Shown here piece after piece: positions 1 through 64,000 of a DNA stretch of 64,000 bases. The notes beneath the pieces were generated by a model. It was not told the origin of the DNA. It worked only from the letters and a program-made list of their open reading frames with translations, and did no database searches. Each line of letters starts with the position of its first letter. The stretch's first letter is position 1. The stretch covers positions 4,898 to 68,897 of the forward strand of contig JBCDFV010000023.1 in the NCBI GenBank assembly GCA_039177555.1. The letters are read 5' to 3'. A program made the translations under genes and the position numbers. Source of the DNA: Pseudomonadota bacterium (lineage in GTDB: Bacteria > Pseudomonadota > Alphaproteobacteria > DSM-16000 > Inquilinaceae).

Positions 1-55
1 CCAGGGCTTCGTGCTGAACGGCGCCCGCGCCTTGGCCCGCGCCAAGGGCGCCTGA
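1..55 (+). CDS. 3' end of an unidentified gene (partial)
   Basis: The frame is open from the window edge (...QGFVLNGARALARAKGA) and ends at TGA 53-55. It is too short to name. Confidence 0.3.
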   Translation, partial: QGFVLNGARALARAKGA

Positions 56-61
56 TCGAAG

Positions 62-829
62 TCAGCGCCCGCCCGTCAGCCAGTCCAGCGCCTGGCCCCA
101 CAGCCGGGCGAAATGGGGCCAGGCTAGGGCCTCGTTCGGCAGCCAGTGCGGGCCGATATCGCTGGTCCAGACCAGGCTGCGGCCCTTGCCGTGCTCGCCG
201 ACCGCCACGATGGGCAGGTTGCGGTAGGTCTCGCCGGCCTCGGCCAGCACCACCGCGTCCGGCTTGGCCCGCACCTCGTTGAAGCCCAGCAGCAGCGGCC
301 ACTCGCCCTCGATACCGGCCAGGATCGGATGGTCGCCGGCGGCTTGCGGCCGCAAACCCTGGGGCACCTCGATCCGGTCGTCATAGGGGTGAATGGTCAC
401 CGGCAGCACCGCCTCGACCGGCGTGTTGTGATAGCGCGCGCCGCCATTGATGCCCTGAAAGCTGTAATAGCCGCCGATCATGGCCAGCCCGCCGCCCTCG
501 GCCACGTACTGCTCCAGCGCGATGAGCCGGTTGGGCGTCGGCTTGCTGTGGATCCAGGTGTCCGGGTGCAGCAACAGGGTGTTCGAGCCGATGTCGGACA
601 GGATGATCGCGTCGTACGCGTTCAGCCCCTCGACGTCCGACGGAAAGTCGGTCTGCGCCTCGTGGCACGGCATCCAGGTGATTTCGAACGGCAGATCCTT
701 CAGCGCGTCGATAAAGCCGTCGGCGCCCCGGTGAAAGGTCACCGTCGGGAACTGATCAAATCCCTTGATATGGGTCGCGGTCGTGACCCAGCTTTCGCCG
801 GCCAGCAGGATCTTCTTTTTGTCGCTCAT
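62..829 (-). CDS. GATase1-like (class I glutamine amidotransferase-like fold) cytoplasmic protein
   Basis: 255-aa ORF. The N-terminus KKILLAGESWV...HIKGFDQF and the motifs AYDAIILSDIGSNTLLLHP and GGGLAMIGGYYSFQG are typical of the putative-GATase (DUF1355-like) family. It is tightly packed with the next gene. Confidence 0.75.
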   Translation of the reverse strand: MSDKKKILLAGESWVTTATHIKGFDQFPTVTFHRGADGFIDALKDLPFEITWMPCHEAQTDFPSDVEGLNAYDAIILSDIGSNTLLLHPDTWIHSKPTPNRLIALEQYVAEGGGLAMIGGYYSFQGINGGARYHNTPVEAVLPVTIHPYDDRIEVPQGLRPQAAGDHPILAGIEGEWPLLLGFNEVRAKPDAVVLAEAGETYRNLPIVAVGEHGKGRSLVWTSDIGPHWLPNEALAWPHFARLWGQALDWLTGGR

Positions 830-837
830 GGGTTTTG

Positions 838-1917
838 TCAGCCTTTTGGGGCGGCAGAAAACAGCCGGCGCGGATTATCGACCAGCATGGCGTCGATCGC
901 TTCCGCCTCGACGCCATGCCGGCGCAGGCGCGGCACGAAATGCTTCAGGATGTAGCCATAGCCAAAGCCGCCATGGCGGGTCAGCATCATCTTCAGGAAC
1001 ACGTCCTGTGACAGCAGCAGCCGGCCCAGATAGCCGTCATCGATCAGGGCGCGGATGGCCTTGGCGTTGTCCTCGTCGCTGGGGCATTGGGCGCGCTGTT
1101 CGGCGTAGTAATAGTCCATGCTGATCATGTCGTATTCCAGCCAGGCGCCACGGTCGGCCAGGCTCTTCTGATAGACCGGGTCGTCATAGCTGGGGTTCAT
1201 ATGGCACAGGATCGTGTGGTCCAGGTCGGCGCCCACGTCTTCGACCACGTCCAGCACGCGATGGGCCAACCGTTCCCAGCCCGGCAGATGGATCGAAAGC
1301 ACCACGCCGGTGCGTTTGGCCGCCTGGGCGGCGCCGCGCAGCGACTTCTCCTCCGCCGCCGTGAAGTCCGCGCTGACGCCGATCTCGCCGATCAGGCCGG
1401 CGACCACCGGCGGCTGTTCCAGGCCGCCGCCGACATCGGTGATGATCTGTTCGGCGATCTGGTCCTCGCTCATGGCCGCGAAATAGTCGGGGTGGGACCG
1501 TTCCAGGTAGAAGCCGGCGCCCATGACGATGTTCAGGCCGGTGCGCCGGCTGATGCGCTGCAGCGCCGGCCCGTCGCGCCCGATGCCCCGATTGGTCGGG
1601 TCGATGACGGTGGCACCGCCCTGGTCGGCGAACTTCATCAACTCGTCGATGGCGACCTCGGCGTCGGAAAGCTGGCAATTGTCCCGGTTGATGAACGGGT
1701 TCATGCGCAGCTCGCCTAGGAACTCGACCGAAACCGGTCGTTCGGCCATCTCCAGGTCGCCGGCGCAGCACGGCCGGCACCAGGACGTCGCGCCGTCGAG
1801 CAGGATGTGCTCATGCGGCAGAGTGATGCCCATCTGGTCGACCGGAAGCGGCCCCAGCACGGTCATGACTTGGCCCGAGGTCACCCCGATCGCGGGCAGG
1901 GTTTCCGTCTCGCTCAT
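838..1917 (-). CDS. phosphotriesterase-family (PTE/Php-like) metal-dependent hydrolase, probably a lactonase/esterase
   Basis: 359 aa. It has the GITLPHEHILLD HxH metal motif near the N-terminus and TIM-barrel amidohydrolase-like conserved His/Asp positions (SIHLPG, LCHMN, LSQDV). Confidence 0.85.
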   Translation of the reverse strand: MSETETLPAIGVTSGQVMTVLGPLPVDQMGITLPHEHILLDGATSWCRPCCAGDLEMAERPVSVEFLGELRMNPFINRDNCQLSDAEVAIDELMKFADQGGATVIDPTNRGIGRDGPALQRISRRTGLNIVMGAGFYLERSHPDYFAAMSEDQIAEQIITDVGGGLEQPPVVAGLIGEIGVSADFTAAEEKSLRGAAQAAKRTGVVLSIHLPGWERLAHRVLDVVEDVGADLDHTILCHMNPSYDDPVYQKSLADRGAWLEYDMISMDYYYAEQRAQCPSDEDNAKAIRALIDDGYLGRLLLSQDVFLKMMLTRHGGFGYGYILKHFVPRLRRHGVEAEAIDAMLVDNPRRLFSAAPKG

Positions 1918-2897
1918 CGTCGTTTGCCTCCCCCGCTGAACAGCCGGAAATTCAGCCAGATCGCGACCAGGATGATAACGCCGGTCACGATCGGTGTCAG
2001 GAACGGCGACAGGTGCGACAGGATCAGCCCGTTGGCGATCACGGCCACGGTCAGGGCGCCCAGGATCGTGCCGATCACCGTGCCGCGCCCGCCGAACAGG
2101 CTGGTTGAGCCCAGCACGACGGCGGCGATGACCTGCAATTCGAAGCCGAGGCCAGCGTTCGACGAGCCGCTGCCCAGCCGCGCGGTCAACAGCAGGCTGG
2201 CCAGGGCGGCCGCCGTGCCGGTCAGGACATAGACCATCAAGGTCACGCGCTTGATGTTGACGCCGGCGCGCCGCACGGCCTCGGCATTGGCGCCGATGCC
2301 GGTGATGTAGCGGCCAAAGCGTGTCTGGTTGAAGGCCAGCAGCGCCGCCAGCAAAACGGCAATGGCGATCAGCGCCGGGACCGGCATGCCCAGAAACCAG
2401 CCGCGCCCGAGAAAGACGAAACCGATATCGCTGTCGACCGGCACCGAATAGCCACCGGTCATCAACAGCGCGATGCCGCGAAAGATGCTCAAACCCGCCA
2501 GCGTGACGATGAAGGCCGGGATGCCCTCATAGGCGATGAAGAAGCCCTGAACGGCGCCGATCAACGCGCCCAGCGCCAGCATGGCGATGAACATCACGGG
2601 CCAGGGCAGGCCCGCTTGCAGGGATATTGCCGCCACCGATCCGATCAGCGCAATGATCGAGCCGACGGACAGGTCGATGCCGGCCGTGGTGATCACGAAG
2701 GTCATCGCGGCGGCCACGATCAACAGCGGCGCGCTTTGGCGGATGATGTTCAACAGGTTGCTGTTGGTCAGAAACCCGTCGGTGGCGAGCGAGAAATAGA
2801 CACAGACGCAGATGAAGAAGACCGCGATGCTGGCCACGCCGCCATTGGCGACCAGCCGGTCCCGCAGGGTCATGCCGGTCGCGTTGGTTGCGGCCAT
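1914..2897 (-). CDS. sugar ABC transporter permease (ribose/RbsC type)
   Basis: 327 aa, polytopic and hydrophobic, with the TAGIDLSVGS motif typical of the RbsC/AraH family. There is a 4-nt overlap with the downstream gene. Confidence 0.9.
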   Translation of the reverse strand: MAATNATGMTLRDRLVANGGVASIAVFFICVCVYFSLATDGFLTNSNLLNIIRQSAPLLIVAAAMTFVITTAGIDLSVGSIIALIGSVAAISLQAGLPWPVMFIAMLALGALIGAVQGFFIAYEGIPAFIVTLAGLSIFRGIALLMTGGYSVPVDSDIGFVFLGRGWFLGMPVPALIAIAVLLAALLAFNQTRFGRYITGIGANAEAVRRAGVNIKRVTLMVYVLTGTAAALASLLLTARLGSGSSNAGLGFELQVIAAVVLGSTSLFGGRGTVIGTILGALTVAVIANGLILSHLSPFLTPIVTGVIILVAIWLNFRLFSGGGKRR

Positions 2898-2900
2898 TGC

Positions 2901-3683
2901 TCAGGCCCCCACGCCGGCGGACCGGGCGGCGAATTTGCGGCCGACGATCAGGTTTACGACTTCCTCGATGTTGGTGTCGGCAATGTCGCGTTCGGCCACC
3001 TTCTGCCCCTCATACATCACCATCAGCCGGTCGCAGACCAGGAACAGATCCTGCAGGCGGTGGGTGATCAGGATGACGCTGACGCCGCTGGCGCTGACCC
3101 GCCGGATCAGGTCCAGCACCGCCTCGACCTCGGCAACGGCCAGGGCCGCCGTCGGCTCGTCCATGATCAAAACGGCCGGGTCGAACGAGGCGGATCGGCC
3201 GATGGCGATGCTTTGCCGCTGGCCGCCGGACAGGTTTTCCACGCGCAGCCGCGTATCCGGGATCGAGATGCCCAGCCCCTCCAGCATGCGGCGCGCTTCT
3301 TCATGCATGCGGCGCTTGTCCAACAGCGCCACACCGGCGATCCGGCGATAGGGCTCGCGCCCCAGGAACAGATTGCCGGCGACGTCGACCGTGTCGCACA
3401 GCGACAGGTCCTGATAGACCATCTCGACATGGTGGCGCCGCGCGTCGGCGGGGCTTGAGAAGCGCACCGTCTTGCCGTCGATCTCGATGGTGCCGGCGTC
3501 CGGGATGACCGCGCCGGACAGCACCTTGCTCAAGGTCGATTTGCCGGCGCCGTTATCCCCGACGATGCCCAGCACCTCGCCGGCGCGCAGCTCCATATCG
3601 ACATTGTCGAGCGACTGGATTGCGCCGTAGCGTTTGGCGATGCCGGACATCCGGACCCGGATCGGCTTGGTTTCTGCTTCCAC
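2901..3683 (-). CDS. sugar ABC transporter ATP-binding protein (single cassette)
   Basis: 260 aa with Walker A GDNGAGKST, signature LSGGQRQ and Walker B LIMDEPT. Confidence 0.9.
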   Translation of the reverse strand: MEAETKPIRVRMSGIAKRYGAIQSLDNVDMELRAGEVLGIVGDNGAGKSTLSKVLSGAVIPDAGTIEIDGKTVRFSSPADARRHHVEMVYQDLSLCDTVDVAGNLFLGREPYRRIAGVALLDKRRMHEEARRMLEGLGISIPDTRLRVENLSGGQRQSIAIGRSASFDPAVLIMDEPTAALAVAEVEAVLDLIRRVSASGVSVILITHRLQDLFLVCDRLMVMYEGQKVAERDIADTNIEEVVNLIVGRKFAARSAGVGA

Positions 3684-3765
3684 GGTCGGTCTGAGCGAGC
3701 CTCTTGAAAAGGATCGGCCGGCCCAGCGATTGGGCCGGCCGGACGTACGCGCCTAGCTTAAGCGC

Positions 3766-4701
3766 TTACTCAAACATGCCGCGATACTCGTCGACATTCT
3801 CCGAGGTCACGATGTCGATCGGGATGTAGACGATCGGGTCGACCGAGCCGCCTTCGATCAAGGTCATCGCGGCCTCAACCGCGGCCACGCCCTCGCCATA
3901 CGGGTCCTGCTGCACCACGGCGACGACCCAGCCCTCGTCAATGCCGTTGATCGCCTGGGCGGTCAGGTCCCAGCCGAAAACCTTCACGGAATCGGTCAGG
4001 CCCTGGCTTTCGACGGCGGCGACGGCGCCGATCAAAGCCGGCTCGCCCGAGGCGTAGATCGCGTCCATGCCCGGGTTGGCCGTCATCAGGTTTTCCGCCG
4101 CCGCCAAGGCGACGTCCTGGACGTTCTGGCCGTCGACGGTGTTGAGGATCTCGATCGACATGCCGGAACCTTCGACGACCTCGACAAAGCCGTCGACGCG
4201 TTGGTTCTGAATGAACGAGTTCAGCGCGCCCACGATGCCGACCGTGGCTTCGCGGCCCATCTCCTCGTCGACATAATCGACGAAGAATTGGCCGATATCG
4301 CGCCCGGCCTGGGTGTTGTCGACACCGATGAAGGTCTCGTTATCACCGTCGGGGATCTGGGCGTCGATCGCGATCACCGGAATGCCCGCCGCGACGGACT
4401 GCGATATCGCCGGCTTCACGCCGTTCACGTCGATGGCGACCAGGATAATGGCGTCCACGCCCTGGCTGATATAGGTCTCGATGGCGTCGTTCTGGGCCGA
4501 CGGCACGTTGTTGGCGTTGAAGATCACCAGGTCGGCGCCGGCCTCTTCGGCAGCGGCCGTCGCGCCGTCATTGATCTGGTTGAAGAACAACGCCTGCTGG
4601 TTGATCGTCACCAGCGCGATGGTTTCGGCCGATGCGCTGGCGCTGAGGCCCGTCATCAAACCGGCCGCGGCCAATGCGGCGATGCCAATGGATTTCGACA
4701 T
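3766..4701 (-). CDS. sugar ABC transporter periplasmic substrate-binding protein (RbsB-like)
   Basis: 311 aa with signal peptide MSKSIGIAALAAAGLMTGLSASASA. It has type-I periplasmic binding protein features (FFNQINDGA, GVDAIILV). Confidence 0.9.
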   Translation of the reverse strand: MSKSIGIAALAAAGLMTGLSASASAETIALVTINQQALFFNQINDGATAAAEEAGADLVIFNANNVPSAQNDAIETYISQGVDAIILVAIDVNGVKPAISQSVAAGIPVIAIDAQIPDGDNETFIGVDNTQAGRDIGQFFVDYVDEEMGREATVGIVGALNSFIQNQRVDGFVEVVEGSGMSIEILNTVDGQNVQDVALAAAENLMTANPGMDAIYASGEPALIGAVAAVESQGLTDSVKVFGWDLTAQAINGIDEGWVVAVVQQDPYGEGVAAVEAAMTLIEGGSVDPIVYIPIDIVTSENVDEYRGMFE

Positions 4702-4780
4702 GGGTTTCCTTCTCCCTTGTTGACTGAGCCTTCCCGGTCGCGCCTTTAACTCTGATCAGCGGCACGACCATCCGGCGATT

Positions 4781-4818
4781 ATTCAAGCGGTCATGACGTC
4801 AGGTCAAGTTGCTTGAAT
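4781..4818. promoter_or_regulatory. nested palindromes upstream of the sugar ABC operon (candidate operator)
   Basis: A perfect 8-bp inverted repeat ATTCAAGC (4781-4788) / GCTTGAAT (4811-4818) encloses the perfect palindrome TGACGTCA (4794-4801). It lies 80-120 bp upstream of the SBP start at 4701. Confidence 0.35.
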
Positions 4819-4841
4819 GAAAGGTTTCAAAACGGCTCGTT

Positions 4842-5465
4842 TTAGAATGTCGGCGGCGTGTTCACCCAAAAGATGCTGGCCGGTTCGTCCGACGGGTTGC
4901 GATAGGCGTGGGGCAGGGTGGACCGGAAGACGAAGGCATCCCCCGCCGACAGGGTATAGACCTGTCCGTCGATCTCCAGCTCGACCTGCCCTTCGATGAC
5001 GTATCCCACCTCCTCTCCATCATGCGCGATCGGCGCGTCGCTGCTGCCGCCGGCGCGGATATGGTGGATGTTGCACTGAAGCAGATGGTTGGGGTCGTAG
5101 GGCACCACGCGCTCCAAGCTAATGCCCTCGCCCTGGCGCAGCGGGTCCAGCGCGATCATCGGCCGTTCGCCTTGCCGGAAGACGATGCCGGGATCGCCCT
5201 CGGTCTCGTCGAACATCCAGCCGATGTTAAAGCCCAGTTCGCGCGCCAGCCGGTGCAGCATGGGCAGCGACGGGGTCGCCTTACCATTTTCGTATTTCGA
5301 CAGCAGGCTTTCCGAACAGCCGGCGAGATCGGCCAACTGTTTCAGCTTCAGCCCCCGCAGGCGCCGCGCCAGGCGCAGCCGGGTGCCGATCCTGCCCAGC
5401 GTCGCGTCACCGTCCGACGTTTCCGAATGCCGAAGTGCCATTCCGGCATCATGCATGTCCTTCAA
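4842..5465 (-). CDS. XRE-family HTH transcriptional regulator with C-terminal cupin domain
   Basis: 207 aa. The HTH_3 motif is LRLARRLRGLKLKQLADLAGCSESLLSKYENG. The C-terminal cupin motif is HDGEEVGYVIEGQVELEIDG...GDAFVF. The start could be a downstream Met. Confidence 0.85.
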   Translation of the reverse strand: MKDMHDAGMALRHSETSDGDATLGRIGTRLRLARRLRGLKLKQLADLAGCSESLLSKYENGKATPSLPMLHRLARELGFNIGWMFDETEGDPGIVFRQGERPMIALDPLRQGEGISLERVVPYDPNHLLQCNIHHIRAGGSSDAPIAHDGEEVGYVIEGQVELEIDGQVYTLSAGDAFVFRSTLPHAYRNPSDEPASIFWVNTPPTF

Positions 5466-5665
5466 GTCAGTTTCAAATAGTTCTAGCCGGTCAAGGCTGG
5501 CAAGCGCGATTTGGCTGGTCGACGCGGGTAGGGCTCAGGTCTTCTCGATCCGGCTGGGTTCGCCGGAAAATGGATCGTTCCAATCATGCAGGGTCTCTGG
5601 AGGTTGGTCCGCCTTCTGCGGATTGTCGCTTGACCGAGTCTAGCTGTCGGCGTATCAACGAGTAA

Positions 5666-5679
5666 TTGGAACGTTCTAA
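5666..5679. promoter_or_regulatory. candidate LacI-family operator
   Basis: TTGGAACGTTCTAA is a 14-bp near-perfect palindrome (6 of 7 half-site positions) centred on CG. It is followed by a partner half-site CGTTCCCAA at 5689-5697 and lies about 95 bp upstream of the likely LacI start. Confidence 0.4.
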
Positions 5680-5773
5680 TAAACACATCGTTCCCAACCG
5701 ATACTGCAAGCTGCAGACAGGGAGTGGAGCGCTGATCACCCACGACAAGCAGACGGACAGGCCGCGTCGGCGT

Positions 5774-7791
<2,018 letters not shown>

Positions 7792-7798
7792 GCGGCCG

Positions 7799-9379
7799 AT
7801 GTCCAAGATCGTCACGGCCGCGCGGGCCGCCGACCTCATCGCCGACGGATCGGTCGTGACCGTCAGCTCGTCCAGCGGCCTCGGCTGCCCGGACGCGGTG
7901 CTTCAGGCGATCGGCGAACGGTTCGATCAGGCCGGTACGCCGCGCAACCTGACGACCCTGCACCCGATCGCCGCCGGCGACATGTACGGCATTCGCGGCA
8001 TCGACCATCTGGCCAAGCCGGGCCTGCTGGCGCGCACCATCTGCGGGTCCTACCCGTCGGGCCCCTCGCGGGCCGAGCCGCCGGCGATCTGGCAGATGAT
8101 CGGCGACAATGGTGTTGCCGCCTACAACGTGCCCAGCGGCATCCTGTTCGACCTGCACCGCGAGGCGGCCGCCAAACGGCCGGGCGTGATGACCAAGGTC
8201 GGCCTCGACACCTTTGTCGACCCGGATCGCCAAGGCTGTGCCATGAACCAGGCGGCGGCCGAGCCGATCGTGCGCAAGATCACGTTCGAGGGGGACGAAT
8301 GGCTGTTCTTCCCGACCATCACGCCGACCGTCGCCATCATCCGGGCGACCACGGCGGACGAAAAGGGCAACCTGTCCTACGAGCATGAAGGCGCCTATCT
8401 GGGCGCGCTCGACCAGGCGTTAGCCGTGCGCAACAATGGCGGCCTTGTCATCGCCCAGGTGAAACGCGTCTGCAAGGCGGGCACGCTGAAACCCCATGAC
8501 GTCGCCGTGCCCGGCGTGCTGGTCGACCACATCGTCGTCGCGCCCGACCAGCTTCAGACCACCCAGACGCCATACGACCCGGCGATCAGCGGTGAGATCT
8601 TCCGGCCGCTCGACAGTTTCGAGACCCCCGAATGGGGCGTGGCCAAGGTTATGGCGCGCCGCGTGGCCATGGAGTTGAAGCGCGGCTGGGCGGTCAATAT
8701 CGGCTTCGGCATCTCGTCCAACGTGCCCCGCATCCTCTTGGAGGAGGGGCGACATGGCGACGTCACCTGGGTGATCGAACAGGGCGCGGTCGGCGGCGTG
8801 CCCTTGCTGGACTTCAAGTTCGGCTGCGCGTCCAATGCCGAGGCGATCATGCCGTCGCCCCAGCAATTCACCTATTTCCAGGGCGGCGGCTTCGACGCCA
8901 GCCTGCTGTCGTTCCTGCAAATCGGCCGGGACGGCTCGGTGAATGTCTCGCAGCTTTCCGCCAGGCCGCATGTCACGGCCGGTGCCGGCGGCTTCGTCGA
9001 TATCACGGCCCGCGCGCGCAAGATCGTCTTCTCCGGCTTCTTCAATGCCGGGGCGGCGGTCGACATCGACACGGGCCGGCTCAGGATCGATCGCGAGGGC
9101 AAGGTCGCCAAGCTGGTCGATGAGGTCGAGCACGTCTCTTTCTCCGGCCGGCGCGCGGTCGCCCAGGGCCAAGAGGTGACCTATGTGACGGAGCGCTGCG
9201 TGATGCGCCTGACGGAGGCCGGTCCGGTCGTGACCGAAATCGCACCGGGCGTGGACTTGCGCCGCGACGTGCTCGATCGAGCCGGCTTTGACCTTCAGGT
9301 CGCGCCGAACCTGACGGTGATGCCGGAGAGCCTGTTCCATCCCGACCCGATCGAACTGCCCTTGGACGAGGCGGCCTGA
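7799..9379 (+). CDS. acyl-CoA:acetate/3-ketoacid CoA-transferase (YdiF-like, fused alpha/beta)
   Basis: The true start is ATG 7799 (MSKIVTAARAADLIADGSVVTVSSS). The 46 residues upstream in the ORF track overlap the previous gene. It has family I CoA-transferase features along about 527 aa. Confidence 0.85.
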   Translation: MSKIVTAARAADLIADGSVVTVSSSSGLGCPDAVLQAIGERFDQAGTPRNLTTLHPIAAGDMYGIRGIDHLAKPGLLARTICGSYPSGPSRAEPPAIWQMIGDNGVAAYNVPSGILFDLHREAAAKRPGVMTKVGLDTFVDPDRQGCAMNQAAAEPIVRKITFEGDEWLFFPTITPTVAIIRATTADEKGNLSYEHEGAYLGALDQALAVRNNGGLVIAQVKRVCKAGTLKPHDVAVPGVLVDHIVVAPDQLQTTQTPYDPAISGEIFRPLDSFETPEWGVAKVMARRVAMELKRGWAVNIGFGISSNVPRILLEEGRHGDVTWVIEQGAVGGVPLLDFKFGCASNAEAIMPSPQQFTYFQGGGFDASLLSFLQIGRDGSVNVSQLSARPHVTAGAGGFVDITARARKIVFSGFFNAGAAVDIDTGRLRIDREGKVAKLVDEVEHVSFSGRRAVAQGQEVTYVTERCVMRLTEAGPVVTEIAPGVDLRRDVLDRAGFDLQVAPNLTVMPESLFHPDPIELPLDEAA

Positions 9380-10158
9380 TGCAAACCAATCGCGCCAGCC
9401 TGTCGATCGAGGGTGCCGTGGCGGTGATCACGCTGACCCGGCCGGAAAAGCTGAACGCCATCGATCAGCCGATGCTGGCAGACCTGGCGGATTGCGTGCG
9501 ACGGGTTGAGGCCGACAACGCGGTCCGGGTCGCGATCCTGACCGGCAGCGGTGATCGCGCGTTCAGCACCGGCGGCGACATCGCGGCCTGGTCGGATCTC
9601 GACCCGCTCAGCTTCGGGCGGCGCTGGGTCCGCGACGGGCATCTGGTGTTCGACCAACTGGCGCGGCTGCGCCAACCTTTGATCGCTGTGCTGAACGGTC
9701 CTGCCTTCGGCGGCGGCCTGGAACTGGCGGCGACCGCCGACCTGATCGTCGCCGAGGCGCACGCGACCATTGGCCTGCCGGAGACCGGGCTCGGCATGGT
9801 GCCGGGCTGGTCCGGCACCCAGCGCCTCGTCCGCCGCTTCGGCAGCCGCACGGTCAAGCGCATGTCGCTGGCGGGCGACGTCTTCACCGCCGTTCAGGCC
9901 GGCGACGCGGGCATGGTCGATCGCGTGGCGCCGTCGGGCGAGGGATTGACCGTGGCTCGCGAACTGGCCGCGCGGGTCGCGGAACGAGGCCCGGCCGCGG
10001 TCCAGATCGCCAAGCAGATGATCAACGCGGCCGAGGGCGAGGATGCCGAGGCCGCGCTTGAAAGCCTCGCCGGCGCGCTGGTCGCGACCACGCAAGACCT
10101 CAAGGAAGGTGTCGCCGGCTTTCGCGAAAAGCGCGCGCCCGTGTTCCAGGATCGATAG
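9379..10158 (+). CDS. enoyl-CoA hydratase/isomerase (crotonase) family protein
   Basis: 259 aa with crotonase signatures: AVAVITLTRPEKLNA, GGDIAAW, AVLNGPAFGGGLELA. The start overlaps the stop of the CoA-transferase gene. Confidence 0.9.
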   Translation: MQTNRASLSIEGAVAVITLTRPEKLNAIDQPMLADLADCVRRVEADNAVRVAILTGSGDRAFSTGGDIAAWSDLDPLSFGRRWVRDGHLVFDQLARLRQPLIAVLNGPAFGGGLELAATADLIVAEAHATIGLPETGLGMVPGWSGTQRLVRRFGSRTVKRMSLAGDVFTAVQAGDAGMVDRVAPSGEGLTVARELAARVAERGPAAVQIAKQMINAAEGEDAEAALESLAGALVATTQDLKEGVAGFREKRAPVFQDR

Positions 10159-10161
10159 CCC

Positions 10162-10413
10162 ATGATCGCCGCCATCACCCCCGCGCCCATCGCCGAACAG
10201 ACCGCCGGCCCGACGGCCTATCGCCTGCTGATCGACGGTGCCTGGACCGATGCCGCCAGCGGCTGTGAGTGGCTGAAGGCGCATGACGGTCGCGAGGTGA
10301 TCGCCCGCATGCGGTCCGACGCCGTGGTCTCGGTGGGCCAGCGCATGCCGTTCGCCTTCAACATGGACAAGGCGGTCTTTTTCGACCCGCAAAGCGAACA
10401 GCGGCTTTCCTAG
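10162..10413 (+). CDS. small TOBE-domain-like protein, or remnant of an ABC ATPase C-terminus
   Basis: 83 aa. The C-terminal part GREVIARMRSDAVVSVGQRMPFAFNMDKAVFFDPQSEQRL looks like the MalK/UgpC-type TOBE regulatory tail. It is packed 3 nt from both neighbours. Confidence 0.45.
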   Translation: MIAAITPAPIAEQTAGPTAYRLLIDGAWTDAASGCEWLKAHDGREVIARMRSDAVVSVGQRMPFAFNMDKAVFFDPQSEQRLS

Positions 10414-10416
10414 TCG

Positions 10417-11934
10417 ATGCGATCAGGTTCGCCCGATGTCGTGATCATCGGCTCCGGCATGGGCGGGGCCACCTTGGCCTATGGCATCGCCGGGTCCGGC
10501 GCGCGCATCCAGATCCTGGAACGCGGCGAGGTCATCGCGCCCGGCCCGGACTGTCGCGATCCGGTGGCTATCTTCGCCAAGGGCGCCTTCCGGCCCGACG
10601 AGGAATGGCTGGACGGCGCGGGGCGCGGCTTCAACCCCGGTAACTACTACTATGTCGGCGGGAACTCCAAATTCTACGGCGCGGTGCTGTTCCGGTTTCG
10701 CGAACAGGATTTCGAGGCCATGGAGCATGCGGGTGGCATCTCGCCGGCCTGGCCGATCCGCTATGGCGATCTGCAGCCCTACTACAGCGCCGCCGAACAG
10801 CTCTATCAGGTGCGCGGCGACGCGGCGGGCGACCCGACCGAACCGCCCCATTCGGCCGCCTATCCGTTCCCACCGGTGCCCGATGAAGCGCCGATCGCGG
10901 CCGTGCGGTCGCGATTGGAAACACTGGGCCTGAGGCCATTCTCCCTGCCGCTGGCCGTCGATATCGATCGCTGGCTGGAGGGCGGCCAGACGCCGTGGGA
11001 CGCCTTTCCCGACACGAACTCCGGCAAGATGGATGCCGAAACCTGCGGCCTCGCCGAGGCTCTGAAACACCCGAACGTTGCGATCGAGACGGGCGCCGAG
11101 GTCACGCGGCTGATCACCGCGCCCGGCGGCGGTCGCATCGAGGCGGTCGAATACCGCGATCGGGCGGGCGACCTCAAACGGCTGACGCCCAGGCTCGTGA
11201 CCCTATCGGCGGGGGCGGTGAACTCCGCCGCGCTGCTGCTGCGCTCCGCCAACGACGACTACCCGACCGGCCTCGCCAACCGGTCCGACCAGGTCGGCCG
11301 CAACTTCATGAACCACAACACCTCCGCGCTGCTGTCGATCGACCCGCGCCGGGTGAACGATTGCGTCTATCAAAAGACCATCGGCATTAACGATTTCTAT
11401 CTGGACGACGGCGAGGGCGGGCCGCCCTTGGGCAATGTCCAGCTTCTCGGTCGTGTCTCCGCGCCCATCCTGAAGGCCAATCTGAAACGCCTGCCGTCCT
11501 GGCTGGTCGCGCGCATCGCCCGGCATGCGATCGACTGGTACGCGATGAGCGAGGATCTGCCCGATCCCGACAGCCGCGTTCGGATCGACGGCGCGTCGCG
11601 CATCGTGCTGGACTGGCGGCGCAGCAACATGGCGCCGCACCGCAAGCTGGTTGCGCGCATGCGCCGCGTCCTTCGCCAGGCCGGATTCCCGATCGTGCTT
11701 TCCAGACAGTTCGACCGCCGCACGCCGTCCCATCAATGCGGCACGGTGCGGTTCGGCGACGATCCGGCGACCTCGGCGCTCGATCCGTTTTGCCGCGCGC
11801 ACGACCATGCGAACCTGTTCGTGGTCGATGCCAGCTTCATGCCCAGCTCCGCCGCCGTGAACCCGGCCCTGACCGTGGCCGCCCAGGCCCTGCGCGTGGC
11901 CGATCACCTCACGCAAACGGACCTTGCCGCATGA
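10417..11934 (+). CDS. GMC-family FAD-dependent oxidoreductase
   Basis: 505 aa with FAD-binding N-terminus DVVIIGSGMGGATLA and a C-terminal GMC signature region (HQCGTVRFG, NLFVVDASFMPSS). Confidence 0.85.
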   Translation: MRSGSPDVVIIGSGMGGATLAYGIAGSGARIQILERGEVIAPGPDCRDPVAIFAKGAFRPDEEWLDGAGRGFNPGNYYYVGGNSKFYGAVLFRFREQDFEAMEHAGGISPAWPIRYGDLQPYYSAAEQLYQVRGDAAGDPTEPPHSAAYPFPPVPDEAPIAAVRSRLETLGLRPFSLPLAVDIDRWLEGGQTPWDAFPDTNSGKMDAETCGLAEALKHPNVAIETGAEVTRLITAPGGGRIEAVEYRDRAGDLKRLTPRLVTLSAGAVNSAALLLRSANDDYPTGLANRSDQVGRNFMNHNTSALLSIDPRRVNDCVYQKTIGINDFYLDDGEGGPPLGNVQLLGRVSAPILKANLKRLPSWLVARIARHAIDWYAMSEDLPDPDSRVRIDGASRIVLDWRRSNMAPHRKLVARMRRVLRQAGFPIVLSRQFDRRTPSHQCGTVRFGDDPATSALDPFCRAHDHANLFVVDASFMPSSAAVNPALTVAAQALRVADHLTQTDLAA

Positions 11935-12700
11935 CCCGTCCCGTCGCCCTTGTCACCGGCGCCCGTCGCGGCATCGGCCTCGCCATCGCCAAGTCGCTGG
12001 CTAAGGAGGGCTTCGACCTGGCGATCACCGGCACGCGGGCCGATGAGGTTGCCGAAGCCGCGTGCGACGAGATCCGCGCGGAGGGTGTTGACGTGATGTT
12101 CATCGCGTCTGATGTCGGCGATCTCGACGATCACGATCGCGCGCTGGACTTGGTGGTCGATCGGTTCGGGCGGCTGGATTGCCTGGTCAACAATGCCGGC
12201 ATCCCGTCGCCAACGCGCGGCGACATGCTGGGCCTGGCACCGGATGCCTTTGACCGGGTGATGGCGGTCAATCTTCGCGGGACCGTCTTCTTTACCCAGG
12301 CCGCCGTGCGCCGCATGCTGGCGAGCGGCGTGAGCGATCGTGCCCGGTCCGTGGTTCACGTGACCTCGGTCAGCGCGGCCATGGCCTCCACGAACCGGGC
12401 GGAGTACTGCATGTCCAAGGCCGGGCTGGCGATGTGGTCGAAATGCCTGGCCTTGCGACTGGCCGACGAAGGCATCGGCGTCTTCGAGGTCCGGCCCGGC
12501 ATCATCCGCACCGACATGACCGCCGGCGTCACGGACAAGTATGATCGGTTGATCGAGGCCGGATTGGTGCCGGCGCGCCGCTGGGGGGGCAGGGCAGCGA
12601 TATCGGCCGCGTGGTCGCCGCGCTGGCCACGGACGCATTCGACTTTGCGACGGGCAGCGTGATCGATGTCGATGGCGCCCTGTCCATATCGCGGCTTTAG
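11931..12700 (+). pseudogene. SDR-family oxidoreductase interrupted by a frameshift in a G7 run (12583-12589)
   Basis: The start ATG 11931 overlaps the upstream stop. The sequence is MTRPVALVTGARRGIGLAIA, NNAG, YCMSKAG. After ...VPARRW the annotated frame turns into nonsense. The frame one base earlier (-1 shift) reads QGSDIGRVVAALATDAFDFATGSVIDVDGALSISRL and stops at 12698-12700, 8 nt before the next gene. Confidence 0.8.
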
Positions 12701-12708
12701 GCGGACTC

Positions 12709-14346
12709 ATGGCCAAGACCTATGACTACATCATCACGGGCAGCGGCCCCGCCGGCTGCGTGCTGGCCCATCGGCTGACGGAAGACCCGGACGTCACCGT
12801 GCTGTTGCTGGAAGCCGGCGGCCCGGACCGGCACCCCTACATCCACATGCCCGCCGGCTTCGCCAAGCTAACCGGCGGCCGGTCCAACTGGGGTTATTCC
12901 ACCACGCCCCAGGCGGCGCTGGGCAACCGGGATTTCTGGTACCCCCAAGGCAAGGTCTTGGGCGGCGGCTCGTCGATCAACGCCCAGATCTACACCCGCG
13001 GTAATGCGCTCGATTACGACGAATGGGCCGACGAGGCGGGCTGCGAAGGCTGGTCTTACAAGGACGTCCTGCCCTATTTCAGGCGCGCGGAGGACAATGA
13101 CCGCTTCTCCGACGCGTTCCACGGCAATGGCGGCCCGCTGGGCGTGTCGGAGCCGGTCAATCCCCTGCCGATCTCGAAGGTCTTTCTGCGCGCCGCCCAA
13201 CAGGCCGGGCTGCCCTTCAATCCGGACTTCAACGGCGCGGTGCAGGAGGGCTGCGGCTATTACCAGATGACCCAGCGCAACGCCAAACGGTGCAGCGCCG
13301 CCGTCGGCTATCTGCGCCCAGTGCTCAGCCGGCCCAACCTGACGGTGAAGACCGGCGTGATGGTCACGAAGATTCTCATCGAAAACGGCCGCGCGGTCGG
13401 CGTCGAACAGGCCGAGGGCTCGACCGTCACCTCGACACGGTGCGAGCGCGAGGTGCTGGTCACGTCCGGCGCGATCGGCTCGCCGAAACTGCTGCTGCTG
13501 TCCGGCATTGGCCCGGCGGAGCATCTGCGCGCGGTCGGCATCGATCCGGTCCATGTTCTGCCCGGTGTCGGCGAAAACCTGCAAGACCACATGGACGTCT
13601 ATGTGGTCAACGAGTTGATCGGCAATCACAGCTACGACCATGTGGCCAAGCCGCACCACACCCTTTGGGCCGGCATTCAGTATGTCGTCCTGCGCAAAGG
13701 GCCGGTGGCCTCGAACCTGATCGATGCCGGGGGGTTCTGGTACGCCGACGAACAGGCCCGCTCGCCGGATATTCAGTTCCACTTCGTCTTGGGCTCGGGG
13801 CTGGAACACGGTCTTGAGAAGCTGAAGAATGACGGCGTGACCCTGAACTCCGCCTTCCTACGCCCGCGCTCGCGCGGCTGGGTGCGGCTCGCCTCCGCCG
13901 ACCCCAACGCCGCGCCGCTGATCAACCCCAACTATTGGGGCGATGCATATGATCGGGACATGTCGATCCGGGGCTTCAAGCTGACCCGCGAGATCATGGG
14001 CCAGGAAGCGTTCACACCCTACATCCGGGCCGAACGTCTGCCGGGCCCCGACGTGAAGTCAGAGGCCGATATCGCCGCCTATGCCACGCAGCGCGCCAAG
14101 ACCGACTACCATCCGGTCGGCACCTGCAAGATGGGCGTCGACGACTTCGCGGTGGTCGATCCCGATCTGCGGGTGCATGGGCTGGAGGGGCTGCGCGTCT
14201 GCGACTCCTCGGTCATGCCGCTGTTGGTGTCGTCCAATACCAACGCGCCCACGACCATGGTCGCGGAAAAGGCCGCCGATCACATCAGGGGCATCGTGCC
14301 CCAAGCCGCGGACGATGCGGCCCAGCATCAAAGAGTGAGCCCATGA
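12709..14346 (+). CDS. GMC-family oxidoreductase (choline/alcohol dehydrogenase-like)
   Basis: 545 aa with YDYIITGSGPAGCVLAHRLTED, GKVLGGGSSINAQIY and GMC signature 2 (GAIGSPKLLLLSGIGP). The catalytic His region is YHPVGTCKMG. Confidence 0.9.
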   Translation: MAKTYDYIITGSGPAGCVLAHRLTEDPDVTVLLLEAGGPDRHPYIHMPAGFAKLTGGRSNWGYSTTPQAALGNRDFWYPQGKVLGGGSSINAQIYTRGNALDYDEWADEAGCEGWSYKDVLPYFRRAEDNDRFSDAFHGNGGPLGVSEPVNPLPISKVFLRAAQQAGLPFNPDFNGAVQEGCGYYQMTQRNAKRCSAAVGYLRPVLSRPNLTVKTGVMVTKILIENGRAVGVEQAEGSTVTSTRCEREVLVTSGAIGSPKLLLLSGIGPAEHLRAVGIDPVHVLPGVGENLQDHMDVYVVNELIGNHSYDHVAKPHHTLWAGIQYVVLRKGPVASNLIDAGGFWYADEQARSPDIQFHFVLGSGLEHGLEKLKNDGVTLNSAFLRPRSRGWVRLASADPNAAPLINPNYWGDAYDRDMSIRGFKLTREIMGQEAFTPYIRAERLPGPDVKSEADIAAYATQRAKTDYHPVGTCKMGVDDFAVVDPDLRVHGLEGLRVCDSSVMPLLVSSNTNAPTTMVAEKAADHIRGIVPQAADDAAQHQRVSP

Positions 14347-14651
14347 TCCGCCATTGCGTTTTCATCCGCTACCGGCCCGACACCCCGCCCGAGATGAAGC
14401 GGCAAATCGGCACCGAGATCGCCGCCCTGAAGGGCCGCCTTCCAGGCCTGCGCGCGGTGCATCTGGGCGACAATGTCAGCCCCGAGGGCCTCGATAAGGG
14501 CCACAGCGAGGGCTTCATGGTCGATTTCGACGACGAAGTCGCGCTCCACCGCTATCTGGCGGACCCGGACCACAAGAAGACCGGCGCGAAGACTGTCGCA
14601 GCCGCAGAGGGTGGGCTGGACGGCATCTTTGTGTATGATCTGAGGGTGTAG
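14343..14651 (+). CDS. Dabb (stress-responsive alpha/beta-barrel) domain protein
   Basis: 102 aa with MIRHCVFIRYRPD...FMVDFDDEVALHRYLADPDH, typical of the Dabb family. There is a 4-nt overlap with the upstream gene. Confidence 0.85.
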   Translation: MIRHCVFIRYRPDTPPEMKRQIGTEIAALKGRLPGLRAVHLGDNVSPEGLDKGHSEGFMVDFDDEVALHRYLADPDHKKTGAKTVAAAEGGLDGIFVYDLRV

Positions 14652-14658
14652 CCGAGGG

Positions 14659-14674
14659 TAGCGCACGGGCGCTA
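14659..14674 (+). terminator. hairpin at the end of the LacI-headed operon (weak terminator candidate)
   Basis: TAGCGC-ACGG-GCGCTA forms a 6-bp stem 8 nt after the Dabb stop. It is followed by TTCTGTCT, which is only a weak U-tract. Confidence 0.3.
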
Positions 14675-14827
14675 TTCTGTCTGGAGTTCTTGCAATCGGC
14701 GGCCGATTAAGCGATCGGTGGATCTGCATGTTCGTGATTTGCCGCCGGTTGACGCAAAGAGCGCCGACCCAAGACGGCGTCTCGCGCGGACCGCGTTCCG
14801 TATTCCTCTTGATTGCGTGTCATCTCG

Positions 14828-15487
14828 ATGCCGTTCTTTAAGGTCTCCAGTAAACTCGTTTACTTCGCCCATGTGCCGAAATGCGCCGGGTCTGCCGTTG
14901 AGAACTATGTCGGGGCCAGATTCGGCAATATCGCCTTTCTGGACCGGTACTACCTTAGCCAACCAGAGGCGAACCGTTGGTCAAGGTCTTCGCCCCAACA
15001 TATCGATGCGGCCTCCTTGCAAAGGCTGATTCCTTTGAAGCTATTCGATGCGGTGTTCGCGATCGTTCGTCACCCGGCAACGCGGATCGTCAGCGTTTAC
15101 CGGTTCCAACGGGATGTTGAACGGTCGATCCCGTCGCAACAGAGCTTCTCCGATTGGCTGGAAGGCCTGGCCGGGAAGCGTCAAGCCAATCCATTCGCCT
15201 ATGACAACCATATCCGGCCCATGTCTGATCTGGTGCCGAACAATGCGAAGGTGTTTCGCCTCGAAGATGGTCTGGACAGGGTCGTCTCTTGGCTGGACGA
15301 TCTTGCCGGTTCCACCGACGGTCCCAGGGTGGTCCCGATCGTGAACAAAAGCGGTGCTCCACAAGAGGGCCGGGTGGTGCGTCCCAGCGACGGTGATCGC
15401 CGACTGATCGCCGAGATCTTTGCCGTCGACTTTGAGCGATTTGGGTATGGCAAACCTGTCGCTGCGCAGAATTTCATGCCGGAGTGA
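14828..15487 (+). CDS. sulfotransferase family 2 protein
   Basis: The 5'-PSB-like loop is FAHVPKCAGSAV and the 3'-PB-like motif is IVRHPATRIVSVYRF, plus DNHIRPMS. G+C is lower than the flanks. The start is uncertain (ATG 14828 or TTG 14813) and there is no clear SD. Confidence 0.8.
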   Translation: MPFFKVSSKLVYFAHVPKCAGSAVENYVGARFGNIAFLDRYYLSQPEANRWSRSSPQHIDAASLQRLIPLKLFDAVFAIVRHPATRIVSVYRFQRDVERSIPSQQSFSDWLEGLAGKRQANPFAYDNHIRPMSDLVPNNAKVFRLEDGLDRVVSWLDDLAGSTDGPRVVPIVNKSGAPQEGRVVRPSDGDRRLIAEIFAVDFERFGYGKPVAAQNFMPE

Positions 15488-15515
15488 GCGCCAATTCACC
15501 CCTGGACTCAAACAG

Positions 15516-16727
15516 TCACGCGGACTGTCTGTGGAAGATCGCTATTTCTCGCCCAGGTATGGGCGATGCGCAGCGTTCGACCGAAAACCTTCCAGTCTCG
15601 GAAACCATCCTGACGAGGGCTGGCAGGGTGAAAACGAATGTCTGATCGACGTGCTTGCTGCTCACACCCATTAGTGGCAAGTGCGCCAGATCGTCCGGAA
15701 AGGGCCCAAGTTCTTGGAACTTCGGATCTCTCAAGGTCGGATACTCGACTATGAGGCGGCGCTTGGTGAGATTCGCGGCCTTTATCAGGAAGCTTCGAAC
15801 ATCGGATACATGATGAATGACGTTGAGTGCCAGTACGTCGTCAAATTGATCCGTGAACGAAACATTAAGAAAATCTTCATTTTTGAAAGTAGCTTTACTA
15901 CATAGAATCTTTGCTATCGATTGAGCCGCATTGAACCTCCGGTACATCATTTCGATCCCAATGACCCTGTCCGCGCCAAGTCTTTCGGAAAGGAAGAGCA
16001 TCTCTCCTATGGCGCAGCCAATATCCAAAACTGAACGCCCTATATAGCTTCCCGATCGAAACTTCATGAACGTCTCGGTTCTACTGTCTGAGAGATGCCC
16101 AAAGCCTTTTCGCTTAACCCTTATGCCTTTAGGAAGAAGCACATCCTGGTATTCTGCGCCCAACATCCCCAAAGTATTATCTATGGCAGCATCTGACGGT
16201 AATGGGATGAATGACCCACGCAGGTTATGGTGGACGTAAACACGATCTGATGTCGAGAAACCACCGACCTCTTTTGAAGAGAACAGGACATCAAAAGGTA
16301 TCTTATAGTAGTCGAGTGCTCTAAAAAAACACTCATAAAAAGAGAATAGATCGACTTTCCTTATTAGCTCGAGCCAGAGCCCTCTCGGATAGAGGTCTGG
16401 GTTGCCGACCGACGGCTCTACGATTTGTCGCTCGTTTGCTCTTTCGATGAGCTCTTCAATAGGCGCTACTATCACGATTGCGTGCGAAATATTCTGAGAG
16501 AGAAGTATTTTCTTCAGTATTGGCTCTTCAGCAATATCAAGTCCTAATGCTAGTGAATTACCGATATCTGTATTTATTATATAGTGAAGTAAGTTATAGT
16601 GAATAACACCGCTGTGAGGAACATCTTTATTGACTAGATCGTGCGCAAACGAAACCGGTGAAATCGATCTTCTCTTAATGTATGTTGATTTTCCCGAGTT
16701 GCTGGGGCCTGATACAAGCAATGTCAC
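15516..16727 (-). CDS. fusion protein: N-terminal Walker-A P-loop (kinase-like) domain plus C-terminal class I SAM-dependent methyltransferase
   Basis: 403 aa with a GTG start. Walker A GPSNSGKST lies at residues 7-15. MTase motif I is VLDIGCAIGEM, with post-I GADRVIGIE and DVLALNVIHHV. The DNA is very AT-rich: 40 G+C in 120 nt at 16501-16620. Confidence 0.75.
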   Translation of the reverse strand: MTLLVSGPSNSGKSTYIKRRSISPVSFAHDLVNKDVPHSGVIHYNLLHYIINTDIGNSLALGLDIAEEPILKKILLSQNISHAIVIVAPIEELIERANERQIVEPSVGNPDLYPRGLWLELIRKVDLFSFYECFFRALDYYKIPFDVLFSSKEVGGFSTSDRVYVHHNLRGSFIPLPSDAAIDNTLGMLGAEYQDVLLPKGIRVKRKGFGHLSDSRTETFMKFRSGSYIGRSVLDIGCAIGEMLFLSERLGADRVIGIEMMYRRFNAAQSIAKILCSKATFKNEDFLNVSFTDQFDDVLALNVIHHVSDVRSFLIKAANLTKRRLIVEYPTLRDPKFQELGPFPDDLAHLPLMGVSSKHVDQTFVFTLPALVRMVSETGRFSVERCASPIPGREIAIFHRQSA

Positions 16728-16841
16728 TTCAGCATTCCATGTCTTTGAGAAACATCCGTGTCATCAGCATCGAGCACGCCTTATCGGGACTACAGGCTGA
16801 TTAAGCTGTCAAGTAACAGAAGCAACCCGGCTAACGGCAAA

Positions 16842-16866
16842 GATCCACTGCGATCCACTGCGATCT
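16842..16866. repeat. short tandem repeat (GATCCACTGC x2.4)
   Basis: GATCCACTGC occurs at 16842-16851 and 16852-16861, then GATCT(AC), in non-coding DNA at the right edge of the AT-rich islet. Confidence 0.6.
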
Positions 16867-17093
16867 ACGTCGATGAGCCTCCATTGATACTGCAGATTGC
16901 GGCCGCCGCAAACCGCACCGACGTTGCAGAATACACATAAAAAAGTGTCTGCAGGATCTTTGCTTGAAGCATTGGCCGATACACCGCTTCGCTACTGCAT
17001 GCAACAAGTGTGTTTAGCGCCGTCCGTCCCACTTGCCTTGCCGGTTGGCTCAGGCTGATACCGCAAGTAACAAGGTCTTTGAGCAGCCAATCC

Positions 17094-17876
17094 CTACGAC
17101 ATGATCAGCCCGCCATCGACGTTGATCGTCTGGCCGGTGATGTAGGCCGCGTCGTCGCTGGCTAGGAAGGCGACCAGGCCGGCGACGTCGTTCCCTGTTC
17201 CCGCCCGGCCCATGGGGATGCTTGAAACCCACTCGGCCATCAACTCGCCCGGCTTGTAGTTGCCCAGCAGCTTGCCCCAGGCCTCGTCATTATAGGCCCA
17301 CATGTCGGTGTCGATGATGCCGGGGCAAAAGGCGTTCACGGTGATGCCTTCCTTGGCGACCTCCTTGGCCAGGCTTTGGGTGATCCCCACCACGCCGAAT
17401 TTGCTGGCGGCATAGTGCGGCGTGTAGATGAAACCCTCCCGCGCCTGGCCCGAGGCGGTGTTGATCAGCCGGCCGCCGGACCCGTGCTTGCGCATGCGCG
17501 CGATCGCTTCCTGACAGCAGAGAAACACGCCCTTGGTGTTCACCGCCAGGGTGCGGTCCCACTCCGCCTCGGTCATCTTCTCGATCGGCGCGATCGTGAT
17601 GACCCCGGCGTTTTGAACGGAGATGTCGACACGGCCGTAAGCGTCCTCTGCCGAGTCATAAAGCGCGGTGACATCGGCGCGATCGGTCACGTCACCGACA
17701 AAGGCCGTGGCCGTCCCACCGCCTGCACGGATGGCATCGGCAACGCTCTCGACCGCCTGCTCATTGGCGGAAACCACGACGCCGGCGCCTTCCCGTGCGA
17801 ACCGTTTGGCGATCGCTGCGCCAATGCCCCGGCTGGCGCCGGTGACGACAACGGTCTTGCCCGTGAATCTGGTCAT
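17094..17876 (-). CDS. SDR-family polyol/sugar dehydrogenase (sorbitol/galactitol dehydrogenase-like)
   Basis: The start is ATG 17876, preceded by a GGGGGAGG SD. The sequence has TGKTVVVTGASRGIGAAIA, NAG and YAASK. The C-terminus is DDAAYITGQTINVDGGLIMS. Confidence 0.9.
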   Translation of the reverse strand: MTRFTGKTVVVTGASRGIGAAIAKRFAREGAGVVVSANEQAVESVADAIRAGGGTATAFVGDVTDRADVTALYDSAEDAYGRVDISVQNAGVITIAPIEKMTEAEWDRTLAVNTKGVFLCCQEAIARMRKHGSGGRLINTASGQAREGFIYTPHYAASKFGVVGITQSLAKEVAKEGITVNAFCPGIIDTDMWAYNDEAWGKLLGNYKPGELMAEWVSSIPMGRAGTGNDVAGLVAFLASDDAAYITGQTINVDGGLIMS

Positions 17877-17890
17877 CCTTGCCTCCCCCT

Positions 17891-18856
17891 TCATGTGCCC
17901 GCCGGTTCGCCAAGCAGGCGGCCGGCGGTGAATTTGTCGGTGATCAGAATGTCGACATAGCCGCCCAGCAGCGCCGCCTTGATCGCGCGGTCCTTGCGCG
18001 CGCCGCCGGCGATGCCGACAACCCGGTCCGCGCCCTTCAGCTCGTCCAGGCTGATGGAAATGACCCGGTCATCCAGCGGCGTGCGCACCGGCGTGCCGTC
18101 GGCGGCGAAGAAGCGTAGGCAGATGTCGCCCTCCGCCCCGCTGTCCTTCAGCTCTTGCAGTTCCTCGGGCGTGAAGACATTGCCGCTGGTGGCCAGCATG
18201 CGCGACGGTTCGACCGCGCCGATGCCGACCAGCGCTAGGCTGACATCGCGAAACTCGTCCATCGTTGCCTGCACGAAGCTGTCGTCCAGCAAGGCGCGTC
18301 TGGCCTCGATGCTGCTGGCGACTCCCGGCGCGGACAGCAATTGCGGCTGGGCGCCCGTCAGTTGGGCCAGCCGCGTGGTCAGATGGGTCGCGTGCACCTG
18401 AACGCTAGGGTTGCCCATGCCGCCCAGGATCTGCACCACGCGCGCCGCCTTCACCCGCTTCAACGGGGGCAGGCTGTCGACCATGCGCAAGAGCGACGCG
18501 CTCCAGGACGAGATGCCGATCACCTCGCGGTCGTTCAGCGTCGTCGACAGAAAGTGCGCCGCCGCGTCGCCGATCGCCGACAGGATCGACTCCTCGCGGT
18601 CCTCGCCGCATTCCGCCACGATCGCTTCCTTCAGGCCAAAGCGTTCGCGCAAGCCGGTTTCCAGATCGGGGAAGGTGCCGCGCGGCACGTTGATGGTGAT
18701 GCGGACGATGTTCTCGTCCACCGCCCGCTTCAACAGGCGCGAGATGGTGGCTTGCGAGATGTTCAGGATCGCTGAGATCTGGGCCTGCTTCAGCCCCTCC
18801 AGATAGTACATCTGGGTGACACGGGTGATCAGCCGCAATTCGTTGGTGCGCGCCAT
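17891..18856 (-). CDS. SorC-family sugar-binding transcriptional regulator
   Basis: 321 aa. The N-terminal HTH is VTQMYYLEGLKQAQISAILNISQATISRLLKRA. It is followed by a DeoR-C/SorC sugar-phosphate-binding domain (GISSWSASL, GGARK). Confidence 0.9.
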   Translation of the reverse strand: MARTNELRLITRVTQMYYLEGLKQAQISAILNISQATISRLLKRAVDENIVRITINVPRGTFPDLETGLRERFGLKEAIVAECGEDREESILSAIGDAAAHFLSTTLNDREVIGISSWSASLLRMVDSLPPLKRVKAARVVQILGGMGNPSVQVHATHLTTRLAQLTGAQPQLLSAPGVASSIEARRALLDDSFVQATMDEFRDVSLALVGIGAVEPSRMLATSGNVFTPEELQELKDSGAEGDICLRFFAADGTPVRTPLDDRVISISLDELKGADRVVGIAGGARKDRAIKAALLGGYVDILITDKFTAGRLLGEPAGT

Positions 18857-18963
18857 GAGGCCGCCGGTCCTCCGCCGTTCTTATCCCCGAGCCCCTGTCG
18901 GCCGCCCGCCCGCGCACGGCACGGCCCATTCCAGTGATCCGATCGACCACGGTCCCGGTGTTC

Positions 18964-18992
18964 TTGACACGACCGTAGACGAGTCTTAGCAT
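18964..18992 (+). promoter_or_regulatory. sigma70-like promoter candidate for the transketolase operon
   Basis: TTGACA (18964-18969), a 17-nt spacer, then TAGCAT (18987-18992). It lies in the AT-rich divergent intergenic region about 90 nt upstream of the TTG start at 19079. Confidence 0.35.
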
Positions 18993-19078
18993 GAAAATTA
19001 ATCCAGTAATGAATAAAAATTCAGTCCGCCAAAGAATGCTGGTGATGATCCATTGCCAAGGGCGCTGGGAGGAACGGT

Positions 19079-19960
19079 TTGAACGCAGGTGAGTCCTCGA
19101 AGGCTGCCACTCAGGCGCGCGCTCCTGCCGCCCTGGCCGAGGCGGATTTCGATCGTTCGCCCGCTTCACTTGGCGAGGTCGCAAAGCAGATCCGGCGGTC
19201 GGTGATCACCATGATCGACAAGGCCGGTATGGGCCATGTCGGCGGCGACCTGTCGGTAACGGACATTCTGACGGCGCTTTATTTCGGCATTCTGCGCGTC
19301 GATCCGGCGGTGCCCGACTGGCCGGACCGTGATCGCTTCATCCTCTCTAAAGGACACTGCGTCGGCGCGCTCTATTCGGTTCTGGCCAAGCGCGGCTTCT
19401 TCGACGAGGCGCTGCTGGCCGACTTCCTGGCGCCGCTGTCGCCGCTGAACGGGCACCCCAATCGGCGCAAGGTGCCGGGTGTCGAGGCCAACACTGGGCC
19501 GCTGGGGCACGGCTTGCCGATCGCCATCGGCTCGGCGATCGCCGCACGCCTTTCCGGATGCAACTGGCGCACCTTCGTCGTGCTCGGCGACGGCGAACTG
19601 CAGGAAGGCAGCAATTGGGAGGCGGCGATGTGCGCCGGCCATCGCGGCCTGGAGCGCCTGACGGCGATCGTCGACCGCAACCGGCTGCAGCAGGGCGCGC
19701 GGACCGAAGAGACGAACCGGCTGGAACCGCTGGCCGACAAGTTCACCGCCTTCGGCTGGGACGTGCTGGAGGTGGACGGCCATGACATGCCGGCGCTGTT
19801 GGACGTGTTTGGCGCATCCGGCGACGGACGGCCGCGCTGCGTGATCGCCCACACATCCAAGGGCCGGGGCGTGTCGTTCATGGAGGATCGGGTGGAGTGG
19901 CACCACAAGGTGCCGAACGCCGATCAGGTCGCGGCGGCCCTGAAGGAACTGACGGTATGA
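19079..19960 (+). CDS. transketolase, N-terminal (TPP/PP-domain) subunit
   Basis: 293 aa with a TTG start 7 nt after a GGGAGG SD. Motifs are GHVGGDLSVTDIL, SKGHCVGALY and GDGELQEGSNWEA (TPP-binding GDG). Confidence 0.9.
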   Translation: MNAGESSKAATQARAPAALAEADFDRSPASLGEVAKQIRRSVITMIDKAGMGHVGGDLSVTDILTALYFGILRVDPAVPDWPDRDRFILSKGHCVGALYSVLAKRGFFDEALLADFLAPLSPLNGHPNRRKVPGVEANTGPLGHGLPIAIGSAIAARLSGCNWRTFVVLGDGELQEGSNWEAAMCAGHRGLERLTAIVDRNRLQQGARTEETNRLEPLADKFTAFGWDVLEVDGHDMPALLDVFGASGDGRPRCVIAHTSKGRGVSFMEDRVEWHHKVPNADQVAAALKELTV

Positions 19961-20913
19961 CGACGGCCGTGGCATCGGCGGTGCAGCCCGCGCCGGTCTT
20001 CGATTGTCGTCAGGCCTTTGCCGAGACGTTGATGGAACTCGCGGCGCAAGACCCACGGATTGTTGCCGTCTGCAACGACTCCGTCGGTTCCAGCAATCTG
20101 GGGGCCTTCGCCAAGGCCTATCCGGACCGCCTGATCAATGTCGGCATCGCGGAACAATGCATGGTCGGCACGGCGGCGGGGCTCGCCAATGGCGGTTTCG
20201 TTCCGTTCGTTTGTGCCGCCTCGCCCTTCTTGACCGGTCGCGCCTTGGAACAGATCAAGGCCGATGTCGCCTATAACGACTATCCCGTCGTGCTATGTGG
20301 CATGAGCCCGGGCATGGCCTATGGCGAGCTGGGGCCGACGCACCATTCGATCGAGGATTTCGCCTGGACACGCGCCATCGCCGATCTGACGGTGCTGGTG
20401 CCGGCCGACCCGGCCCAGACCAGGGCGGCCGTGTGCTGGGCGGCGGCTGCCAGACGCCCGATCTTCATGCGCGTCGGCCGCTTCAAGGTGCCGGCCGTGA
20501 CCGAAGACGGCCCGTTCGACCCCGACCGTATCGCCGAACTGGCGGCCGGATCGGACGTGACCGTCGTCGCCGCCGGCACCATGGTCTCGCGCGCGCTGGA
20601 GGCGCACAGCCTGCTTGCGGCCGAGGGTATTGCGGCCCGCGTGCTGAACGTCTCCACGCTGAAGCCGCTGGATGCCGAGATGCTGGTGCGGGCCGCGCGG
20701 GAAACCGGCCGTATCGTCACGGCGGAGGAGGCGTCGGTGCATGGCGGCCTGGGCGGCGCCGTCGCCGAACTCCTGAGCCAGAGCCACCCGGTACCGATGC
20801 GGATTCTCGGCGTGCCGGAGTTCGCGCCGACCGGCGATACGGCCTTTCTGCTCGACCATTTCGGCCTCAACGCGGCGGGCATCGCCGCCGCCGCCCGCGA
20901 ACTGGTGGGTTAG
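19957..20913 (+). CDS. transketolase, C-terminal (Pyr plus C-terminal domain) subunit
   Basis: ATG 19957 overlaps the upstream stop (ATGA). Motifs are NVGIAEQCMVGTAAGLA and HHSIEDFAWTRAI. The upstream 20 residues in the ORF track are overlap artefact. Confidence 0.9.
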   Translation: MTTAVASAVQPAPVFDCRQAFAETLMELAAQDPRIVAVCNDSVGSSNLGAFAKAYPDRLINVGIAEQCMVGTAAGLANGGFVPFVCAASPFLTGRALEQIKADVAYNDYPVVLCGMSPGMAYGELGPTHHSIEDFAWTRAIADLTVLVPADPAQTRAAVCWAAAARRPIFMRVGRFKVPAVTEDGPFDPDRIAELAAGSDVTVVAAGTMVSRALEAHSLLAAEGIAARVLNVSTLKPLDAEMLVRAARETGRIVTAEEASVHGGLGGAVAELLSQSHPVPMRILGVPEFAPTGDTAFLLDHFGLNAAGIAAAARELVG

Positions 20914-20916
20914 GCC

Positions 20917-22446
20917 GTGGTCGCGCCCGTTATCCTCGCCATCGACCAGGGCACCAGCGCGACCAAGTGCCTGGCCCTCAACGAGGCAGGGGCCGTGATT
21001 GCCAAGGGCCAGGCGCCCTTGGGCGAGAGCCGGCCGCGTCCCGGCTGGGTCGAACAGGACGCCGACGCGCTGTGGCAGAGCGTGGTTGCGGCCGTGCGTG
21101 CGTGTCTGGCTGAGCGGGACGGCGCTGACGTCGTCGCCATCGGCATCGCCAACCAGCGCGAATCCATGCTGTTGTGGGACGGTGATACGGGCCGGCCCCT
21201 GTCGCCCGTGATCAGCTGGCAGGACCAGCGCACCGTTGATCTGTGCGATAAGCTGCGCTCGCCGGATGCGGAAGACCTGGTGCAGGCGCGCAGCGGCCTG
21301 CCGCTGGACCCAATGTTTTCCGCCCTCAAGGCGCGCTGGCTGCTCGACACCTACGATCCCGACCGGACCCGGTCGAGGGCGGGCCGGATCCGCCTCGGCA
21401 CCATCGATTCCTGGCTTTTGCACCGTGCGTCCGGCGGTCAGGACGGCGCGCATGTCATTGAGGTCGGCAACGCCTCGCGCACGCAACTGCTGAACATCGC
21501 TGAGGCGGATTGGGACGACAGCCTGCTGGGGTTCTTCGACGTGCCGGCCAACGCGCTGCCGCGCATCGTGCCGTCCGTGGGACCGTTCCCGTCCGTGCGC
21601 GGCCTGGCGCCGGTGCCGGACGGCACGCCCATCGCGGCGGTCATGGGGGATTCCCACGCCGCCCTGTTCGCCCACGGCGCCTTTGAGGCCGGCCCGGTGA
21701 AAGCCACTTACGGCACCGGCTCGTCGGTGATGGGTTTGGTCGAGAAACCAGACGCTGTCGCAGATGGCCTTTGCCTGACCATCGCCTGGTCGATCGACCA
21801 TCCGGCCTACGCGGCGGAGGCGAACATCCGGTCCGCCGGCGCCACCCTGCGCTGGACGGCGGATCTGCTCGGCATTACCACGGACGACCTCGTCGCCCTG
21901 GCCGAAGGCGCCGACAGTCAGGGGGTCAGTCTGGTGCCCGCCTTCAACGGCATGGGCGCGCCCTGGTGGGACCAGCGGGCCAACGGCACGCTGTGCGGCC
22001 TCACGCTCGGCGCCGGACGGCCGCAGGTCGCACGGGCGGCGTTGGAGTCGATCCCGCACCAGGTGGCCGATGTGATCGACGCCTTCGATCGGTCGATCGG
22101 CCGGGTCTCGGTTCTGCACGCCGATGGTGGGCCGACGCGCAATGACGCGCTGATGCAGTTGCAGGCAGATCTGCTGGACCGGCCCGTGCACTGCACCGAT
22201 GCCGCCGAACTGTCAGCCCTCGGCGTCGCCCATCTTGCCGGCCTGTCGGTCGGCTTGTGGACGCTTGAGAGCTTGAAGACCTTCGATCGCGGCGGCCGCG
22301 TGTTCCAACCGGCGATGCCGGCCTTCGACCGCGCGACCCACCGGGCCCGCTGGCTGACCGCGATCCAGCAGGTGTTGAACGAACCGGCGACCCCCGCGCC
22401 GGCGCCGACGCTCGACATACCGACCACCGCGCGCTGCGTGCGTTGA
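20917..22446 (+). CDS. FGGY-family carbohydrate kinase
   Basis: 509 aa with VILAIDQGTSATKCLAL (the FGGY N-terminal ATPase motif), NQRESMLLWD and a C-terminal ADGGPTRNDALMQLQAD. Confidence 0.9.
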   Translation: MVAPVILAIDQGTSATKCLALNEAGAVIAKGQAPLGESRPRPGWVEQDADALWQSVVAAVRACLAERDGADVVAIGIANQRESMLLWDGDTGRPLSPVISWQDQRTVDLCDKLRSPDAEDLVQARSGLPLDPMFSALKARWLLDTYDPDRTRSRAGRIRLGTIDSWLLHRASGGQDGAHVIEVGNASRTQLLNIAEADWDDSLLGFFDVPANALPRIVPSVGPFPSVRGLAPVPDGTPIAAVMGDSHAALFAHGAFEAGPVKATYGTGSSVMGLVEKPDAVADGLCLTIAWSIDHPAYAAEANIRSAGATLRWTADLLGITTDDLVALAEGADSQGVSLVPAFNGMGAPWWDQRANGTLCGLTLGAGRPQVARAALESIPHQVADVIDAFDRSIGRVSVLHADGGPTRNDALMQLQADLLDRPVHCTDAAELSALGVAHLAGLSVGLWTLESLKTFDRGGRVFQPAMPAFDRATHRARWLTAIQQVLNEPATPAPAPTLDIPTTARCVR

Positions 22447-22460
22447 GAAGGGGGACCGCC

Positions 22461-23447
22461 ATGGTAGCGCCCAGCGAACAGGATCAGGCAACCGGTCGGC
22501 TGACCGTCCCATCCTTCAACTGGGGCCTTGGCTTCTTCGGGCCGCTGGTCGGTCTGGTGCTGCTGTGCATCGTCTTTTCGTTCACCTCGGAGTACTTCTT
22601 CACCGCCCGCAACGCGCTGAACATCCTCGACCAGGTGACCGTCCTGGGCATCCTGGCGATCGGCATGACGGCGGTCATCATCACCGGTGGCATCGATCTC
22701 TCGGTTGGCTCCGTCCTGGCCTTTTCCATGATGATGATGGGCTGGATCAGCCGGGAGTTCGGCGTGCCGCTCGAAATCGCGATGCTGTGCGCCATCCTGA
22801 CCGGCGCCGCCTGCGGCGCGGTTTCCGGCCTCTTGATCACCGTCGCGCGGCTGCCGCCCTTCATCGCCACCTTGGCGATGATGACCGTGGCCCGCGGCCT
22901 CGCCAACATCCTGACCGACGGGCGCCAGATCGTCGGCTATCCGTCCTGGTTCACCAGCTTCGCCACCGTCCGGCATTTCGACTTTCTGTCCGTCACCGTG
23001 GGCGTCTTCATCGTCTCGGTCATCCTGGCCTTCATCTATCTGCGTTACCGGCCCGGCGGCCGCAATCTCTACGCCATCGGCGGCAGCCCGGAGGTGGCGC
23101 GCCTTTCCGGCATCGCGGTCAAGAAGGTCACGGTCGGGGTCTATGCCATGTGCGGCGCCCTGTCGGGGCTTGCCGGCATCGCGTTGGCCGCGCGCCTGAA
23201 CTCGTCCCAGCCCAGCGCCGGCCTGACCTACGAGCTCGACACCATCGCCGCCGTCGTCATCGGCGGGGCCAGCCTGGCCGGCGGGGTCGGCAGCATTGCG
23301 GGCACCGTGGTCGGCGTTCTGATCATCGGCGTTTTGAGCAACGGGCTGAACCTGCTGGCCGTATCGCCCTTCATCCAGATGGTCGTAATCGGCTGCGTCA
23401 TCGCGCTGGCGGTGACGTTCGACACGTTGGGCCGGCGCAACCGCTAG
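22461..23447 (+). CDS. sugar ABC transporter permease (RbsC type)
   Basis: ATG 22461 is preceded by a GAAGGGGGA SD. The track start TTG 22443 overlaps the kinase stop. The protein is hydrophobic with a GGIDLSVGS motif. Confidence 0.9.
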   Translation: MVAPSEQDQATGRLTVPSFNWGLGFFGPLVGLVLLCIVFSFTSEYFFTARNALNILDQVTVLGILAIGMTAVIITGGIDLSVGSVLAFSMMMMGWISREFGVPLEIAMLCAILTGAACGAVSGLLITVARLPPFIATLAMMTVARGLANILTDGRQIVGYPSWFTSFATVRHFDFLSVTVGVFIVSVILAFIYLRYRPGGRNLYAIGGSPEVARLSGIAVKKVTVGVYAMCGALSGLAGIALAARLNSSQPSAGLTYELDTIAAVVIGGASLAGGVGSIAGTVVGVLIIGVLSNGLNLLAVSPFIQMVVIGCVIALAVTFDTLGRRNR

Positions 23448-23613
23448 CGCCGGTTTCGAAACAGAGCACGCCAAGAACAGGGAGGATAGAACGACGAGCC
23501 AGAGAGTTTCGACAGACGCCGGGCCTTCGCTGGCATCTGCAGCGGCCGTCTTGGGACGGACAAGAACGACGAACCAACGGGCCCATCGGCCCAAATGAGA
23601 GAGGGAGCACCCC

Positions 23614-24552
23614 ATGAACCGCGTATTTCTAACCACAACATCCGCCATTGCCGTCGCCGGCGCCGCCCTGTTGGGCACGGCCGCGCAGGCGCAGGACGAC
23701 TTGACCATCGGCCTGGCGGTCGCCAATCTGCAAGCCGATTTCTTCAACCAGATCAAGCAGTCGGTCGAGGCCGCGGGCGAGGAACAGGGGATCGAGATCA
23801 TCACGGTCGACGCCGCCGGTGATGCCGCGACCCAGGTCAGCCAGATCCAGGATCTGATCACCCGTGAGATCGATGCGTTGATTTACATTCCGGCCGGTGC
23901 CACCGCCGCCGGCGTGCCGGTCGAGGCGGCGCGCGCCGCCGGCATTCCCGTGGTCGCCGTCGACCGTAACCCGCCGGACGTGCCGGGCGACACCTTCATC
24001 GCCACAAACAGCGTCGCCGCGGCGCAAGAGCTGGGCGACTGGGTCTGCGAGCAGACCGGCGGTGAAGGCCGCGTCGGCGTCGTCCAGGGCCAGCTGGGCA
24101 CGACGCCGGAGATCGACCGCGACACCGGCTTCCGTGCCGCGCTGGACGACTGCCCAGGCATCGAAATCGTCGCCCAGCAGGCCAGCAATATGTGGATGCA
24201 GGACGAAGGCTTCGCCATCGCCCAGGACATGCTGTTGCGCGATCCGGAGATCACGATCTTCTTCGGCCGTGCCGACGCGCTGGCGCTGGGCGCTGCCCAG
24301 GCCGTGCAGGTCGCCAATCTCGACCATGACGTTCTCGTCGTCGGCTTCGACGGTGATTTCGCCGGGCTTGAGGCGGTTCGCGACGGCGTGCTCGACGCCA
24401 CCATGACCCAGCGGACCCAGGGCATGGGCCGGATGGCGCTGGAATCGGCGATCGCCCTGATCAACGGTGAGGACGTGCCGGCTGAACAGCTTCAGCCTGC
24501 AACCCTAACCACGTCGGAAAACGCGGCCGGGTTCCTGGAGAACCATCCGTGA
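23614..24552 (+). CDS. sugar ABC transporter substrate-binding protein (RbsB-like)
   Basis: 312 aa with signal peptide ...AVAGAALLGTAAQAQ. It has the type-I PBP fold (FFNQIKQS, IDALIYIP). Confidence 0.9.
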   Translation: MNRVFLTTTSAIAVAGAALLGTAAQAQDDLTIGLAVANLQADFFNQIKQSVEAAGEEQGIEIITVDAAGDAATQVSQIQDLITREIDALIYIPAGATAAGVPVEAARAAGIPVVAVDRNPPDVPGDTFIATNSVAAAQELGDWVCEQTGGEGRVGVVQGQLGTTPEIDRDTGFRAALDDCPGIEIVAQQASNMWMQDEGFAIAQDMLLRDPEITIFFGRADALALGAAQAVQVANLDHDVLVVGFDGDFAGLEAVRDGVLDATMTQRTQGMGRMALESAIALINGEDVPAEQLQPATLTTSENAAGFLENHP

Positions 24553-26108
24553 TATCGACCCGCGCTGAACGGCCGGCGCCGTCGGGAACGACGGCTCCCC
24601 CCATGCCGGCCGCCAGCGCACCGGAGAGCCCCCGCCGGGGGCTCTCCATTCGCGGCCTGTCGAAGGACTTCTTCGGCAACCGCGTCGTGTCCGACCTGGA
24701 CCTGGACGTCGCACCGGGCGAGGTCGTCGCCCTGCTCGGCGAAAACGGCGCCGGCAAGTCGACCGTATCGGCCATGATCGCCGGCATCCATCCGCCGACC
24801 GAAGGCACCATGGTGTGGGAAGACCAGGCCTTCCGCCCCGTCTCGCCCGCCGACGCGCTGGCCGCCGGCATCGGCCTGATCCACCAGGAAATGCGCCTGC
24901 TGCCGGACCTGTCGATCGCCGAGAACGTCTTTGTCGGCCGGCTGCCCATGCGTGGCGCGATGGTCGACCGCGAGACCATGAACCGGCGCGCGGCCGAACA
25001 GCTTCAGCGCCTGGGTCTCGACATCCCGCCGACCACCCGTGTCGGCAGCCTGCGCGTCGCCGCCCAGCAGCAGGTCGAGATCGCCAAGGCGCTGACCCTG
25101 AACGCCCGCTTGCTGATCCTTGACGAACCGACGGCGGCGCTCGGGGGCGAGGAGACGGACCGTTTGTTCGAACAGATCGAACGGCTTAAGCAAGACGGCG
25201 TCTCGTTCATTTATATCAGCCACCGCCTGGACGAAATCGCCCGCATCGCCGACCGGGTCGCGGTCCTGCGCGACGGTGCCTTGGTGGCGACCCACGACAC
25301 GGCCCAGGTGCCGGTCAAGACCCTGATCGAGGAAATGGTCGGCCGCAGCGTCGACCGCATGTTCCCGACCATCGCACCGCCCCGGGATCACGAGGTCCTG
25401 AGCGTGGAGAACCTTTCCGGCGTCGACGGTGCCTTCCGAAACGTCAGCTTCACCGTGCGCGCCGGCGAGGTCTTCGGCATTGCCGGCATCGTCGGCGCCG
25501 GCCGGACGGAGCTTGTCCGCGCCATCACCGGTGCGGACCCGGTGGCCTCCGGTTCGGTGTCGATCGACGGCGAAATCGTCCATTTGCGCGAGCCGGGCGA
25601 CGCCATCCGGGCCGGCCTGGTCATGGTGCCGGAAGACCGTAAGCAGCAAGGGCTGCTGCTGGACCAGACGCTGGCCGACAATGTCGCCTACGGCAATTTC
25701 GACCTGATGGGAAGGCGCGGCTGGATCTCGCCCGGCGCCATGCGCCGCTTCGCCCAGGCCGCCATCACCCGCATGGGCGTGAAGGGCCAGCCGGCGCAAA
25801 GCGCCAGCGTGCTTTCCGGCGGTAATCAGCAAAAGCTGGTGATCGCCAAATGGATCTCGCGCGATCCCAAGATCTTCATTCTGGACGAGCCGACGCGCGG
25901 CATCGATGTCGGCGCCCGCGCCGCGATCTATGAGGTCATCGCCGGCCTCGCCCAATCCGGCATGGCGGTGGTCGTCGTCTCCTCCGACCTGGAGGAGGTG
26001 TTGGGCCTGTCGCACCGCGTGCTGGTGTTGAGCCGGGGGCGACAGCGCGGCCTGTTGGACCGCGAGGCCCTCAGCCATGTCGCGGTCATGGAACTGGCAA
26101 CCAGCTAA
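24549..26108 (+). CDS. sugar ABC transporter ATP-binding protein (duplicated cassette, RbsA-like)
   Basis: There are two Walker A-type loops (GENGAGKST; GIVGAGRTE) and two signatures (the first degenerate; LSGGNQQK). The GTG start overlaps the SBP stop. The true start could be Met at 24603. Confidence 0.9.
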   Translation: MISTRAERPAPSGTTAPPMPAASAPESPRRGLSIRGLSKDFFGNRVVSDLDLDVAPGEVVALLGENGAGKSTVSAMIAGIHPPTEGTMVWEDQAFRPVSPADALAAGIGLIHQEMRLLPDLSIAENVFVGRLPMRGAMVDRETMNRRAAEQLQRLGLDIPPTTRVGSLRVAAQQQVEIAKALTLNARLLILDEPTAALGGEETDRLFEQIERLKQDGVSFIYISHRLDEIARIADRVAVLRDGALVATHDTAQVPVKTLIEEMVGRSVDRMFPTIAPPRDHEVLSVENLSGVDGAFRNVSFTVRAGEVFGIAGIVGAGRTELVRAITGADPVASGSVSIDGEIVHLREPGDAIRAGLVMVPEDRKQQGLLLDQTLADNVAYGNFDLMGRRGWISPGAMRRFAQAAITRMGVKGQPAQSASVLSGGNQQKLVIAKWISRDPKIFILDEPTRGIDVGARAAIYEVIAGLAQSGMAVVVVSSDLEEVLGLSHRVLVLSRGRQRGLLDREALSHVAVMELATS

Positions 26109-26128
26109 CGTTTGGGAGGGGACGGCAG

Positions 26129-26893
26129 ATGGATCTATTTCGCCTGGATGGGGAGGTGGCGTTCGTCACCGGCGCGGGCAGCGGTATTGGCCAGGGGCTG
26201 GCCATCGGCCTTGCGGAGGCCGGCGCCGACGTTGCCTGCTTCGATCTGCCGACAAGCGACGGCCTGGCCGAGACTGTTCGGCGCATCCAGGCTCTGGGTC
26301 GCCGTGCGCACGGGCTAACCGGCACGGTCGTCGATGAAGACGACGTGGCGGCGGCGGTTGCCGACGCGGAGGCGGCGCTCGGGCCGCTAACCGTGGCGAT
26401 CAACGCGGCCGGTATCGCCAACGCCGCGCCCGCCGAGGACCTGACGCGCGAGCAATGGCAACAGATGTTCGACGTCAACCTGACCGGCCTGTTCACTTGC
26501 TGCCAGGCCGAGGGCCGCGCCATGCTGGGGCGCAAACACGGGTCGATTATCAACATCGCATCCATGTCCGGCAGCATCGTTAATCGCGGCCTGACCCAGG
26601 TGCATTACAATGCCTCGAAGGCCGCCGTGATCCACCTGACCAAGAGCCTGGCCATGGAATGGTGCGATCGTGGCGTGCGCGTCAACGCGATCAGCCCGGG
26701 CTACACCGCCACGCCGATGAACCTGCGGCCCGAGGTCGCCGAACAGCGCAAGCAGTTCGAGGCCGACACGCCGCTCGGCCGCATGGCGGAGGTGGACGAG
26801 CTGGTCGGCCCGGCGGTCTTCCTCGCCGCCAAGGCCTCGTCCTTCTGCACCGGCATCGACCTGATCGTCGATGGCGGCTTTGTCTGCTGGTAG
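26129..26893 (+). CDS. SDR-family oxidoreductase
   Basis: 254 aa with VAFVTGAGSGIGQGLA, NAAG and YNASKAA. The C-terminus is FCTGIDLIVDGGF. Confidence 0.9.
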   Translation: MDLFRLDGEVAFVTGAGSGIGQGLAIGLAEAGADVACFDLPTSDGLAETVRRIQALGRRAHGLTGTVVDEDDVAAAVADAEAALGPLTVAINAAGIANAAPAEDLTREQWQQMFDVNLTGLFTCCQAEGRAMLGRKHGSIINIASMSGSIVNRGLTQVHYNASKAAVIHLTKSLAMEWCDRGVRVNAISPGYTATPMNLRPEVAEQRKQFEADTPLGRMAEVDELVGPAVFLAAKASSFCTGIDLIVDGGFVCW

Positions 26894-26896
26894 GCG

Positions 26897-27886
26897 CTAG
26901 TCGCTGACCGACGCCGCGTCCCAGCGTCCGGTCGTGTCGAGGGCAAGGAAGTCGCCCAGTCGCTTTTGGATCGCCCTGTCCAGCATCGTCAGCTCGGCCG
27001 CGGGCAGGCTGATGTAGGGCCAGCGCACCGTCGCATCCAACGGCGCCCAGCGGCCGATGGCCGCCAGCGCCTTGTCGAAGGCGAAGGGCTGGAACGGGCC
27101 GCGCGCCAGCATCGGCTGGACCAGGTCGCGAAACAGTTCGGCGATGTCCCGCTCGATCGCCAACGCCCGCTCCGGCTCCGTCTGGATCAAGCGCCACCAG
27201 CCCACCGTGGCCGAGGGCGACAGGCAGGCCATGTTCGAATAGCTGCCATGGGCGCCGGCCAGGACGCCGGTGGCCATCCGGTGCCCGGGAATGAAGACGG
27301 ACAGTTGGTCGAACAAGGGCCGCGCTTGGTCATACCATTGAGCGTCGCCATCCATGATCTTGACGCCGATGACCGCGGGAACGGCCTTTGCCAGGCGGCC
27401 GATCTCAGTAGTGGTCAGCCGCCGTTTGGCATGAGGCGGGTTGTACAGCACCAGGGGGCAGGGGGCGGCCGCGATCGCGATGCCTTCCAGGAAGCGGACG
27501 GCCTCTTCATCGCTCGGCGGCACCCAGTCCGGCAGCACGACCTGCAAGGCCGTGGCGCCGGAGGTGGACAGACGCCGTGCGCGGTCGAGGCTGATTCGAG
27601 GGTTGGCGTCACAGACGCCGATCTGGAAGGGAAGGCCTCTTTTTCCCGCCGTTTCAGAGACTTGTAGCGCCACACGATCGTACTCGGCCTCGGTGATGGC
27701 GTGAAACTCCCCGGCCGTTCCGAATGCGTAGATGCCCTCCACCTCAAGACTGGCAAGCGTGTCCAACTGGGTCTGCAACGCGCCATGGTCGATCGTCCCG
27801 TCGGCGTTCAGGGGCAATAGAACGGTCGCCCAGACGCCGCGCGGCCAAGGGCGTCCGTCGGGTGTGTCTGGTGAGGCAGTCGGCAT
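26897..27886 (-). CDS. dihydrodipicolinate synthase/N-acetylneuraminate lyase (DHDPS/NAL) family protein
   Basis: 329 aa with LPLNADGTIDHGALQTQLDTL and the GTAGEFHAITEAEY motif of class I aldolases. Confidence 0.8.
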   Translation of the reverse strand: MPTASPDTPDGRPWPRGVWATVLLPLNADGTIDHGALQTQLDTLASLEVEGIYAFGTAGEFHAITEAEYDRVALQVSETAGKRGLPFQIGVCDANPRISLDRARRLSTSGATALQVVLPDWVPPSDEEAVRFLEGIAIAAAPCPLVLYNPPHAKRRLTTTEIGRLAKAVPAVIGVKIMDGDAQWYDQARPLFDQLSVFIPGHRMATGVLAGAHGSYSNMACLSPSATVGWWRLIQTEPERALAIERDIAELFRDLVQPMLARGPFQPFAFDKALAAIGRWAPLDATVRWPYISLPAAELTMLDRAIQKRLGDFLALDTTGRWDAASVSD

Positions 27887-27915
27887 GGCGCAATGGTATG
27901 TCCGATCGTTAATTT

Positions 27916-27967
27916 GGTAAAGCCATTTGACTCATCGGTAAGACCAAACTAGCCTTTGGTCATGACC
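27916..27967. promoter_or_regulatory. three phased GGT-N3/4-(A/G)CC boxes (candidate GntR/FadR-type operators)
   Basis: The boxes are GGTAAAGCC (27916), GGTAAGACC (27937) and the perfect palindrome GGTCATGACC (27958-27967, overlapping the GntR ATG). They are spaced exactly 21 bp apart in the 75-bp divergent intergenic region. Confidence 0.45.
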
Positions 27968-28702
27968 GAACCAGCCGCCGGACGTCGCAGACTGTCCACC
28001 GACATCGCGGATGCACTCGTTGAGCGCATTCGCAACGGCGACTTCCCCGAAGGATCGGCGCTGCCGTCGGAGCGCGATTTGTGTGAGCAGTTCGGCGTCG
28101 GCCGTCCCACCGTGCGCGAGGCGATGATCCATCTGGAAAGCCGGGGTTATGTCGATGCTTCGGCCGGCCGGCGGCCCCGGATTCAGGAACCGTCGCTGGA
28201 CCATCTGTTCGGCCGCCTGTCGTCGCTTGCCGGCCAGTTCCTGCGCACGCCGGAGGGCTTCGGCCATCTGGAACAGGCGCGCATGTTTCTGGAAACCGGC
28301 GTCGTCCGCTATGCCGTCGACCATGCTACGCCGGCCCAGATGTCGGCGCTGCATGCCGCGTTGAAGGCCTGCGATGCGCAGATCGAAACGGACGAACCGT
28401 TTCGCAAGGCCGATGTCGCCTTCCACCGGGTGCTGGCGGAGATGCCGGGCAATCCGATCATCGTCGCCCTGCAAGACGCGGTGGTGGAATGGCTGATCGA
28501 GCGCCGGCCGGCACGCCAGGACGTCGAGGCCCTGAACCGGATGAGCCAAGGGGAACATCAGGAAATCTTCGATGCCGTCGTCCGCCGCAACAAGCAGCAG
28601 GCGGAGGACGCGATGATCCGACACCTGAACCGGGCCTATTACATGTACTTTCTGCAAGGGGACGGCGCGCCCGGGCCGGCTGCCCCGCAAGGAACGGCGT
28701 GA
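27962..28702 (+). CDS. GntR-family (FadR/FCD subfamily) transcriptional regulator
   Basis: It has a winged HTH (LPSERDLCEQFGVGRPTVREAM) and a C-terminal all-helical FCD domain. ATG 27962 is preferred over TTG 27956. Confidence 0.85.
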   Translation: MTEPAAGRRRLSTDIADALVERIRNGDFPEGSALPSERDLCEQFGVGRPTVREAMIHLESRGYVDASAGRRPRIQEPSLDHLFGRLSSLAGQFLRTPEGFGHLEQARMFLETGVVRYAVDHATPAQMSALHAALKACDAQIETDEPFRKADVAFHRVLAEMPGNPIIVALQDAVVEWLIERRPARQDVEALNRMSQGEHQEIFDAVVRRNKQQAEDAMIRHLNRAYYMYFLQGDGAPGPAAPQGTA

Positions 28703-29604
28703 TGCTGCGCGGCATGTTTCCGGCCCTGCTAACGCCGTTCGATGCCGATGGCGGCATTATCGAGCCCGCGTTGGCCGCCCTGATCGACCACAACATCGAC
28801 CAGGGCATGCAGGGCTTCTACGCCGGTGGCTCGACGTCCGAGGCGCTGCTGATGGCCGAACCCATGCGCCACAGGATGCTGGACTTTGTCGCTGAGACGG
28901 TGGCCAGGCGGGTTCCGGTCATCGCCAATGTTGGCTGTATCTCGACGCAGGAAACCGTCTCGCTGGCGAGGCGGGCCGAGGCTGCCGGGTATGACGCCGT
29001 TTCCTTCGTGCCGCCCTACTATTACGGCTTCAGTCTGGACGAAATCCGGCGCCACACGCTTGCGGTGGGCGAGGCGGTCTCGATCCCGGTCGTGCTCTAC
29101 AACATCCCCAGCGCCAGCGGCGTGACGTTCGAACTGGACGCCATCCTGGAAATGCTGGAGTGGGACTTCGTGGCGGGCGTAAAGCACACCTCGCACGATC
29201 TGTTCATGCTGGAACGCATGAAGACAGCGTTTCCGGGCAAATCGGTCTTTGTCGGCCATGACGAGGTTCTGGCCGGCGGCCTGGCCTTGGGCGGCGATGG
29301 CGGCATCGGCAGCACCTATACCGTTCTAGGCCCCAGGATCCTGGCGGTACGCGATGCGATCGCGGCAGGCGATTTCGCCGGCGCCCTGGCCCATCAGCGC
29401 GCCATCAACGACGTCATCCAGACCTTGATCGGCTGCGGCGTTTTGCAAGGCCTGAAAACCTTGCTGCCCGATCTTGGGCTGGAGGGCGGCGTTTGCCGCG
29501 CGCCCTTCAAACCCCTGACCGAGGCGCAGGCAACTGAGCTGCGCGCGGTTTTCCATCGGCACTTTGGCTCGGCCCTGACGCCGGACCGGGCGGTAAGCGC
29601 CTGA
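28702..29604 (+). CDS. DHDPS/N-acetylneuraminate lyase family protein
   Basis: ATG 28702 overlaps the GntR stop. Motifs are MLRGMFPALLTPFDADGGI, GFYAGGSTSEALLM and the active-site Lys region AGVKHTS. The upstream 71 residues in the ORF track overlap the GntR gene. Confidence 0.85.
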   Translation: MLRGMFPALLTPFDADGGIIEPALAALIDHNIDQGMQGFYAGGSTSEALLMAEPMRHRMLDFVAETVARRVPVIANVGCISTQETVSLARRAEAAGYDAVSFVPPYYYGFSLDEIRRHTLAVGEAVSIPVVLYNIPSASGVTFELDAILEMLEWDFVAGVKHTSHDLFMLERMKTAFPGKSVFVGHDEVLAGGLALGGDGGIGSTYTVLGPRILAVRDAIAAGDFAGALAHQRAINDVIQTLIGCGVLQGLKTLLPDLGLEGGVCRAPFKPLTEAQATELRAVFHRHFGSALTPDRAVSA

Positions 29605-29637
29605 AGCAAGCAACACCAAACTGAACGGGAGAAGACA

Positions 29638-31287
29638 ATGTCACCACTGAACGGACGCGCCGGCGGGACCGCGCTTGGCAAGAGGCTGCTGGCCACGACG
29701 GCCGTGGCCCTGACGCTCGGCCTTGCGGTCCCTGCGCTGGCCGACGGCTCGCTTGTCACGGCGCTCGATATGGGGCCGGGCGGCGATGAGGATTCGCGGC
29801 CCTGGTCCAGCGGTGCCGGGCACACCACCCATGTGAAGCAGTTCATCACGCCGACGATCTTCAACGAAGACCTGTCCGCAATCGTGCCCTATGCCGTGGA
29901 GGCGTGGGAGTCCAACGACGACCACACGGTGTGGACCTACACGTTGCGCGACGGGCTATTGTGGTCCGACGGCACGCCGATGACGGCCAATGACTGGGCG
30001 TTCACCGCCGAGTTCATGACCGCGCCGGATTGGGCCGGCGACCGGCCGGGCGACCGCAACCTTTCCCTGTCGGAAGTGGCTGGTTTCGACGCCAAGACCG
30101 CCGGCGACGCTGACAGTCTGGAAGGCATCGAGGTCATCGACGACCAGACCATCCGGTTCACGCTTTCGGCGTCGAACCCGCGCCATTTCGCCAGCCTGTT
30201 CCGATTCTACATCTTGCCGGAACACGCGGTCGATTTCGAACCGGCGGACTATATGACCACGGACTGGTTCCGCGATCCGTCCCGCTTTGTCGGGTCCGGC
30301 CCGTTCGTCGTCGCCGACTACGCACCGGACGAGTACCTGACCCTGGGCGCCAATGAAAACTACTTCCAGGGCCGTCCGGCATTGGACGAGCTGGTGATCC
30401 GCTATTTCGGCGGTGATCAGACGGCCGCGCTGCTGGCGCTGGAGGCGGACGACATCGACTTCACCTATGTCACCGAGACGGACGCGCCGTCGCTGGAGGA
30501 TGCCTACGACATCTTCTCCAACCTGTCGGGCGTCGTGGTCATGACCCGGTTCAACTACAATCTGGTCGACGACGCGTTTTCCGACATTCGCGTGCGTCAG
30601 GCGATCCTTCACGCCATCGACCGGGACGCGATCACGGAGAACATTCTGGGCGGCACCTATGTGTCGATCCCGTGCCCGATCCCTTATGCCGACCTGTGGC
30701 CGGAAGACGTCACAACCTATGGCTACGATCCGGACCGGGCCGCGTCGCTGCTGCAAGAGGCTGGCGTCGATCCGGGCGCGATCTCCATGGAATGGGTCGG
30801 CCATGCCGGTTACGACAACACGGCGCATAACTCCGCGCTGCAGGCGGTCCAAGCCTACCTGTCGCAGATCGGGATCAACGATTTCAGCTATCGCTTTGTC
30901 GATATCCCGACCTTCCGCGCCAGCTATTCGCCTGATGGCGACTGGCAGAACCAGTATCACGGTTTCGGCGTGCCGCGCTTCGGCAACGATGTCGGCCGGC
31001 TGTGGAGCAATGGTGGCGCCTTGGGCACCGGTGTAACCGGCTATGACTACGACGCCGACGGGTTCGCCGACGCTATCGCCGCCATTTCCGCCGCGCCGAC
31101 GATCGACGATTACAATGCGGCCTTGGGCGATTTCTGTCGCCTGCATGCGGAGATGCTGCCCGATCTGCAGATGTGGGTCGGCAACCGCTTCGGCGCCGCC
31201 GATCCATCGATTGCGAACTTCTGGTGGCAGCCGGCCCCGGCGGGCGGTCCCTATCAGGACAACGCCCACACCTGGGCGGTGCAGTAA
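29638..31287 (+). CDS. ABC transporter substrate-binding protein, family 5 (peptide/opine/oligosaccharide type)
   Basis: 549 aa with a signal peptide ending LAVPALADG. It has SBP_bac_5-like length and motifs (WSDGTPMTANDW). Confidence 0.9.
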   Translation: MSPLNGRAGGTALGKRLLATTAVALTLGLAVPALADGSLVTALDMGPGGDEDSRPWSSGAGHTTHVKQFITPTIFNEDLSAIVPYAVEAWESNDDHTVWTYTLRDGLLWSDGTPMTANDWAFTAEFMTAPDWAGDRPGDRNLSLSEVAGFDAKTAGDADSLEGIEVIDDQTIRFTLSASNPRHFASLFRFYILPEHAVDFEPADYMTTDWFRDPSRFVGSGPFVVADYAPDEYLTLGANENYFQGRPALDELVIRYFGGDQTAALLALEADDIDFTYVTETDAPSLEDAYDIFSNLSGVVVMTRFNYNLVDDAFSDIRVRQAILHAIDRDAITENILGGTYVSIPCPIPYADLWPEDVTTYGYDPDRAASLLQEAGVDPGAISMEWVGHAGYDNTAHNSALQAVQAYLSQIGINDFSYRFVDIPTFRASYSPDGDWQNQYHGFGVPRFGNDVGRLWSNGGALGTGVTGYDYDADGFADAIAAISAAPTIDDYNAALGDFCRLHAEMLPDLQMWVGNRFGAADPSIANFWWQPAPAGGPYQDNAHTWAVQ

Positions 31288-31317
31288 CGGTAGCGTCACC
31301 GGGCATGGCTAAGGGGT

Positions 31318-31345
31318 GGGGCGGGTGCATCGCGGCGTCCGCCCC
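31318..31345 (+). other. intercistronic GC-rich hairpin after the SBP gene
   Basis: GGGGCGG (31318-31324) pairs with CCGCCCC (31339-31345) around a 14-nt loop, in the 92-nt gap between the SBP and permease genes. There is no U-tract. Confidence 0.4.
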
Positions 31346-31379
31346 ATCTCGCGCCACCTACCGGCAAGCGACCGATTAA

Positions 31380-32339
31380 GTGACCCGCTACATCATCAGG
31401 CGGCTGCTGCTGGCCATCCCGGTCCTGTTCATGGTGACCGTGCTGGTCTTCGCGCTGATCGAACTGGCGCCGGGCGATGTGGTCGACTTCTTCGCCAACC
31501 CGGAAGTCATGGCCGGCATGTCGGAGGCGGACCTTGAGGCCCTGCGCGAACGGCTGGGCCTCAACGATCCGGCCCCGGTCCGCTATCTGCACTGGCTCGG
31601 CGGCGTTCTGCAGGGGGATTTCGGCTACAGCCTGATCCGGTCCGAACCGGTGGGCGAGTTGCTGCTGCGGCGGTTCGGCAATTCCATGATGATCATGGGC
31701 ATCGGCCTGTTCGTCGCGGTCACCTTCGGCATCTCGCTGGGCATCTACACCGCGCTGCGCCAATACTCGGTTGCCGACTTCACCATCTCGTTTCTGTCCT
31801 TCGTCGGCATCTCCATGCCGGCCTTCATCGCCGGTATCATCGCGCTCTACGTCTTTTCGGTGCAGCTTGGCTGGTTTCCGGCCGGCGGCATGCGCTCGCC
31901 CGGGGTCCACACGCTGGGCGATCTTCTGCACCATCTGATACTGCCCGCACTGGTGCTCTCGATCATCCATATGGCGACCTTCATGCGCTACACGCGCTTT
32001 TCCATGCTGGATGTTCTGAAGCAGGAATATGTCGTCACCGCCACCGCCAAGGGCATGCCGCGCCGCATCGTCGTCATGCGCCACGCCTTCCGCAACGGCC
32101 TGATCCCGGTCGTGACCATGATCGGCTATTCGATCCCGGAACTGGTCGTCGGTGCGGTGTTCCTGGAAACCATCTTCTCGTTCCCCGGCATGGGCAAACT
32201 CTATTTCGACAGCGTCATCTCGCGCGACTTCCCCGTCATCATGGCCGCCAATCTGGTGATCGCCGTGTTCGTGCTGGCGGCCAACCTGATCACCGACGTC
32301 GCCTACGCGGCCATCGATCCGCGCATCCGGCTGGAATAG
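31380..32339 (+). CDS. ABC transporter permease (DppB/OppB type)
   Basis: 319 aa with a GTG start. The N-terminus YIIRRLLLAIPVLFMVTVLVF is typical of the family. The EAA-loop region is present. Confidence 0.9.
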   Translation: MTRYIIRRLLLAIPVLFMVTVLVFALIELAPGDVVDFFANPEVMAGMSEADLEALRERLGLNDPAPVRYLHWLGGVLQGDFGYSLIRSEPVGELLLRRFGNSMMIMGIGLFVAVTFGISLGIYTALRQYSVADFTISFLSFVGISMPAFIAGIIALYVFSVQLGWFPAGGMRSPGVHTLGDLLHHLILPALVLSIIHMATFMRYTRFSMLDVLKQEYVVTATAKGMPRRIVVMRHAFRNGLIPVVTMIGYSIPELVVGAVFLETIFSFPGMGKLYFDSVISRDFPVIMAANLVIAVFVLAANLITDVAYAAIDPRIRLE

Positions 32340-32343
32340 CGCG

Positions 32344-33222
32344 ATGGCCATGACCGAGGTCACGATCGACTCCCCGGCCCGGGTCGCCTGGCGCCGGTTT
32401 CGTCAGCACCGCATCGCCATGGTGGCGCTGGCCGTGTTGGGGGTGATCGTCATCCTGTGCGCGTTCGCGCCGTTCTTTTCTGGCTACGACCCGCTGGGCC
32501 TGAACATGGCCGCGATCCGCCAGCCGCCCAGCGCGGAACACTGGCTGGGCACCGATACGCTGGGTCGGGACGTCTGGACCCGGACGCTGTATGGCGGCCG
32601 CGTCTCGCTGGTGATCGGCCTGGCCGCGGCCTTTCTGTCGACGATCATCGGCATCGTGCTGGGCGTGATCTCCGGCTATTTCGGCAAATGGGCCGACATG
32701 GTGGTCATGCGGGCCACCGACGTGGTCATGGCCTTTCCGCCGATCATCATCATGCTGACCGTGGCGGCGTTCACCGGCCCCGGCCTCGTCAACGTCATCT
32801 TCATCATCGGTGGCCTACGCTGGCCGCCGACGGCCCGCCTGGTGCGCGGCCAGATCCTGCAACTGCGCGATCAGGACTTTGTCACGGCCGCCCGCACGCT
32901 GGGCCTGACCAATGCGATCATCATCACGCGCCATATGCTGCCGCACGTGGTCGCACCCCTGGTCGCGAACATCACCTTCGCGGTCAGCCTGGCGATCCTG
33001 ACCGAGGCGGGGCTGAGCTTCCTCGGCCTGGGCGTACCGCTGCCAACGCCGACCTGGGGCAACATGATGGAGGCCGCGCGCGACCTGCGCATCATGCGTG
33101 AGGAGCCGTGGATGTGGATCCCGCCGGCCATCTTCACGCTGATCACCGTGCTGTGCATCAACTTCGTCGGCGACGGATTGCGCGACGCCTTCGACCCGCA
33201 ACAGCTGATCGGCGAGAAGTAG
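32344..33222 (+). CDS. ABC transporter permease (DppC/OppC type)
   Basis: 292 aa with HWLGTDTLGRDVWTRTLYG, the hallmark of DppC-like permeases. Confidence 0.9.
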   Translation: MAMTEVTIDSPARVAWRRFRQHRIAMVALAVLGVIVILCAFAPFFSGYDPLGLNMAAIRQPPSAEHWLGTDTLGRDVWTRTLYGGRVSLVIGLAAAFLSTIIGIVLGVISGYFGKWADMVVMRATDVVMAFPPIIIMLTVAAFTGPGLVNVIFIIGGLRWPPTARLVRGQILQLRDQDFVTAARTLGLTNAIIITRHMLPHVVAPLVANITFAVSLAILTEAGLSFLGLGVPLPTPTWGNMMEAARDLRIMREEPWMWIPPAIFTLITVLCINFVGDGLRDAFDPQQLIGEK

Positions 33223-33223
33223 C

Positions 33224-34234
33224 GTGGCGGCCCAACCCCTGCTCTCGGTCGACGGCCTGACCACCTCCTTCGGTCGTGGGCCCGGCAAGGTGCGCGCCGT
33301 CGCGGATATGAGCTTCGACCTGGCCGAGGGCGAGGTGCTGGCCATCGTCGGCGAAAGCGGCTCGGGCAAGAGTGTCACCATGCGCTCGATCATGGGCATC
33401 ATCCCGATGCCGCCGGGTGTGATCGAAAGCGGCACGGCCTATTTCGACGGCGCCGACCTGCTGGCCATCGATCAGGAGAGCCTGAGGCGCCTGCGCGGCA
33501 AGGACATTGCCATGGTGTTCCAGGATGCCATGACCTCGCTGAACACGGTCCTGACCGTCGGCCGGCAGATCACCGAGGTGTTGGAAGAACATCTCGGCAT
33601 GACCGGCAGGGCGGCGCGCGACCGGGCGATCGCCCTCTTGGAAGAGGTCGGCATTCCCGACGCCGCCCACCGCATCGACGAATACCCGCACCAATTCTCC
33701 GGCGGCATGCGCCAGCGCGCCATGATCGCGCTCGCCATCGCCTGCGGCCCGCGCCTGCTGATCGCCGACGAACCGACCACAGCGCTGGATGTCACGATCC
33801 AGGCCCAGATCATCGACCTGGTGGTCGGCCTGCAGACGGCGCACGATATGGGCATCGTCTGGATCAGCCATGATCTGGGCGTCGTCGCGCGCATCGCCCA
33901 GAAGGTCATCGTCATGTATGCCGGCCGGGTGGTGGAGCGGGCCACGGTCGAGGATCTGTTCGACGCACCGGCGCACCCCTACACCATCGGCCTGCTCGCC
34001 TCCCTGCCGCGCCTGGATCAGGAACCGGGGGAACATCTGGACTCCATCCCCGGCCAGCCGCCGAACGCGTCGTCGCTGCCGCCGGGCTGCGCCTTCGCGC
34101 CGCGCTGTCCGCTGGCGACCGAGACCTGCCGGGTTGAGGTTCCGCCGGTGATCACGGTCGGCGACGGGCACAAAGCCGCCTGCCACCGGTTGGACGAGGT
34201 TCGCCAGCGCGAAGGTCGCCTGCCATGGACGTGA
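33224..34234 (+). CDS. ABC transporter ATP-binding protein (DppD type)
   Basis: It has Walker A GESGSGKS, signature FSGGMRQR, Walker [12 protein letters not shown] and a C-terminal oligopeptide-type extension with a Cys motif (CAFAPRCP). Confidence 0.9.
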
Positions 34235-35235
34235 CCGCTGCCGCTGCGCCGCCCCTCGTCGAGGTGCGCGACCTGAAGATGCATTTCCCGATCACACGGG
34301 GGATCGTCATCCAGCGGCGCATCGGCGCGGTCAAGGCGGTGGACGGCGTCAGCTTTTACCTGCGGCGCGGCGAAACCTTGGGCCTGGTCGGCGAAAGCGG
34401 CTCCGGCAAGACCACGATCGGGCGCACGATCCTGCGCCTGAACCAGCCGACCGCCGGCGAAATCCGCATCGACGGCAGGGATATCGCGACGGTCGGGCAG
34501 GGCGACATCAGGCGCCTGCGCCCGCGCATGCAGATGATCTTCCAGGACCCCTATGCCAGCCTGAACCCGCGCCTCACGGTCGGCACCATCATCGCCGAGG
34601 CGGCAGTCCATCACGGCATCCTGAAAAAGCGGGACCGGCAGGCCAGGGTCGGCGAGTTGCTGGAGACGGTCGGCCTCGACCCGGCCTTCGCCCAGCGCTA
34701 TCCACACGAATTTTCCGGCGGCCAGCGCCAGCGCATCGGTATCGCCCGCGCGCTGGCGCTCAGCCCCGACTTCATCGTCTGCGACGAGCCGATTGCCGCG
34801 CTCGACGTTTCGATCCAGGCCCAGGTGATCAACCTCCTGAAGGACCTTCAAGGCCGGCTGGGCCTGACCTATCTGTTCATCGCCCACGACCTCAGCGTCG
34901 TGCGGCACATCAGCGACCGGATCGCGGTCATGTATCTCGGCAAGATCGTCGAGATGGCGGACAGCCGGACGCTCTACCACGCGCCCAAGCATCCCTATTC
35001 CCAGGCCCTGTTGTCGGCCGTGCCGATCCCGGACCCGAAGGTGGAGAAACAGCGCCACCGCATCATGCTGACCGGCGACCTGCCCAGCCCCGCCAATCCG
35101 CCCAAGGGCTGCAATTTCTGCACCCGCTGCCCGATCGCCGAGGAAATCTGCCGCCGTGAGGAACCGCCGCTGATCGATCACGGCGACGGCCACCAGGTCG
35201 CCTGCCATTTCGCCAAGCCGGACGCGTCCGCCTGA
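34225..35235 (+). CDS. ABC transporter ATP-binding protein (DppF type)
   Basis: It has Walker [10 protein letters not shown], signature FSGGQRQR, Walker [11 protein letters not shown] and C-terminal CNFCTRCP. Confidence 0.9.
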
Positions 35236-35239
35236 GCCT

Positions 35240-36709
35240 ATGACCAGGCGCCCCAACATCCTGCTATGCATTTCCGACCAGCAGCGGACCGATACGCTTG
35301 GGTTCCTGGGCCGGACCCCGTGCCGGACGCCGCACATCGACCGGCTGGCGCGCGAGGGCACCTGTTTCGTCGACGCGATCTGCCCCAGCCCGATCTGCCT
35401 GCCGTCGCGCGCCTCCCTGATGACCGGGCAGTACCCGCATCAGGTCAATATGATGAGCAACAAGGACACCATCGAAGCGCCACCGCGCCTGACCGATGCG
35501 CTGCGCGGCGCCGGCTACCACACGGCTTATGCCGGCAAATGGCATCTGGAACCGGACGGCCACCCGGCCGCGTTCAAGGGCAGGGAGGCCGAGCTTGGCC
35601 TGCTCGACGTGCACGGCCCCGCCGACGCGGTGCTGGAACGGCGGCGCATCGACGACTGGTTCGATCGCGCCGAAGGCCAGGCCTCCGCCGACTATTCGGC
35701 CTGGTGCGCCGCCCAGGGCTTGCCCGACGGCTGGCCGGTATCCGACGACGATCTGCGCACCAGACGCACGCCGTCGATGTCGATGCCAACGCCCAAGCGG
35801 CAGGCGGACCTGACGGCCGATCAGACCTATGATGGCTGGGTCACCAGCCTGGCCCTACAGTTTCTCGACGAACGCCCGGCCGACCAGCCGTTCTTCCTGG
35901 TCTGCGGCTGGTTCGCACCCCATCCGCCCTTCAAGGTGCCGGACCCGTTCTTCGACATGTATGGCGCCGACTTGGCGCCGGAGCCGCACAATTTCGGCCT
36001 GCAGGGCGGCGAACCGGCCGGTGTCGAGCGCAGCTTCTATCATGCGCTGTTCGAGGATTATGGCGACCGCTGGCCGCCCTGGGCCAGGTCAATGGCCGCC
36101 TATTGGGGCTACACCTCGATGGTCGATGCCCAGTTCGGCCGGCTGCTGGCACGGCTGCAGGCGGAAGACGTGCTCGACGACACGCTGGTCATCTTCTGTT
36201 CCGACCATGGCGAGATGATGGGCAGCCACGGGCTGTGGCACAAAATGGCGCCTTACGAGGAATGCCTGCGCGTGCCGCTGATCCTGCGCCTGCCGGGCAG
36301 CATTGGCGCCGGGCGGCAGGTGACTGGCCCCGCCTCGCTGATCGACGTGCCGGCGACGATTCTGGCCGCCTGTGGCCTGCCGATCCCGGACGTCTATGAG
36401 GGTGCCGATCTCCTGTCCGGCGACCGGCCACGCTACCGCTTCTCCGAGATGCGAAGTCTGGGCGACTGGCATGGTATTGCCGATTTTCGGCTGGTTGTCG
36501 ATGACCGGTTCAAGCGGGTCTGGAACCAGGGCGAGCGTGGCGAGTTCTACGACCTCGCATCCGACCCGTACGAACAGACCAACCGCATCGACGATCCTGC
36601 CATGGCGCCGGATATCGATCGCCTCACCACCGCGTTGATCGATTGGATGCGCAAGACGAGCGACCCGCTGCTCGCCGCTGCCGAAACGGAACTGCTGACT
36701 AGGAAATGA
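35240..36709 (+). CDS. Cys-type sulfatase (arylsulfatase family), no signal peptide
   Basis: 489 aa with NILLCISDQQRTD and the formylglycine motif C-L-P-S-R-ASLMTGQYPH, plus FCSDHGEMMG. The N-terminus has no secretion signal. The start is 4 nt after the ATPase stop. Confidence 0.9.
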   Translation: MTRRPNILLCISDQQRTDTLGFLGRTPCRTPHIDRLAREGTCFVDAICPSPICLPSRASLMTGQYPHQVNMMSNKDTIEAPPRLTDALRGAGYHTAYAGKWHLEPDGHPAAFKGREAELGLLDVHGPADAVLERRRIDDWFDRAEGQASADYSAWCAAQGLPDGWPVSDDDLRTRRTPSMSMPTPKRQADLTADQTYDGWVTSLALQFLDERPADQPFFLVCGWFAPHPPFKVPDPFFDMYGADLAPEPHNFGLQGGEPAGVERSFYHALFEDYGDRWPPWARSMAAYWGYTSMVDAQFGRLLARLQAEDVLDDTLVIFCSDHGEMMGSHGLWHKMAPYEECLRVPLILRLPGSIGAGRQVTGPASLIDVPATILAACGLPIPDVYEGADLLSGDRPRYRFSEMRSLGDWHGIADFRLVVDDRFKRVWNQGERGEFYDLASDPYEQTNRIDDPAMAPDIDRLTTALIDWMRKTSDPLLAAAETELLTRK

Positions 36710-36713
36710 CGGT

Positions 36714-37487
36714 ATGACGACCTTCGACCCTGGGAACGAAACCGAAATCCTGGCGGCGTATGATCGCGATGGCTATGTCGCGTTCGAGCGCTTCCTGGAC
36801 CGGGAGACGATCGACGCGGCCCTGGCCAAGATCGCCGATATCCGCGAGGGGCGCATTGCCGGCATTCCGGACGACCGCATCTACTTCGAAGACCCCGCCG
36901 ACCGCTCGACCCTGAAACAGGTGCAAGAGCTGTTCAAATGGGACCCGTTGTTCGAACGGCTGATGTTCGAGGGCAGGGCCCGGCGTCTGGCGGAAATCCT
37001 GCTGCAGGACGAGGCGGTCGGCCGCAACATGCAGTATTTCAACAAGCCGCCCCGGGTCGGCCAGCCGACGCCGCCGCATCAGGACGGTTATTACTTCATG
37101 CTGAAACCGTGCGTCGCGGTCACCATGTGGCTGGCGCTGGAACCGGTCGACGAAGAAACCGGCTGCGTCCGCTATCTGGAGGGTTCTCACAAGGCCGGTA
37201 TCCAGCCGCATGAGCGCACCCAGACGATCGGCTTCAGCCAGCAGGTCAGCGACTTCGACGGCCTTCGGAGTTCCTATCCAGAGCGCGCCTTTCCGGCCGC
37301 GCCAGGCACCTTGCTGGCCCACGACGCGCGGACGGTCCATTTCGCCACCGGCAATCAATCGCCAACCCGTTCGCGCCAGGCGCTGGGCTTCATCTACTAC
37401 GCCAAGCGGGCGCGCGAAGACCAGGCGGCCCATGCCGCCTATCAGGCCAAGCTGGCGGAGGATTTGCGCGAGCGCGGCGCGCTTTAG
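36714..37487 (+). CDS. PhyH-family Fe(II)/2-oxoglutarate-dependent dioxygenase
   Basis: 257 aa with YDRDGYVAFERFL. The facial triad candidates are H-Q-D in PPHQDGYYF and His in ARTVHFATGN. The Arg is in RSRQALGF. Confidence 0.85.
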   Translation: MTTFDPGNETEILAAYDRDGYVAFERFLDRETIDAALAKIADIREGRIAGIPDDRIYFEDPADRSTLKQVQELFKWDPLFERLMFEGRARRLAEILLQDEAVGRNMQYFNKPPRVGQPTPPHQDGYYFMLKPCVAVTMWLALEPVDEETGCVRYLEGSHKAGIQPHERTQTIGFSQQVSDFDGLRSSYPERAFPAAPGTLLAHDARTVHFATGNQSPTRSRQALGFIYYAKRAREDQAAHAAYQAKLAEDLRERGAL

Positions 37488-38365
37488 CCCTTCAGCCCGG
37501 CCAGTTCGCGCATCATGGCGTAAATCGCGGTCCAGTCCTCGCCGCCGCGCCCTTGTCCGCGCGCCAGCGTGTATTGCTCCCGCGCCGCCGCGCCGAGGGG
37601 CGCCGGCACATTGGCGCTTCCGGCGACCTCCAAGGCCAGGCCGATGTCCTTGTGCGCCAGATCCAGCATGAAGGCAGGCGTCAGGTCGCCCTTCAGCACC
37701 TTGGCGGGATAGGTCGTGTTCATGTGGCCCTGGCCGGCGGCGGTGCCGGCCATCACCCGCCGTGCCAAAGCGACGTCCAGGCCGCTCTTCTCGGCCAAGG
37801 TAAGGGCCTCGGCCGTCAGCACGTTGTTGGCGATCGACATGAAGTTGTTGACGATCTTCATGCGGATGCCCGTGCCGGGGCCGCCACAATCGACCGTTTC
37901 ATCGCCCATGCAGTCGAACGCCGGCTGCGCGCGCGCGATGTCGGACGCCGTGCCGCCGGCAAGGACCAGCAGCTTGCCCTCGATCGCGTGCAGCGAGGTG
38001 CGTCCCACCGGCGCGTCGACCATGCCGATGCCCCGTTCCGCCAGCGCCGAACGAATGGCATCGCTCTCCAGCGGATGGATCGTCGACATATCGACGACCA
38101 ACGCCGATGGCGGCAATGCATCCCGCGCACTGTCGGGGCCGAGAAGGGCTGTCCTGACATGCTCCGCGTTCGGCAGCATGGTGATAACCAGATCGGCAGC
38201 GCCAACAGCCTCCGCCGCCGAACCGGCGCCGATACCGCCATGGTCCACGTGTTTGGCCACGGCGTCGTCCTGAACGTCGAAGCCGGCCACTTCGTGGCCG
38301 CCCTGGACCAGATTGTGGGCCATCGGCAGGCCCATCGTGCCCAATCCGATAAAGGCGATGCGCAT
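37484..38365 (-). CDS. NAD(P)-dependent beta-hydroxyacid dehydrogenase (3-hydroxyisobutyrate/tartronate-semialdehyde reductase family)
   Basis: 293 aa with MRIAFIGLGTMGLPMAHNL and the catalytic Lys region (IRMKIVNNF). Confidence 0.9.
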   Translation of the reverse strand: MRIAFIGLGTMGLPMAHNLVQGGHEVAGFDVQDDAVAKHVDHGGIGAGSAAEAVGAADLVITMLPNAEHVRTALLGPDSARDALPPSALVVDMSTIHPLESDAIRSALAERGIGMVDAPVGRTSLHAIEGKLLVLAGGTASDIARAQPAFDCMGDETVDCGGPGTGIRMKIVNNFMSIANNVLTAEALTLAEKSGLDVALARRVMAGTAAGQGHMNTTYPAKVLKGDLTPAFMLDLAHKDIGLALEVAGSANVPAPLGAAAREQYTLARGQGRGGEDWTAIYAMMRELAGLKG

Positions 38366-38372
38366 GGCCGGC

Positions 38373-39482
38373 CTACGGTGCCTGTTCCAGCTTCAGGTAA
38401 AAGTCGCGATAGATGGCGTCGCGGTTGATGTCGTAAGCCTCGCGCATCGCATGGCGCCCCTCGGGGTGCTGCCAGGTCAGATCGTCGGCCAGGACGGGCG
38501 CCGGCAAGATGTCGGTCGGCACCCAGGCGGGATTGATCAGCCAGGCGATGTTGATGATGTCCCAGACGATCCAAGTGCGCCATTCGATGCCGGTGATGCC
38601 GCGCTGATCGTGGATCGGGTTGTTGGTATAGAGATGATAGAGATAGTCGCCGATCGCGCCCTTGCCGCGCACCCATTTCTCCATCTCCGGCAGCGAGATG
38701 GTGAGCTGCGCCCCGATGTGGAACCCGGGCAGGTAGACATGGGCCACGCCGCTCTCAAACAGCAATTGTGATGCCAATTTGTCCTGCACCAGGTTCAGCG
38801 ACGGCACGTTGTTGCGATGGCTGCGGCTCGGGTAGCCCGAGGTCCACAAAACGACCATGTTGTCGATGATCTCCGGCGCCATCAGCAGCGCCGAGGCGAT
38901 GTTGGTGACGCAGCCGATCGCCGAGACATAAAGCGGCCGGTCCGAAGGCGCCAAGGCCTGCTCGATGATGAACTCTGCCGCCGGCGTGCGGATCGGCTGG
39001 TCCAGTGAGGTGAGATAGCCGGGCGAGCCGTGGAAGACCTTGCCGCCGGGGTCCATGTTCAGCTTGTCGTAGACCCGCAGGATTTCGTCATAGCTGCGCT
39101 GTTCGCCTTCGTCGGGCGGCACGAACTCGACTTCGGCCGGGTGTCTTTCTTGGTCTATCAAGCCTTCGACCCAGCCGCGATAGGTGCCGACGATCGCGTG
39201 TTCCTCGGCCGTTTTGGCGCCGCCTTCCTTCATGATCTCGTGCGCCTGCAAGAGGCCCGGCCGCAGATGCTGGAACGAGTAGGGCTCTGCCGTGACGCCT
39301 TCCACCTCGATCTGGTCCGGCGACAACAGCGCCCAGGCGAGCGCGAACTGGTCGTCGATCTCGTTGGCGGTATCCGTGTCCAGCACCATGCGCACGGGGC
39401 CCGTGGGCGGCGCCAGCAGGCGGCGCATATGGTCATCGGGAAGCGGTTTGAACCGGTCGATGATCTCGCGGGGAATGGCCAT
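38373..39482 (-). CDS. nucleoside hydrolase-family protein (atypically long)
   Basis: 369 aa with the Ca-binding Asp cluster MVLDTDTANEIDDQFAL. It has an N-terminal extension of about 30 aa before the DxDxxxDD motif. Confidence 0.75.
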   Translation of the reverse strand: MAIPREIIDRFKPLPDDHMRRLLAPPTGPVRMVLDTDTANEIDDQFALAWALLSPDQIEVEGVTAEPYSFQHLRPGLLQAHEIMKEGGAKTAEEHAIVGTYRGWVEGLIDQERHPAEVEFVPPDEGEQRSYDEILRVYDKLNMDPGGKVFHGSPGYLTSLDQPIRTPAAEFIIEQALAPSDRPLYVSAIGCVTNIASALLMAPEIIDNMVVLWTSGYPSRSHRNNVPSLNLVQDKLASQLLFESGVAHVYLPGFHIGAQLTISLPEMEKWVRGKGAIGDYLYHLYTNNPIHDQRGITGIEWRTWIVWDIINIAWLINPAWVPTDILPAPVLADDLTWQHPEGRHAMREAYDINRDAIYRDFYLKLEQAP

Positions 39483-39655
39483 CGTTTTTTGTTATCCTTT
39501 GTGTCGCGCGGGTAAGCGTGGGCGGTCGGGGTGCGGATTGGCGGTGGCGTCAACACAGTATGCCGGCTCAGCCGACGAACGTGAACCATGATTTGATATA
39601 ACAGATTTTCCGGGCCGTTTGCGTGCCCGGACGGCTGCCATCTGAGGAGGGGAGG

Positions 39656-40852
39656 ATGACGATCAAAGACGAACGCACCACCATCGGTCGCCGGCACCTT
39701 ATCGGATCGATGGCAGCGGCGGGACTGGCCGCACCCGCCCTATTGCGGCCGCGCCGGTCGTCGGCGTCCGGCACGGTCGAAATCGGCGCCGTTCTGCCGC
39801 TCACCGGCGCCTGGCAGGTGTTTGGCCAGCAGGCGCGGCTGGGCATCGATCTCGCGATCGCCGAGATCAACCAGGCTGGCGGCATCCTCGGCCAGACGGT
39901 CTCGATCGACTATCAGGACGATGCCAGCGATCCTCAGAACTCAGCCGCCGCTGCGGAGAGCCTGGTGGCCCGAAGCGGTGTCGTCGCGGTCACCGGCCCG
40001 ATCTCGTCGGCGTCCCGCGACGCCCTTGCCGATGCCATGACGCAGTCGCGCACGCCGCTGCTGTACGCCACGGACTATGAGGGCGGCGCCTGCAACGACG
40101 TCTTCTTCTTTTTCAACAGCGTGCCCAACCAGAGCGCGGAGCCGCTAATGCGCTATGCCGTGGGCGAGATTGCCGACACGGTCTTCATGTTGGGCGCCGA
40201 CTATGTCTGGCCGCACCGGATGTTCGAAACCTCGGCGGAGACCGTCGAGGCGGCGGGCGGACAGGTGCTGGATCAGCGCTTCGTGCCGGTCGCCGGCCTG
40301 TCGGACTATGGCGAGATCGTCGGCGCCATCCGGTCCAGCGGCGCCGGCCTGCTCGTGCTGGCCCTGCCGGGCGCGCAGCATCTGGCGTTCGTGAACCAGG
40401 CTTACGAGGAGGGGCTGTTGGGCCAGGTGACCGTCTGCAATCTTGGCGGCATCGCGACCTATTTCCATCCGGACGACACCGACGCGGCGACGGCCGCCTA
40501 TGGCTGCGAACCCTTCATCGAAACCGACCCCTCCGCCGTCGCCCAAGCGTTCGTGTCAGGCATCCGCGCAAGTGCCGGACCTGACGCCGTCGTAACCTCC
40601 TACGCCATGACCCATTACAATGCGATGCACGCGTTGAAGTCGGCGTTGGAGCGGTCGGGCGAGATCTCGCGCGAGGCGGCGGTCGCGGGCTTGGCGGGCT
40701 TGGAGTATCAGACCCCGACAGGCCCGTCCCAAATCGATGCCGACACCCATCATTCGACGCTGTCGATGTTCATCGCCCATACGGGGGCGGGCACGCTGGA
40801 GATCGTGGAGCCGCTGGGCGCCATCGCGCCGCAGCCGGGGTGCACCGTTTAG
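39656..40852 (+). CDS. type-1 periplasmic substrate-binding protein (Leu/Ile/Val-, amide- or urea-binding type), orphan
   Basis: ATG 39656 follows a GAGGAGGGGAGG SD. It has a Tat-like signal (RRHLIGSMAAAGLAAPALL). GAVLPLTGAWQVFGQQ is typical of the LivK/AmiC family. There are no adjacent permease or ATPase genes. Confidence 0.85.
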   Translation: MTIKDERTTIGRRHLIGSMAAAGLAAPALLRPRRSSASGTVEIGAVLPLTGAWQVFGQQARLGIDLAIAEINQAGGILGQTVSIDYQDDASDPQNSAAAAESLVARSGVVAVTGPISSASRDALADAMTQSRTPLLYATDYEGGACNDVFFFFNSVPNQSAEPLMRYAVGEIADTVFMLGADYVWPHRMFETSAETVEAAGGQVLDQRFVPVAGLSDYGEIVGAIRSSGAGLLVLALPGAQHLAFVNQAYEEGLLGQVTVCNLGGIATYFHPDDTDAATAAYGCEPFIETDPSAVAQAFVSGIRASAGPDAVVTSYAMTHYNAMHALKSALERSGEISREAAVAGLAGLEYQTPTGPSQIDADTHHSTLSMFIAHTGAGTLEIVEPLGAIAPQPGCTV

Positions 40853-40864
40853 ACCGACAGGCCC

Positions 40865-41863
40865 TCAGTCGATCTCGACGACCACCGTGCCGATCGCGCC
40901 GGCCTCCGCCGCTTCATGGGCGGCGGCGATCCGGTCCAGCGGAAAACGTTCCGCCACCGCGACCTGAAGCGTGCCGTTGGTGGCCAGCCGATCGATCGCT
41001 TCGATACCGGCCTGGCGCGCGTTTTCCGGCAGGTTGAAGCCCTGAACGAAGCGAACGTTCACGCCCTTGAACGCCAGCGCGTAGTAGGGCAGCACCGGCT
41101 CCGGATCGGACGTGGAGGAGTAGGAGGCGATCACGCCGTTCGGCTTGATCACCTCGCAATCGATGGCGAGATTGGCGGCGAAGTCGACCTCGATAATGCG
41201 GTCGACATCGGCGCCGTCCGTCAGGTCCAGCACCCGCGCCGCGACGTCTTCCTCGCGGTAGTTGATGGTTTCGGCTGCGCCCGCGGCCCGGGCATGCCGC
41301 GCCTTTTCCTCGCCGCTGACCGTGCCGATCACCTTCGCACCGCCTTGGGCCGCGAACTGCACGGCAAAATGGGCGACCGCGCCGGCCGCGCCGGCAACCA
41401 GGATGGTCTGGCCGGCCACCGGGCCGTCGGCGAAGACCGCGCGGTGGGCCGTCAGCGCCGGCACACCCAGGCAGGCGCCATCGGCAAAGGTGAGGCCGTC
41501 GGGCAGGGGCACGGCCTGGGCCGCCGGCAGGGCGCAGAAATCGGCCGCCGTGCCCAGGCTGCGGCCCGGCTCGTTATAGCCGCCTTGGGCGTTCCACAGC
41601 CAAACAGGTTCACCGATGCGCTCGGCCGAGACCCCGTCGCCGACGGCCGCGATCTCGCCGGCGCCGTCGGAATGGGGCACGACCAGATCGTGATCCATGG
41701 CCATACCGCGCCAGCCCGCCCGGCGCTTCAAGTCCGACGGATTGATGCCGGAGGCGCGCACGCGCACCAGCACCTCGCCCGGCGCCGGTTCCGGCGCGGG
41801 CAGGTCGCCGATCGTCAGGACGGAGGCGGCGGGGCCGGTCGACCGGTACCAGGCAGCACGCAT
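40865..41863 (-). CDS. NADPH:quinone oxidoreductase / zinc-independent MDR-family oxidoreductase
   Basis: 332 aa with GEVLVRVRASGINPSD and the Rossmann motif LVAGAAGAVAHFAVQFA. Confidence 0.9.
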   Translation of the reverse strand: MRAAWYRSTGPAASVLTIGDLPAPEPAPGEVLVRVRASGINPSDLKRRAGWRGMAMDHDLVVPHSDGAGEIAAVGDGVSAERIGEPVWLWNAQGGYNEPGRSLGTAADFCALPAAQAVPLPDGLTFADGACLGVPALTAHRAVFADGPVAGQTILVAGAAGAVAHFAVQFAAQGGAKVIGTVSGEEKARHARAAGAAETINYREEDVAARVLDLTDGADVDRIIEVDFAANLAIDCEVIKPNGVIASYSSTSDPEPVLPYYALAFKGVNVRFVQGFNLPENARQAGIEAIDRLATNGTLQVAVAERFPLDRIAAAHEAAEAGAIGTVVVEID

Positions 41864-41888
41864 GCCGGCCGACCCCCTTTTCAGATCC

Positions 41889-43625
41889 CTAGGCCGCCTT
41901 GCGCGCCAGCTCGATATGCCGGGTTGCCTGGCGCAGGGCCGAGATCAGGCGATTGCGCCCGCGCACAAGCTGGGTCACGGCAAAGCCCAACGTGCCGTTG
42001 CTCTGGTGATAGTCCAGATCCTTCACCGTCGCGATGGTCGGCAGGGGCGGCACGGTCAGGGCCGGGTCGTGGCGGAACCGCGCCTCGCGGGTGAAGTTGA
42101 TCGGCACCAGGATGCGCGCCAGGTCCTGGATGATCGTGTTCGCGGTTTCAGGCGCGACCGCGCCACTCTCGATGCTCGCATAAAGGTCGTCCAGCGCCGC
42201 CGCCATCGTTTCCGCCGCTTCCTTGGCCGGGCCCAGGTCAAAGCGATCGCCGGCGGTCTTCTGATAGCCGGCTATCGTGTCCAGGAATTCCTTCGCCGTC
42301 GCCCGCCAGTCAAAGGGCAGGATCTCGGCGTTGGCGTTGCGGAACACGGCCAACAGATAGACCTTGATGTCGCGCAGCATGGAGTCCTTGTCGGCGATCT
42401 CCAGCGTGTCGTTTTCGGTGTGCCAGGCGATGTTGCCGCCGCAGCCGCCGACCGCGTAATAGCCCTTCTCTTCCCGCAGGGCCGTGGTCATCGTCGACGA
42501 CAACATGAAGTAGCTGCTGATGCCGATATTGTTGAAGGAATAGTCGCCGGCCCGGTGCGGCCGCTCGCCGCCGATCGGCTTGTCGGCCACTTCCTTCACG
42601 ATCTCGGCGATGAAGCTGTCGGCCTCGGACATCAGCGACAGGTTCTCGAACTCTGTCGCCCAGCGGCAGCCGGGGCTGTCGCAATTGACCTGCGCGACGC
42701 AGTTGGCCTCCAGGTCCAGCGCGAATTCGTCGGCGAACCAGGTGCTGCCGGCGTAACGGCCGGTCGAGTGACCGGGCCACCAGGCGATGCGCACCGACCG
42801 CTTCAGCTTGTCCCGGTTGTTCCACAGGACGCGGGCGACCTCCAGCATGGTCGCGTCGCCGGTGGCGTTGTCGCCGACACCGACATCCCAACTGTCTAGG
42901 TGTCCGTGCAGCAGCACGTACTTCTCCGGCTCTTCGGTGCCGGGGATGAAGACGTCCGGCAGGGTGGAGGTGAACCAGCCTTCCTCCATGTCGGCGAACA
43001 GCTTGATGGTGGCGCCCTCGCGGGCCAGCGCGATCAGCTCGTCCCCGTCCGGCTTGCTGACGGCGACCGAGACCACGCCGGGCTTGCGCGGCAGGTCGTC
43101 CAGGTCCGGCGTGCCCCAGATGGTGGTGCAGATGCCCCAATGGATGTCGACACCGGGGTTGATGCCGATCACACCGATCGCGCCCAGCTCTTCAAACTGA
43201 GAGATCATGCCCGGGCTGGCGAAACCCTCGGAGATGACGATCTTGCCGGCGACCCGGTTGGCCGCCGGATCGTCGGGGTCCAGCTTCTTGTCGAAGATCG
43301 TGTCGATATCGTCGGCCTGGTTGGCGGCGACGTACAGCAGTTCGCCTTCAAGACCATCCTTGGCGTCGACGCTGTAGGCCGGTGGCTTGGCCCGGAACGT
43401 CTTGCCGCCGGCCTCGACCCGCGCCTCGCCCGGCAGGCTGAGATACAACGACGGCTCATGCACCGTGACGTCGACGCCATGGGCGCGCAGGCGCGAGACC
43501 ACATCGTCCATGCCGCGCGCCACGTCGGTCGGGTGCTCGCGCTTGAAGGTCGAAAACCGCTCTACCAGCCCCCAGGGCTCATCCAGGCTGACATCGGCCA
43601 GCAGGCCGGATTCGATCTCGTTCAT
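41889..43625 (-). CDS. M28-family metallopeptidase with PA domain
   Basis: 578 aa with a PA-domain insert (GKIVISEGFASPG). The zinc-ligand motifs are HGHLDSWDVGVGDNATG and WWPGHSTG. Confidence 0.85.
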   Translation of the reverse strand: MNEIESGLLADVSLDEPWGLVERFSTFKREHPTDVARGMDDVVSRLRAHGVDVTVHEPSLYLSLPGEARVEAGGKTFRAKPPAYSVDAKDGLEGELLYVAANQADDIDTIFDKKLDPDDPAANRVAGKIVISEGFASPGMISQFEELGAIGVIGINPGVDIHWGICTTIWGTPDLDDLPRKPGVVSVAVSKPDGDELIALAREGATIKLFADMEEGWFTSTLPDVFIPGTEEPEKYVLLHGHLDSWDVGVGDNATGDATMLEVARVLWNNRDKLKRSVRIAWWPGHSTGRYAGSTWFADEFALDLEANCVAQVNCDSPGCRWATEFENLSLMSEADSFIAEIVKEVADKPIGGERPHRAGDYSFNNIGISSYFMLSSTMTTALREEKGYYAVGGCGGNIAWHTENDTLEIADKDSMLRDIKVYLLAVFRNANAEILPFDWRATAKEFLDTIAGYQKTAGDRFDLGPAKEAAETMAAALDDLYASIESGAVAPETANTIIQDLARILVPINFTREARFRHDPALTVPPLPTIATVKDLDYHQSNGTLGFAVTQLVRGRNRLISALRQATRHIELARKAA

Positions 43626-43672
43626 CCGCTATCCCTTCCCTTGCGCGCGATCGCCGGCATGGCGACAATCCT

Positions 43673-43698
43673 GTTTCATTCAATGAAACAGCGTTTCA
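43673..43698 (-). promoter_or_regulatory. 26-bp triple half-site operator upstream of the M28 peptidase gene (candidate IclR box)
   Basis: The site is GTTTCA-TTCAA-TGAAAC-AGC-GTTTCA. Its reverse complement matches the site at 44677-44702 at 22 of 26 positions. It lies 48-73 nt upstream of the peptidase start. Confidence 0.55.
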
Positions 43699-43735
43699 GT
43701 TTGAGCGGGAGTCGTAGCAGCCTTGTTTTCCGGTC

Positions 43736-44560
43736 TCAAGCGGCGTCAGCATTTTCCGGTGAGATTTCGCGCAAGCCCGGCGCACCGGTCCCGGCTGTTG
43801 GTCGTCCCAGCCGCGTCGATATCGACAGGGCGGCGGCTTGCGCGGCCGACAGATGCGCGTCCTGGCGCGCGGCGTCCAGCCTGGCGTTGGGGCCGGCGAC
43901 CGACAAGGCCGCCACGACATCGCCATGCGGTCCCCAAATCGGCACGGCAATGGAATAGGCGCCGATGTCCAGATCGTCTTGGGCGATGTGATAGCCGTCT
44001 TCCCGAATGGTCTTCAGAATCGGCCGCAGTCTGGCGGGTTCGGTCACCGTTTGGGGCGTGTAGCGCTCAAGCGGCGCGGCCAGCACCTGGTCGATAACCT
44101 CGTCCGGCGCATAGGCCAGCAACAGCTTGCTGCCGCCGCCCGCATGCAGCGGCCCGCGCCGGCCGGCCTTGGCGAACAGCCGCATGGACTGGCGGCTTTC
44201 CCGTGTCGCCACGCACAGGATGTGGTTGGCGTCGCGGACGATCAGATTGATGTTCTCGTCGGTCTGGTCGCGCAGGCCATCCATGATCGGCGCCGCCGCC
44301 ACGACAACGCTTTGCTGCTCGTCGACGCAGTTGCCGAGATAGGCCAGCCGATAGCCCAGCGCGTAGTGCGCCTGCCCGCCATCCTTGGCCACGAAGCCGC
44401 GCTCTTCCAGGGTCTGCAGAAGGCGGAAGGTCAGGGTCTTGGTGTAACCCAACTGTTTGGCCAGCTCCGTCACGCCGATATCCGGATGTTCGGCCAGCGC
44501 CTCCAGGACAAGCAGGGCCCGGTCGACGGCTTCGATCGTGTAACGGCGGGATGTGGTCAT
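43736..44560 (-). CDS. IclR-family transcriptional regulator
   Basis: 274 aa. The N-terminal wHTH is AVDRALLVLEALAEHPDIGVTELAKQLGYTKTLTFRLLQTL. A C-terminal IclR effector domain is present. Confidence 0.9.
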   Translation of the reverse strand: MTTSRRYTIEAVDRALLVLEALAEHPDIGVTELAKQLGYTKTLTFRLLQTLEERGFVAKDGGQAHYALGYRLAYLGNCVDEQQSVVVAAAPIMDGLRDQTDENINLIVRDANHILCVATRESRQSMRLFAKAGRRGPLHAGGGSKLLLAYAPDEVIDQVLAAPLERYTPQTVTEPARLRPILKTIREDGYHIAQDDLDIGAYSIAVPIWGPHGDVVAALSVAGPNARLDAARQDAHLSAAQAAALSISTRLGRPTAGTGAPGLREISPENADAA

Positions 44561-44676
44561 GGCTCACCTATCCGACAAGGCAGGTCGACGTGCGTGTCCG
44601 CCCTGACAGGACGAACGAGGACGGCGTTAGGATGCTTGCGTCAATGACGTGACATGTCCTAACGTTCTCCTACTGA

Positions 44677-44702
44677 TGAAACGCCGTTTTATTCAATAAA
44701 AC
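44677..44702 (+). promoter_or_regulatory. 26-bp triple half-site operator upstream of the racemase/ABC operon (candidate IclR box)
   Basis: The site is TGAAAC-GCC-GTTTTA-TTCAA-TAAAAC. It lies 30-55 nt upstream of ATG 44732, in the promoter region divergent from the IclR gene. Confidence 0.55.
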
Positions 44703-44731
44703 GCAGTCACGTCAACACTAGGAGGCCGACC

Positions 44732-45484
44732 ATGAAAATCGCTTATGTCGTGCCAGGTCCCATGTCGAAGGGACCGATGGGCGCCACCGAAGTGAAGCGT
44801 CGTGAACGGTTGTTGAACCAATGGGCCTTTGAAGGCACGACGGCCCAGGTCGTCGATGTCGAGACCGGGCCGTCGTCCATCGAGTCCGCGTATGAGGAAA
44901 TGCTGGCCATTCCGGCCACGCTTGATCTCATTCGCGATTGCGAGGCCGACGGGTTTGACGCCGCCATCATCGGCTGCTTCGGCGATCCGGGGCTTGAGGC
45001 GGCGCGGGAACTGGTCCGCATGCCGGTCATCGGGCCGGCGGAGTCGTCCATGCTGTTGGCCGCCTCCCTCGGCCACAAATTCTCGATCCTGACCATCTAT
45101 GACAGCCTGATCGCCGGCCAGGAGCATCTGGCCCACAAGGCCGGTGTCGCGGCCAAGCTGGCGTCGGTGCGCGCCACCAACATCGCGGTCCTGGATCTGA
45201 TGCAGGACCGGGCCGCCACGCTCGACCGGTTGATCGAGGTCAGCCGCGCCTGCGTGAAGCAGGACCGGGCGGATTCCATCCTACTGGGCTGCATGACCAT
45301 GTCGTTCCTGGACCTCGCCGAGACGGTTTCGGCGGAGATCGGGGTTCCCGTCATCAATGCCGGCAGGGCGGCCTTGAAGCTGGCCGAAACACAGGTTTCG
45401 ATGGGCCTGAGCCATTCCGCGACGGCCTTCGCGCCGCCGCCGAAACTGGCGGCCGCCAAGCCGAAAGAGGTTTTGAGCGCCTGA
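44732..45484 (+). CDS. Asp/Glu/hydantoin racemase-family protein
   Basis: 250 aa with two catalytic-Cys regions, IIGCFGDPGL and ILLGCMTMS. It is preceded by an AGGAGG SD. Confidence 0.85.
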   Translation: MKIAYVVPGPMSKGPMGATEVKRRERLLNQWAFEGTTAQVVDVETGPSSIESAYEEMLAIPATLDLIRDCEADGFDAAIIGCFGDPGLEAARELVRMPVIGPAESSMLLAASLGHKFSILTIYDSLIAGQEHLAHKAGVAAKLASVRATNIAVLDLMQDRAATLDRLIEVSRACVKQDRADSILLGCMTMSFLDLAETVSAEIGVPVINAGRAALKLAETQVSMGLSHSATAFAPPPKLAAAKPKEVLSA

Positions 45485-45590
45485 GTGCCGACCGGCGGCA
45501 ACCGCGCCGCTCAACAAGAACACGCCCGGCCCGAGCAATCGGAAACCGGGCGTCATGTACAAGCAGTGAATGAGCAAGGAGGTCCCTTTC

Positions 45591-47246
45591 ATGAAAAACC
45601 TGTTCAAGGCGACGACCGCGTTCGGCCTCGCCCTTTCGGTCGCCGGCCCGGTCTTCGCCGCCGGTGACGAGATCCGCGAAATTACACTTCTTTCCCAACC
45701 TCAGGCCGCCCAGCCGGCTGAGTTTCAGTTCATTCAACTGATTGCCCAGGAATGGCGCCGGCTCGGTTTGGACGTCAACGTCGAAGTCATGCCTTGGGAA
45801 CAGATGGCGGAGGTTGTCTGGTACAACCGTGATGACTGGGATTCAACCGGATGGCGAATGGTCGGCCGGCCCGAGAGAAGCGACCCGGACGAGTTGATCT
45901 ACAACCTTTTCCACTCATCCACCGCGCCGACGGGATACAACTTCATCGGCTATCAAAACCCCGAGTATGATGCCATCGTCGAGGCGCAGCGCACGGAGAC
46001 GGATACCGATACGCGCCGGGACCTGATCCATCAGGCCCAGGCGATCCTAGCTCAAGACCAGCCAAATCTGATGCTGGCTCATCCTCAGTCCACGTTTGCT
46101 TACGACAACACGGTTTGGAATCCGGACTCGGTGGTCGAGCAGGGTGGCATTGGTATTCGGAACACCTGGACGTTCTTGAACCTGGAACCCTTGGGCGACC
46201 AGCGAGACGTGATCCTGAACACCACGGAAACCGTCAGAGCAATCAATCCTCTGGAAATCAGCGGCGCCACCGATAGCTGGATCACCGAACTGGTTTGGGA
46301 TCGGTTGCTGCGGATTGGCCCTGACGGCCTGCCACAGCCCTGGGCGGCGGAAAGCTATGAGTGGCTGGACGACACCACGGTTGAGGTGGTGCTGCGCGAC
46401 GGCATGAACTGGCACGATGGCGAGCCTGTCACTGTCGAGGACGTCAAATTCTCGTTCGAAGCGCCAATGGGGGATGAGGCGCCGATGTATACGCCGTTCG
46501 TCAGCAATATCGCCGACATCGAGATTGTTGACGACGCGACGCTGCGGTTTCATTTGAACAGCCCCTCGGCCGCGTTTCCAACGGCAAGCCTGGCGAAGAT
46601 AAACCTCATCCCAATGCATATCTGGGAGCCGATCCTCGCGGATCTGGCCACACGTGATGAGGAAAACGCGGAGGACTATCAGGAAGAAGTGCCCATTGGC
46701 TCGGGGCCGTTTCGCTATGCCAGCTGGCTGACGAACGAAGAGGTTGTTCTGGAAGCAAACACAGAGCATTTCGCGGCGCCGAATGTCGATCGCTGGATTC
46801 TGCGTATCGTGCCGAACACGGAGGCCTCGCTTGGCATGCTGCGCTCGGGCGAGATCAACTTCCTGGCCGACTATCCGGGGGACGCGAACATCCTGATCGA
46901 GATGGCCAACGAGGACGGCGATCTCGAGGTCGTCTCGACGGTGGATATGGGCTTCCGCTATGTCGCCTTTAACCATCGCCGGCCACCGTTCAGCGATCCG
47001 GCCTTCCGCCAAGCCTTGTCGATGGCGATCAACCGCGACCTGATCGTCGGGGCCGCTTTCCGCGGCTTTGCCGTGCCGTCCAACTCGGTGATCTCGCCGG
47101 CGCTGGACTTCTGGCACAACGACGCGGTCGACGAGTTCGAGACCGGCGTAGAGGTGGCCCAGGCGATCCTTGCCGAGGCCGGGTATGAGGTCATCGACGG
47201 TCGGTTGCACTATCCCGACGGGGTCAGCGAAACCCTCGGCGAGTAG
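45591..47246 (+). CDS. ABC transporter substrate-binding protein, family 5
   Basis: ATG 45591 follows an AAGGAGG SD, and the track start 45570 contains that SD. The signal peptide is MKNLFKATTAFGLALSVAGPVFA. G+C is visibly lower than in the adjacent permease genes. Confidence 0.9.
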   Translation: MKNLFKATTAFGLALSVAGPVFAAGDEIREITLLSQPQAAQPAEFQFIQLIAQEWRRLGLDVNVEVMPWEQMAEVVWYNRDDWDSTGWRMVGRPERSDPDELIYNLFHSSTAPTGYNFIGYQNPEYDAIVEAQRTETDTDTRRDLIHQAQAILAQDQPNLMLAHPQSTFAYDNTVWNPDSVVEQGGIGIRNTWTFLNLEPLGDQRDVILNTTETVRAINPLEISGATDSWITELVWDRLLRIGPDGLPQPWAAESYEWLDDTTVEVVLRDGMNWHDGEPVTVEDVKFSFEAPMGDEAPMYTPFVSNIADIEIVDDATLRFHLNSPSAAFPTASLAKINLIPMHIWEPILADLATRDEENAEDYQEEVPIGSGPFRYASWLTNEEVVLEANTEHFAAPNVDRWILRIVPNTEASLGMLRSGEINFLADYPGDANILIEMANEDGDLEVVSTVDMGFRYVAFNHRRPPFSDPAFRQALSMAINRDLIVGAAFRGFAVPSNSVISPALDFWHNDAVDEFETGVEVAQAILAEAGYEVIDGRLHYPDGVSETLGE

Positions 47247-47284
47247 TCGGTCGGCGAGTAGCTAGCTAGAGGGCCAGCCTTCGG

Positions 47285-48262
47285 ATGTCCGGTGTCAAGC
47301 GGTTCGGGTCGCGCCTGCTTCAGCTCGTCTTCGTGCTGTGGGCGGTCGCCACCATCCTTTTCCTGATCTTCCGCTTGATGCCGGGCAGCCCGCTGGCCGC
47401 CTACATCGATCCCTCTTTTACCGAAGAGCAGCAGCGCATCCTGATGGCCCGTTTCGGGCTCGATCGCTCGTTGTTCGACCAGTACCTGTTGTACATCTGG
47501 AATCTGCTTCACGGCGATCTTGGAGAGAGCTTCTTTTACGGCCAGCCGGTGGGCGAGCGGGTTTTGATGCTGCTGCCCAACACGCTGGTTCTGTCGCTGT
47601 TCTCTATCATTCTTGCCTACATGATCGGCGTGGTCGGCGGCGCCTATCTCGCTTGGAAGCGGGGCAGCTTCCTGGAAGGCGCCACCATTCCCTTTGTGCT
47701 GACCACCCGCGCGATGCCGGAGTTCTGGCTCGGCATGGTGCTTCTGGCCGTGTTCAGCTTCAGCCTCGGCTGGTTTCCCGCCGGCGGCATGCGCACGGCC
47801 GGGTCGGAGTATCCCAGCCTGCTGGCGCTCTACACCTCCGGCGACTTTTGGCGCCACCTTTTCCTGCCGGCCCTGACGCTGGCGATCTATTTCCACGGCC
47901 TGCCGCTGTTGCTCATGCGTTCCAACATGCTCGACGTGATGAGCGAGGATTTCGTCACCATGGCGAAGATCAAGGGCCTGTCGAACTGGACCATCGTGGT
48001 CCGGCACGCGGCCCGCAATGCACTGTTGCCTGTCGCCACGTCGCTGGCCATCGCCATCGGCTATCAGATGCAGGGCAGTGTCGTGGTCGAAACGGTGTTC
48101 AGCTGGCCCGGGCTCGGCCGCGAACTGGTGCGCGCGGTGTCGGCCAGCGACTATCCGTTAGCCCAGGGCGCCTTCTTGCTCATCGCCGTCGTGGTCATCC
48201 TGATGAACCTGCTGGCCGATTTGCTGTACGGCCTGCTCGACCCGCGGATCTCCCATGCCTAG
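47285..48262 (+). CDS. ABC transporter permease (DppB type)
   Basis: 325 aa, polytopic, with a family-typical N-terminus and EAA region. Confidence 0.9.
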   Translation: MSGVKRFGSRLLQLVFVLWAVATILFLIFRLMPGSPLAAYIDPSFTEEQQRILMARFGLDRSLFDQYLLYIWNLLHGDLGESFFYGQPVGERVLMLLPNTLVLSLFSIILAYMIGVVGGAYLAWKRGSFLEGATIPFVLTTRAMPEFWLGMVLLAVFSFSLGWFPAGGMRTAGSEYPSLLALYTSGDFWRHLFLPALTLAIYFHGLPLLLMRSNMLDVMSEDFVTMAKIKGLSNWTIVVRHAARNALLPVATSLAIAIGYQMQGSVVVETVFSWPGLGRELVRAVSASDYPLAQGAFLLIAVVVILMNLLADLLYGLLDPRISHA

Positions 48263-49187
48263 CGAGACCGCGACGACCGTCCAGGCAACCTATCCCAGCC
48301 GGTTCAACGCGTTTGTCGGCGGCCTGTGGCGGATCATCCGGTCGATCCATCTGCCCTTGAACGATCCGTTCGCGATGATCGGTATCGTTATCTACCTTGT
48401 GTTCTTCCTGGTCGCGGTCTTCGCCAATCAGATCGCGCCCTATGACCCGACCGAGATCCTGTTCACCGAAGCCTACGACCTGGCCGCCGACCGGCTGCCC
48501 GGCGAGGACGGCTTCGTCTTGGGCACGACCAGCCTGGGCCGCGACATCTTCTCCCAGCTCGTCTATGGCTCGCAAAGCGCCCTATTGATCGGCCTCACGG
48601 CCGCCGCCGTGGTGGCGGTGATCGGCACGATCGTCGGGCTGATCTCCGGCTATTTCGGCGGCGTGGTCGACATGATGCTGATGCGCCTGGCGGACATCGC
48701 CTTTGGCATCCCGTTCCTGCCCTTCGTCATCGTGCTGGCCGCGTTCATGGAGCCGAGCATCTGGAACGTGGTCTTCGCCATGGCCTTGATCCTGTGGCGG
48801 GATACCGGGCGGGTGGTGCGCAGCCAGGTGCTGTCCCTGCGCACCCGGGCCTATGTCGAGGCCGCGCGGGTGTCCGGGTCCAGCAACCTGAAGATCGTCT
48901 TCCGGCACATCGCGCCCAACATCCTGCCCCTGTCGTTCCTCTACGGCTCGATCGCCATCGGCTGGGCGATCCTGACCGAGGCATCGATCAGCTTCCTCGG
49001 CTTCGGCGATCCGGAGACCATCTCCTGGGGCTACATGCTGCAGGACGCCTACGCCAGCCAGGCGCTGTCCACCGGCGCCTATTATTGGTTCATACCGCCT
49101 GGCGTGTGCATCGTGCTGGTCGTCGTCGCCGGCTTCTTCATCAGCCGGGGGTATGAAGAAATCCTGTTCCCGAAGCTGAAAGAATGA
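48255..49187 (+). CDS. ABC transporter permease (DppC type)
   Basis: 310 aa with the motif GTTSLGRDIFSQLVYG. It overlaps the upstream gene by 8 nt. Confidence 0.9.
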   Translation: MPSETATTVQATYPSRFNAFVGGLWRIIRSIHLPLNDPFAMIGIVIYLVFFLVAVFANQIAPYDPTEILFTEAYDLAADRLPGEDGFVLGTTSLGRDIFSQLVYGSQSALLIGLTAAAVVAVIGTIVGLISGYFGGVVDMMLMRLADIAFGIPFLPFVIVLAAFMEPSIWNVVFAMALILWRDTGRVVRSQVLSLRTRAYVEAARVSGSSNLKIVFRHIAPNILPLSFLYGSIAIGWAILTEASISFLGFGDPETISWGYMLQDAYASQALSTGAYYWFIPPGVCIVLVVVAGFFISRGYEEILFPKLKE

Positions 49188-50209
49188 CCGCACCGCTGCT
49201 GTCCATACGGGATCTCAGCGTGTCCTACGTTGTCGGTAATGGCATGATCCACGCCGTCGACGGGGCCACGTTCGACGTGCCGGCGGCGGGCATTGTCGGC
49301 CTCGTGGGCGAGTCCGGCTGCGGCAAGTCCACGGTCGCCCGGGCGCTGACCCGCGTCGTGCCGAAGAACGCGCGCTTTACCGGCGGCGAGGTCTTCTTCG
49401 ACGGCACGGACCTGCTGAAACTGTCCGAAGGCGACATGAACCGCCTGCGCTGGCGCGACATCGCCTTCATTCCGCAAAGCGCCATGAACTCGCTGGACCC
49501 GGTCTACCGGATCGAAACCCAGCTCGGCGAGGTGCTGCGCCAGCGCGGCGGTCTGTCGAAGGCCGAGGCGCGGGAGAAATCCGAGGCCCTATTCGAGCTG
49601 GTCGGCATCGAGCCGCGGCGCCTGCGGGACTTTCCGCACCAGTTTTCCGGCGGCATGCGCCAGCGGGTAGCCATCGCGTTGGCGCTCGCGCTCGACCCCA
49701 AGCTGATCATCGCCGACGAGCCGGTGACGGCGCTGGACGTGATCGTGCAACGCCAGATCCTGGACCAGCTTCAAGCTCTGCAACAGCGCCTCGGCATCTC
49801 GGTCATTCTGGTCACCCACGACATCAGCGTCGTCGCTTACGTCTGCGACCGCATCGTGGTCATGTATGCTGGTCAGGTGGTCGAGTCCGGCGATACCAGA
49901 ACGGTGCTCACCGCGCCCTATCACCCCTACACGATGGGCCTTTACAACGCCTTTCCCGACCTGCAGTCGAGCCAGGGCGTTCTGACCCCGATCGAGGGCA
50001 GCCCGCCGGATTTGAGCGCGCCGCCCAGCGGCTGCCGGTTCGCGCCGCGCTGCCCCTTTGTCGAGCCGGAATGCCGGGCGACCGAAATGGTCCTGCACGA
50101 GGTTGAAATCGTCGACGGGCCGGCGGGCCATGTCTCGGCCTGCCGCCGCAATCAGGATGCCCAGATGCTGCGCGCCAAGGCGTCTGAGGTCGCGACATGG
50201 TCAGCGTAA
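49184..50209 (+). CDS. ABC transporter ATP-binding protein (DppD type)
   Basis: It has Walker A GESGCGKST, signature FSGGMRQR, Walker B IIADEPVTALD and C-terminal CRFAPRCP. Confidence 0.9.
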   Translation: MTAPLLSIRDLSVSYVVGNGMIHAVDGATFDVPAAGIVGLVGESGCGKSTVARALTRVVPKNARFTGGEVFFDGTDLLKLSEGDMNRLRWRDIAFIPQSAMNSLDPVYRIETQLGEVLRQRGGLSKAEAREKSEALFELVGIEPRRLRDFPHQFSGGMRQRVAIALALALDPKLIIADEPVTALDVIVQRQILDQLQALQQRLGISVILVTHDISVVAYVCDRIVVMYAGQVVESGDTRTVLTAPYHPYTMGLYNAFPDLQSSQGVLTPIEGSPPDLSAPPSGCRFAPRCPFVEPECRATEMVLHEVEIVDGPAGHVSACRRNQDAQMLRAKASEVATWSA

Positions 50210-51216
50210 CCGCGCCCGCGATCGACGGTCAGGACGACCGCGACGAGGTCGTCCGCGCCGAGGGTGTTGCCAAGCACTACCAGGTCGGCAGCAACCTGAT
50301 CGCCACCCTGCGTGGCCGATCGGCATTGGTGAAGGCCGTCGACGGCGTCAACTTTACCCTCAAGCGCGGCGAGAGCGTCGGCCTGTTGGGTGAGTCCGGT
50401 TGCGGCAAGACGACCATGGGCCGGCTGCTGCTGAAGCTGGTGCCGCCGACCTCGGGCACCATCCTGTTCGAGGGCCGTGACACCGCGACCATCGACGGCC
50501 CCGATCTTCGGGCCTTCCGGCGGCGGGCGCAGTTGATCTTCCAAAACCCGTTCGAGGCCTTGAACCCGCGCCTGACCATCCGCCAGTCCCTGGCCGAGCC
50601 GTTGGAGAACGCCGGCGTGCCCAGGGCCGAACGGCTGGGCCTGATCGAGGAAGCATTGGAGTTGGTGCGCTCGCCCAGCGCGTCGGAGATCTTGGAGCGC
50701 TATCCGCACCAGATGTCCGGCGGCCAGCTTCAGCGCATCGTCATGGCCCGCGCCCTGATCCTGCAGCCGACCTTCGTCGTCGCCGACGAGCCGGTCTCGA
50801 TGCTGGATGTCAGCGTGCGCGCCGGCATCCTGAACGTGTTTCGCGACGTGCGCGAACGGCTGGGCCTGACCGCGATCTACATCTCGCACGATCTCGCCCT
50901 GGTCCGCTATGTCTGCGAACGCACGATCGTCATGTATCTAGGCCGCGTGGTCGAGGACGGGCCGACGGAAGAGGTGGTGCACGAGCCGCTGCATCCCTAC
51001 AGCAAGGCGCTGGTCACGGCCGTGCCCGTGCCGCACCCGGATCAGTCGCACGAGGCTCTGCCGATCCATGGCGGCGCCCCGGACGCCCGCAACCCTCCGT
51101 CAGGCTGCCGGTTTCGCGATCGTTGCCCGCATGCGTTCGAGCGCTGCGCGGTGGAGGAGCCGAAGCCGATCCAACAGGGCAACCGAACGGTCTATTGCCA
51201 CCTGTTCGACAGTTGA
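50197..51216 (+). CDS. ABC transporter ATP-binding protein (DppF type)
   Basis: It has Walker A GESGCGKTT, signature MSGGQLQR, Walker B VVADEPVSMLD and C-terminal CRFRDRCP. Confidence 0.9.
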   Translation: MVSVTAPAIDGQDDRDEVVRAEGVAKHYQVGSNLIATLRGRSALVKAVDGVNFTLKRGESVGLLGESGCGKTTMGRLLLKLVPPTSGTILFEGRDTATIDGPDLRAFRRRAQLIFQNPFEALNPRLTIRQSLAEPLENAGVPRAERLGLIEEALELVRSPSASEILERYPHQMSGGQLQRIVMARALILQPTFVVADEPVSMLDVSVRAGILNVFRDVRERLGLTAIYISHDLALVRYVCERTIVMYLGRVVEDGPTEEVVHEPLHPYSKALVTAVPVPHPDQSHEALPIHGGAPDARNPPSGCRFRDRCPHAFERCAVEEPKPIQQGNRTVYCHLFDS

Positions 51217-51223
51217 GGGCCGG

Positions 51224-52447
51224 CTAAAGCGTATTGCGGATCACCCGGCCGCCCTTCATGACCAGCGGCATGTTCTGTTGCGGTTCCAGCAGCATCGACA
51301 GGTCGGCCAGCGGGTCGCCATCGACAAGGATCAGGTCGGCATAGGCTTCCTCCGCCACAACGCCGAGTTCGCCCTTCATCTGCACCAGTTCCGCGTTGAT
51401 CGAGGTCGCGGACCGCAGCACGTCGATGGGCGGTTGCACCTCGGCGCGCAGCACCAGCTCCATGGCTTGGCGCTCGTGGAAACGATGTCCGTGCAGGTCG
51501 GCGCCCAGGCCCAGCTTCACGCCCGCGCGCACATTGGTCTCCACCGACTTCAGCGCGCTTTCCTGGACTTCTTTGACCTTCTCCAGCGCGCTTGCCGGCA
51601 AGCCCAGTTCAGACCCGTAGGTCGCGATGTTATGGCCGGCCGATAGGGTCGGCACGACGAACACGCCCGCCTCGGCGATCATCTGCGCGGTGTGTTCATG
51701 TACCTCGCTGCCATGCTCGATCGAGCGGATGCCGACCTCCAGGCACTGCTTGGCGCCGTGATCGGTGTGGCAATGGGCCATGACGTAGCTGCGGCGCTTT
51801 TCCGCCTCTTCCACCGCGCAGCGGAGTTCTTCCGACGAGAAATGCGGCATCCACAAGGGCGCGTTGGCGGTCGACACGCCGCCACTGATGAAGACCTTGA
51901 TCTGATGGGCGCCCTTGCGGAACTCCTCGCGCACGGCCCGCCGCATTTCATCGACCCCGTCGACGGTCTGGGTCAGCGCGCCGGAATAGGCACAGCCGCA
52001 GGGCTCGACATAGTCGCGCCGGCGCATGTCGCCATGGCCGCCGGTCTGGGTGATCGCCTTGCCCGAATAGAACAGGCGCGGCCCCTCGATCAGCCCTTCT
52101 TCCAACGACAGCCACAGCCCGATATCCGCGCCCGCCGCATCGCGCACGGTGGTGAACCCGCGCTGCAAGGCGCCGGTCAGCAACTTGGCCGCGTGGCTGG
52201 TCAGCAACGGCATCGGCATGCGGTCGATGCCGTAGAAATCGTAGCTGGGGGTGTAGGCGTGATAATGCGCATCGATCAGGCCGGGCATCAGCATACGCCC
52301 ATTGCCCTCGATCACCCGGTCCGCCGTCACCGTGGCACTATTGTCCGGCAGATCGACGATCCGCTCGCCCTCGACCACGACCGCCCTTCCGTCGACGACG
52401 TCGTGTCCGTCGAAGATCGTGCAATCGCGGATAATGGTGACAGTCAT
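51224..52447 (-). CDS. amidohydrolase-family metal-dependent hydrolase
   Basis: The start ATG 52447 (MTVTIIRDCTIFDG) follows a GGGGGGAAG SD. The metal motif is GLIDAHYH, plus AHCH and GADL. The longer track ORF (to 52624) overlaps the upstream methyltransferase gene. Confidence 0.85.
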   Translation of the reverse strand: MTVTIIRDCTIFDGHDVVDGRAVVVEGERIVDLPDNSATVTADRVIEGNGRMLMPGLIDAHYHAYTPSYDFYGIDRMPMPLLTSHAAKLLTGALQRGFTTVRDAAGADIGLWLSLEEGLIEGPRLFYSGKAITQTGGHGDMRRRDYVEPCGCAYSGALTQTVDGVDEMRRAVREEFRKGAHQIKVFISGGVSTANAPLWMPHFSSEELRCAVEEAEKRRSYVMAHCHTDHGAKQCLEVGIRSIEHGSEVHEHTAQMIAEAGVFVVPTLSAGHNIATYGSELGLPASALEKVKEVQESALKSVETNVRAGVKLGLGADLHGHRFHERQAMELVLRAEVQPPIDVLRSATSINAELVQMKGELGVVAEEAYADLILVDGDPLADLSMLLEPQQNMPLVMKGGRVIRNTL

Positions 52448-52569
52448 GCTTCCCCCCATGCAGCCGGCCGATGAATGCCGTCGACCCGACCGGCCATCAG
52501 CCCTTGGGGCACGTCGCCCCGAACCATGCCTCCAGCATAGGGACCGGCGGGACGAAAGGTAATAGACGA

Positions 52570-53265
52570 TCAGGCGTGGCTGGCTTGCGTTAGATGGTAC
52601 ATGACGCAAGGCTGGGACAGCCAATAGCGGCCGTCGCGCTGCTCCGCCCGATCGGCAAACAGCCCGGCCAGCAGGTCGCGGGTTTCCGGCAGCCGCTCGC
52701 CCCGGCCCGGGTCGACCAAGATGACGCTTTGCAGGTATTCGTCGAGGTCGGCGTAGGGCCGATGGATCGTGTAGGTCGACTTCTCGACCAGTGTCCAGCC
52801 GTGGCCGTCAAGCCGGTCCATCCGCGCATGGGTTGCGCGCCGAACCGCGCCCTCATCCTCGATCGGCCGCATCACCTCGGTCGCCGGCCCTTCCGGCAGC
52901 GGATCGACCACATGCAGCCGACCGCCGGGGCGCAGGACGCGCTGCGCCTCGGCGAGCGCCGCCGCCTGCAGATCGACCGGCACGTGGTGCAGGCTGAAGA
53001 CGTAGGTGATGAGATCGGCCGACCCGTCTTCGGCCGGCAATTGCTCACCGGTGCCGAGCACATAGCGCTCGTTACCCACTTTTGGCTGCGCGTCCGCATC
53101 GGCCACCTTCTCCGCGCTGATCTCGACGCCAATTGCCGTTGCGCCCTGGGCAGCCAGCGCGCGCACCAGCCCGCCCAGCCCGCAGCCGACATCGATCACG
53201 GTGCGATCGGCGATTGGCGTCAGGCGCAGCAGACGCGCGACATGCGTGTCGATGGCCGTGGTCAT
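52570..53265 (-). CDS. class I SAM-dependent methyltransferase
   Basis: 231 aa with motif I VIDVGCGLGGL, then AIGVEIS, and motif II-III DLITYVFSLHHV, LRPGGRL. Confidence 0.85.
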   Translation of the reverse strand: MTTAIDTHVARLLRLTPIADRTVIDVGCGLGGLVRALAAQGATAIGVEISAEKVADADAQPKVGNERYVLGTGEQLPAEDGSADLITYVFSLHHVPVDLQAAALAEAQRVLRPGGRLHVVDPLPEGPATEVMRPIEDEGAVRRATHARMDRLDGHGWTLVEKSTYTIHRPYADLDEYLQSVILVDPGRGERLPETRDLLAGLFADRAEQRDGRYWLSQPCVMYHLTQASHA

Positions 53266-53298
53266 CGGCTCCCCATCACTTGGCTTGCCAGCGAGACG

Positions 53299-54489
53299 TT
53301 AGGTCGTAGGCAACTCCAGCGAGGTCCAGACGCCTCCGGCGGCGCTGGATGCAACACTGGCTTCGATGAACTTCACGCCAACCGCGCCGTCGCGCACCGT
53401 GGGCACCAGCAGGCTGGCCGGGTCCGGGTCGCGGCGCTCCAGCTTGGCGCTGATCTGCTCGGCAAGGTCGGTGTAAAGCTGGGTGAAGCCCTCCAGATAC
53501 CCTTCTGGATGGCCGGGCGGGATGCGGGTCGCGTGGGCGGCGGCCGCGCCCGAGCCGGCACCGCCCCGCGTGATCAGGCGCGGTGGCTCGCCATAGGGTG
53601 TGAAAGTCAGATGATTGGGATGTTCCTGCGCCCAACTCAGCCCGGCCTTTTCACCATAGACCCGCAGCCGCAGCCCGTTCTCGTTGCCGGGCGCCACCTG
53701 GCTGGCCCACAGCATGCCGCGCGCCCCGTTGGCGTAGCGCAGCAGCATGCCGGCATTGTCGTCAAGCCGCCGGCCCTCGCCGAAGATCGACAGCTCTGCC
53801 AAGACCTCGGTCGCCGGCACACCGGTCACGAAATCAGCCAGATTGTAAGCGTGCGTACCAATATCGCCGACACAGCCGGCGACGCCGGAACGGGCGGGGT
53901 CGGTGCGCCACTCCGCCTGTTTGGAGCCACTGTCCTCCATCTTGGTGGTCAGCCAGTCCTGGGCGTATTCGGCCTGGACCAGACGGATCTTGCCCAACTC
54001 GCCGCCCGCGATCATCTCGCGCATTTGGCGGACCATGGGATACCCGGTGTAGTTGTGGGTCAGCCCGAAGACCAGGCCCGTCCGCTCAACCGTCGCGACC
54101 AGATCCATCGCGTCATCTAGGCCGGTGGTCATCGGCTTGTCGCAGATGACGTTGATGCCGGCGTCCAGAAACGCCTTGGCGACCGGATAATGGACATGGT
54201 TGGGGGTGACGATGGCCACCGCGTCGATGCCGTCGTCACGTGCCGCTTCGGCCGCCGCCATGGCTTCATAGCTGTCATAGGCGCGATCGGCCGGCACCCG
54301 CAAATCGGCCGCCGAGGCCCGGGCGCGCTCGGGATCTGACGAGAAGGCGCCTGCCACCAGCTCATAACAATCGTCCAGCCGCGCGGCGATCCGATGCACC
54401 GCACCGATAAACGCACCCTGTCCGCCGCCGACCATGCCCAGCCGCAGGCGCCGTGAAACCCCGGATTGATCCTTGCCCTCGATGGCCAT
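53299..54489 (-). CDS. Gfo/Idh/MocA-family oxidoreductase
   Basis: 396 aa with LRLGMVGGGQGAFIGAVH and ICDKPMT (the EKP-like motif). Confidence 0.9.
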   Translation of the reverse strand: MAIEGKDQSGVSRRLRLGMVGGGQGAFIGAVHRIAARLDDCYELVAGAFSSDPERARASAADLRVPADRAYDSYEAMAAAEAARDDGIDAVAIVTPNHVHYPVAKAFLDAGINVICDKPMTTGLDDAMDLVATVERTGLVFGLTHNYTGYPMVRQMREMIAGGELGKIRLVQAEYAQDWLTTKMEDSGSKQAEWRTDPARSGVAGCVGDIGTHAYNLADFVTGVPATEVLAELSIFGEGRRLDDNAGMLLRYANGARGMLWASQVAPGNENGLRLRVYGEKAGLSWAQEHPNHLTFTPYGEPPRLITRGGAGSGAAAAHATRIPPGHPEGYLEGFTQLYTDLAEQISAKLERRDPDPASLLVPTVRDGAVGVKFIEASVASSAAGGVWTSLELPTT

Positions 54490-54517
54490 CGGCCCTGTCC
54501 TCCGTCTTATCCTGCCC

Positions 54518-55576
54518 TTAAGCGTCGATGCCCAGCATGCGCCGGTTGGCGGCGTCGTCCGCGCCGCTGTCGGCGAAGTCGTCGAACGCCTTTTCGGTCA
54601 CGCGAATGATGTGCTGGCGGATGATCTCCGCCCCTTCGCGGGCGCCATCCTCCGCGTGTTTCAGGCAGCATTCCCATTCCAGCACGGCCCAGCCGTCGAA
54701 ATCATAGGCGGCCAGCTTTGAGAAGATCGCGCCGAAATCGATCTGCCCGTCGCCGAGCGACCGGAACCGGCCCGCCCGGTCGACCCAGGACTGATAGCCG
54801 CCATAGACGCCTTGCCGGCCGGTCGGGTTGAACTCCGCATCCTTCACATGAAACATGGCGATGCGGTCGTGATAGATGTCGATGTGGTCGAGATAATCGA
54901 GCTGCTGCAGCATGAAGTGGCTGGGGTCGTACAGCATGTTGCAACGCGGATGGTTGCCGACCCGCTCCAAAAACATCTCGAAGCTGGCCCCGTCATGCAG
55001 ATCCTCGCCCGGATGGATCTCATAGCAGACATCGACACCGGCCTCGTCGAAGGCGTTCAGGATCGGCGTCCAGCGCCGCCCCAACTCGTCGAAGGCGGTT
55101 TCGATCAGGCCGGGCGGCCGTTGCGGCCACGGGTAGATGTAGGGCCAGGCGAGCGCGCCGGAAAAGGTGGCGTGCGCCCCGACGCCCAGATTTTGCGACG
55201 CCTTGGCCGCCTTCATCATCTGGTCGACGGCCCATGCTTGCCGCGCCTTCGGGTTGCCGCGTACCTCCGGTGCGGCGAAGCCGTCGAACGCCTCGTCATA
55301 GGCCGGGTGGACGGCCACCAGTTGCCCTTGCAAATGCGTGGAGAGCTCGGTCAGCTCCACGCCGGCATCGGCCAGCACGCCCTTCACCTCGTCGCAATAG
55401 GTCTTGCTTTCCGCCGCCTTGGCCAGGTCGAACAGCCGGTCGTCCCAGGACGGGATCTGAACGCCCTTGAAGCCGATATCGGCCGCCCAGCGGGCGATCG
55501 ACGGCAGGCTGTTGAACGGGGCTTCGTCGCCGGCGAACTGGGCTAGAAAGAGGGCAGGGCCTTTCAACGTCTTCAT
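54518..55576 (-). CDS. sugar phosphate isomerase/epimerase (xylose isomerase-like TIM barrel)
   Basis: The start ATG 55576 (MKTLKGPALFLAQF) follows a GAAGGA SD. Motifs are YEIHPGEDL and HVKDA, typical of the AP_endonuc_2/TIM-barrel family. Confidence 0.85.
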   Translation of the reverse strand: MKTLKGPALFLAQFAGDEAPFNSLPSIARWAADIGFKGVQIPSWDDRLFDLAKAAESKTYCDEVKGVLADAGVELTELSTHLQGQLVAVHPAYDEAFDGFAAPEVRGNPKARQAWAVDQMMKAAKASQNLGVGAHATFSGALAWPYIYPWPQRPPGLIETAFDELGRRWTPILNAFDEAGVDVCYEIHPGEDLHDGASFEMFLERVGNHPRCNMLYDPSHFMLQQLDYLDHIDIYHDRIAMFHVKDAEFNPTGRQGVYGGYQSWVDRAGRFRSLGDGQIDFGAIFSKLAAYDFDGWAVLEWECCLKHAEDGAREGAEIIRQHIIRVTEKAFDDFADSGADDAANRRMLGIDA

Positions 55577-55743
55577 CGGGTCGTCCTTCGTGATCGGTGG
55601 CGTGCGGCAGCCTAGCGCCAAAGCTTCCGGAAGGCCAAGCAGGCCCCGCTAAGTTAGCACATGGAAATTAGCCATGGCCCCGACTCGGGTGTCGCGGGTA
55701 AGGTACGCGCCCGCCGCTTCCGGCCGTCACAAAACGGTAATCC

Positions 55744-56973
55744 ATGCTCTATTCGCTCTACGAGATGCAGCAATTGGCCCTGGCGCCCGTCCGCGCCATG
55801 GCCGACACGACATTGACTGTTCTCGGCCACCCGCTGGTGCCGTTGGCGCACACCCAGTTCGGACGCGCGATGGCCGCCGGGGCGGAGGTGCTGCATGGCG
55901 TCATCCAAAACCGCAGCAAGCCGGATTGGGGCCTGGACAAGGTATCGATCGGCGACGCCGACCATGCGGTCCTGGAACAGGTCGTCCGCGAGGATGCCTT
56001 TTGCCAGCTGCGCCGGTTTCAGCGCGTCGGCCGCGACGGCGACCCGAAAGTCCTTCTGGTCGCGCCGATGTCGGGGCACTTCGCGACCTTGTTAAGGGGC
56101 ACGGTCGCGCGCCTGATGGTCGATCACGACGTATATGTGACGGACTGGCGCGACGCCGCCCAGGTGCCGCGCGATGCGGGTGCCTTCGGTGTCGACGATT
56201 ACATCGACCATCTGATGGCTTACATGCGGCTGCTGGGGCCCGACGTACACGTCATCGCCGTGTGCCAGCCCGCGCCGCTGGTCTTATCGGCGGTGGCCCT
56301 TCTGGCTGCCGCTGAGGATTCGGCGCAGCCAATGTCCATGACGCTGATGGGCGGGCCGGTGGACACCACGGCGGAGCCGACCCTGGTCACCAGGTTTGCC
56401 GAAAACCGCCCGATGCCGTGGTTCCAGCACAATCTTCTGGCCGACGTCCCGGCGCACTATCCGGGGCACGGCAGGCGGGTCTATCCCGGTTTCCTGCAAC
56501 TGGCCGCGTTCCTGATGATGAATCCGGGCCGCCATGTCGGCGCGCATTTCGAACAGTTCCACCATTTGATCCGCGGTGACGGCGATTCAGCCGAAAGCCA
56601 CCGCCGCTTTTACGACGAATACCTGTCGGTCGCGGACGTGTCCGCCGACTTCTATCTTGAGACCGTCGACCGCATCTTCAAACGTCGCTGTCTGCCCGAG
56701 GGCACCATGACCTGGCGCGGCCACCCGGTTGAGCCGAGGGCGATCCGCTCTACCGCACTGATGACGGTTGAGGGCGAGCTGGACGACATCTCCGCCCCCG
56801 GCCAGACGCTGGCGGCCCAGGCCCTGTGCCCCTCGGTCCCGCACCATCTGCGCGTCCAGCATATGGAAGAGAATGTCGGCCATTATGGCATCTTCAACGG
56901 CCGCCGCTGGCGCGACAGCATCGCGCCGCGCATTGGTGAGTTCATTCGCCTGGCCGAACGGGCCAAATCCTGA
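55744..56973 (+). CDS. phaZ: intracellular polyhydroxyalkanoate (PHB) depolymerase
   Basis: 409 aa. The N-terminus is MLYSLYEMQQLALAPVR..., with VAPMSGHFATLLRGTV, VYVTDW and the catalytic-Cys region AVCQPAP, as in PhaZ1-type depolymerases. Confidence 0.85.
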   Translation: MLYSLYEMQQLALAPVRAMADTTLTVLGHPLVPLAHTQFGRAMAAGAEVLHGVIQNRSKPDWGLDKVSIGDADHAVLEQVVREDAFCQLRRFQRVGRDGDPKVLLVAPMSGHFATLLRGTVARLMVDHDVYVTDWRDAAQVPRDAGAFGVDDYIDHLMAYMRLLGPDVHVIAVCQPAPLVLSAVALLAAAEDSAQPMSMTLMGGPVDTTAEPTLVTRFAENRPMPWFQHNLLADVPAHYPGHGRRVYPGFLQLAAFLMMNPGRHVGAHFEQFHHLIRGDGDSAESHRRFYDEYLSVADVSADFYLETVDRIFKRRCLPEGTMTWRGHPVEPRAIRSTALMTVEGELDDISAPGQTLAAQALCPSVPHHLRVQHMEENVGHYGIFNGRRWRDSIAPRIGEFIRLAERAKS

Positions 56974-56988
56974 CGCTCGGTCCTATCG

Positions 56989-58620
56989 TCAGGGGACGCC
57001 GGCCAAGCGGTCGCGCAACAGCTTCTTGTCGATCTTGCCGATCGGGGTGACCGGCAGGTCGGCGGCGATCTCCAACCGTTCCGGCAGTTTGAAGGCCGCG
57101 ATGCCACGCGCCGCCATGAAGGCGGTCAGATCCGGCAGGTCGGTCGTCTCGCCGTCGCGCAACACCACCACGGCGCAGATGCGCTCGCCCAATGTCGGGT
57201 CCGGCATGGCCACGGCGGCGACGTTCGCGATCGCCGGATGGGCCAGCATGACGTTCTCGATTTCCTCGGCGGAGATTTTCTCGCCGCCGCGATTGATCAG
57301 ATCCTTGATCCGCCCCTCGACGATCAGGTTGCCCGATGGGTGCCGAATGACCACGTCCCCGCTGCGGTAAAAGCCGTCTGCGGTGAAGGCGCGCGCGTTG
57401 TGCTCGTCGGCGCGGAAATAGCCGCGCAGGGTGTAGGGGCCGCGCACCAGAAGCTCCCCCGGCGCGCCGTCCGGCACCTCTTGCCCGGCCGGGTCGACGA
57501 TGCGCAGCTCGTCACCGTCCGACATCGGCCGCCCCTGAGTCTCGATCGCCAGGGAGATGTCCTCGTCCAGACGGGTGAAGTTCAGCAGCCCTTCGGCCAT
57601 GCCGAACACCTGTTGCAGCCGGCAGCCGAGCCTGTCGGGAACCTTGGCCGCCGCCTCCGGCGCAAGCCGCGCGCCGCCGACCTGCAGCAGGTCCAGGGTT
57701 GAAAGATCGGCGCCGACCGCCGATGCTTCATCCATCCAGCGCAGGGCGATGGCGGGCACGACGGCGGTGACCGTAATCCGCTCGCGCGCGATCAAGGGCA
57801 GCGCCGTCTTCGGGTTCGGGCTTGGCGCCAGGATCGCCGTGCCGCCGTTCTGCAAGACGCCCAGCGCGCCCGGGGATCCGTAGGGGAAGTTGTGGGCGAT
57901 CGGCAGGACCGCGAGGTAACGGGTTTCGCGATCAAAGCCGCATAGGGACGCGGAGCGGGTGAAGTTATAGGCGTAGTCGTCATGGGTGCGCGGGATCAGC
58001 TTCGGCAAGCCGGTCGTGCCGCCTGACAAGAGGAAAAGGGCAACCGACCCCGGGTCGGGGCGCAACCTATCCAGCCGGTCGACCTCACCCGGTGTCGGGG
58101 CCGCGTGTTTCAGCAGAGTCTCGATCGACACGGTGTCGCCTTCGGCGTCCTGATCGGTCAAGACCCGGTCCAGCGTCGCATGGGTGCCGCGCATCTCGCG
58201 GGCCAGGCCCAGATAGTCGAAGCGCGCCATATCGGCCGGCACCGCATAGGCGCTGGCCTCCGCCAGGTCGATCAGATGGCCGATTTCGCTGCGCCGATGG
58301 GCGGGCAGGGCCAGAACCGGGATCGCGCCGATGCGATAGAGCGCAAAGCACAACAGCATGAACGCGCCTTCGTTCGGCAACTGCACCACGACCCGCTGGC
58401 CCGGCTGCAGGCCACTGTCCAGCAGGCCCAGCGCCAAGCGGTCGACCAGATCCGCCAGCCGTCGATAGCTAAGCCGTGTCTCGCCCCAGACCAGCGCCTC
58501 CGCGTCGCCATAGCGTCCGGCCCAATCACGCGGCAGATCGCCCAGCCGGATGCCGGCCCAATACCCCCGCTCGCGATAATACCGCGCCAGATCGGCCGGC
58601 CAGGGCGTGAAGCCCTCCAT
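56989..58620 (-). CDS. aryl-acid adenylating enzyme (DhbE/EntE-like 2,3-dihydroxybenzoate/salicylate-AMP ligase family)
   Basis: 543 aa. The N-terminus is FTPWPADLARYYRERGYW. AMP-binding motifs are LLSGGTTGLPKLIPRTH, YRSGD and KDLINRGGEKIS. Confidence 0.85.
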   Translation of the reverse strand: MEGFTPWPADLARYYRERGYWAGIRLGDLPRDWAGRYGDAEALVWGETRLSYRRLADLVDRLALGLLDSGLQPGQRVVVQLPNEGAFMLLCFALYRIGAIPVLALPAHRRSEIGHLIDLAEASAYAVPADMARFDYLGLAREMRGTHATLDRVLTDQDAEGDTVSIETLLKHAAPTPGEVDRLDRLRPDPGSVALFLLSGGTTGLPKLIPRTHDDYAYNFTRSASLCGFDRETRYLAVLPIAHNFPYGSPGALGVLQNGGTAILAPSPNPKTALPLIARERITVTAVVPAIALRWMDEASAVGADLSTLDLLQVGGARLAPEAAAKVPDRLGCRLQQVFGMAEGLLNFTRLDEDISLAIETQGRPMSDGDELRIVDPAGQEVPDGAPGELLVRGPYTLRGYFRADEHNARAFTADGFYRSGDVVIRHPSGNLIVEGRIKDLINRGGEKISAEEIENVMLAHPAIANVAAVAMPDPTLGERICAVVVLRDGETTDLPDLTAFMAARGIAAFKLPERLEIAADLPVTPIGKIDKKLLRDRLAGVP

Positions 58621-58623
58621 GTC

Positions 58624-59430
58624 TCACCACCCCCTGGCGCGAAAGCCGAGCGCGGCCGAAAGCTCAGCCGTCGTCTCGCGCAAGACCGAGCGGGCGCCAT
58701 GCTTCTCGCTCGTCAGCGCGGGGTCGGGGCCGGTCAGCGTGATGGCCGCGGCCGCCTCGCCTTGCAAATCCAGGATCGGGCTGGCGATGGCGCTGAGGCC
58801 GGGAATGACCGCGCCGTCCACCCACGCCAAGCGGCTGGCGCGGCAGTTGGCTATGCTCTCCGTGTCCACCAGATGCTCTCCCTCGCGCGCAACGGCCCCG
58901 GCCGTGACACTGGTCGGCAGAAACGACAGGAAAACCAGACCGGTGGCCGACCGGGTCGCCGGCAAGGTTGATCCCAGCCCCAGCGAGGTGACGAAGGGCA
59001 TCGGCGCGCGTTGCCAGCGCACGATGGTCGGTCCCCGGTCCGCCCAAACGGACAACAGCGCCGTCGACTTGGTGCGGACGGCCAGGGTCAAGAGGCGCGG
59101 TTCCGCAATCGCGACGATGTCCAGGCGGCTGAGTGCCGCTAAGCCGATTTTCAAAGCCAGCGGCCCAAGATCGTAGTCGCCGCCGCTGCGTTCGTGCTTG
59201 ACCAGGCCGGCATCGACGAAGCCCGCCAGGTGCCGGTGGGCGGTGCTGGCGCCCACGCCGGCCCCGGCGGCCAACTCCGTCAGGCTCAAGGGTCCGTCGG
59301 CGGCGGCCAGAAGGCTTAGAAGACGCATGCCGGTATCGGTCGATTTGAGGCCACGGCGCTCTTGACGGCGTTGGCGCGGTCGTCCGCGCGGGATCGCTTC
59401 GCCGTCAGGCATCATCGCGGTGCTCCGCAT
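58624..59430 (-). CDS. IclR-family transcriptional regulator
   Basis: The wHTH is GMRLLSLLAAADGPLSLTELAAGAGVGASTAHRHL, followed by an IclR effector domain. The start is uncertain (59430, 59415 or 59412) and all three overlap the upstream gene. Confidence 0.85.
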   Translation of the reverse strand: MRSTAMMPDGEAIPRGRPRQRRQERRGLKSTDTGMRLLSLLAAADGPLSLTELAAGAGVGASTAHRHLAGFVDAGLVKHERSGGDYDLGPLALKIGLAALSRLDIVAIAEPRLLTLAVRTKSTALLSVWADRGPTIVRWQRAPMPFVTSLGLGSTLPATRSATGLVFLSFLPTSVTAGAVAREGEHLVDTESIANCRASRLAWVDGAVIPGLSAIASPILDLQGEAAAAITLTGPDPALTSEKHGARSVLRETTAELSAALGFRARGW

Positions 59431-60541
59431 CGTACGTGGCCATGAATTTCGGGGCGATTTGGCGCAGCCTGTCGTCGCTGACGCGGCCGCTGCGCGTCAT
59501 ATAGGCGTGGGCGAGATCGACGGCGCTAAGCGGCATCAGGTCGGCAAACCGCTCGTACCAATCAAAGCTGTTCGCGGCCGCGGCCAGCAGCTTGTCCACG
59601 ACCGGCCGGCGTTCCTGCTCGAACCGCTGCAATCCTGCCGGGACGTCGTCGCCGACAGCCTCGAACGCGCGATAAAGGGCGATGGCGTCTTCCAGCGCCA
59701 GGCGGGTACCGGACCCGATGGAAAAATGCACGCTGCGCAGGGCGTCGCCGATCAGCACCATGTTGTCATGGGTCCAGTGCCGGTTGGTCACCACCGGAAA
59801 GCGGCGCCAGATCGACTTGTTGGCCACCAGACCGTGGCCGTCCAGATCCGGCGCGAACAGCCGGCCGCAATAGTCCAAACTGTCCCGCTCCGCCCAGTCC
59901 GACAGGGGTGCACGCTGCCAGGTCGCTTCGTCGCATTCGACGATGAAGGTGCTGAAATTCGGCTGATAGCGGTAGTGGTGGGCGACGAAACAGCCATGTT
60001 CGTTCTGCCGAAAGGTCAGGGTCAGCGTGTCGAACGGTTGGCGGGTGCCGTACCAGGCAAAGCGGTTGGTCAGATGACTGATCTGCGGCTGGAAATGCTC
60101 CGCGCGCTGTTCCCGGACCAACGAGCCGATCCCGTCCGCCCCGACGATGAGGTCGTAGTCTGAAAGACCGGAGACGTCCGACAGGCGGCTATTGAAGGCG
60201 AGCCGGACCCCGGCAGTCCGACACAGCGCCTGCAGGATTTCCAGCAGGTCAAGACGCCCGATGCCGGTGAAGCCGTTGCCGTCGATCGCGACCCGCTGGT
60301 CACGGTGAACGATCGCCAAATCGTCCCAGACCTCCATCTTCTGCCGAATGGTCGCATAGCTGGCCGCGTCCGCCTCTTCCAGATAGCTCAGCGCGGCATC
60401 GGAGAAGACAACCCCAAAGCCAAAGGTGGCGTCCGGCGCATTCTGCTCGATAACGGTGATGTCGTGGCCCGCGCCGTCCCGGTTCATCAGATAGGCGAAG
60501 TACAATCCCGCCGGCCCGCCACCGACGATGGCGATCTTCAT
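59405..60541 (-). CDS. FAD-dependent monooxygenase resembling the monooxygenase half of aryl-CoA (salicylyl-/2-aminobenzoyl-CoA) hydroxylases
   Basis: 378 aa with MKIAIVGGGPAGLYFAYLM, FGFGVVFSD, GADGIGS and VLIGDALRSVHFSIGSGTRLALEDA. There is no C-terminal OYE-type reductase domain. Confidence 0.8.
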   Translation of the reverse strand: MKIAIVGGGPAGLYFAYLMNRDGAGHDITVIEQNAPDATFGFGVVFSDAALSYLEEADAASYATIRQKMEVWDDLAIVHRDQRVAIDGNGFTGIGRLDLLEILQALCRTAGVRLAFNSRLSDVSGLSDYDLIVGADGIGSLVREQRAEHFQPQISHLTNRFAWYGTRQPFDTLTLTFRQNEHGCFVAHHYRYQPNFSTFIVECDEATWQRAPLSDWAERDSLDYCGRLFAPDLDGHGLVANKSIWRRFPVVTNRHWTHDNMVLIGDALRSVHFSIGSGTRLALEDAIALYRAFEAVGDDVPAGLQRFEQERRPVVDKLLAAAANSFDWYERFADLMPLSAVDLAHAYMTRSGRVSDDRLRQIAPKFMATYDAEHRDDA

Positions 60542-60588
60542 GTCGGCTCCGCGTCAAGGTAAGGGTTCGATTGCCGTGACCTTACCAG

Positions 60589-60607
60589 ATTTCCATATTG
60601 AGGAAAT
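60589..60607. promoter_or_regulatory. AT-rich inverted repeat upstream of the monooxygenase operon (candidate operator)
   Basis: ATTTCC-ATATTGA-GGAAAT lies 48-66 nt upstream of the start at 60541. An additional 7-bp inverted repeat GGTAAGG...CCTTACC lies at about 60558-60586. Confidence 0.3.
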
Positions 60608-60791
60608 AATTTTGCAATCCAGAAAACGGTCGGTTGCCTTAGGCTGAGGTGGTCGGGTGGGGACGGTTTGTGAGACGACCGAAAGCCGCCGATGCGGCTT
60701 GAGCGAGAAACACAGCGATTGCCTGACGCGCGGCGAAAACTCTGCTATGGTCGGATAACAACGCGTTACGATGATGCTTTGAGGCGAAGAT

Positions 60792-61205
60792 ATGATCGAT
60801 CTGGAACAGCGCTGCGTCGATGCTGGCTTGAAGATGACCGGCCAACGGCGGCTTATCCTTCAGGTTCTGTCGGAAGCGCAGGACCATCCGAATGTGGAAA
60901 CCGTGTTTGAGCGTGCGCGCGATATCGATTCGTCGGTCAGCATCGCGACGGTCTATCGCACGCTGCATCTGCTGGACGAGATGAACCTGGTCCAAAGGCA
61001 CGATTTCAACGAGAACTATTCCCGGTTCGAGGCCAATCTCGACCACCACCACCATCTGATCGACCTGGAAACCGGCCGCGTGATCGAGTTCCAGGATGAG
61101 GAACTGGAAGAGTTGAAGGAACGGATCGCGGCCCGGCTTGGCTACGATCTGGTCGACCACCGGCTGGAACTCTACGGCCGCAAGACGAAGAAAAGCGCGT
61201 CGTGA
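60792..61205 (+). CDS. irr: Fur-family iron response regulator (Irr type)
   Basis: 137 aa with GLKMTGQRRLILQVL, ATVYRTLHLL and the His cluster DHHHHLIDLETGRVIEF. The C-terminus is LVDHRLELYG, typical of alphaproteobacterial Irr. Confidence 0.85.
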   Translation: MIDLEQRCVDAGLKMTGQRRLILQVLSEAQDHPNVETVFERARDIDSSVSIATVYRTLHLLDEMNLVQRHDFNENYSRFEANLDHHHHLIDLETGRVIEFQDEELEELKERIAARLGYDLVDHRLELYGRKTKKSAS

Positions 61206-61411
61206 CCGACGATTGGGAAAGCGGGGAAGAGGCCTGCCGGTGTCGCGCCGCGGTTACGCGTGCGTACCGGACCCTATGTGATTCCGGCCAGGCCGAGAGC
61301 AGGGCCTACGAAGCGGCCGTGCGCATCTATCGGTTTTACCACCCGGAGGCGGCGCCCGGCGCTGCAGCGGGTGCGGTCGAGCGCTGGGTTGCCTCGGGCA
61401 CGGTGCACTGA
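61202..61411 (+). CDS. small hypothetical protein (69 aa, three Cys), translationally coupled to irr
   Basis: GTG 61202 overlaps the irr stop (GTGA). Third-position G+C is high, like the neighbours. There is a CxC motif at residues 12-14. I recognise no homologue. Confidence 0.4.
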   Translation: MTDDWESGEEACRCRAAVTRAYRTLCDSGQAESRAYEAAVRIYRFYHPEAAPGAAAGAVERWVASGTVH

Positions 61412-61656
61412 CGGCCCGGTTGGGACCGTTTCTTCCGGCCTTTAGCACCCGGATGCCAGCGTCGGGATATGCCAGGGCTTTTGGCACGTGCGGTGGCCGC
61501 CAAGCGCAGTCGTAACGGGCGTTTGGCAGACGTCCATCGCCGGCTGGTGCTCGACCAAAACGCATCTCGCCGATGCCCCGCATGTGCCGCGCTTTCGCTT
61601 CGGCACGTAGCGATGCGTGCCGGCGGGCGGTTACCTCACGCTGACGGCGGGTCCCG

Positions 61657-63327
61657 ATGATCGCGCGCTTGCGGCTTTGGTCGGGGCTGTTTCTGCTGGT
61701 CTTCGTGGTCTGCCATCTGCTGAACCACATTCTCGGCATCGTTTCGCTGTCGGCCATGGAGGCGGGGCTGCAGGTGTTCGCTGTGGTTTGGTCGAACACC
61801 CCGATGGTGACGCTGTTGACGTTCGCCTTTGTGCTGCACCTGGCCTTGGCGCTGTGGTCGCTCTATCGCCGGCGAACCCTCCGCATGACGGGGTGGGAGT
61901 TGTGGCAGATCGCGCTTGGCATGGCGGTGCCGTTTTTGCTGATCGAGCATATGATCGGCACGATCGGGGCGCAGATGGGCGAGGGTGTGCTGCTCAGCTA
62001 CGCCCTGGTCCTCGCCGCCTATTGGGTCTTCACCCCGTGGCTCATCGTCGTGCAACTCGCCCTGGTCGTCACCGCTTGGGTGCACGGGGTCATCGGCATG
62101 CATTTCTGGCTTAGGCTGAAGCCTTGGTACCCGCCGCTGGTAAGGCCGCTATCGATCGCGGCCATTCTTCTTCCGGCGCTCGCCATCGCCGGCTTCATCT
62201 CCGCCGGGGTGGAGGTTCAGCGCTTGGCTGCCGAGCAGGGTTGGGTCGCGGGGGTCTTAAGCGACGCCCGCATCACGCCGGAGGTGGCCGAACGGCTGGG
62301 CCGCTCGATCAATGTCGGCTACCTCTCGCTGGTTGCCCTCTACGCGCTGGTCTTCGTCGCCCGCGCGATCCGCATCTTAATCGAAAAGCGCAGCCGGAGG
62401 CCCCGGCTAACCTATGCCAGCGGCCAGCGGGTGGAGATCGAGCCTGGTGCGACCGTGCTGGAAACCAGCCGCCAGTACGGTATTCCGCATGCCTCGGTCT
62501 GTGGGGGACGCGGGCGCTGTTCGACCTGTCGCATTCGCGTCGGCGCGGGCGGCGAGGCCCTGCCGGCGCCCGACGAGGCCGAACAGCGCGTGCTGACCCG
62601 CATCGGCGCGCCGCCGGGCGTGCGGCTGGCTTGCCAGGTCCGACCCACGGCCGACCTTCAGGTCGCGCCGCTGCTGCCGCCCAACGCCGGCACGGATGTC
62701 GCCTATCGGCCCCAGGCGGTGCTGCAGGGCCAGGAGCGCACGATCGCCATCCTGTTCGCCGACATGCGCGGTTTCACCAGCCTGTCGGAAGGCCGGCTGC
62801 CCTATGATACGGTTTTCGTCTTGAACAGGTATTTCGAGATGATGGGTCAGGCGGTGGAAAGCACCGGCGGTGTCCTGGACAAGTTCATCGGCGACGGCGT
62901 CATGGCGCTGTTCGGCGTCAGCCGGGGTGGCCAGCAGGGCAGCCGTCAGGCGCTGGACGCGGTCCGTGCGATGAATGAGGGCCTGATCCGGCTGAACGAA
63001 TCCCTGGCCGCCGACCTGCCGGCGCCGATGCGCATCGCCGTCGGCATCCATGTCGGGCCGGTGATCGTCGGCGAACTGGGCTACGGCAAGGCCAAGTCCT
63101 TCACCGCCATCGGCGACGCCGTGAACACCGCCAGCCGGCTGGAGGGGTTGGCGAAGGCGAACGATGTCCAGCTTGTCGTTTCCGAAGCGGTCGCCGCCGC
63201 GGCCTCGATCGATCTGGGCGCCTTTCCGCTGGAACAGGCAGAGGTGAAGGGCAAGTCCGATCGGGTGTCGGTCCGGCTGATCGCATCGGCGGGCGATTTG
63301 CCGACGCAACAACTGGCGGCGGAGTAG
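61657..63327 (+). CDS. membrane-anchored [2Fe-2S] ferredoxin-domain class III adenylate/guanylate cyclase
   Basis: 556 aa. The N-terminal ~240 aa have about 6 hydrophobic helices with conserved-looking His (CHLLNH, LIEHMIG, WVHGVIGMH). The ferredoxin motif is CGGRGRCSTCRIRV...LACQV. The cyclase motifs are AILFADMRGFTSL, KFIGDGVMALFG and GDAVNTASRLE. Confidence 0.85.
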   Translation: MIARLRLWSGLFLLVFVVCHLLNHILGIVSLSAMEAGLQVFAVVWSNTPMVTLLTFAFVLHLALALWSLYRRRTLRMTGWELWQIALGMAVPFLLIEHMIGTIGAQMGEGVLLSYALVLAAYWVFTPWLIVVQLALVVTAWVHGVIGMHFWLRLKPWYPPLVRPLSIAAILLPALAIAGFISAGVEVQRLAAEQGWVAGVLSDARITPEVAERLGRSINVGYLSLVALYALVFVARAIRILIEKRSRRPRLTYASGQRVEIEPGATVLETSRQYGIPHASVCGGRGRCSTCRIRVGAGGEALPAPDEAEQRVLTRIGAPPGVRLACQVRPTADLQVAPLLPPNAGTDVAYRPQAVLQGQERTIAILFADMRGFTSLSEGRLPYDTVFVLNRYFEMMGQAVESTGGVLDKFIGDGVMALFGVSRGGQQGSRQALDAVRAMNEGLIRLNESLAADLPAPMRIAVGIHVGPVIVGELGYGKAKSFTAIGDAVNTASRLEGLAKANDVQLVVSEAVAAAASIDLGAFPLEQAEVKGKSDRVSVRLIASAGDLPTQQLAAE

Positions 63328-63334
63328 CCAGACC

Positions 63335-64000
63335 ATGTCACGGGTCGCCAGTCTCGTTTCCAACCGCTTGTTTCGGCCGCGGGCGGCTCTGCTTTTTTTC
63401 TGGGCGCTGCTGGCCTGTCTCGCCGTCCTTCCGCTGGGGTCCGCCCTCGGCCAGTTGACGATAGCGGTGGAGGAAGCCGCGCCGTCGGAACCGACACCGG
63501 AAATGCAGGCGGCCGAGATCGACGACATGATCGCGGTCTTGGAGGACGAAGCGGCGCGGCAACAGCTGATCGATCAGCTGCAGTTGATGCGGGAGGCGCT
63601 GGGGCCGCAGGAGGAGAGCTTCGAGGCCGGGCGCGGCTTTCTGAATTTCGTATCGGAACGCATGGCGCATGTCGGCGATCGCCTGTCGGAGATCGGGCAT
63701 GCCGTGCGGGGCCTTCCGGACATCCTGGTCTGGATCGAGGCCATGCTGGGCAGCAGCATCATATTGCTGCGCTGGCTCGACCTGACGCTCAGCATCGTGC
63801 TGGTTCTGGGCATCGGCTATGTCGTACGGCTCGTCATCGCCCGCCTTGCCGTTCGCTACCGGGACGAAATCGGTGCCCGGCCCCCGCGACAATCGCGGGT
63901 CGCCCGCATACCCCTGGGCTTGGCGCGATTGGCGATCGACTTGGCGCCGTTGATCGGCTTCGTGCTCGGCGCGACCGTTACCATCGTGCTGCTCAACCAG
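63335..64000 (+). CDS. membrane protein, probably the N-terminal part of an MscS-family mechanosensitive channel (partial, runs off window)
   Basis: The frame is open from ATG 63335 to the window end (222 codons). It has a signal or TM segment, a coiled region LEDEAARQQLIDQLQLMREAL as seen in MscS-like N-termini, and further TM helices. Confidence 0.45.
   Translation, partial: MSRVASLVSNRLFRPRAALLFFWALLACLAVLPLGSALGQLTIAVEEAAPSEPTPEMQAAEIDDMIAVLEDEAARQQLIDQLQLMREALGPQEESFEAGRGFLNFVSERMAHVGDRLSEIGHAVRGLPDILVWIEAMLGSSIILLRWLDLTLSIVLVLGIGYVVRLVIARLAVRYRDEIGARPPRQSRVARIPLGLARLAIDLAPLIGFVLGATVTIVLLNQ

What the first reader, a model, noticed from the sequence alone, without database searches (positions are those of the whole stretch)
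14652..17093. AT-rich 2.4-kb islet with a sulfotransferase and a P-loop/methyltransferase gene, without mobility genes or pathway context
The composition differs sharply from the surroundings. By direct count, 16501-16620 has 40 G+C in 120 nt (33%), whereas a typical flanking line (13081-13140) has 42 in 60 (70%). The sulfotransferase gene is intermediate.

The islet sits between two unrelated catabolic operons: the LacI-headed operon ending at 14651 and the SorC polyol locus starting at 17094. It contains only two convergent genes, 28 bp apart, which share a 6-bp-stem hairpin (ACAGTC-ACGCG-GACTGT, 15512-15528).

Its left edge carries a hairpin (14659-14674) and a 15-bp palindrome AATCGGCGGCCGATT (14694-14708). 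Its right edge carries direct and tandem repeats. No integrase, transposase, tRNA, glycosyltransferase, exporter or PAPS-synthesis gene is nearby.

I read this as a horizontally acquired two-enzyme modification cassette (sulfation plus methylation, possibly phosphorylation) with an unknown target. It is the least explainable piece of the window.
Basis: partly seen in the sequence, partly recalled or inferred. Interest (0 to 1): 0.7.

Follow-up and report, generated by a model that had tools for sequence, protein, structure and literature searches.

The report
Strain-variable glycan-decoration slot with swapped-in kinase-methyltransferase
The AT-rich patch is a small, strain-variable slot for enzymes that probably decorate a cell-surface sugar polymer, where a long-resident sulfate-adding enzyme now sits beside a recently swapped-in, uncharacterised kinase-like/methyltransferase fusion that turns up next to sulfate-adding enzymes in many unrelated bacteria.

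Summary
The lowest-GC stretch (15452-17097, GC 0.48 against 0.66 elsewhere; z = -8.3; tetranucleotide z = 14.9) starts exactly where DNA homology to three syntenic relatives breaks.

The islet is not one cassette, though. The Sulfotransfer_2 gene (14828-15487) is resident: it lies after the same Dabb gene in four lineages and diverges in step with its flanks. Only 15452-17097 was replaced. That segment holds a new 12-residue sulfotransferase tail, the P-loop/methyltransferase gene (15516-16727, minus strand) and a 366-nt spacer.

Relatives carry other glycan enzymes in this slot: GT2 glycosyltransferases, a NeuD/PglD-type sugar acetyltransferase, and a TylF/rhamnosyl-O-methyltransferase fusion.

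The 403-aa protein joins an unannotated P-loop domain (kinase-like by fold, weakly) to a class I SAM methyltransferase. Members of this family lie beside sulfotransferases of three Pfam families in at least 10 independent loci. One sits in the WbdD position of a Wzm-Wzt(Wzt_C)-GT2 cluster. A stand-alone P-loop copy follows a Sulfotransfer_2 gene in Rhodobacter.

My best reading is a surface-glycan decoration pair: sulfation, plus phosphorylation and/or methylation in the manner of a methyl-phosphate cap. The chemistry and the target are inferred, not shown.

The parts
14652..14827 (+). Conserved Dabb-sulfotransferase intergenic region. It holds the hairpin at 14659-14674 and the palindrome AATCGGCGGCCGATT at 14694-14708.
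   Evidence: It aligns continuously with L006 and L009. It is therefore ancestral sequence, not an islet boundary. Folding gives z = -1.77, with 12 of 200 shuffles folding at least as well.
14828..15487 (+). Family-2 sulfotransferase gene, 219 aa from the ATG at 14828. It is resident at this site. PAPS-binding-type motifs are intact (HVPKCAGS; RHPATRIVS).
   Evidence: Pfam Sulfotransfer_2, E = 1.2e-11. PHROG 3347, annotated as galactose-3-O-sulfotransferase, 2.1e-11. It lies after Dabb in L006, L009 and L011 at 90, 85 and 70% identity. Invariant columns were taken from alignment A7. Homologues lie inside polysaccharide clusters.
15394..15414 (+). An 11-bp tandem repeat (TGATCGCCGAC x 1.9) inside the 3' end of the sulfotransferase gene. 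The 105-bp duplication in relative L006 begins here.
15452..17097 (.). The replaced (swapped-in) segment: a new 12-codon sulfotransferase tail, the P-loop/MT gene and a 366-nt spacer. This is the true compositional islet.
   Evidence: Homology to L006, L009 and L011 stops at 15449-15452 and resumes at 17093-17098. GC is 0.480, z = -8.3; tetranucleotide z = 14.9. No remnant of the relatives' cargo genes was found. The non-coding parts match nothing in any fetched locus.
15516..16727 (-). A 403-aa fusion protein. Residues 1-190 form an unannotated P-loop domain (Walker A G7-T15; invariant K13, H43, N45, R96, R100, Y113). Residues ~195-403 form a class I SAM methyltransferase (LDIGCAxG, LNVIHH, EFPT).
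   Evidence: for the MT domain. Alignment A1 for the invariant residues. AlphaFold2 pLDDT is 90.0 for the full protein and 91.7 for the N-domain alone. By Foldseek the N-domain resembles adenylate, thymidylate and polynucleotide kinases and zeta toxin, weakly. The MT domain resembles NodS, ChlM, CmoB and EvdMO1.
15512..15528 (.). Six-bp-stem hairpin between the convergent genes. It overlaps the stop codon of the minus-strand gene.
   Evidence: It is present. Folding is no better than shuffles (z = 0.24 and -0.07), and it lacks a T-tract that meets the terminator pattern.
16728..17093 (.). A 366-nt non-coding spacer upstream of the P-loop/MT gene, GC 0.52. It contains the 10-bp x 2.4 tandem repeat GATCCACTGC at 16842-16865.
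   Evidence: No sigma-70-like site was found in it. It matches nothing in the relatives, in other family loci or elsewhere in the window.

Best explanation
The Dabb-SDR gap is a small, strain-variable slot for enzymes that decorate a cell-surface glycan. It is anchored by a resident, probably PAPS-dependent, family-2 glycan sulfotransferase.

In this lineage the ancestral partner, probably a GT2 glycosyltransferase, was replaced. The replacement junction lies in the variable 3' tail of the sulfotransferase gene. The incoming gene is AT-rich and encodes a P-loop kinase-like domain fused to a SAM methyltransferase.

I propose that this fusion enzyme acts on the same glycan as the sulfotransferase. 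The P-loop domain would use ATP to phosphorylate a sugar hydroxyl. The fused methyltransferase would then methylate that phosphate or a neighbouring hydroxyl. This would work like the methyl-phosphate capping enzymes WbdD (E. coli O9a) and ORF6 (K. pneumoniae O7), but with a third, unrelated kinase domain. The combined result would be a sulfated and (phospho)methylated epitope that alters surface properties.

Shown here: the gene identities and folds, the replacement and its junctions, the glycan nature of the alternative cargo, and the recurrent genomic association with sulfotransferases and glycan clusters.

Inferred: kinase activity, the order of the reactions, the target glycan, and that the two enzymes share a substrate.
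For: 1. Replacement. Homology to three syntenic relatives breaks at about 15451 and resumes at about 17098. The segment between is compositionally foreign. The sulfotransferase is shared at 90/85/70% identity, in the same order as SorC at 99/98/86%.

2. The slot carries glycan chemistry in the relatives: GT2-like proteins in L006, L009 and L011, a NeuD/PglD-type sugar acetyltransferase (TIGR03570, 3.9e-45), and a TylF (1.9e-82) plus rhamnosyl-O-MT/CmcI fusion. L006 has a weak IS630-type fragment and a 105-bp duplicate of the sulfotransferase 3' end.

3. Sulfotransferase-family homologues sit inside polysaccharide clusters. In Limimaricola one lies between a GT2 and a Polysacc_synt (flippase-type) gene, with Wzz-like, Wzy_C and Bac_transf genes nearby. 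In Parvularcula one is embedded in what looks like a dTDP-rhamnose (rml-type) operon.

4. The N-domain model is confident (pLDDT 91.7). All 50 top structural neighbours are P-loop kinases and none is a sulfotransferase. AAA_33 and AAA_18 give weak hits in 16 and 12 of 26 members. Profile-profile comparison with two sulfotransferase families gives probabilities of 3% and 0.4%.

5. Among 103 neighbours of 35 family loci, the commonest Pfam families are Sulfotransfer_3 (7), Sulfotransfer_1 (5), then glycosyltransferases. ABC2_membrane, Sulfotransfer_2 and Lip_A_acyltrans follow with 2 each.

6. Adjacent sulfotransferases were found in L019/L020, L021, L026, L032, L038, L040 (two) and L069, and one about 0.9 kb away in L018.

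7. L029 reads Wzm, Wzt with its Wzt_C domain, P-loop/MT, another MT, then three GT2 genes. That is the position WbdD occupies, and Wzt's carbohydrate-binding module recognises terminal caps (PMC3482155, PMC11231755).

8. A stand-alone N-domain lies 97 bp downstream of a Sulfotransfer_2 gene and next to a Branch-family glycosyltransferase in Rhodobacter. Other members are fused to UDP-galactopyranose mutase and to a weak GT2-like region.

9. Methyl-phosphate terminators already exist with two kinase domains that differ in sequence and structure (PMC11231755).
Against: - No biochemical data exist for any family member.
- The structural matches to kinases are weak (E = 5e-4 to 1e-2, TM 0.35-0.50).
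- No invariant Asp or Glu sits where many P-loop kinases have their catalytic base. That expectation is from my own knowledge of the kinases. The invariant residues are H43 and N45 instead.
- In this window the two genes are convergent and have different histories. No glycosyltransferase of the relatives' cargo types was found by tblastn in the 64 kb; no general search for glycosyltransferase, exporter or PAPS-synthesis genes was run.
- Most of the closest family members have no sulfotransferase within 8 kb. These are the Rhizobiaceae copies, which lie beside phage lysozyme genes (one inside a prophage), and the Roseovarius and Marimonas copies.
- The protein lacks the coiled-coil and membrane-anchor regions of WbdD-type terminators. 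The model shows two globular domains only.
- The strong link to sulfotransferases is not predicted by a simple WbdD analogy.
Confidence: 0.5

Rival explanations
1. The P-loop domain serves the sulfotransferase and does not act on the glycan. It would be a non-orthologous APS kinase, or another PAPS-supply or PAPS-recycling kinase, that provides the sulfate donor locally. The fused methyltransferase would add an independent methyl mark.
For: The association with sulfotransferases follows the P-loop domain itself. A stand-alone copy lies directly downstream of a Sulfotransfer_2 gene in Rhodobacter, and about half of the 521 family representatives are stand-alone. The sulfotransferases involved come from three different Pfam families, which fits a shared need for a cofactor better than a shared acceptor. 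Many alphaproteobacteria assimilate sulfate through APS and so need a dedicated APS kinase for sulfotransferases, as with NodQ. That last point is established knowledge and was not tested here.
Against: No APS kinase appears among the top 50 structural neighbours. No APS_kinase Pfam family appears among the 25 families listed for the N-domains. By my own recall of APS-kinase motifs (LDGD, FISP), they are replaced here by IHYN and VAP. Fusion to a methyltransferase, to UDP-galactopyranose mutase or to a GT2-like region, and placement after Wzt in L029, are typical of acceptor-directed enzymes. Most close homologues have no sulfotransferase nearby.
Confidence: 0.17
2. The two genes are chance neighbours. 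The sulfotransferase is a leftover of an eroded glycan islet, and the P-loop/MT gene is an unrelated mobile passenger, for example a former prophage moron. It would methylate some other small molecule, lipid or RNA and simply landed in a permissive hot spot.
For: The two genes have different histories and a convergent orientation. The GT2 partner was lost. The closest named homologues lie beside phage lysozyme genes in Rhizobiaceae; in A. tumefaciens the gene sits between prophage lysis and tail genes. In all 13 genomes compared, the family gene has lower GC than its flanks, as expected of a mobile gene. The MT fold matches are generic.
Against: Sulfotransferases are the commonest neighbour family of this otherwise rare protein family, in distant phyla and in several arrangements, including twice with the same Sulfotransfer_2 clade. 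The slot it landed in carries glycan-modifying enzymes in every relative seen. No family member was found in two phage collections.
Confidence: 0.23
3. It is an anti-phage or toxin module: a zeta-toxin-like kinase, or a methylation-based defence gene in a defence hot spot.
For: The gene is AT-rich, lineage-specific and a singleton. PADLOC gives a hit to mad2 (3.6e-7). Zeta toxin is among the structural neighbours of the N-domain.
Against: The PADLOC hit covers only the generic SAM-binding region, residues 230-322. No other defence-family hit was found, and none of the 25 commonest Pfam families among 103 neighbours is a restriction, antitoxin or nuclease family. By my reading of alignment A1, the MT carries small-molecule-type motifs (LNVIHH) and none of the DNA-methyltransferase motifs I know. 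Structural scores to zeta toxin are weak (TM about 0.4).
Confidence: 0.04

Closest known systems
WbdD of E. coli O9a / K. pneumoniae O3, the bifunctional kinase-methyltransferase O-antigen chain terminator
   Same: Both combine a kinase-type domain and a class I SAM methyltransferase in one polypeptide. One family member (L029) sits directly after wzm and wzt(Wzt_C) and before the glycosyltransferases, which is WbdD's position (PMC3482155). The proposed product, a methylated phosphate on a sugar, would be the same kind of modification.
   Different: The domain order is reversed: kinase-like then MT here, MT then kinase in WbdD. WbdD's kinase has a eukaryotic protein-kinase fold, whereas this one is a P-loop domain. 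No coiled-coil ruler is present. No sequence similarity to WbdD was detected, since no WbdD chain appears in the listed fold-search hits. WbdD is not known to pair with sulfotransferases.
ORF6 N-terminal methyltransferase-kinase of K. pneumoniae O7, which caps terminal rhamnose with methyl-phosphate
   Same: It shows that methyl-phosphate capping has been built more than once from different kinase domains (PMC11231755). There is a rhamnose link as well: a relative's slot holds a rhamnosyl-O-MT-like domain, and a sulfotransferase homologue sits in what looks like an rml operon.
   Different: The O7 kinase resembles AmiN and uses a catalytic Asp (PMC11231755), and it is not described as a P-loop kinase. 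It is part of a very large coiled-coil, multi-GT protein.
Bacterial polysaccharide and LPS sulfotransferases, for example S. meliloti LpsS
   Same: They are PAPS-dependent enzymes that sulfate cell-surface glycans in alphaproteobacteria. Such genes are often accessory and of unclear physiological role (PMC12445080).
   Different: LpsS is annotated as an Stf0-family sulfotransferase (PMC12445080). The window gene belongs to Pfam Sulfotransfer_2. They are functional analogues, not members of one family.
Low-GC, strain-variable O-antigen and capsule modification loci (serotype-variable cassettes)
   Same: All show atypically low GC, conserved flanking genes, and replacement of internal glycan-modifying genes by recombination at conserved junctions. 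Here the evidence is four different cargoes between the same flanks and a duplicated junction in L006. The general pattern is established knowledge, not something tested here.
   Different: This slot is very small, with one to five genes. It is embedded between sugar-catabolic operons, not inside a full biosynthetic cluster. No exporter or polymerase gene was identified near it.

Membership tests
Pfam Sulfotransfer_2 (PF03567) sulfotransferases (gene 14828-15487) | A profile match above the curated gathering score | tested here: met
   45.7 bits against a cut-off of 22; E = 1.2e-11; profile positions 11-251 of 252.
Pfam Sulfotransfer_2 (PF03567) sulfotransferases (gene 14828-15487) | PAPS-binding motifs: a 5'-phosphosulfate loop (PKxxGS type) and a 3'-phosphate motif (RxxxxRxxS type) | tested here: met
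   HVPKCAGS and RHPATRIVS are present. H15, P17, C19, G21, R81, P83, R86 and S89 are invariant in 16 family members, and K18 is conserved in at least 90%. Assigning these motifs to PAPS binding rests on established knowledge of sulfotransferases.
Pfam Sulfotransfer_2 (PF03567) sulfotransferases (gene 14828-15487) | Sulfotransferase activity on a defined acceptor | not testable with these tools
   Only genomic context suggests a polysaccharide acceptor.
Class I SAM-dependent methyltransferases (residues ~195-403 of the 403-aa protein) | A profile match above cut-off, together with a Rossmann-like MT fold | tested here: met
   Methyltransf_25 scores 36.8 against 27, Methyltransf_31 33.8 against 27, Methyltransf_11 32.8 against 21.2. 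Foldseek probability is 1.00 to NodS, ChlM, CmoB and others. The glycine-rich motif LDxGxxxG (L234, D235, G237, G241 invariant) is conserved.
P-loop kinases of the adenylate-kinase-like fold (N-domain, residues 1-190) | A Walker A motif, GxxxxGK[ST] | tested here: met
   GPSNSGKST. G12 and K13 are invariant in 36 sequences.
P-loop kinases of the adenylate-kinase-like fold (N-domain, residues 1-190) | Overall fold similarity to solved kinases | tested here: inconclusive
   All 50 top hits are kinases, but E is only 5e-4 to 2.6e-2 and TM is 0.27-0.50. Pfam AAA_33 and AAA_18 hits are all below their cut-offs.
P-loop kinases of the adenylate-kinase-like fold (N-domain, residues 1-190) | A catalytic base (usually Asp) after strand 2, and LID arginines | tested here: inconclusive
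   R96 and R100 are invariant and could be LID arginines. The invariant residues after strand 2 are H43 and N45, not Asp.
WbdD-type methyl-phosphate chain terminators | Homology to the WbdD kinase (eukaryotic-like kinase fold) and a C-terminal coiled coil | tested here: not met
   The kinase-like domain is a P-loop domain. The model shows two globular domains and no long helix. The protein is therefore not a member and is only a possible functional analogue.
WbdD-type methyl-phosphate chain terminators | Location in an ABC-transporter-dependent O-polysaccharide cluster whose Wzt carries a cap-binding module | tested here: inconclusive
   Met for family member L029 and partly for L019, which has an ABC-2 membrane protein upstream. 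No such genes are evident at the window locus.
APS kinase (CysC, PF01583) | A profile match | tested here: not met
   No APS_kinase family appears among the 25 families listed for the 26 N-domains or in the results for the full protein. No APS kinase is among the top 50 structural hits.
Genomic island acquired by a mobile element | An integrase, transposase or tRNA target, and direct repeats at the ends | tested here: not met
   There is no tRNA within 20 kb. No flanking direct repeats stand out above the many short chance-level matches. No mobility gene lies within 14652-17097, where only the two genes are present. Only relative L006 has a weak IS630-type fragment. Replacement by recombination is inferred instead.

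The most novel reading that the evidence does not exclude
The unannotated P-loop domain (about 520 cluster representatives among 1.84 billion proteins, with no Pfam model) would be a new enzyme family that works as an obligate partner of glycan sulfotransferases. It would be either a third, independently evolved kinase for methyl-phosphate-type capping, or a new route to or use of the activated sulfate donor. It would define a previously unrecognised 'sulfate plus methyl(phosphate)' decoration system on bacterial surface polysaccharides, spread by cassette exchange.
Probability: 0.25. Interest if true: 0.7.

Novelty: new variant of a known kind. Interest (0 to 1): 0.5.

Why it matters
Surface-glycan decorations are widely held to influence phage adsorption, immune and plant recognition, and serotype. 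That is general background and was not tested here.

This analysis turns an unexplained AT-rich patch into a concrete, testable system with three parts:
- a variable slot with defined recombination junctions;
- a resident sulfotransferase;
- an uncharacterised two-domain enzyme family with a clear comparative-genomic signature, namely sulfotransferases, Wzm/Wzt clusters and glycan-enzyme fusions.

If the P-loop domain is a glycan kinase, it would be a third independent solution to methyl-phosphate capping. If it instead supports sulfation, it would fill a gap in how bacteria that lack CysC supply their sulfotransferases.

In either case the domain deserves a family definition. At present it is annotated only as 'hypothetical protein' or 'methyltransferase domain-containing protein'.

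Tried and rejected
- Remnants of the relatives' cargo genes (GT2, acetyltransferase, TylF-MT, the 358-aa unknown, the IS630 fragment) in the window, by tblastn: nothing significant.
- Donor or transfer unit. The spacer and junction sequences match nothing in 109 fetched loci or elsewhere in the window.
- Phage origin. No family member was found in IMG/VR or INPHARED. PHROG hits are generic MT hits only.
- Defence system. PADLOC gives only a generic MT-domain hit to mad2.
- N-domain as a cryptic sulfotransferase. hhalign probabilities are 3% and 0.4%, and there are no sulfotransferases among its structural neighbours. Rejected.
- The 604-aa MT next to the L029 member as a true WbdD homologue. 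A PDB sequence search finds only generic MTs. Rejected.
- Sequence-profile search of the N-domain against the PDB. Only the Walker A stretch aligns.
- An iterated (jackhmmer) sulfotransferase search drifted onto the P-loop ORFs themselves. I replaced it with a non-iterated HMM.
- The 'MT-only' loci as a negative control for sulfotransferase enrichment. They proved to be a related family that is itself sulfotransferase-associated, so they are not an independent control.
- The first genome scan, with the 36-sequence alignment, failed for lack of a conserved stretch. I repeated it with 12 closer sequences.
- Host identification from plasmid and chromid records. The best match is only 58% identity to Rhizobium and Sinorhizobium.


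Full report
**1. The observation**

A sliding GC profile confirms a sharp dip, from 0.65-0.70 in the flanks to 0.39-0.47 around 15700-16900.
- The segment 15452-17097 has GC 0.480, against 0.660 +/- 0.022 for other windows of the same size (z = -8.3).
- Its tetranucleotide distance to the rest of the window has z = 14.9.
- The lowest-GC 1646-nt window in the 64 kb starts at 15451.
- The sulfotransferase part is intermediate (GC 0.58, z = -3.1).
- GC3 is 0.49 for the P-loop/MT gene, 0.66 for the sulfotransferase and 0.82-0.88 for the flanking genes.

Both genes exist and are convergent, 28 nt apart.
- Gene 14813/14828-15487 (+) matches Pfam Sulfotransfer_2 (E = 1.2e-11).
- Gene 15516-16727 (-) encodes 403 aa. 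It has an N-terminal Walker A motif (GPSNSGKST) and a C-terminal class I SAM methyltransferase domain.

- The inter-gene hairpin region folds no better than shuffles (z = 0.24 and -0.07).
- Promoter-like and terminator-like counts are at or below the shuffle means.
- The right-edge repeat is a 10-bp x 2.4 tandem repeat.
- The left-edge hairpin and palindrome lie in intergenic DNA that is conserved in relatives.
- The only tRNA in the window is at 38703.

**2. The islet has two parts with different histories**

An identical copy of the locus exists on one other public contig (L001).

Contigs that encode the nearest sulfotransferase homologues turned out to be syntenic relatives of the window. 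The gap between Dabb and SDR reads as follows.

| Lineage | Content between Dabb and SDR |
|---|---|
| Window | sulfotransferase; P-loop/MT (-) |
| L009 | sulfotransferase; 290-aa protein (-) |
| L006 | sulfotransferase; 358-aa unknown; IS630-type fragment (weak Pfam hit); 290-aa protein (-); 264-aa protein (-) |
| L011 | sulfotransferase; 490-aa protein; a different 290-aa protein |

The sulfotransferase is 90, 85 and 70% identical to the window copy in L006, L009 and L011. This is the same rank order as SorC (99/98/86%) and SDR (95/92/83%). Its GC3 is below that of its flanks in all four lineages. It is therefore a long-term resident of this site that is still compositionally atypical.

DNA homology between the window and each relative runs unbroken through Dabb, the intergenic region and the sulfotransferase gene to window 15449-15452. 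That point is 36 nt before the sulfotransferase stop codon. Homology resumes at 17093-17098, at the stop codon of the SDR gene.

The replaced unit is therefore 15452-17097. It comprises a new 12-residue sulfotransferase tail, the P-loop/MT gene and a 366-nt spacer.

The sulfotransferase family's conserved core ends at 'DFxRFGY', and the tail after it varies freely in length and sequence. The swap therefore leaves the enzyme's invariant motifs intact.

L006 carries a 105-bp second copy of the sulfotransferase 3' end, 89.5% identical to the first, bounding its own insertion. That copy begins in an 11-bp tandem repeat that is also present in the window at 15394-15414. This 3' end is thus a recurrent recombination junction.

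No remnant of the relatives' cargo survives in the window. The spacer matches nothing I could fetch.

One caveat applies. The relatives were found through the sulfotransferase protein, so relatives with an empty site would have been missed.

**3. What the slot carries**

The relatives' cargo is glycan chemistry.
- The 290-aa proteins of L006 and L009 are GT2-type glycosyltransferases (Glyco_tranf_2_4, 4.6e-13 and 3.9e-11).
- The 264-aa protein is a NeuD/PglB/VioB-type sugar acetyltransferase (TIGR03570, 3.9e-45).
- The 490-aa protein is a TylF (1.9e-82) plus rhamnosyl-O-methyltransferase/CmcI (1.1e-27) fusion.
- The 290-aa protein of L011 is weakly GT2-like.

More distant sulfotransferase homologues (about 50-56% identical) sit inside polysaccharide clusters.
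- In Limimaricola one lies between a GT2 and a Polysacc_synt (flippase-type) gene, with Wzz-like, Wzy_C, Bac_transf and Hexapep genes nearby.
- In Parvularcula one is embedded in what looks like a dTDP-rhamnose (rmlC-rmlB-ST-rmlD-rmlA) operon, between giant glycosyltransferases.
- In Maritimibacter one lies near an acyltransferase, a dTDP-sugar isomerase, an epimerase and a GT1.

This is a miniature, strain-variable glycan-decoration slot.

**4. The P-loop/methyltransferase protein**

The full-length family is rare, with 61 hits among 5.8 billion clustered proteins. The nearest relative outside the window's own cluster is 50% identical.

Alignment of 36 members shows the following invariant residues.
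- N-terminal half: G12 and K13 (Walker A), H43, N45, R96, R100 and Y113.
- C-terminal half: class I MT motifs (LDIGCAxG, an acidic residue after strand 2, LNVIHH, EFPT).

AlphaFold2 models are confident: pLDDT 90.0 and pTM 0.87 for the full protein, and pLDDT 91.7 for the N-domain alone.

The MT domain resembles generic small-molecule and sugar methyltransferases such as NodS, ChlM, CmoB and EvdMO1.

All 50 top structural neighbours of the N-domain are P-loop kinases: adenylate, thymidylate, deoxynucleoside, polynucleotide and shikimate kinases, and the zeta-toxin UDP-GlcNAc kinase. The scores are weak, however (E = 5e-4 to 2.6e-2, TM 0.27-0.50), and no sulfotransferase is among them.

Sequence profiles see only the Walker A stretch in the PDB. 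Against Pfam they give sub-threshold AAA_33 and AAA_18 hits. Profile-profile comparison with two sulfotransferase families is negative.

An exhaustive profile search finds 521 cluster representatives among 1.84 billion proteins. About half are stand-alone proteins of 165-260 aa with no Pfam annotation, and about half are MT fusions. A few have other fusions:
- UDP-galactopyranose mutase plus the N-domain;
- a weak GT2-like region plus the N-domain;
- a second kinase-like P-loop domain plus the N-domain.

The N-domain is therefore an undescribed P-loop family. It is kinase-like by fold and tied to glycan enzymes by domain fusion.

**5. Who it keeps company with**

I collected about 45 distinct loci that contain the domain.

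Among 103 genes within two positions of 35 family members, the commonest Pfam families are these.

| Pfam family | Neighbours matching |
|---|---|
| Sulfotransfer_3 | 7 |
| Sulfotransfer_1 (overlaps Sulfotransfer_3 at least in part) | 5 |
| Glyco_trans_1_4 | 4 |
| Glycos_transf_2; Glycos_transf_1; Glyco_transf_4 | 3 each |
| ABC2_membrane; Phage_lysozyme; Sulfotransfer_2; Lip_A_acyltrans (among others) | 2 each |

Locus by locus:

| Locus | Arrangement |
|---|---|
| L019/L020 | P-loop/MT, Sulfotransfer_3 51-53 bp downstream, then a lipid-A-type acyltransferase; an ABC-2 membrane protein lies upstream in L019 |
| L021 | Sulfotransfer_3 20 bp downstream |
| L040 | two sulfotransferases downstream |
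| L038, L069 | a sulfotransferase upstream |
| L018 | a sulfotransferase-like gene about 0.9 kb downstream |
| L026, L032 | a gene of the window's own Sulfotransfer_2 clade directly adjacent, on the same strand; in L026 the fusion gene is split by an IS fragment |
| L110 (Rhodobacter sp. JA431) | a stand-alone N-domain 97 bp downstream of a Sulfotransfer_2 gene, beside a Branch-family glycosyltransferase |
| L042 | a sulfatase overlapping upstream |
| L029 | Wzm, Wzt with its Wzt_C domain, P-loop/MT, a 604-aa MT, then three GT2 genes |

By contrast, the closest named homologues have no sulfotransferase within 8 kb. In Agrobacterium the gene sits in a prophage between lysis and tail genes. In A. 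larrymoorei and Ensifer it lies beside phage lysozyme genes or fragments. In Roseovarius and Marimonas it stands alone.

The family is absent from two phage collections. In all 13 genomes compared, the gene has lower GC than its flanks.

I could not build an independent negative control. The 'MT-only' loci from the same scan proved to be a sister family that is itself often next to sulfotransferases. The enrichment claim therefore rests on my general impression that sulfotransferases are scarce in bacterial genomes, not on a matched control.

**6. Mechanism**

WbdD of E. coli O9a phosphorylates the terminal mannose of the O-polysaccharide and then methylates the phosphate. The carbohydrate-binding module on Wzt recognises this cap (PMC3482155).

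K. pneumoniae O7 installs the same methyl-phosphate cap on rhamnose. It uses a methyltransferase-kinase pair whose kinase differs from WbdD's in sequence and predicted structure (PMC11231755). The chemistry has therefore been assembled at least twice from different kinases.

I read the window protein as a candidate third version: a P-loop kinase-like domain fused to a methyltransferase, acting on a surface glycan. Four lines of evidence support this.
- A family member occupies the WbdD position in L029.
- The family shows glycan-enzyme fusions.
- The family's gene neighbourhoods are rich in glycan genes.
- The slot it occupies here carries glycan enzymes in every relative seen.

It is not a member of the WbdD family. 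The kinase fold and the domain order differ, and there is no coiled coil.

The unusually strong link with sulfotransferases is not explained by that analogy. It keeps alive a rival reading in which the P-loop domain serves the sulfotransferase, for example as a non-orthologous APS kinase. Against that rival:
- no similarity to APS kinases was detected;
- the fusions are of the acceptor-directed type.

A chance-neighbour reading cannot be excluded for this particular locus. The two genes are convergent and arrived at different times, and the GT2 partner is gone. A defence or toxin reading has almost no support.

**7. Verdict**

It is wrong about the unit and the history.

The locus is a new variant of a known kind, namely a low-GC, recombination-swapped surface-glycan modification slot. 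Its interest lies in the uncharacterised, sulfotransferase-associated P-loop/methyltransferase family. The host is an uncultured alphaproteobacterium-like lineage (source label 'Pseudomonadota bacterium' MAG). The nearest plasmid or chromid relatives of a flanking gene are only 58% identical.

Noticed in passing
window 15394-15414; L006 10569-10673 and 12751-12855: An 11-bp tandem repeat (TGATCGCCGAC x 1.9) lies inside the 3' end of the sulfotransferase gene. The 105-bp duplicated copy of that 3' end in relative L006 begins exactly in this repeat. This suggests microhomology at a recurrent recombination junction.
   Followed up: partly
L006 10676-10825 (compare window 13715-13852): A ~150-bp copy (75-79% identical) of an internal piece of the upstream GMC oxidoreductase gene sits just after the sulfotransferase stop codon in the relative. 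It is mosaic debris in the variable slot.
   Followed up: no
window ~45400-47050 and ~60250-61350: These are two further compositional outliers. The first has the largest tetranucleotide distance outside the islet (GC 0.597). The second has GC 0.571. Both are much weaker than the islet.
   Followed up: no
window 17094-17894 (-): The SDR ORF is 266 aa here but 260 aa in three relatives. The true start is probably the internal Met (M7, about 17876), which would remove the 4-nt overlap with the SorC gene.
   Followed up: no
L002 (Agrobacterium tumefaciens CP072308.1, 322923-340164): A 47%-identical family member sits as a lone plus-strand gene in a prophage, between a phage lysozyme/PG_binding gene and tail genes (CBM_5_12, Phage-tail_3). 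This is a moron-like position. Yet no family member was found in INPHARED or IMG/VR.
   Followed up: partly
P0335, P0319, P0249, P0342 (proteins from the profile search): The unannotated P-loop domain also occurs fused to UDP-galactopyranose mutase, to a weak GT2-like region, to a second kinase-like P-loop domain, and to the MT plus a ~430-aa extension.
   Followed up: partly
L051, L061, L066, L078, L088 (metagenome loci): Relatives that match only the methyltransferase half (residues ~193-400), with no P-loop domain, also often have Sulfotransfer_1/3-like genes beside them. The sulfotransferase association therefore extends to a sister family.
   Followed up: partly
L026 890-2668: In a Deltaproteobacteria MAG the P-loop/MT gene is a pseudogene split by an IS-like fragment (a 122-aa ORF on the opposite strand), while the adjacent sulfotransferase gene is intact.
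   Followed up: no
L029 7095-8906 and L028 7295-9196: Two family members, including the closest metagenomic relative at 48% identity, are each next to a homologous ~600-630-aa protein. It has an N-terminal methyltransferase domain and a ~400-aa uncharacterised C-terminal region, and it is not a detectable WbdD homologue.
   Followed up: partly

Follow-up and report, generated by a model that had tools for sequence, protein, structure and literature searches.

A nan-type operon with a predicted cytoplasmic sulfatase in an Inquilinaceae bacterium: a possible route for the use of O-sulfated sialic acids

Gene organization of the locus

The stretch of DNA analysed here (the window) is 64,000 nucleotides long and comes from an alphaproteobacterium of the Inquilinaceae (assembly GCA_039177555.1, contig JBCDFV010000023.1). 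Ten genes occupy positions 26897-37487 of it, in the places and the order given by an earlier annotation made from the letters alone (the sequence-only reading), and this layout is confirmed. On the minus strand, at 26897..27886, lies a divergent gene for a 329-aa protein of the DHDPS superfamily (Pfam DHDPS), referred to here as DHDPSx. It is followed by a divergent promoter region with candidate operators (27887..27967; boxes read from the sequence) and then, all on the plus strand, by genes encoding a NanR-like GntR/FCD regulator (27962..28702, alternative TTG start at 27956; Pfam GntR and FCD), the N-acetylneuraminate lyase NanA (28702..29604, alternative GTG start at 28699; NCBIfam PRK04147), a family-5 (PepT/Opp-type) substrate-binding protein with a signal peptide (29638..31287; Pfam SBP_bac_5), ABC permeases of the OppB/DppB type (31380..32339; Pfam BPD_transp_1 and BPD_transp_1_N) and the OppC/DppC type (32344..33222; Pfam OppC_N and BPD_transp_1), ABC ATPases of the OppD/DppD (33224..34234) and OppF/DppF (34225..35235) types (both Pfam ABC_tran and oligo_HPY), a predicted cytoplasmic Cys-type formylglycine (S1) sulfatase (35240..36709; Pfam Sulfatase and SGSH_C) and a predicted PhyH-family Fe(II)/2-oxoglutarate dioxygenase (36714..37487; Pfam PhyH).

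The packing of these genes is operon-like: from the lyase to the PhyH gene the spacing read from the sequence is 33, 92, 4 and 1 nt, a 10-nt overlap, and then 4 and 4 nt, so that the sulfatase starts 4 nt past the ATPase stop (35235 to 35240), as had been claimed. The overlap between the regulator and the lyase had been given as ATGA; instead, the regulator stop TGA (28700-28702) overlaps either a GTG start at 28699 (GTGA) or an ATG start at 28702 (TGATG). Internal terminator-like sites within the operon are not above chance (4 found, 6.6 expected). The association of these genes is itself far from chance, since the same gene set recurs in diverged genomes.

A sialic acid catabolic core

The regulator scores 245 bits (E 8e-73) against the NCBIfam NanR model NF003011, which has a curated cut-off of 260, and NanR is by far its best-scoring family, the next being LldR at 75 bits. 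Between DHDPSx and the regulator gene, in 27887..27967, are boxes of the type TGGT-N3-4-ACCA, which are candidate operators of the FadR/GntR style and differ in this from the GGTATA repeats bound by E. coli NanR. Similar boxes were seen, on comparison by eye, upstream of the matching regulator genes in six related loci (L019, L020, L022, L013, L014 and L021).

The lyase exceeds the cut-off of the equivalog model PRK04147 (293 bits against 281), matches E. coli-type NanA structures at E 1e-64 to 1e-66 and, as judged by eye from the alignment, is ~45% identical to E. coli NanA. The residues used as a test were the Schiff-base Lys165, Tyr137 and the sugar-binding Asp191, Glu192 and Ser208; Y137, K165, T167, D191, E192 and S208 are all retained. 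As the residues that serve catalysis and sugar binding in E. coli NanA are thus all conserved, the enzyme is predicted to be a bona fide N-acetylneuraminate lyase. It is the sole NanA of the genome, other genomic matches reaching only DapA level. The retention of Y137, K165, D191, E192 and S208 implies that it would bind an unmodified glycerol tail, which places any desulfation upstream of NanA.

Outside the window, contig C13 carries NanE (Pfam, 156 bits) and two ROK-family kinases, adjoining an SBP_bac_1 ABC importer, and a ROK-family kinase there is likely NanK; NagA is found above its cut-off on contig C12. No sialidase gene was found in the genome. Given a NanR-like regulator and a bona fide NanA in the locus, with NanE and a ROK-family kinase encoded on another contig, the core of the locus is, by predicted function, a nan-type operon for sialic acid uptake and breakdown. 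The sequence-only reading had not recognized the combination as a pathway; this does not stand for the core, whilst it does for the sulfatase and PhyH additions.

Canonical nan clusters, in E. coli and others, consist of NanR, NanA, a transporter, NanE and NanK with the accessories NanM, NanS and NanOx. The locus shares with them the NanR-like FCD regulator, a NanA with a full active site and a dedicated, presumably high-affinity importer, and NanE, a ROK-family kinase and NagA are available in the genome; here, however, the genes for NanE and the kinase lie apart from the operon, on contig C13, and three further enzymes are encoded with the operon, namely a cytoplasmic formylglycine sulfatase, a PhyH dioxygenase and another, divergent member of the DHDPS family. 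To our knowledge, none of the three is part of any nan system described so far.

The sulfatase

The sulfatase carries the Cys-type formylglycine maturation motif C53-L-P-S-R57. In an alignment of 28 relatives C53, P55 and R57 are invariant, as are the blocks CLPSR 53-57, SDQQ at 12, GKWH at 99, H228, SDHGE at 321 and WHK at 333; within them, the invariant D13, Q14, K100, H102, H228, D322, H323 and K335 are presumably metal-binding or catalytic, by analogy with arylsulfatase A-type active sites. The protein starts 4 residues ahead of the conserved PNILL...SDQQ block, which begins at residue 5 in the alignment, and thus has no signal peptide; in most relatives from nan-linked loci the start codon is likewise 2-6 residues before the block. 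The motif and the missing leader had both been read correctly, as had the lack of a formylglycine-generating enzyme (FGE) gene in the window. Elsewhere the genome has two full FGE genes (contigs C17 and C2) and a third FGE-domain gene (C31), and an FGE or anSME is a neighbouring gene in the related loci L014, L017 and L121.

In the PDB the best match is at E 3.5e-49, in two stretches, and the closest solved sulfatases, which act on carrageenan, choline or GlcNAc-6-sulfate, match at family level only, which counts against assigning a sialic acid substrate. With the family S1 enzymes exo-2S-iota-carrageenan sulfatase (6pt4), GlcNAc-6-sulfatase (5g2v) and choline sulfatase (6fny) it has in common the CxPxR motif, the metal and catalytic residues and the two-subdomain architecture (Sulfatase and SGSH_C). 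Most characterized S1 glycan sulfatases are exported, whereas this one is leaderless and predicted to be cytoplasmic, and it sits in a nan context rather than in a polysaccharide utilization locus. It is highly improbable that the protein behaves in vivo like the promiscuous phosphonate monoester hydrolases in its superfamily and hydrolyses a phosphate or phosphonate ester (for instance Neu5Ac-9-phosphate): two of these hydrolases, 2vqr and 2w8s, which also use formylglycine, are among its matches at E ~1e-34, but the better matches are all sulfatases and the companion genes in related loci are more sulfatases, FGE and anSME. Nor do we know of any phosphorylated sialic acid that serves as an environmental nutrient.

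The family-5 importer

The substrate-binding protein matches Pfam SBP_bac_5 at 236 bits. Its relatives at 51-62% identity are invariably accompanied by signal-less sulfatases and by a GntR/FCD gene, and signal-less sulfatases adjoin all three of the relatives sampled. A family-5 ABC transporter for sialic acid, SatABCD (ST3), has been described in Haemophilus ducreyi and Actinobacteria (PMC8461474). The two systems are alike in that a nan cluster encodes a binding protein of the SBP_bac_5 family together with an ABC core of the Opp/Dpp type, but they are distant. SatC is a permease-ATPase fusion (PMC8461474, Table 1), in contrast to the two separate permeases and two separate ATPases found here, and the importer here is always found with sulfatases. 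Membership of the SatA clade was rejected: H. ducreyi SatA (5z99, 5yyb) matches the binding protein at E 4.6e-9, last among the 60 PDB hits listed and below ~55 peptide, nickel and opine binders. By close homology the importer falls in none of the eight described sialic acid transporter families. This distance from SatA, the one characterized sialic acid binding protein of family 5, is an observation against a sialic acid substrate, as is the fact that family-5 importers more often carry oligomers.

Gene neighbourhoods of sulfatase relatives

Amongst 66 non-redundant loci encoding relatives of the sulfatase, 38 have nan genes (NanA, NanM, NanE, NanK) or a DHDPS-family lyase within 10 kb, and a further three have only a BNR_2 sialidase-like gene. 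No nan gene lies within 10 kb in the other 25 of the 66, some of them on short contigs, which weighs against a sialic acid substrate. The nan-linkage label is clustered on the sulfatase tree (0/500 shuffles as low), and the sulfatase itself falls in an all-nan clade with a support of 100/100. The same family occurs in sialic acid gene clusters of several phyla, its partner importer being either of the family-5 ABC type, as here, or of a SiaP-like TRAP type. The same operon recurs in L013 at 66% identity; Inquilinaceae versions (L014, L021, L022) have NanE, ROK and FGE nearby; a Phototrophicaceae version (L015) combines a lyase and a sialidase with a fused NanE-ROK; and the sulfatase gene of Thalassobius is flanked by NanM (437 bits) and an esterase, within NanA/NanE/ROK. 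Tropicimonas-type loci use a TRAP importer, the binding protein of which matches SiaP structures at E ~1e-38, its best PDB match being 4pf6 and not SiaP. Since binding proteins of the TRAP DctP type take carboxylates, the sulfated compound brought into the cell is probably an acid. The linkage of sulfatase and PhyH also recurs, the PhyH gene following the sulfatase in L013 and L022.

Chloroflexi versions have up to five cytoplasmic sulfatases per importer, together with FAD oxidoreductases, URO-D and DUF6772. Such five-sulfatase sets are hard to square with a singly sulfated monosaccharide and hint at oligosaccharide or multiply sulfated substrates. Several source MAGs seem, from sample names only, to be terrestrial, and sulfated sialic acids are undocumented in settings of that kind, which counts against such a substrate; many carrier MAGs seem environmental rather than host-associated.

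It is conceivable, if rather unlikely, that the operon serves sialic acid whilst its sulfatase acts on a different sulfated sugar found alongside sialic acid in the glycans of hosts or algae (GlcNAc-6-sulfate, GalNAc-4/6-sulfate, Gal-3/6-sulfate or a small sulfated oligosaccharide), brought in by the same or another transporter. The GlcNAc-6-sulfatases and mucin-desulfating sulfatases among the solved relatives, the frequent carriage of oligomers by family-5 importers and the Chloroflexi loci, where four or five sulfatases with their FAD oxidoreductase, URO-D and DUF6772 partners are as expected for complex sulfated glycans, would fit this. Against it, the operon in the window encodes a single importer and lacks any glycoside hydrolase; its sulfatase gene is in tight translational packing with nan genes under a NanR-like regulator and in other lineages pairs with the SiaP-like, carboxylate-type TRAP importer; and the binding-protein clade co-occurs with sulfatases and nan genes alike.

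DHDPSx and the PhyH dioxygenase

DHDPSx scores only 79 bits against Pfam DHDPS and meets no NCBIfam cut-off, reaching 45 bits with the nanA models against cut-offs of 281 and 382; its best PDB matches are weak (E ~1e-12). The columns of the Schiff-base Lys and the catalytic Tyr are kept in all its relatives in the alignment, and DHDPSx is assigned by these features to an uncharacterized clade of the DHDPS/NAL class I aldolase superfamily. A role as a second NanA was rejected, as P-GH(R/H/T) stands in place of GYDE (D191/E192) and YSNM in place of IGST (Ser208). In loci from Chloroflexi and from Rhizobiales/Roseobacter, a relative is the gene immediately preceding the sulfatase, and in some Chloroflexi loci DHDPSx replaces NanA.

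The PhyH protein (Pfam PhyH, 104 bits) has the iron triad H122-Q-D124 and H209, with basic residues 10-12 positions further on, and its PDB matches are EvdO2, PHYHD1 and SnoK. Its relatives (59-68% identity) are found after the sulfatase (L013, L022), between NanE and ROK (L014) or divergent from NanE-ROK (L110), which marks it as a putative nan-cluster accessory. Judged by these neighbourhoods, DHDPSx and the PhyH gene are rare in nan clusters yet conserved as partners there, and their products probably act on some other modified form of the sugar.

DHDPSx also bears on another reading of the substrate, as a sulfated 3-deoxy-2-ulosonic acid distinct from both Neu5Ac and Neu5Gc, with Kdn, Kdo and nonulosonic acids of bacterial or algal origin as candidates; DHDPSx would then be its dedicated lyase, and NanA would serve ordinary sialic acid. 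The direct coupling of DHDPSx to the sulfatase in two phyla, its replacement of NanA, its differing sugar-binding residues, the match of the TRAP binding protein to 4pf6 and the apparently environmental origin of many carriers all point that way. This is nevertheless unlikely, as the commonest partners are canonical NanA, NanM, NanE and ROK-family kinase, specific for N-acylneuraminate or N-acylmannosamine, and we know of no documented sulfated Kdo or sulfated bacterial nonulosonic acid.

Proposed pathway and implications

The reading that we prefer, with a probability of about 0.55, is that the operon is under NanR-type regulation and specialized for O-sulfated sialic acids, which would enter the cell intact and lose their sulfate in the cytoplasm before NanA cleaves them. 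The family-5 ABC importer would bring in a sulfated sialic acid in free form, such as Neu5Ac or Neu5Gc with an 8-O- or 9-O-sulfate, which would have to be released by the sialidases of other organisms since the genome has none. The signal-less sulfatase, matured by one of the genomic FGEs, would then strip the sulfate, NanA would split the product into pyruvate and N-acylmannosamine, and the route would be completed by the products of contig C13, the ROK-family kinase and NanE, and by NagA from contig C12. Both the identity of the substrate and this order of steps are our interpretation; alternatively, DHDPSx may cleave the sulfated acid first, leaving the sulfatase to act on a sulfated mannosamine. 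Intact import followed by cytoplasmic desulfation had already been put forward, and agrees with three observations: the absence of a signal peptide is conserved, the sulfatase is tightly coupled to the importer, and FGE genes are present elsewhere in the genome. The substrates then suggested can be narrowed: a sulfated sugar acid is favoured, specifically an O-sulfated sialic or nonulosonic acid, whilst sulfated peptides and amino acids are unsupported.

The proposed role parallels that of the NanS-type sialate O-acetylesterases, accessory enzymes that strip a modification (O-acetyl groups in the case of NanS) before NanA acts: in both cases an O-substituent would be removed from the glycerol side chain to allow entry to the NanA/NanK/NanE route. 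In fold and chemistry, however, the sulfatase is unrelated to NanS (a sulfate rather than an acetyl ester) and it needs maturation by FGE. Sulfated sialic acids occur in echinoderms and vertebrates (PMC13634767), and according to a 2023 review no microbial sulfatase acting on a sulfated sialic acid had been reported. Since the same sulfatase family sits in sialic acid clusters across several phyla, the enzyme described here is the best available candidate for a bacterial sialate O-sulfatase, which would free sulfated sialic acids of their sulfate.

Organisation of the locus and its sialic acid genes

The system at 26897-37487 consists of a divergent DHDPS-like gene (26897-27886, minus strand) and a co-directional series encoding a NanR-like GntR/FCD regulator, a NanA lyase, a family-5 binding protein, two permeases, two ATPases, a sulfatase and a PhyH protein. 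Every gene and coordinate listed in the sequence-only reading was recovered by ORF listing together with Pfam and NCBIfam scans. Spacing is tight from the regulator through PhyH (33, 92, 4 and 1 nt, a 10-nt overlap, then 4 and 4 nt), and a simple scan revealed no terminators above chance inside the block. The overlap of the regulator stop with the lyase start, previously described as ATGA, is actually GTGA or TGATG. The sulfatase was correctly described as lacking a signal peptide, since its start lies four residues before the conserved N-terminal block, and as carrying the Cys-type formylglycine motif (C53-L-P-S-R57). Beyond the series, a convergent pair encoding a beta-hydroxyacid dehydrogenase and a long nucleoside-hydrolase-like protein occupies 37484-39482; it is kept only in 94-95% identical MAGs (loci L019 and L020), is absent from more distant relatives and probably lies outside the sulfatase/nan system.

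The first lyase of the operon exceeds the PRK04147 equivalog cut-off (293 bits against 281), matches E. coli-type NanA structures with E values of 1e-64 to 1e-66, and retains Tyr137, Lys165, Thr167, Asp191, Glu192 and Ser208. It is thus a genuine N-acetylneuraminate lyase, and the single NanA copy in the 4.77-Mb assembly. Elsewhere in the same genome, contig C13 carries NanE and two ROK-family kinases flanking an SBP_bac_1 ABC importer: NanE, the importer and one ROK kinase lie at C13:85233-90780 (L099:9234-14780 in locus numbering), with another ROK kinase upstream. This arrangement resembles the second module of Inquilinaceae loci, and the cargo of its importer may be ManNAc or plain Neu5Ac. 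NagA is found on contig C12. No BNR_2 sialidase was found in the genome, so that the organism would scavenge free sialic acid. The formylglycine-generating function missing from the window was located elsewhere, as two complete FGE genes and one FGE-domain gene in a genome with about ten sulfatase genes. On this sequence evidence, the operon core belongs to the nan systems.

Linkage of the sulfatase to nan genes

Homologues of the sulfatase with 51-66% identity reside in loci of the same kind. Locus L013 holds an identical ten-gene operon, regulator through PhyH, and Inquilinaceae MAGs combine NanA, the regulator, a family-5 ABC importer and the sulfatase with a second importer, NanE, PhyH, ROK and an FGE. 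On a Phototrophicaceae chromosome (L015), two sulfatases come after the importer, and then a NanE-ROK fusion, a lyase and a sialidase. An Aggregatilinea contig groups the importer with the DHDPS-like gene and the sulfatase, with an anSME adjoining. A scan of one genome per species yielded 80 loci, which were mapped by tblastn against a reference set, and linkage was counted over 66 non-redundant loci with a sulfatase of at least 38% identity. NanA, a DHDPS-type lyase, NanE, ROK or NanM was present within 10 kb in 38 of the 66; a BNR_2 sialidase-like gene alone was present in 3 further loci, and nan genes were absent within this distance from the other 25. In a maximum-likelihood tree, the window sulfatase falls in a seven-member clade (100/100 support, 7/7 nan-linked) that is sister to Chloroflexi sequences, and a separate alphaproteobacterial clade is nan-linked in 23 of 26 cases. 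The observed clustering of nan linkage was never reached when labels were shuffled on the tree.

In Thalassobius sp. MITS945101, a Pfam check showed the sulfatase to be flanked by NanM (437 bits) on one side and by an alpha/beta-hydrolase esterase on the other, within a NanA/NanE/ROK cluster. After the sulfatase in this cluster (L080:11202-12899) come an esterase of the Abhydrolase_3 type, which may be an analogue of sialate O-acetylesterases, and a member of the GFA (glutathione-dependent formaldehyde-activating) family. A different layout is shared by Tropicimonas sp. IMCC6043 and some ten further loci: a sulfatase followed by DctM-DctQ-DctP is divergent from NanA-GntR-DHDPS-like-sulfatase. 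A Victivallales MAG encodes a 1056-aa ORF (L033:304-3474) in which a sulfatase domain (226-672) is fused to a BNR_2 sialidase domain (730-1036), which links desulfation with desialylation in Rosetta-stone fashion; the same locus also holds a 48% relative of the window sulfatase. Five Chloroflexi loci (L015, L016, L017, L032 and L119) repeatedly contain a large FAA-hydrolase (FAH) protein, PF12831 FAD oxidoreductases, URO-D-fold proteins and a DUF6772/DUF6385 pair. With their four or five sulfatases and additional enzyme families, the Chloroflexi loci point to sulfated substrates of greater complexity. Some carrier MAGs appear, from their sample names only, to be terrestrial.

In most nan-linked loci the sulfatase start codon lies 2-6 residues ahead of the conserved block, and the companion sulfatases start similarly wherever the N-terminus is readable. 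In Phycisphaeraceae, two relatives carry leaders of a Tat or lipoprotein-like type and adjoin BNR_2 genes.

Importers associated with the sulfatase

SatABCD (ST3) of H. ducreyi is a family-5 ABC transporter of sialic acid, and membership of the window importer in this group was rejected on the remote similarity of its binding protein to SatA (E 4.6e-9) and on a different subunit layout (PMC8461474). All three relatives sampled around the window binding protein (51-62% identity) are accompanied by a GntR/FCD gene and signal-less sulfatases, and two of them also by a NanE-ROK fusion plus lyase, or by a sialidase plus anSME, which agrees with the survey centred on the sulfatase. For the Tropicimonas-type TRAP binding protein, SiaP structures are matched with an E value of about 1e-38. 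TRAP DctP-type binding proteins take carboxylates, and the fact that they are paired with the same sulfatases therefore speaks for an acid sugar, rather than a neutral hexose, as the compound that carries the sulfate. Within the block from binding protein to sulfatase (29638-36709), the window permeases are 54-66% identical to those of Chloroflexi (L015-L017) and about 40% identical to those of Roseobacter/Rhizobiales (L054-L085), and the window sulfatase and binding protein are likewise nearer to the Chloroflexi versions. This suggests that the importer-sulfatase block moved between phyla by transfer.

The DHDPS-like enzyme and PhyH

The DHDPS-like protein keeps the Schiff-base Lys and Tyr, with the NanA sugar-binding residues replaced. 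No close solved or curated relative was found, and the gene is assigned by sequence to an uncharacterised clade. A sulfate-binding Arg at the position of NanA Asp191/Glu192 was considered and rejected, as this position is variable (R, H, T, N, F or L); a neighbouring His and a His at position 142 are conserved instead. The gene is rare within the class (4 of 401 sampled genomes), and in Chloroflexi and Rhizobiales/Roseobacter loci its coupling to the sulfatase is tight.

PhyH has an intact iron triad and is just as rare (2 of 401 genomes). Among sulfatase-linked loci it is restricted to the window's own clade, and it is also found with NanE/ROK or the DHDPS-like gene where the sulfatase is missing, so that a fixed partnership of the two was rejected. 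One relative with 63% identity lies divergent to NanE-ROK in a neighbourhood that lacks a sulfatase, and homologues of 54-55% identity lie in other sugar contexts. In a 1.6-Mb alphaproteobacterial genome, one cluster (L103; G209:C1:535800-549700) encodes an MFS protein, a BNR_2 protein, two PanB-like proteins, two PhyH copies, a class IV aminotransferase, a DHDPS-like relative (40% identity), an M81 peptidase and a class III aminotransferase, and continues with ROK, NanE, another DHDPS lyase and ABC genes. The cluster could encode a pathway for an amino-substituted nonulosonic acid. Both the DHDPS-like gene and PhyH are thus part of the wider sialic acid neighbourhood.

Regulator and candidate operators

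NCBIfam NanR is by far the best match of the regulator, with a score of 245 bits that falls short of the cut-off of 260; the next family reaches 75 bits. The divergent promoter (27887-27967) contains TGGT-N3-4-ACCA-like boxes (TGGTAAAGCCA, CGGTAAGACCAA and TGGTCATGACC), and boxes judged similar by eye lie upstream of matching GntR regulators in six related loci (L019, L020, L022, L013, L014 and L021). These are candidate FadR-type operators, and they differ from the GGTATA repeats of E. coli NanR. The motif was also sought upstream of the C13 NanE locus as a shared operator, and none was seen there.

Proposed route for sulfated sialic acid

The locus is, with a probability of roughly 0.55, a sulfated-sialic-acid utilisation operon. 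The sequence-only reading had proposed a sulfated sugar-acid conjugate, amino-acid derivative or peptide as substrate and had not recognised the gene combination; of these candidates the sugar acid is favoured and can be narrowed to an O-sulfated sialic or nonulosonic acid, and the core of the combination is recognisable as a nan system, so that this reading is supported in part. Peptide, opine, carrageenan, ulvan and glycosaminoglycan readings were set aside, as none of them accounts jointly for NanA, NanM, NanE and the ROK-family kinase. The sequences show the gene identities, the cytoplasmic location and the nan linkage. By inference, free O-sulfated sialic acid would be imported, desulfated in the cytoplasm by the sulfatase, and passed to NanA for cleavage, then to the kinase, NanE and NagA. 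The NanA residues that hold the glycerol tail, Asp191 and Glu192, are retained, and the sulfate is therefore expected to be off before the NanA step; without prior desulfation, a 9-O-sulfate would yield ManNAc-6-sulfate, which the kinase would be unable to phosphorylate at O6. In an alternative order, which is equally compatible with synteny, the DHDPS-like enzyme would cleave the sulfated acid and the sulfatase would then act on sulfated mannosamine.

Significance

The sulfatase, PhyH, the second lyase-like enzyme and this importer type are not known from described nan systems, and a 2021 survey of sialic acid transporters mentions neither sulfatases nor Alphaproteobacteria. A 2023 review records no microbial sulfatase active on sulfated sialic acid (PMC10017367), and further literature searches likewise found no such report. 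O-sulfated sialic acids occur in echinoderm (sea urchin) gametes and, as shown recently, throughout vertebrates including mammals (PMC13634767); the sulfotransferases that make them came to light only in 2022 (as cited in PMC10017367 and PMC13634767). A broader proposal is distinctly more doubtful: the sulfatase clade would be the first sialate O-sulfatase family and, with its dedicated importers (a new family-5 ABC and a SiaP-related TRAP system), a previously undescribed bacterial route to O-sulfated sialic acids, the DHDPS-like enzyme and PhyH would be ‘unblocking’ enzymes for other side-chain-modified sialic acids (e.g. by oxidative O-methyl removal), and all would form a general salvage system of marine and environmental bacteria. 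The sulfated-sialic-acid hypothesis lends itself to a direct test: carriers are available in culture (Thalassobius sp. MITS945101, Tropicimonas sp. IMCC6043 and Jannaschia aquimarina GSW-M26), as are descriptions of authentic standards for sulfated sialic acids (PMC13634767), and an open question becomes a direct experiment. The candidate enzyme family would serve as a reagent to detect and edit sialic acid sulfation, and the importer would add to the known sialic acid transporter families. Together with its matching importer and regulator, the candidate family would explain how bacteria use a capped form of a major host sugar.
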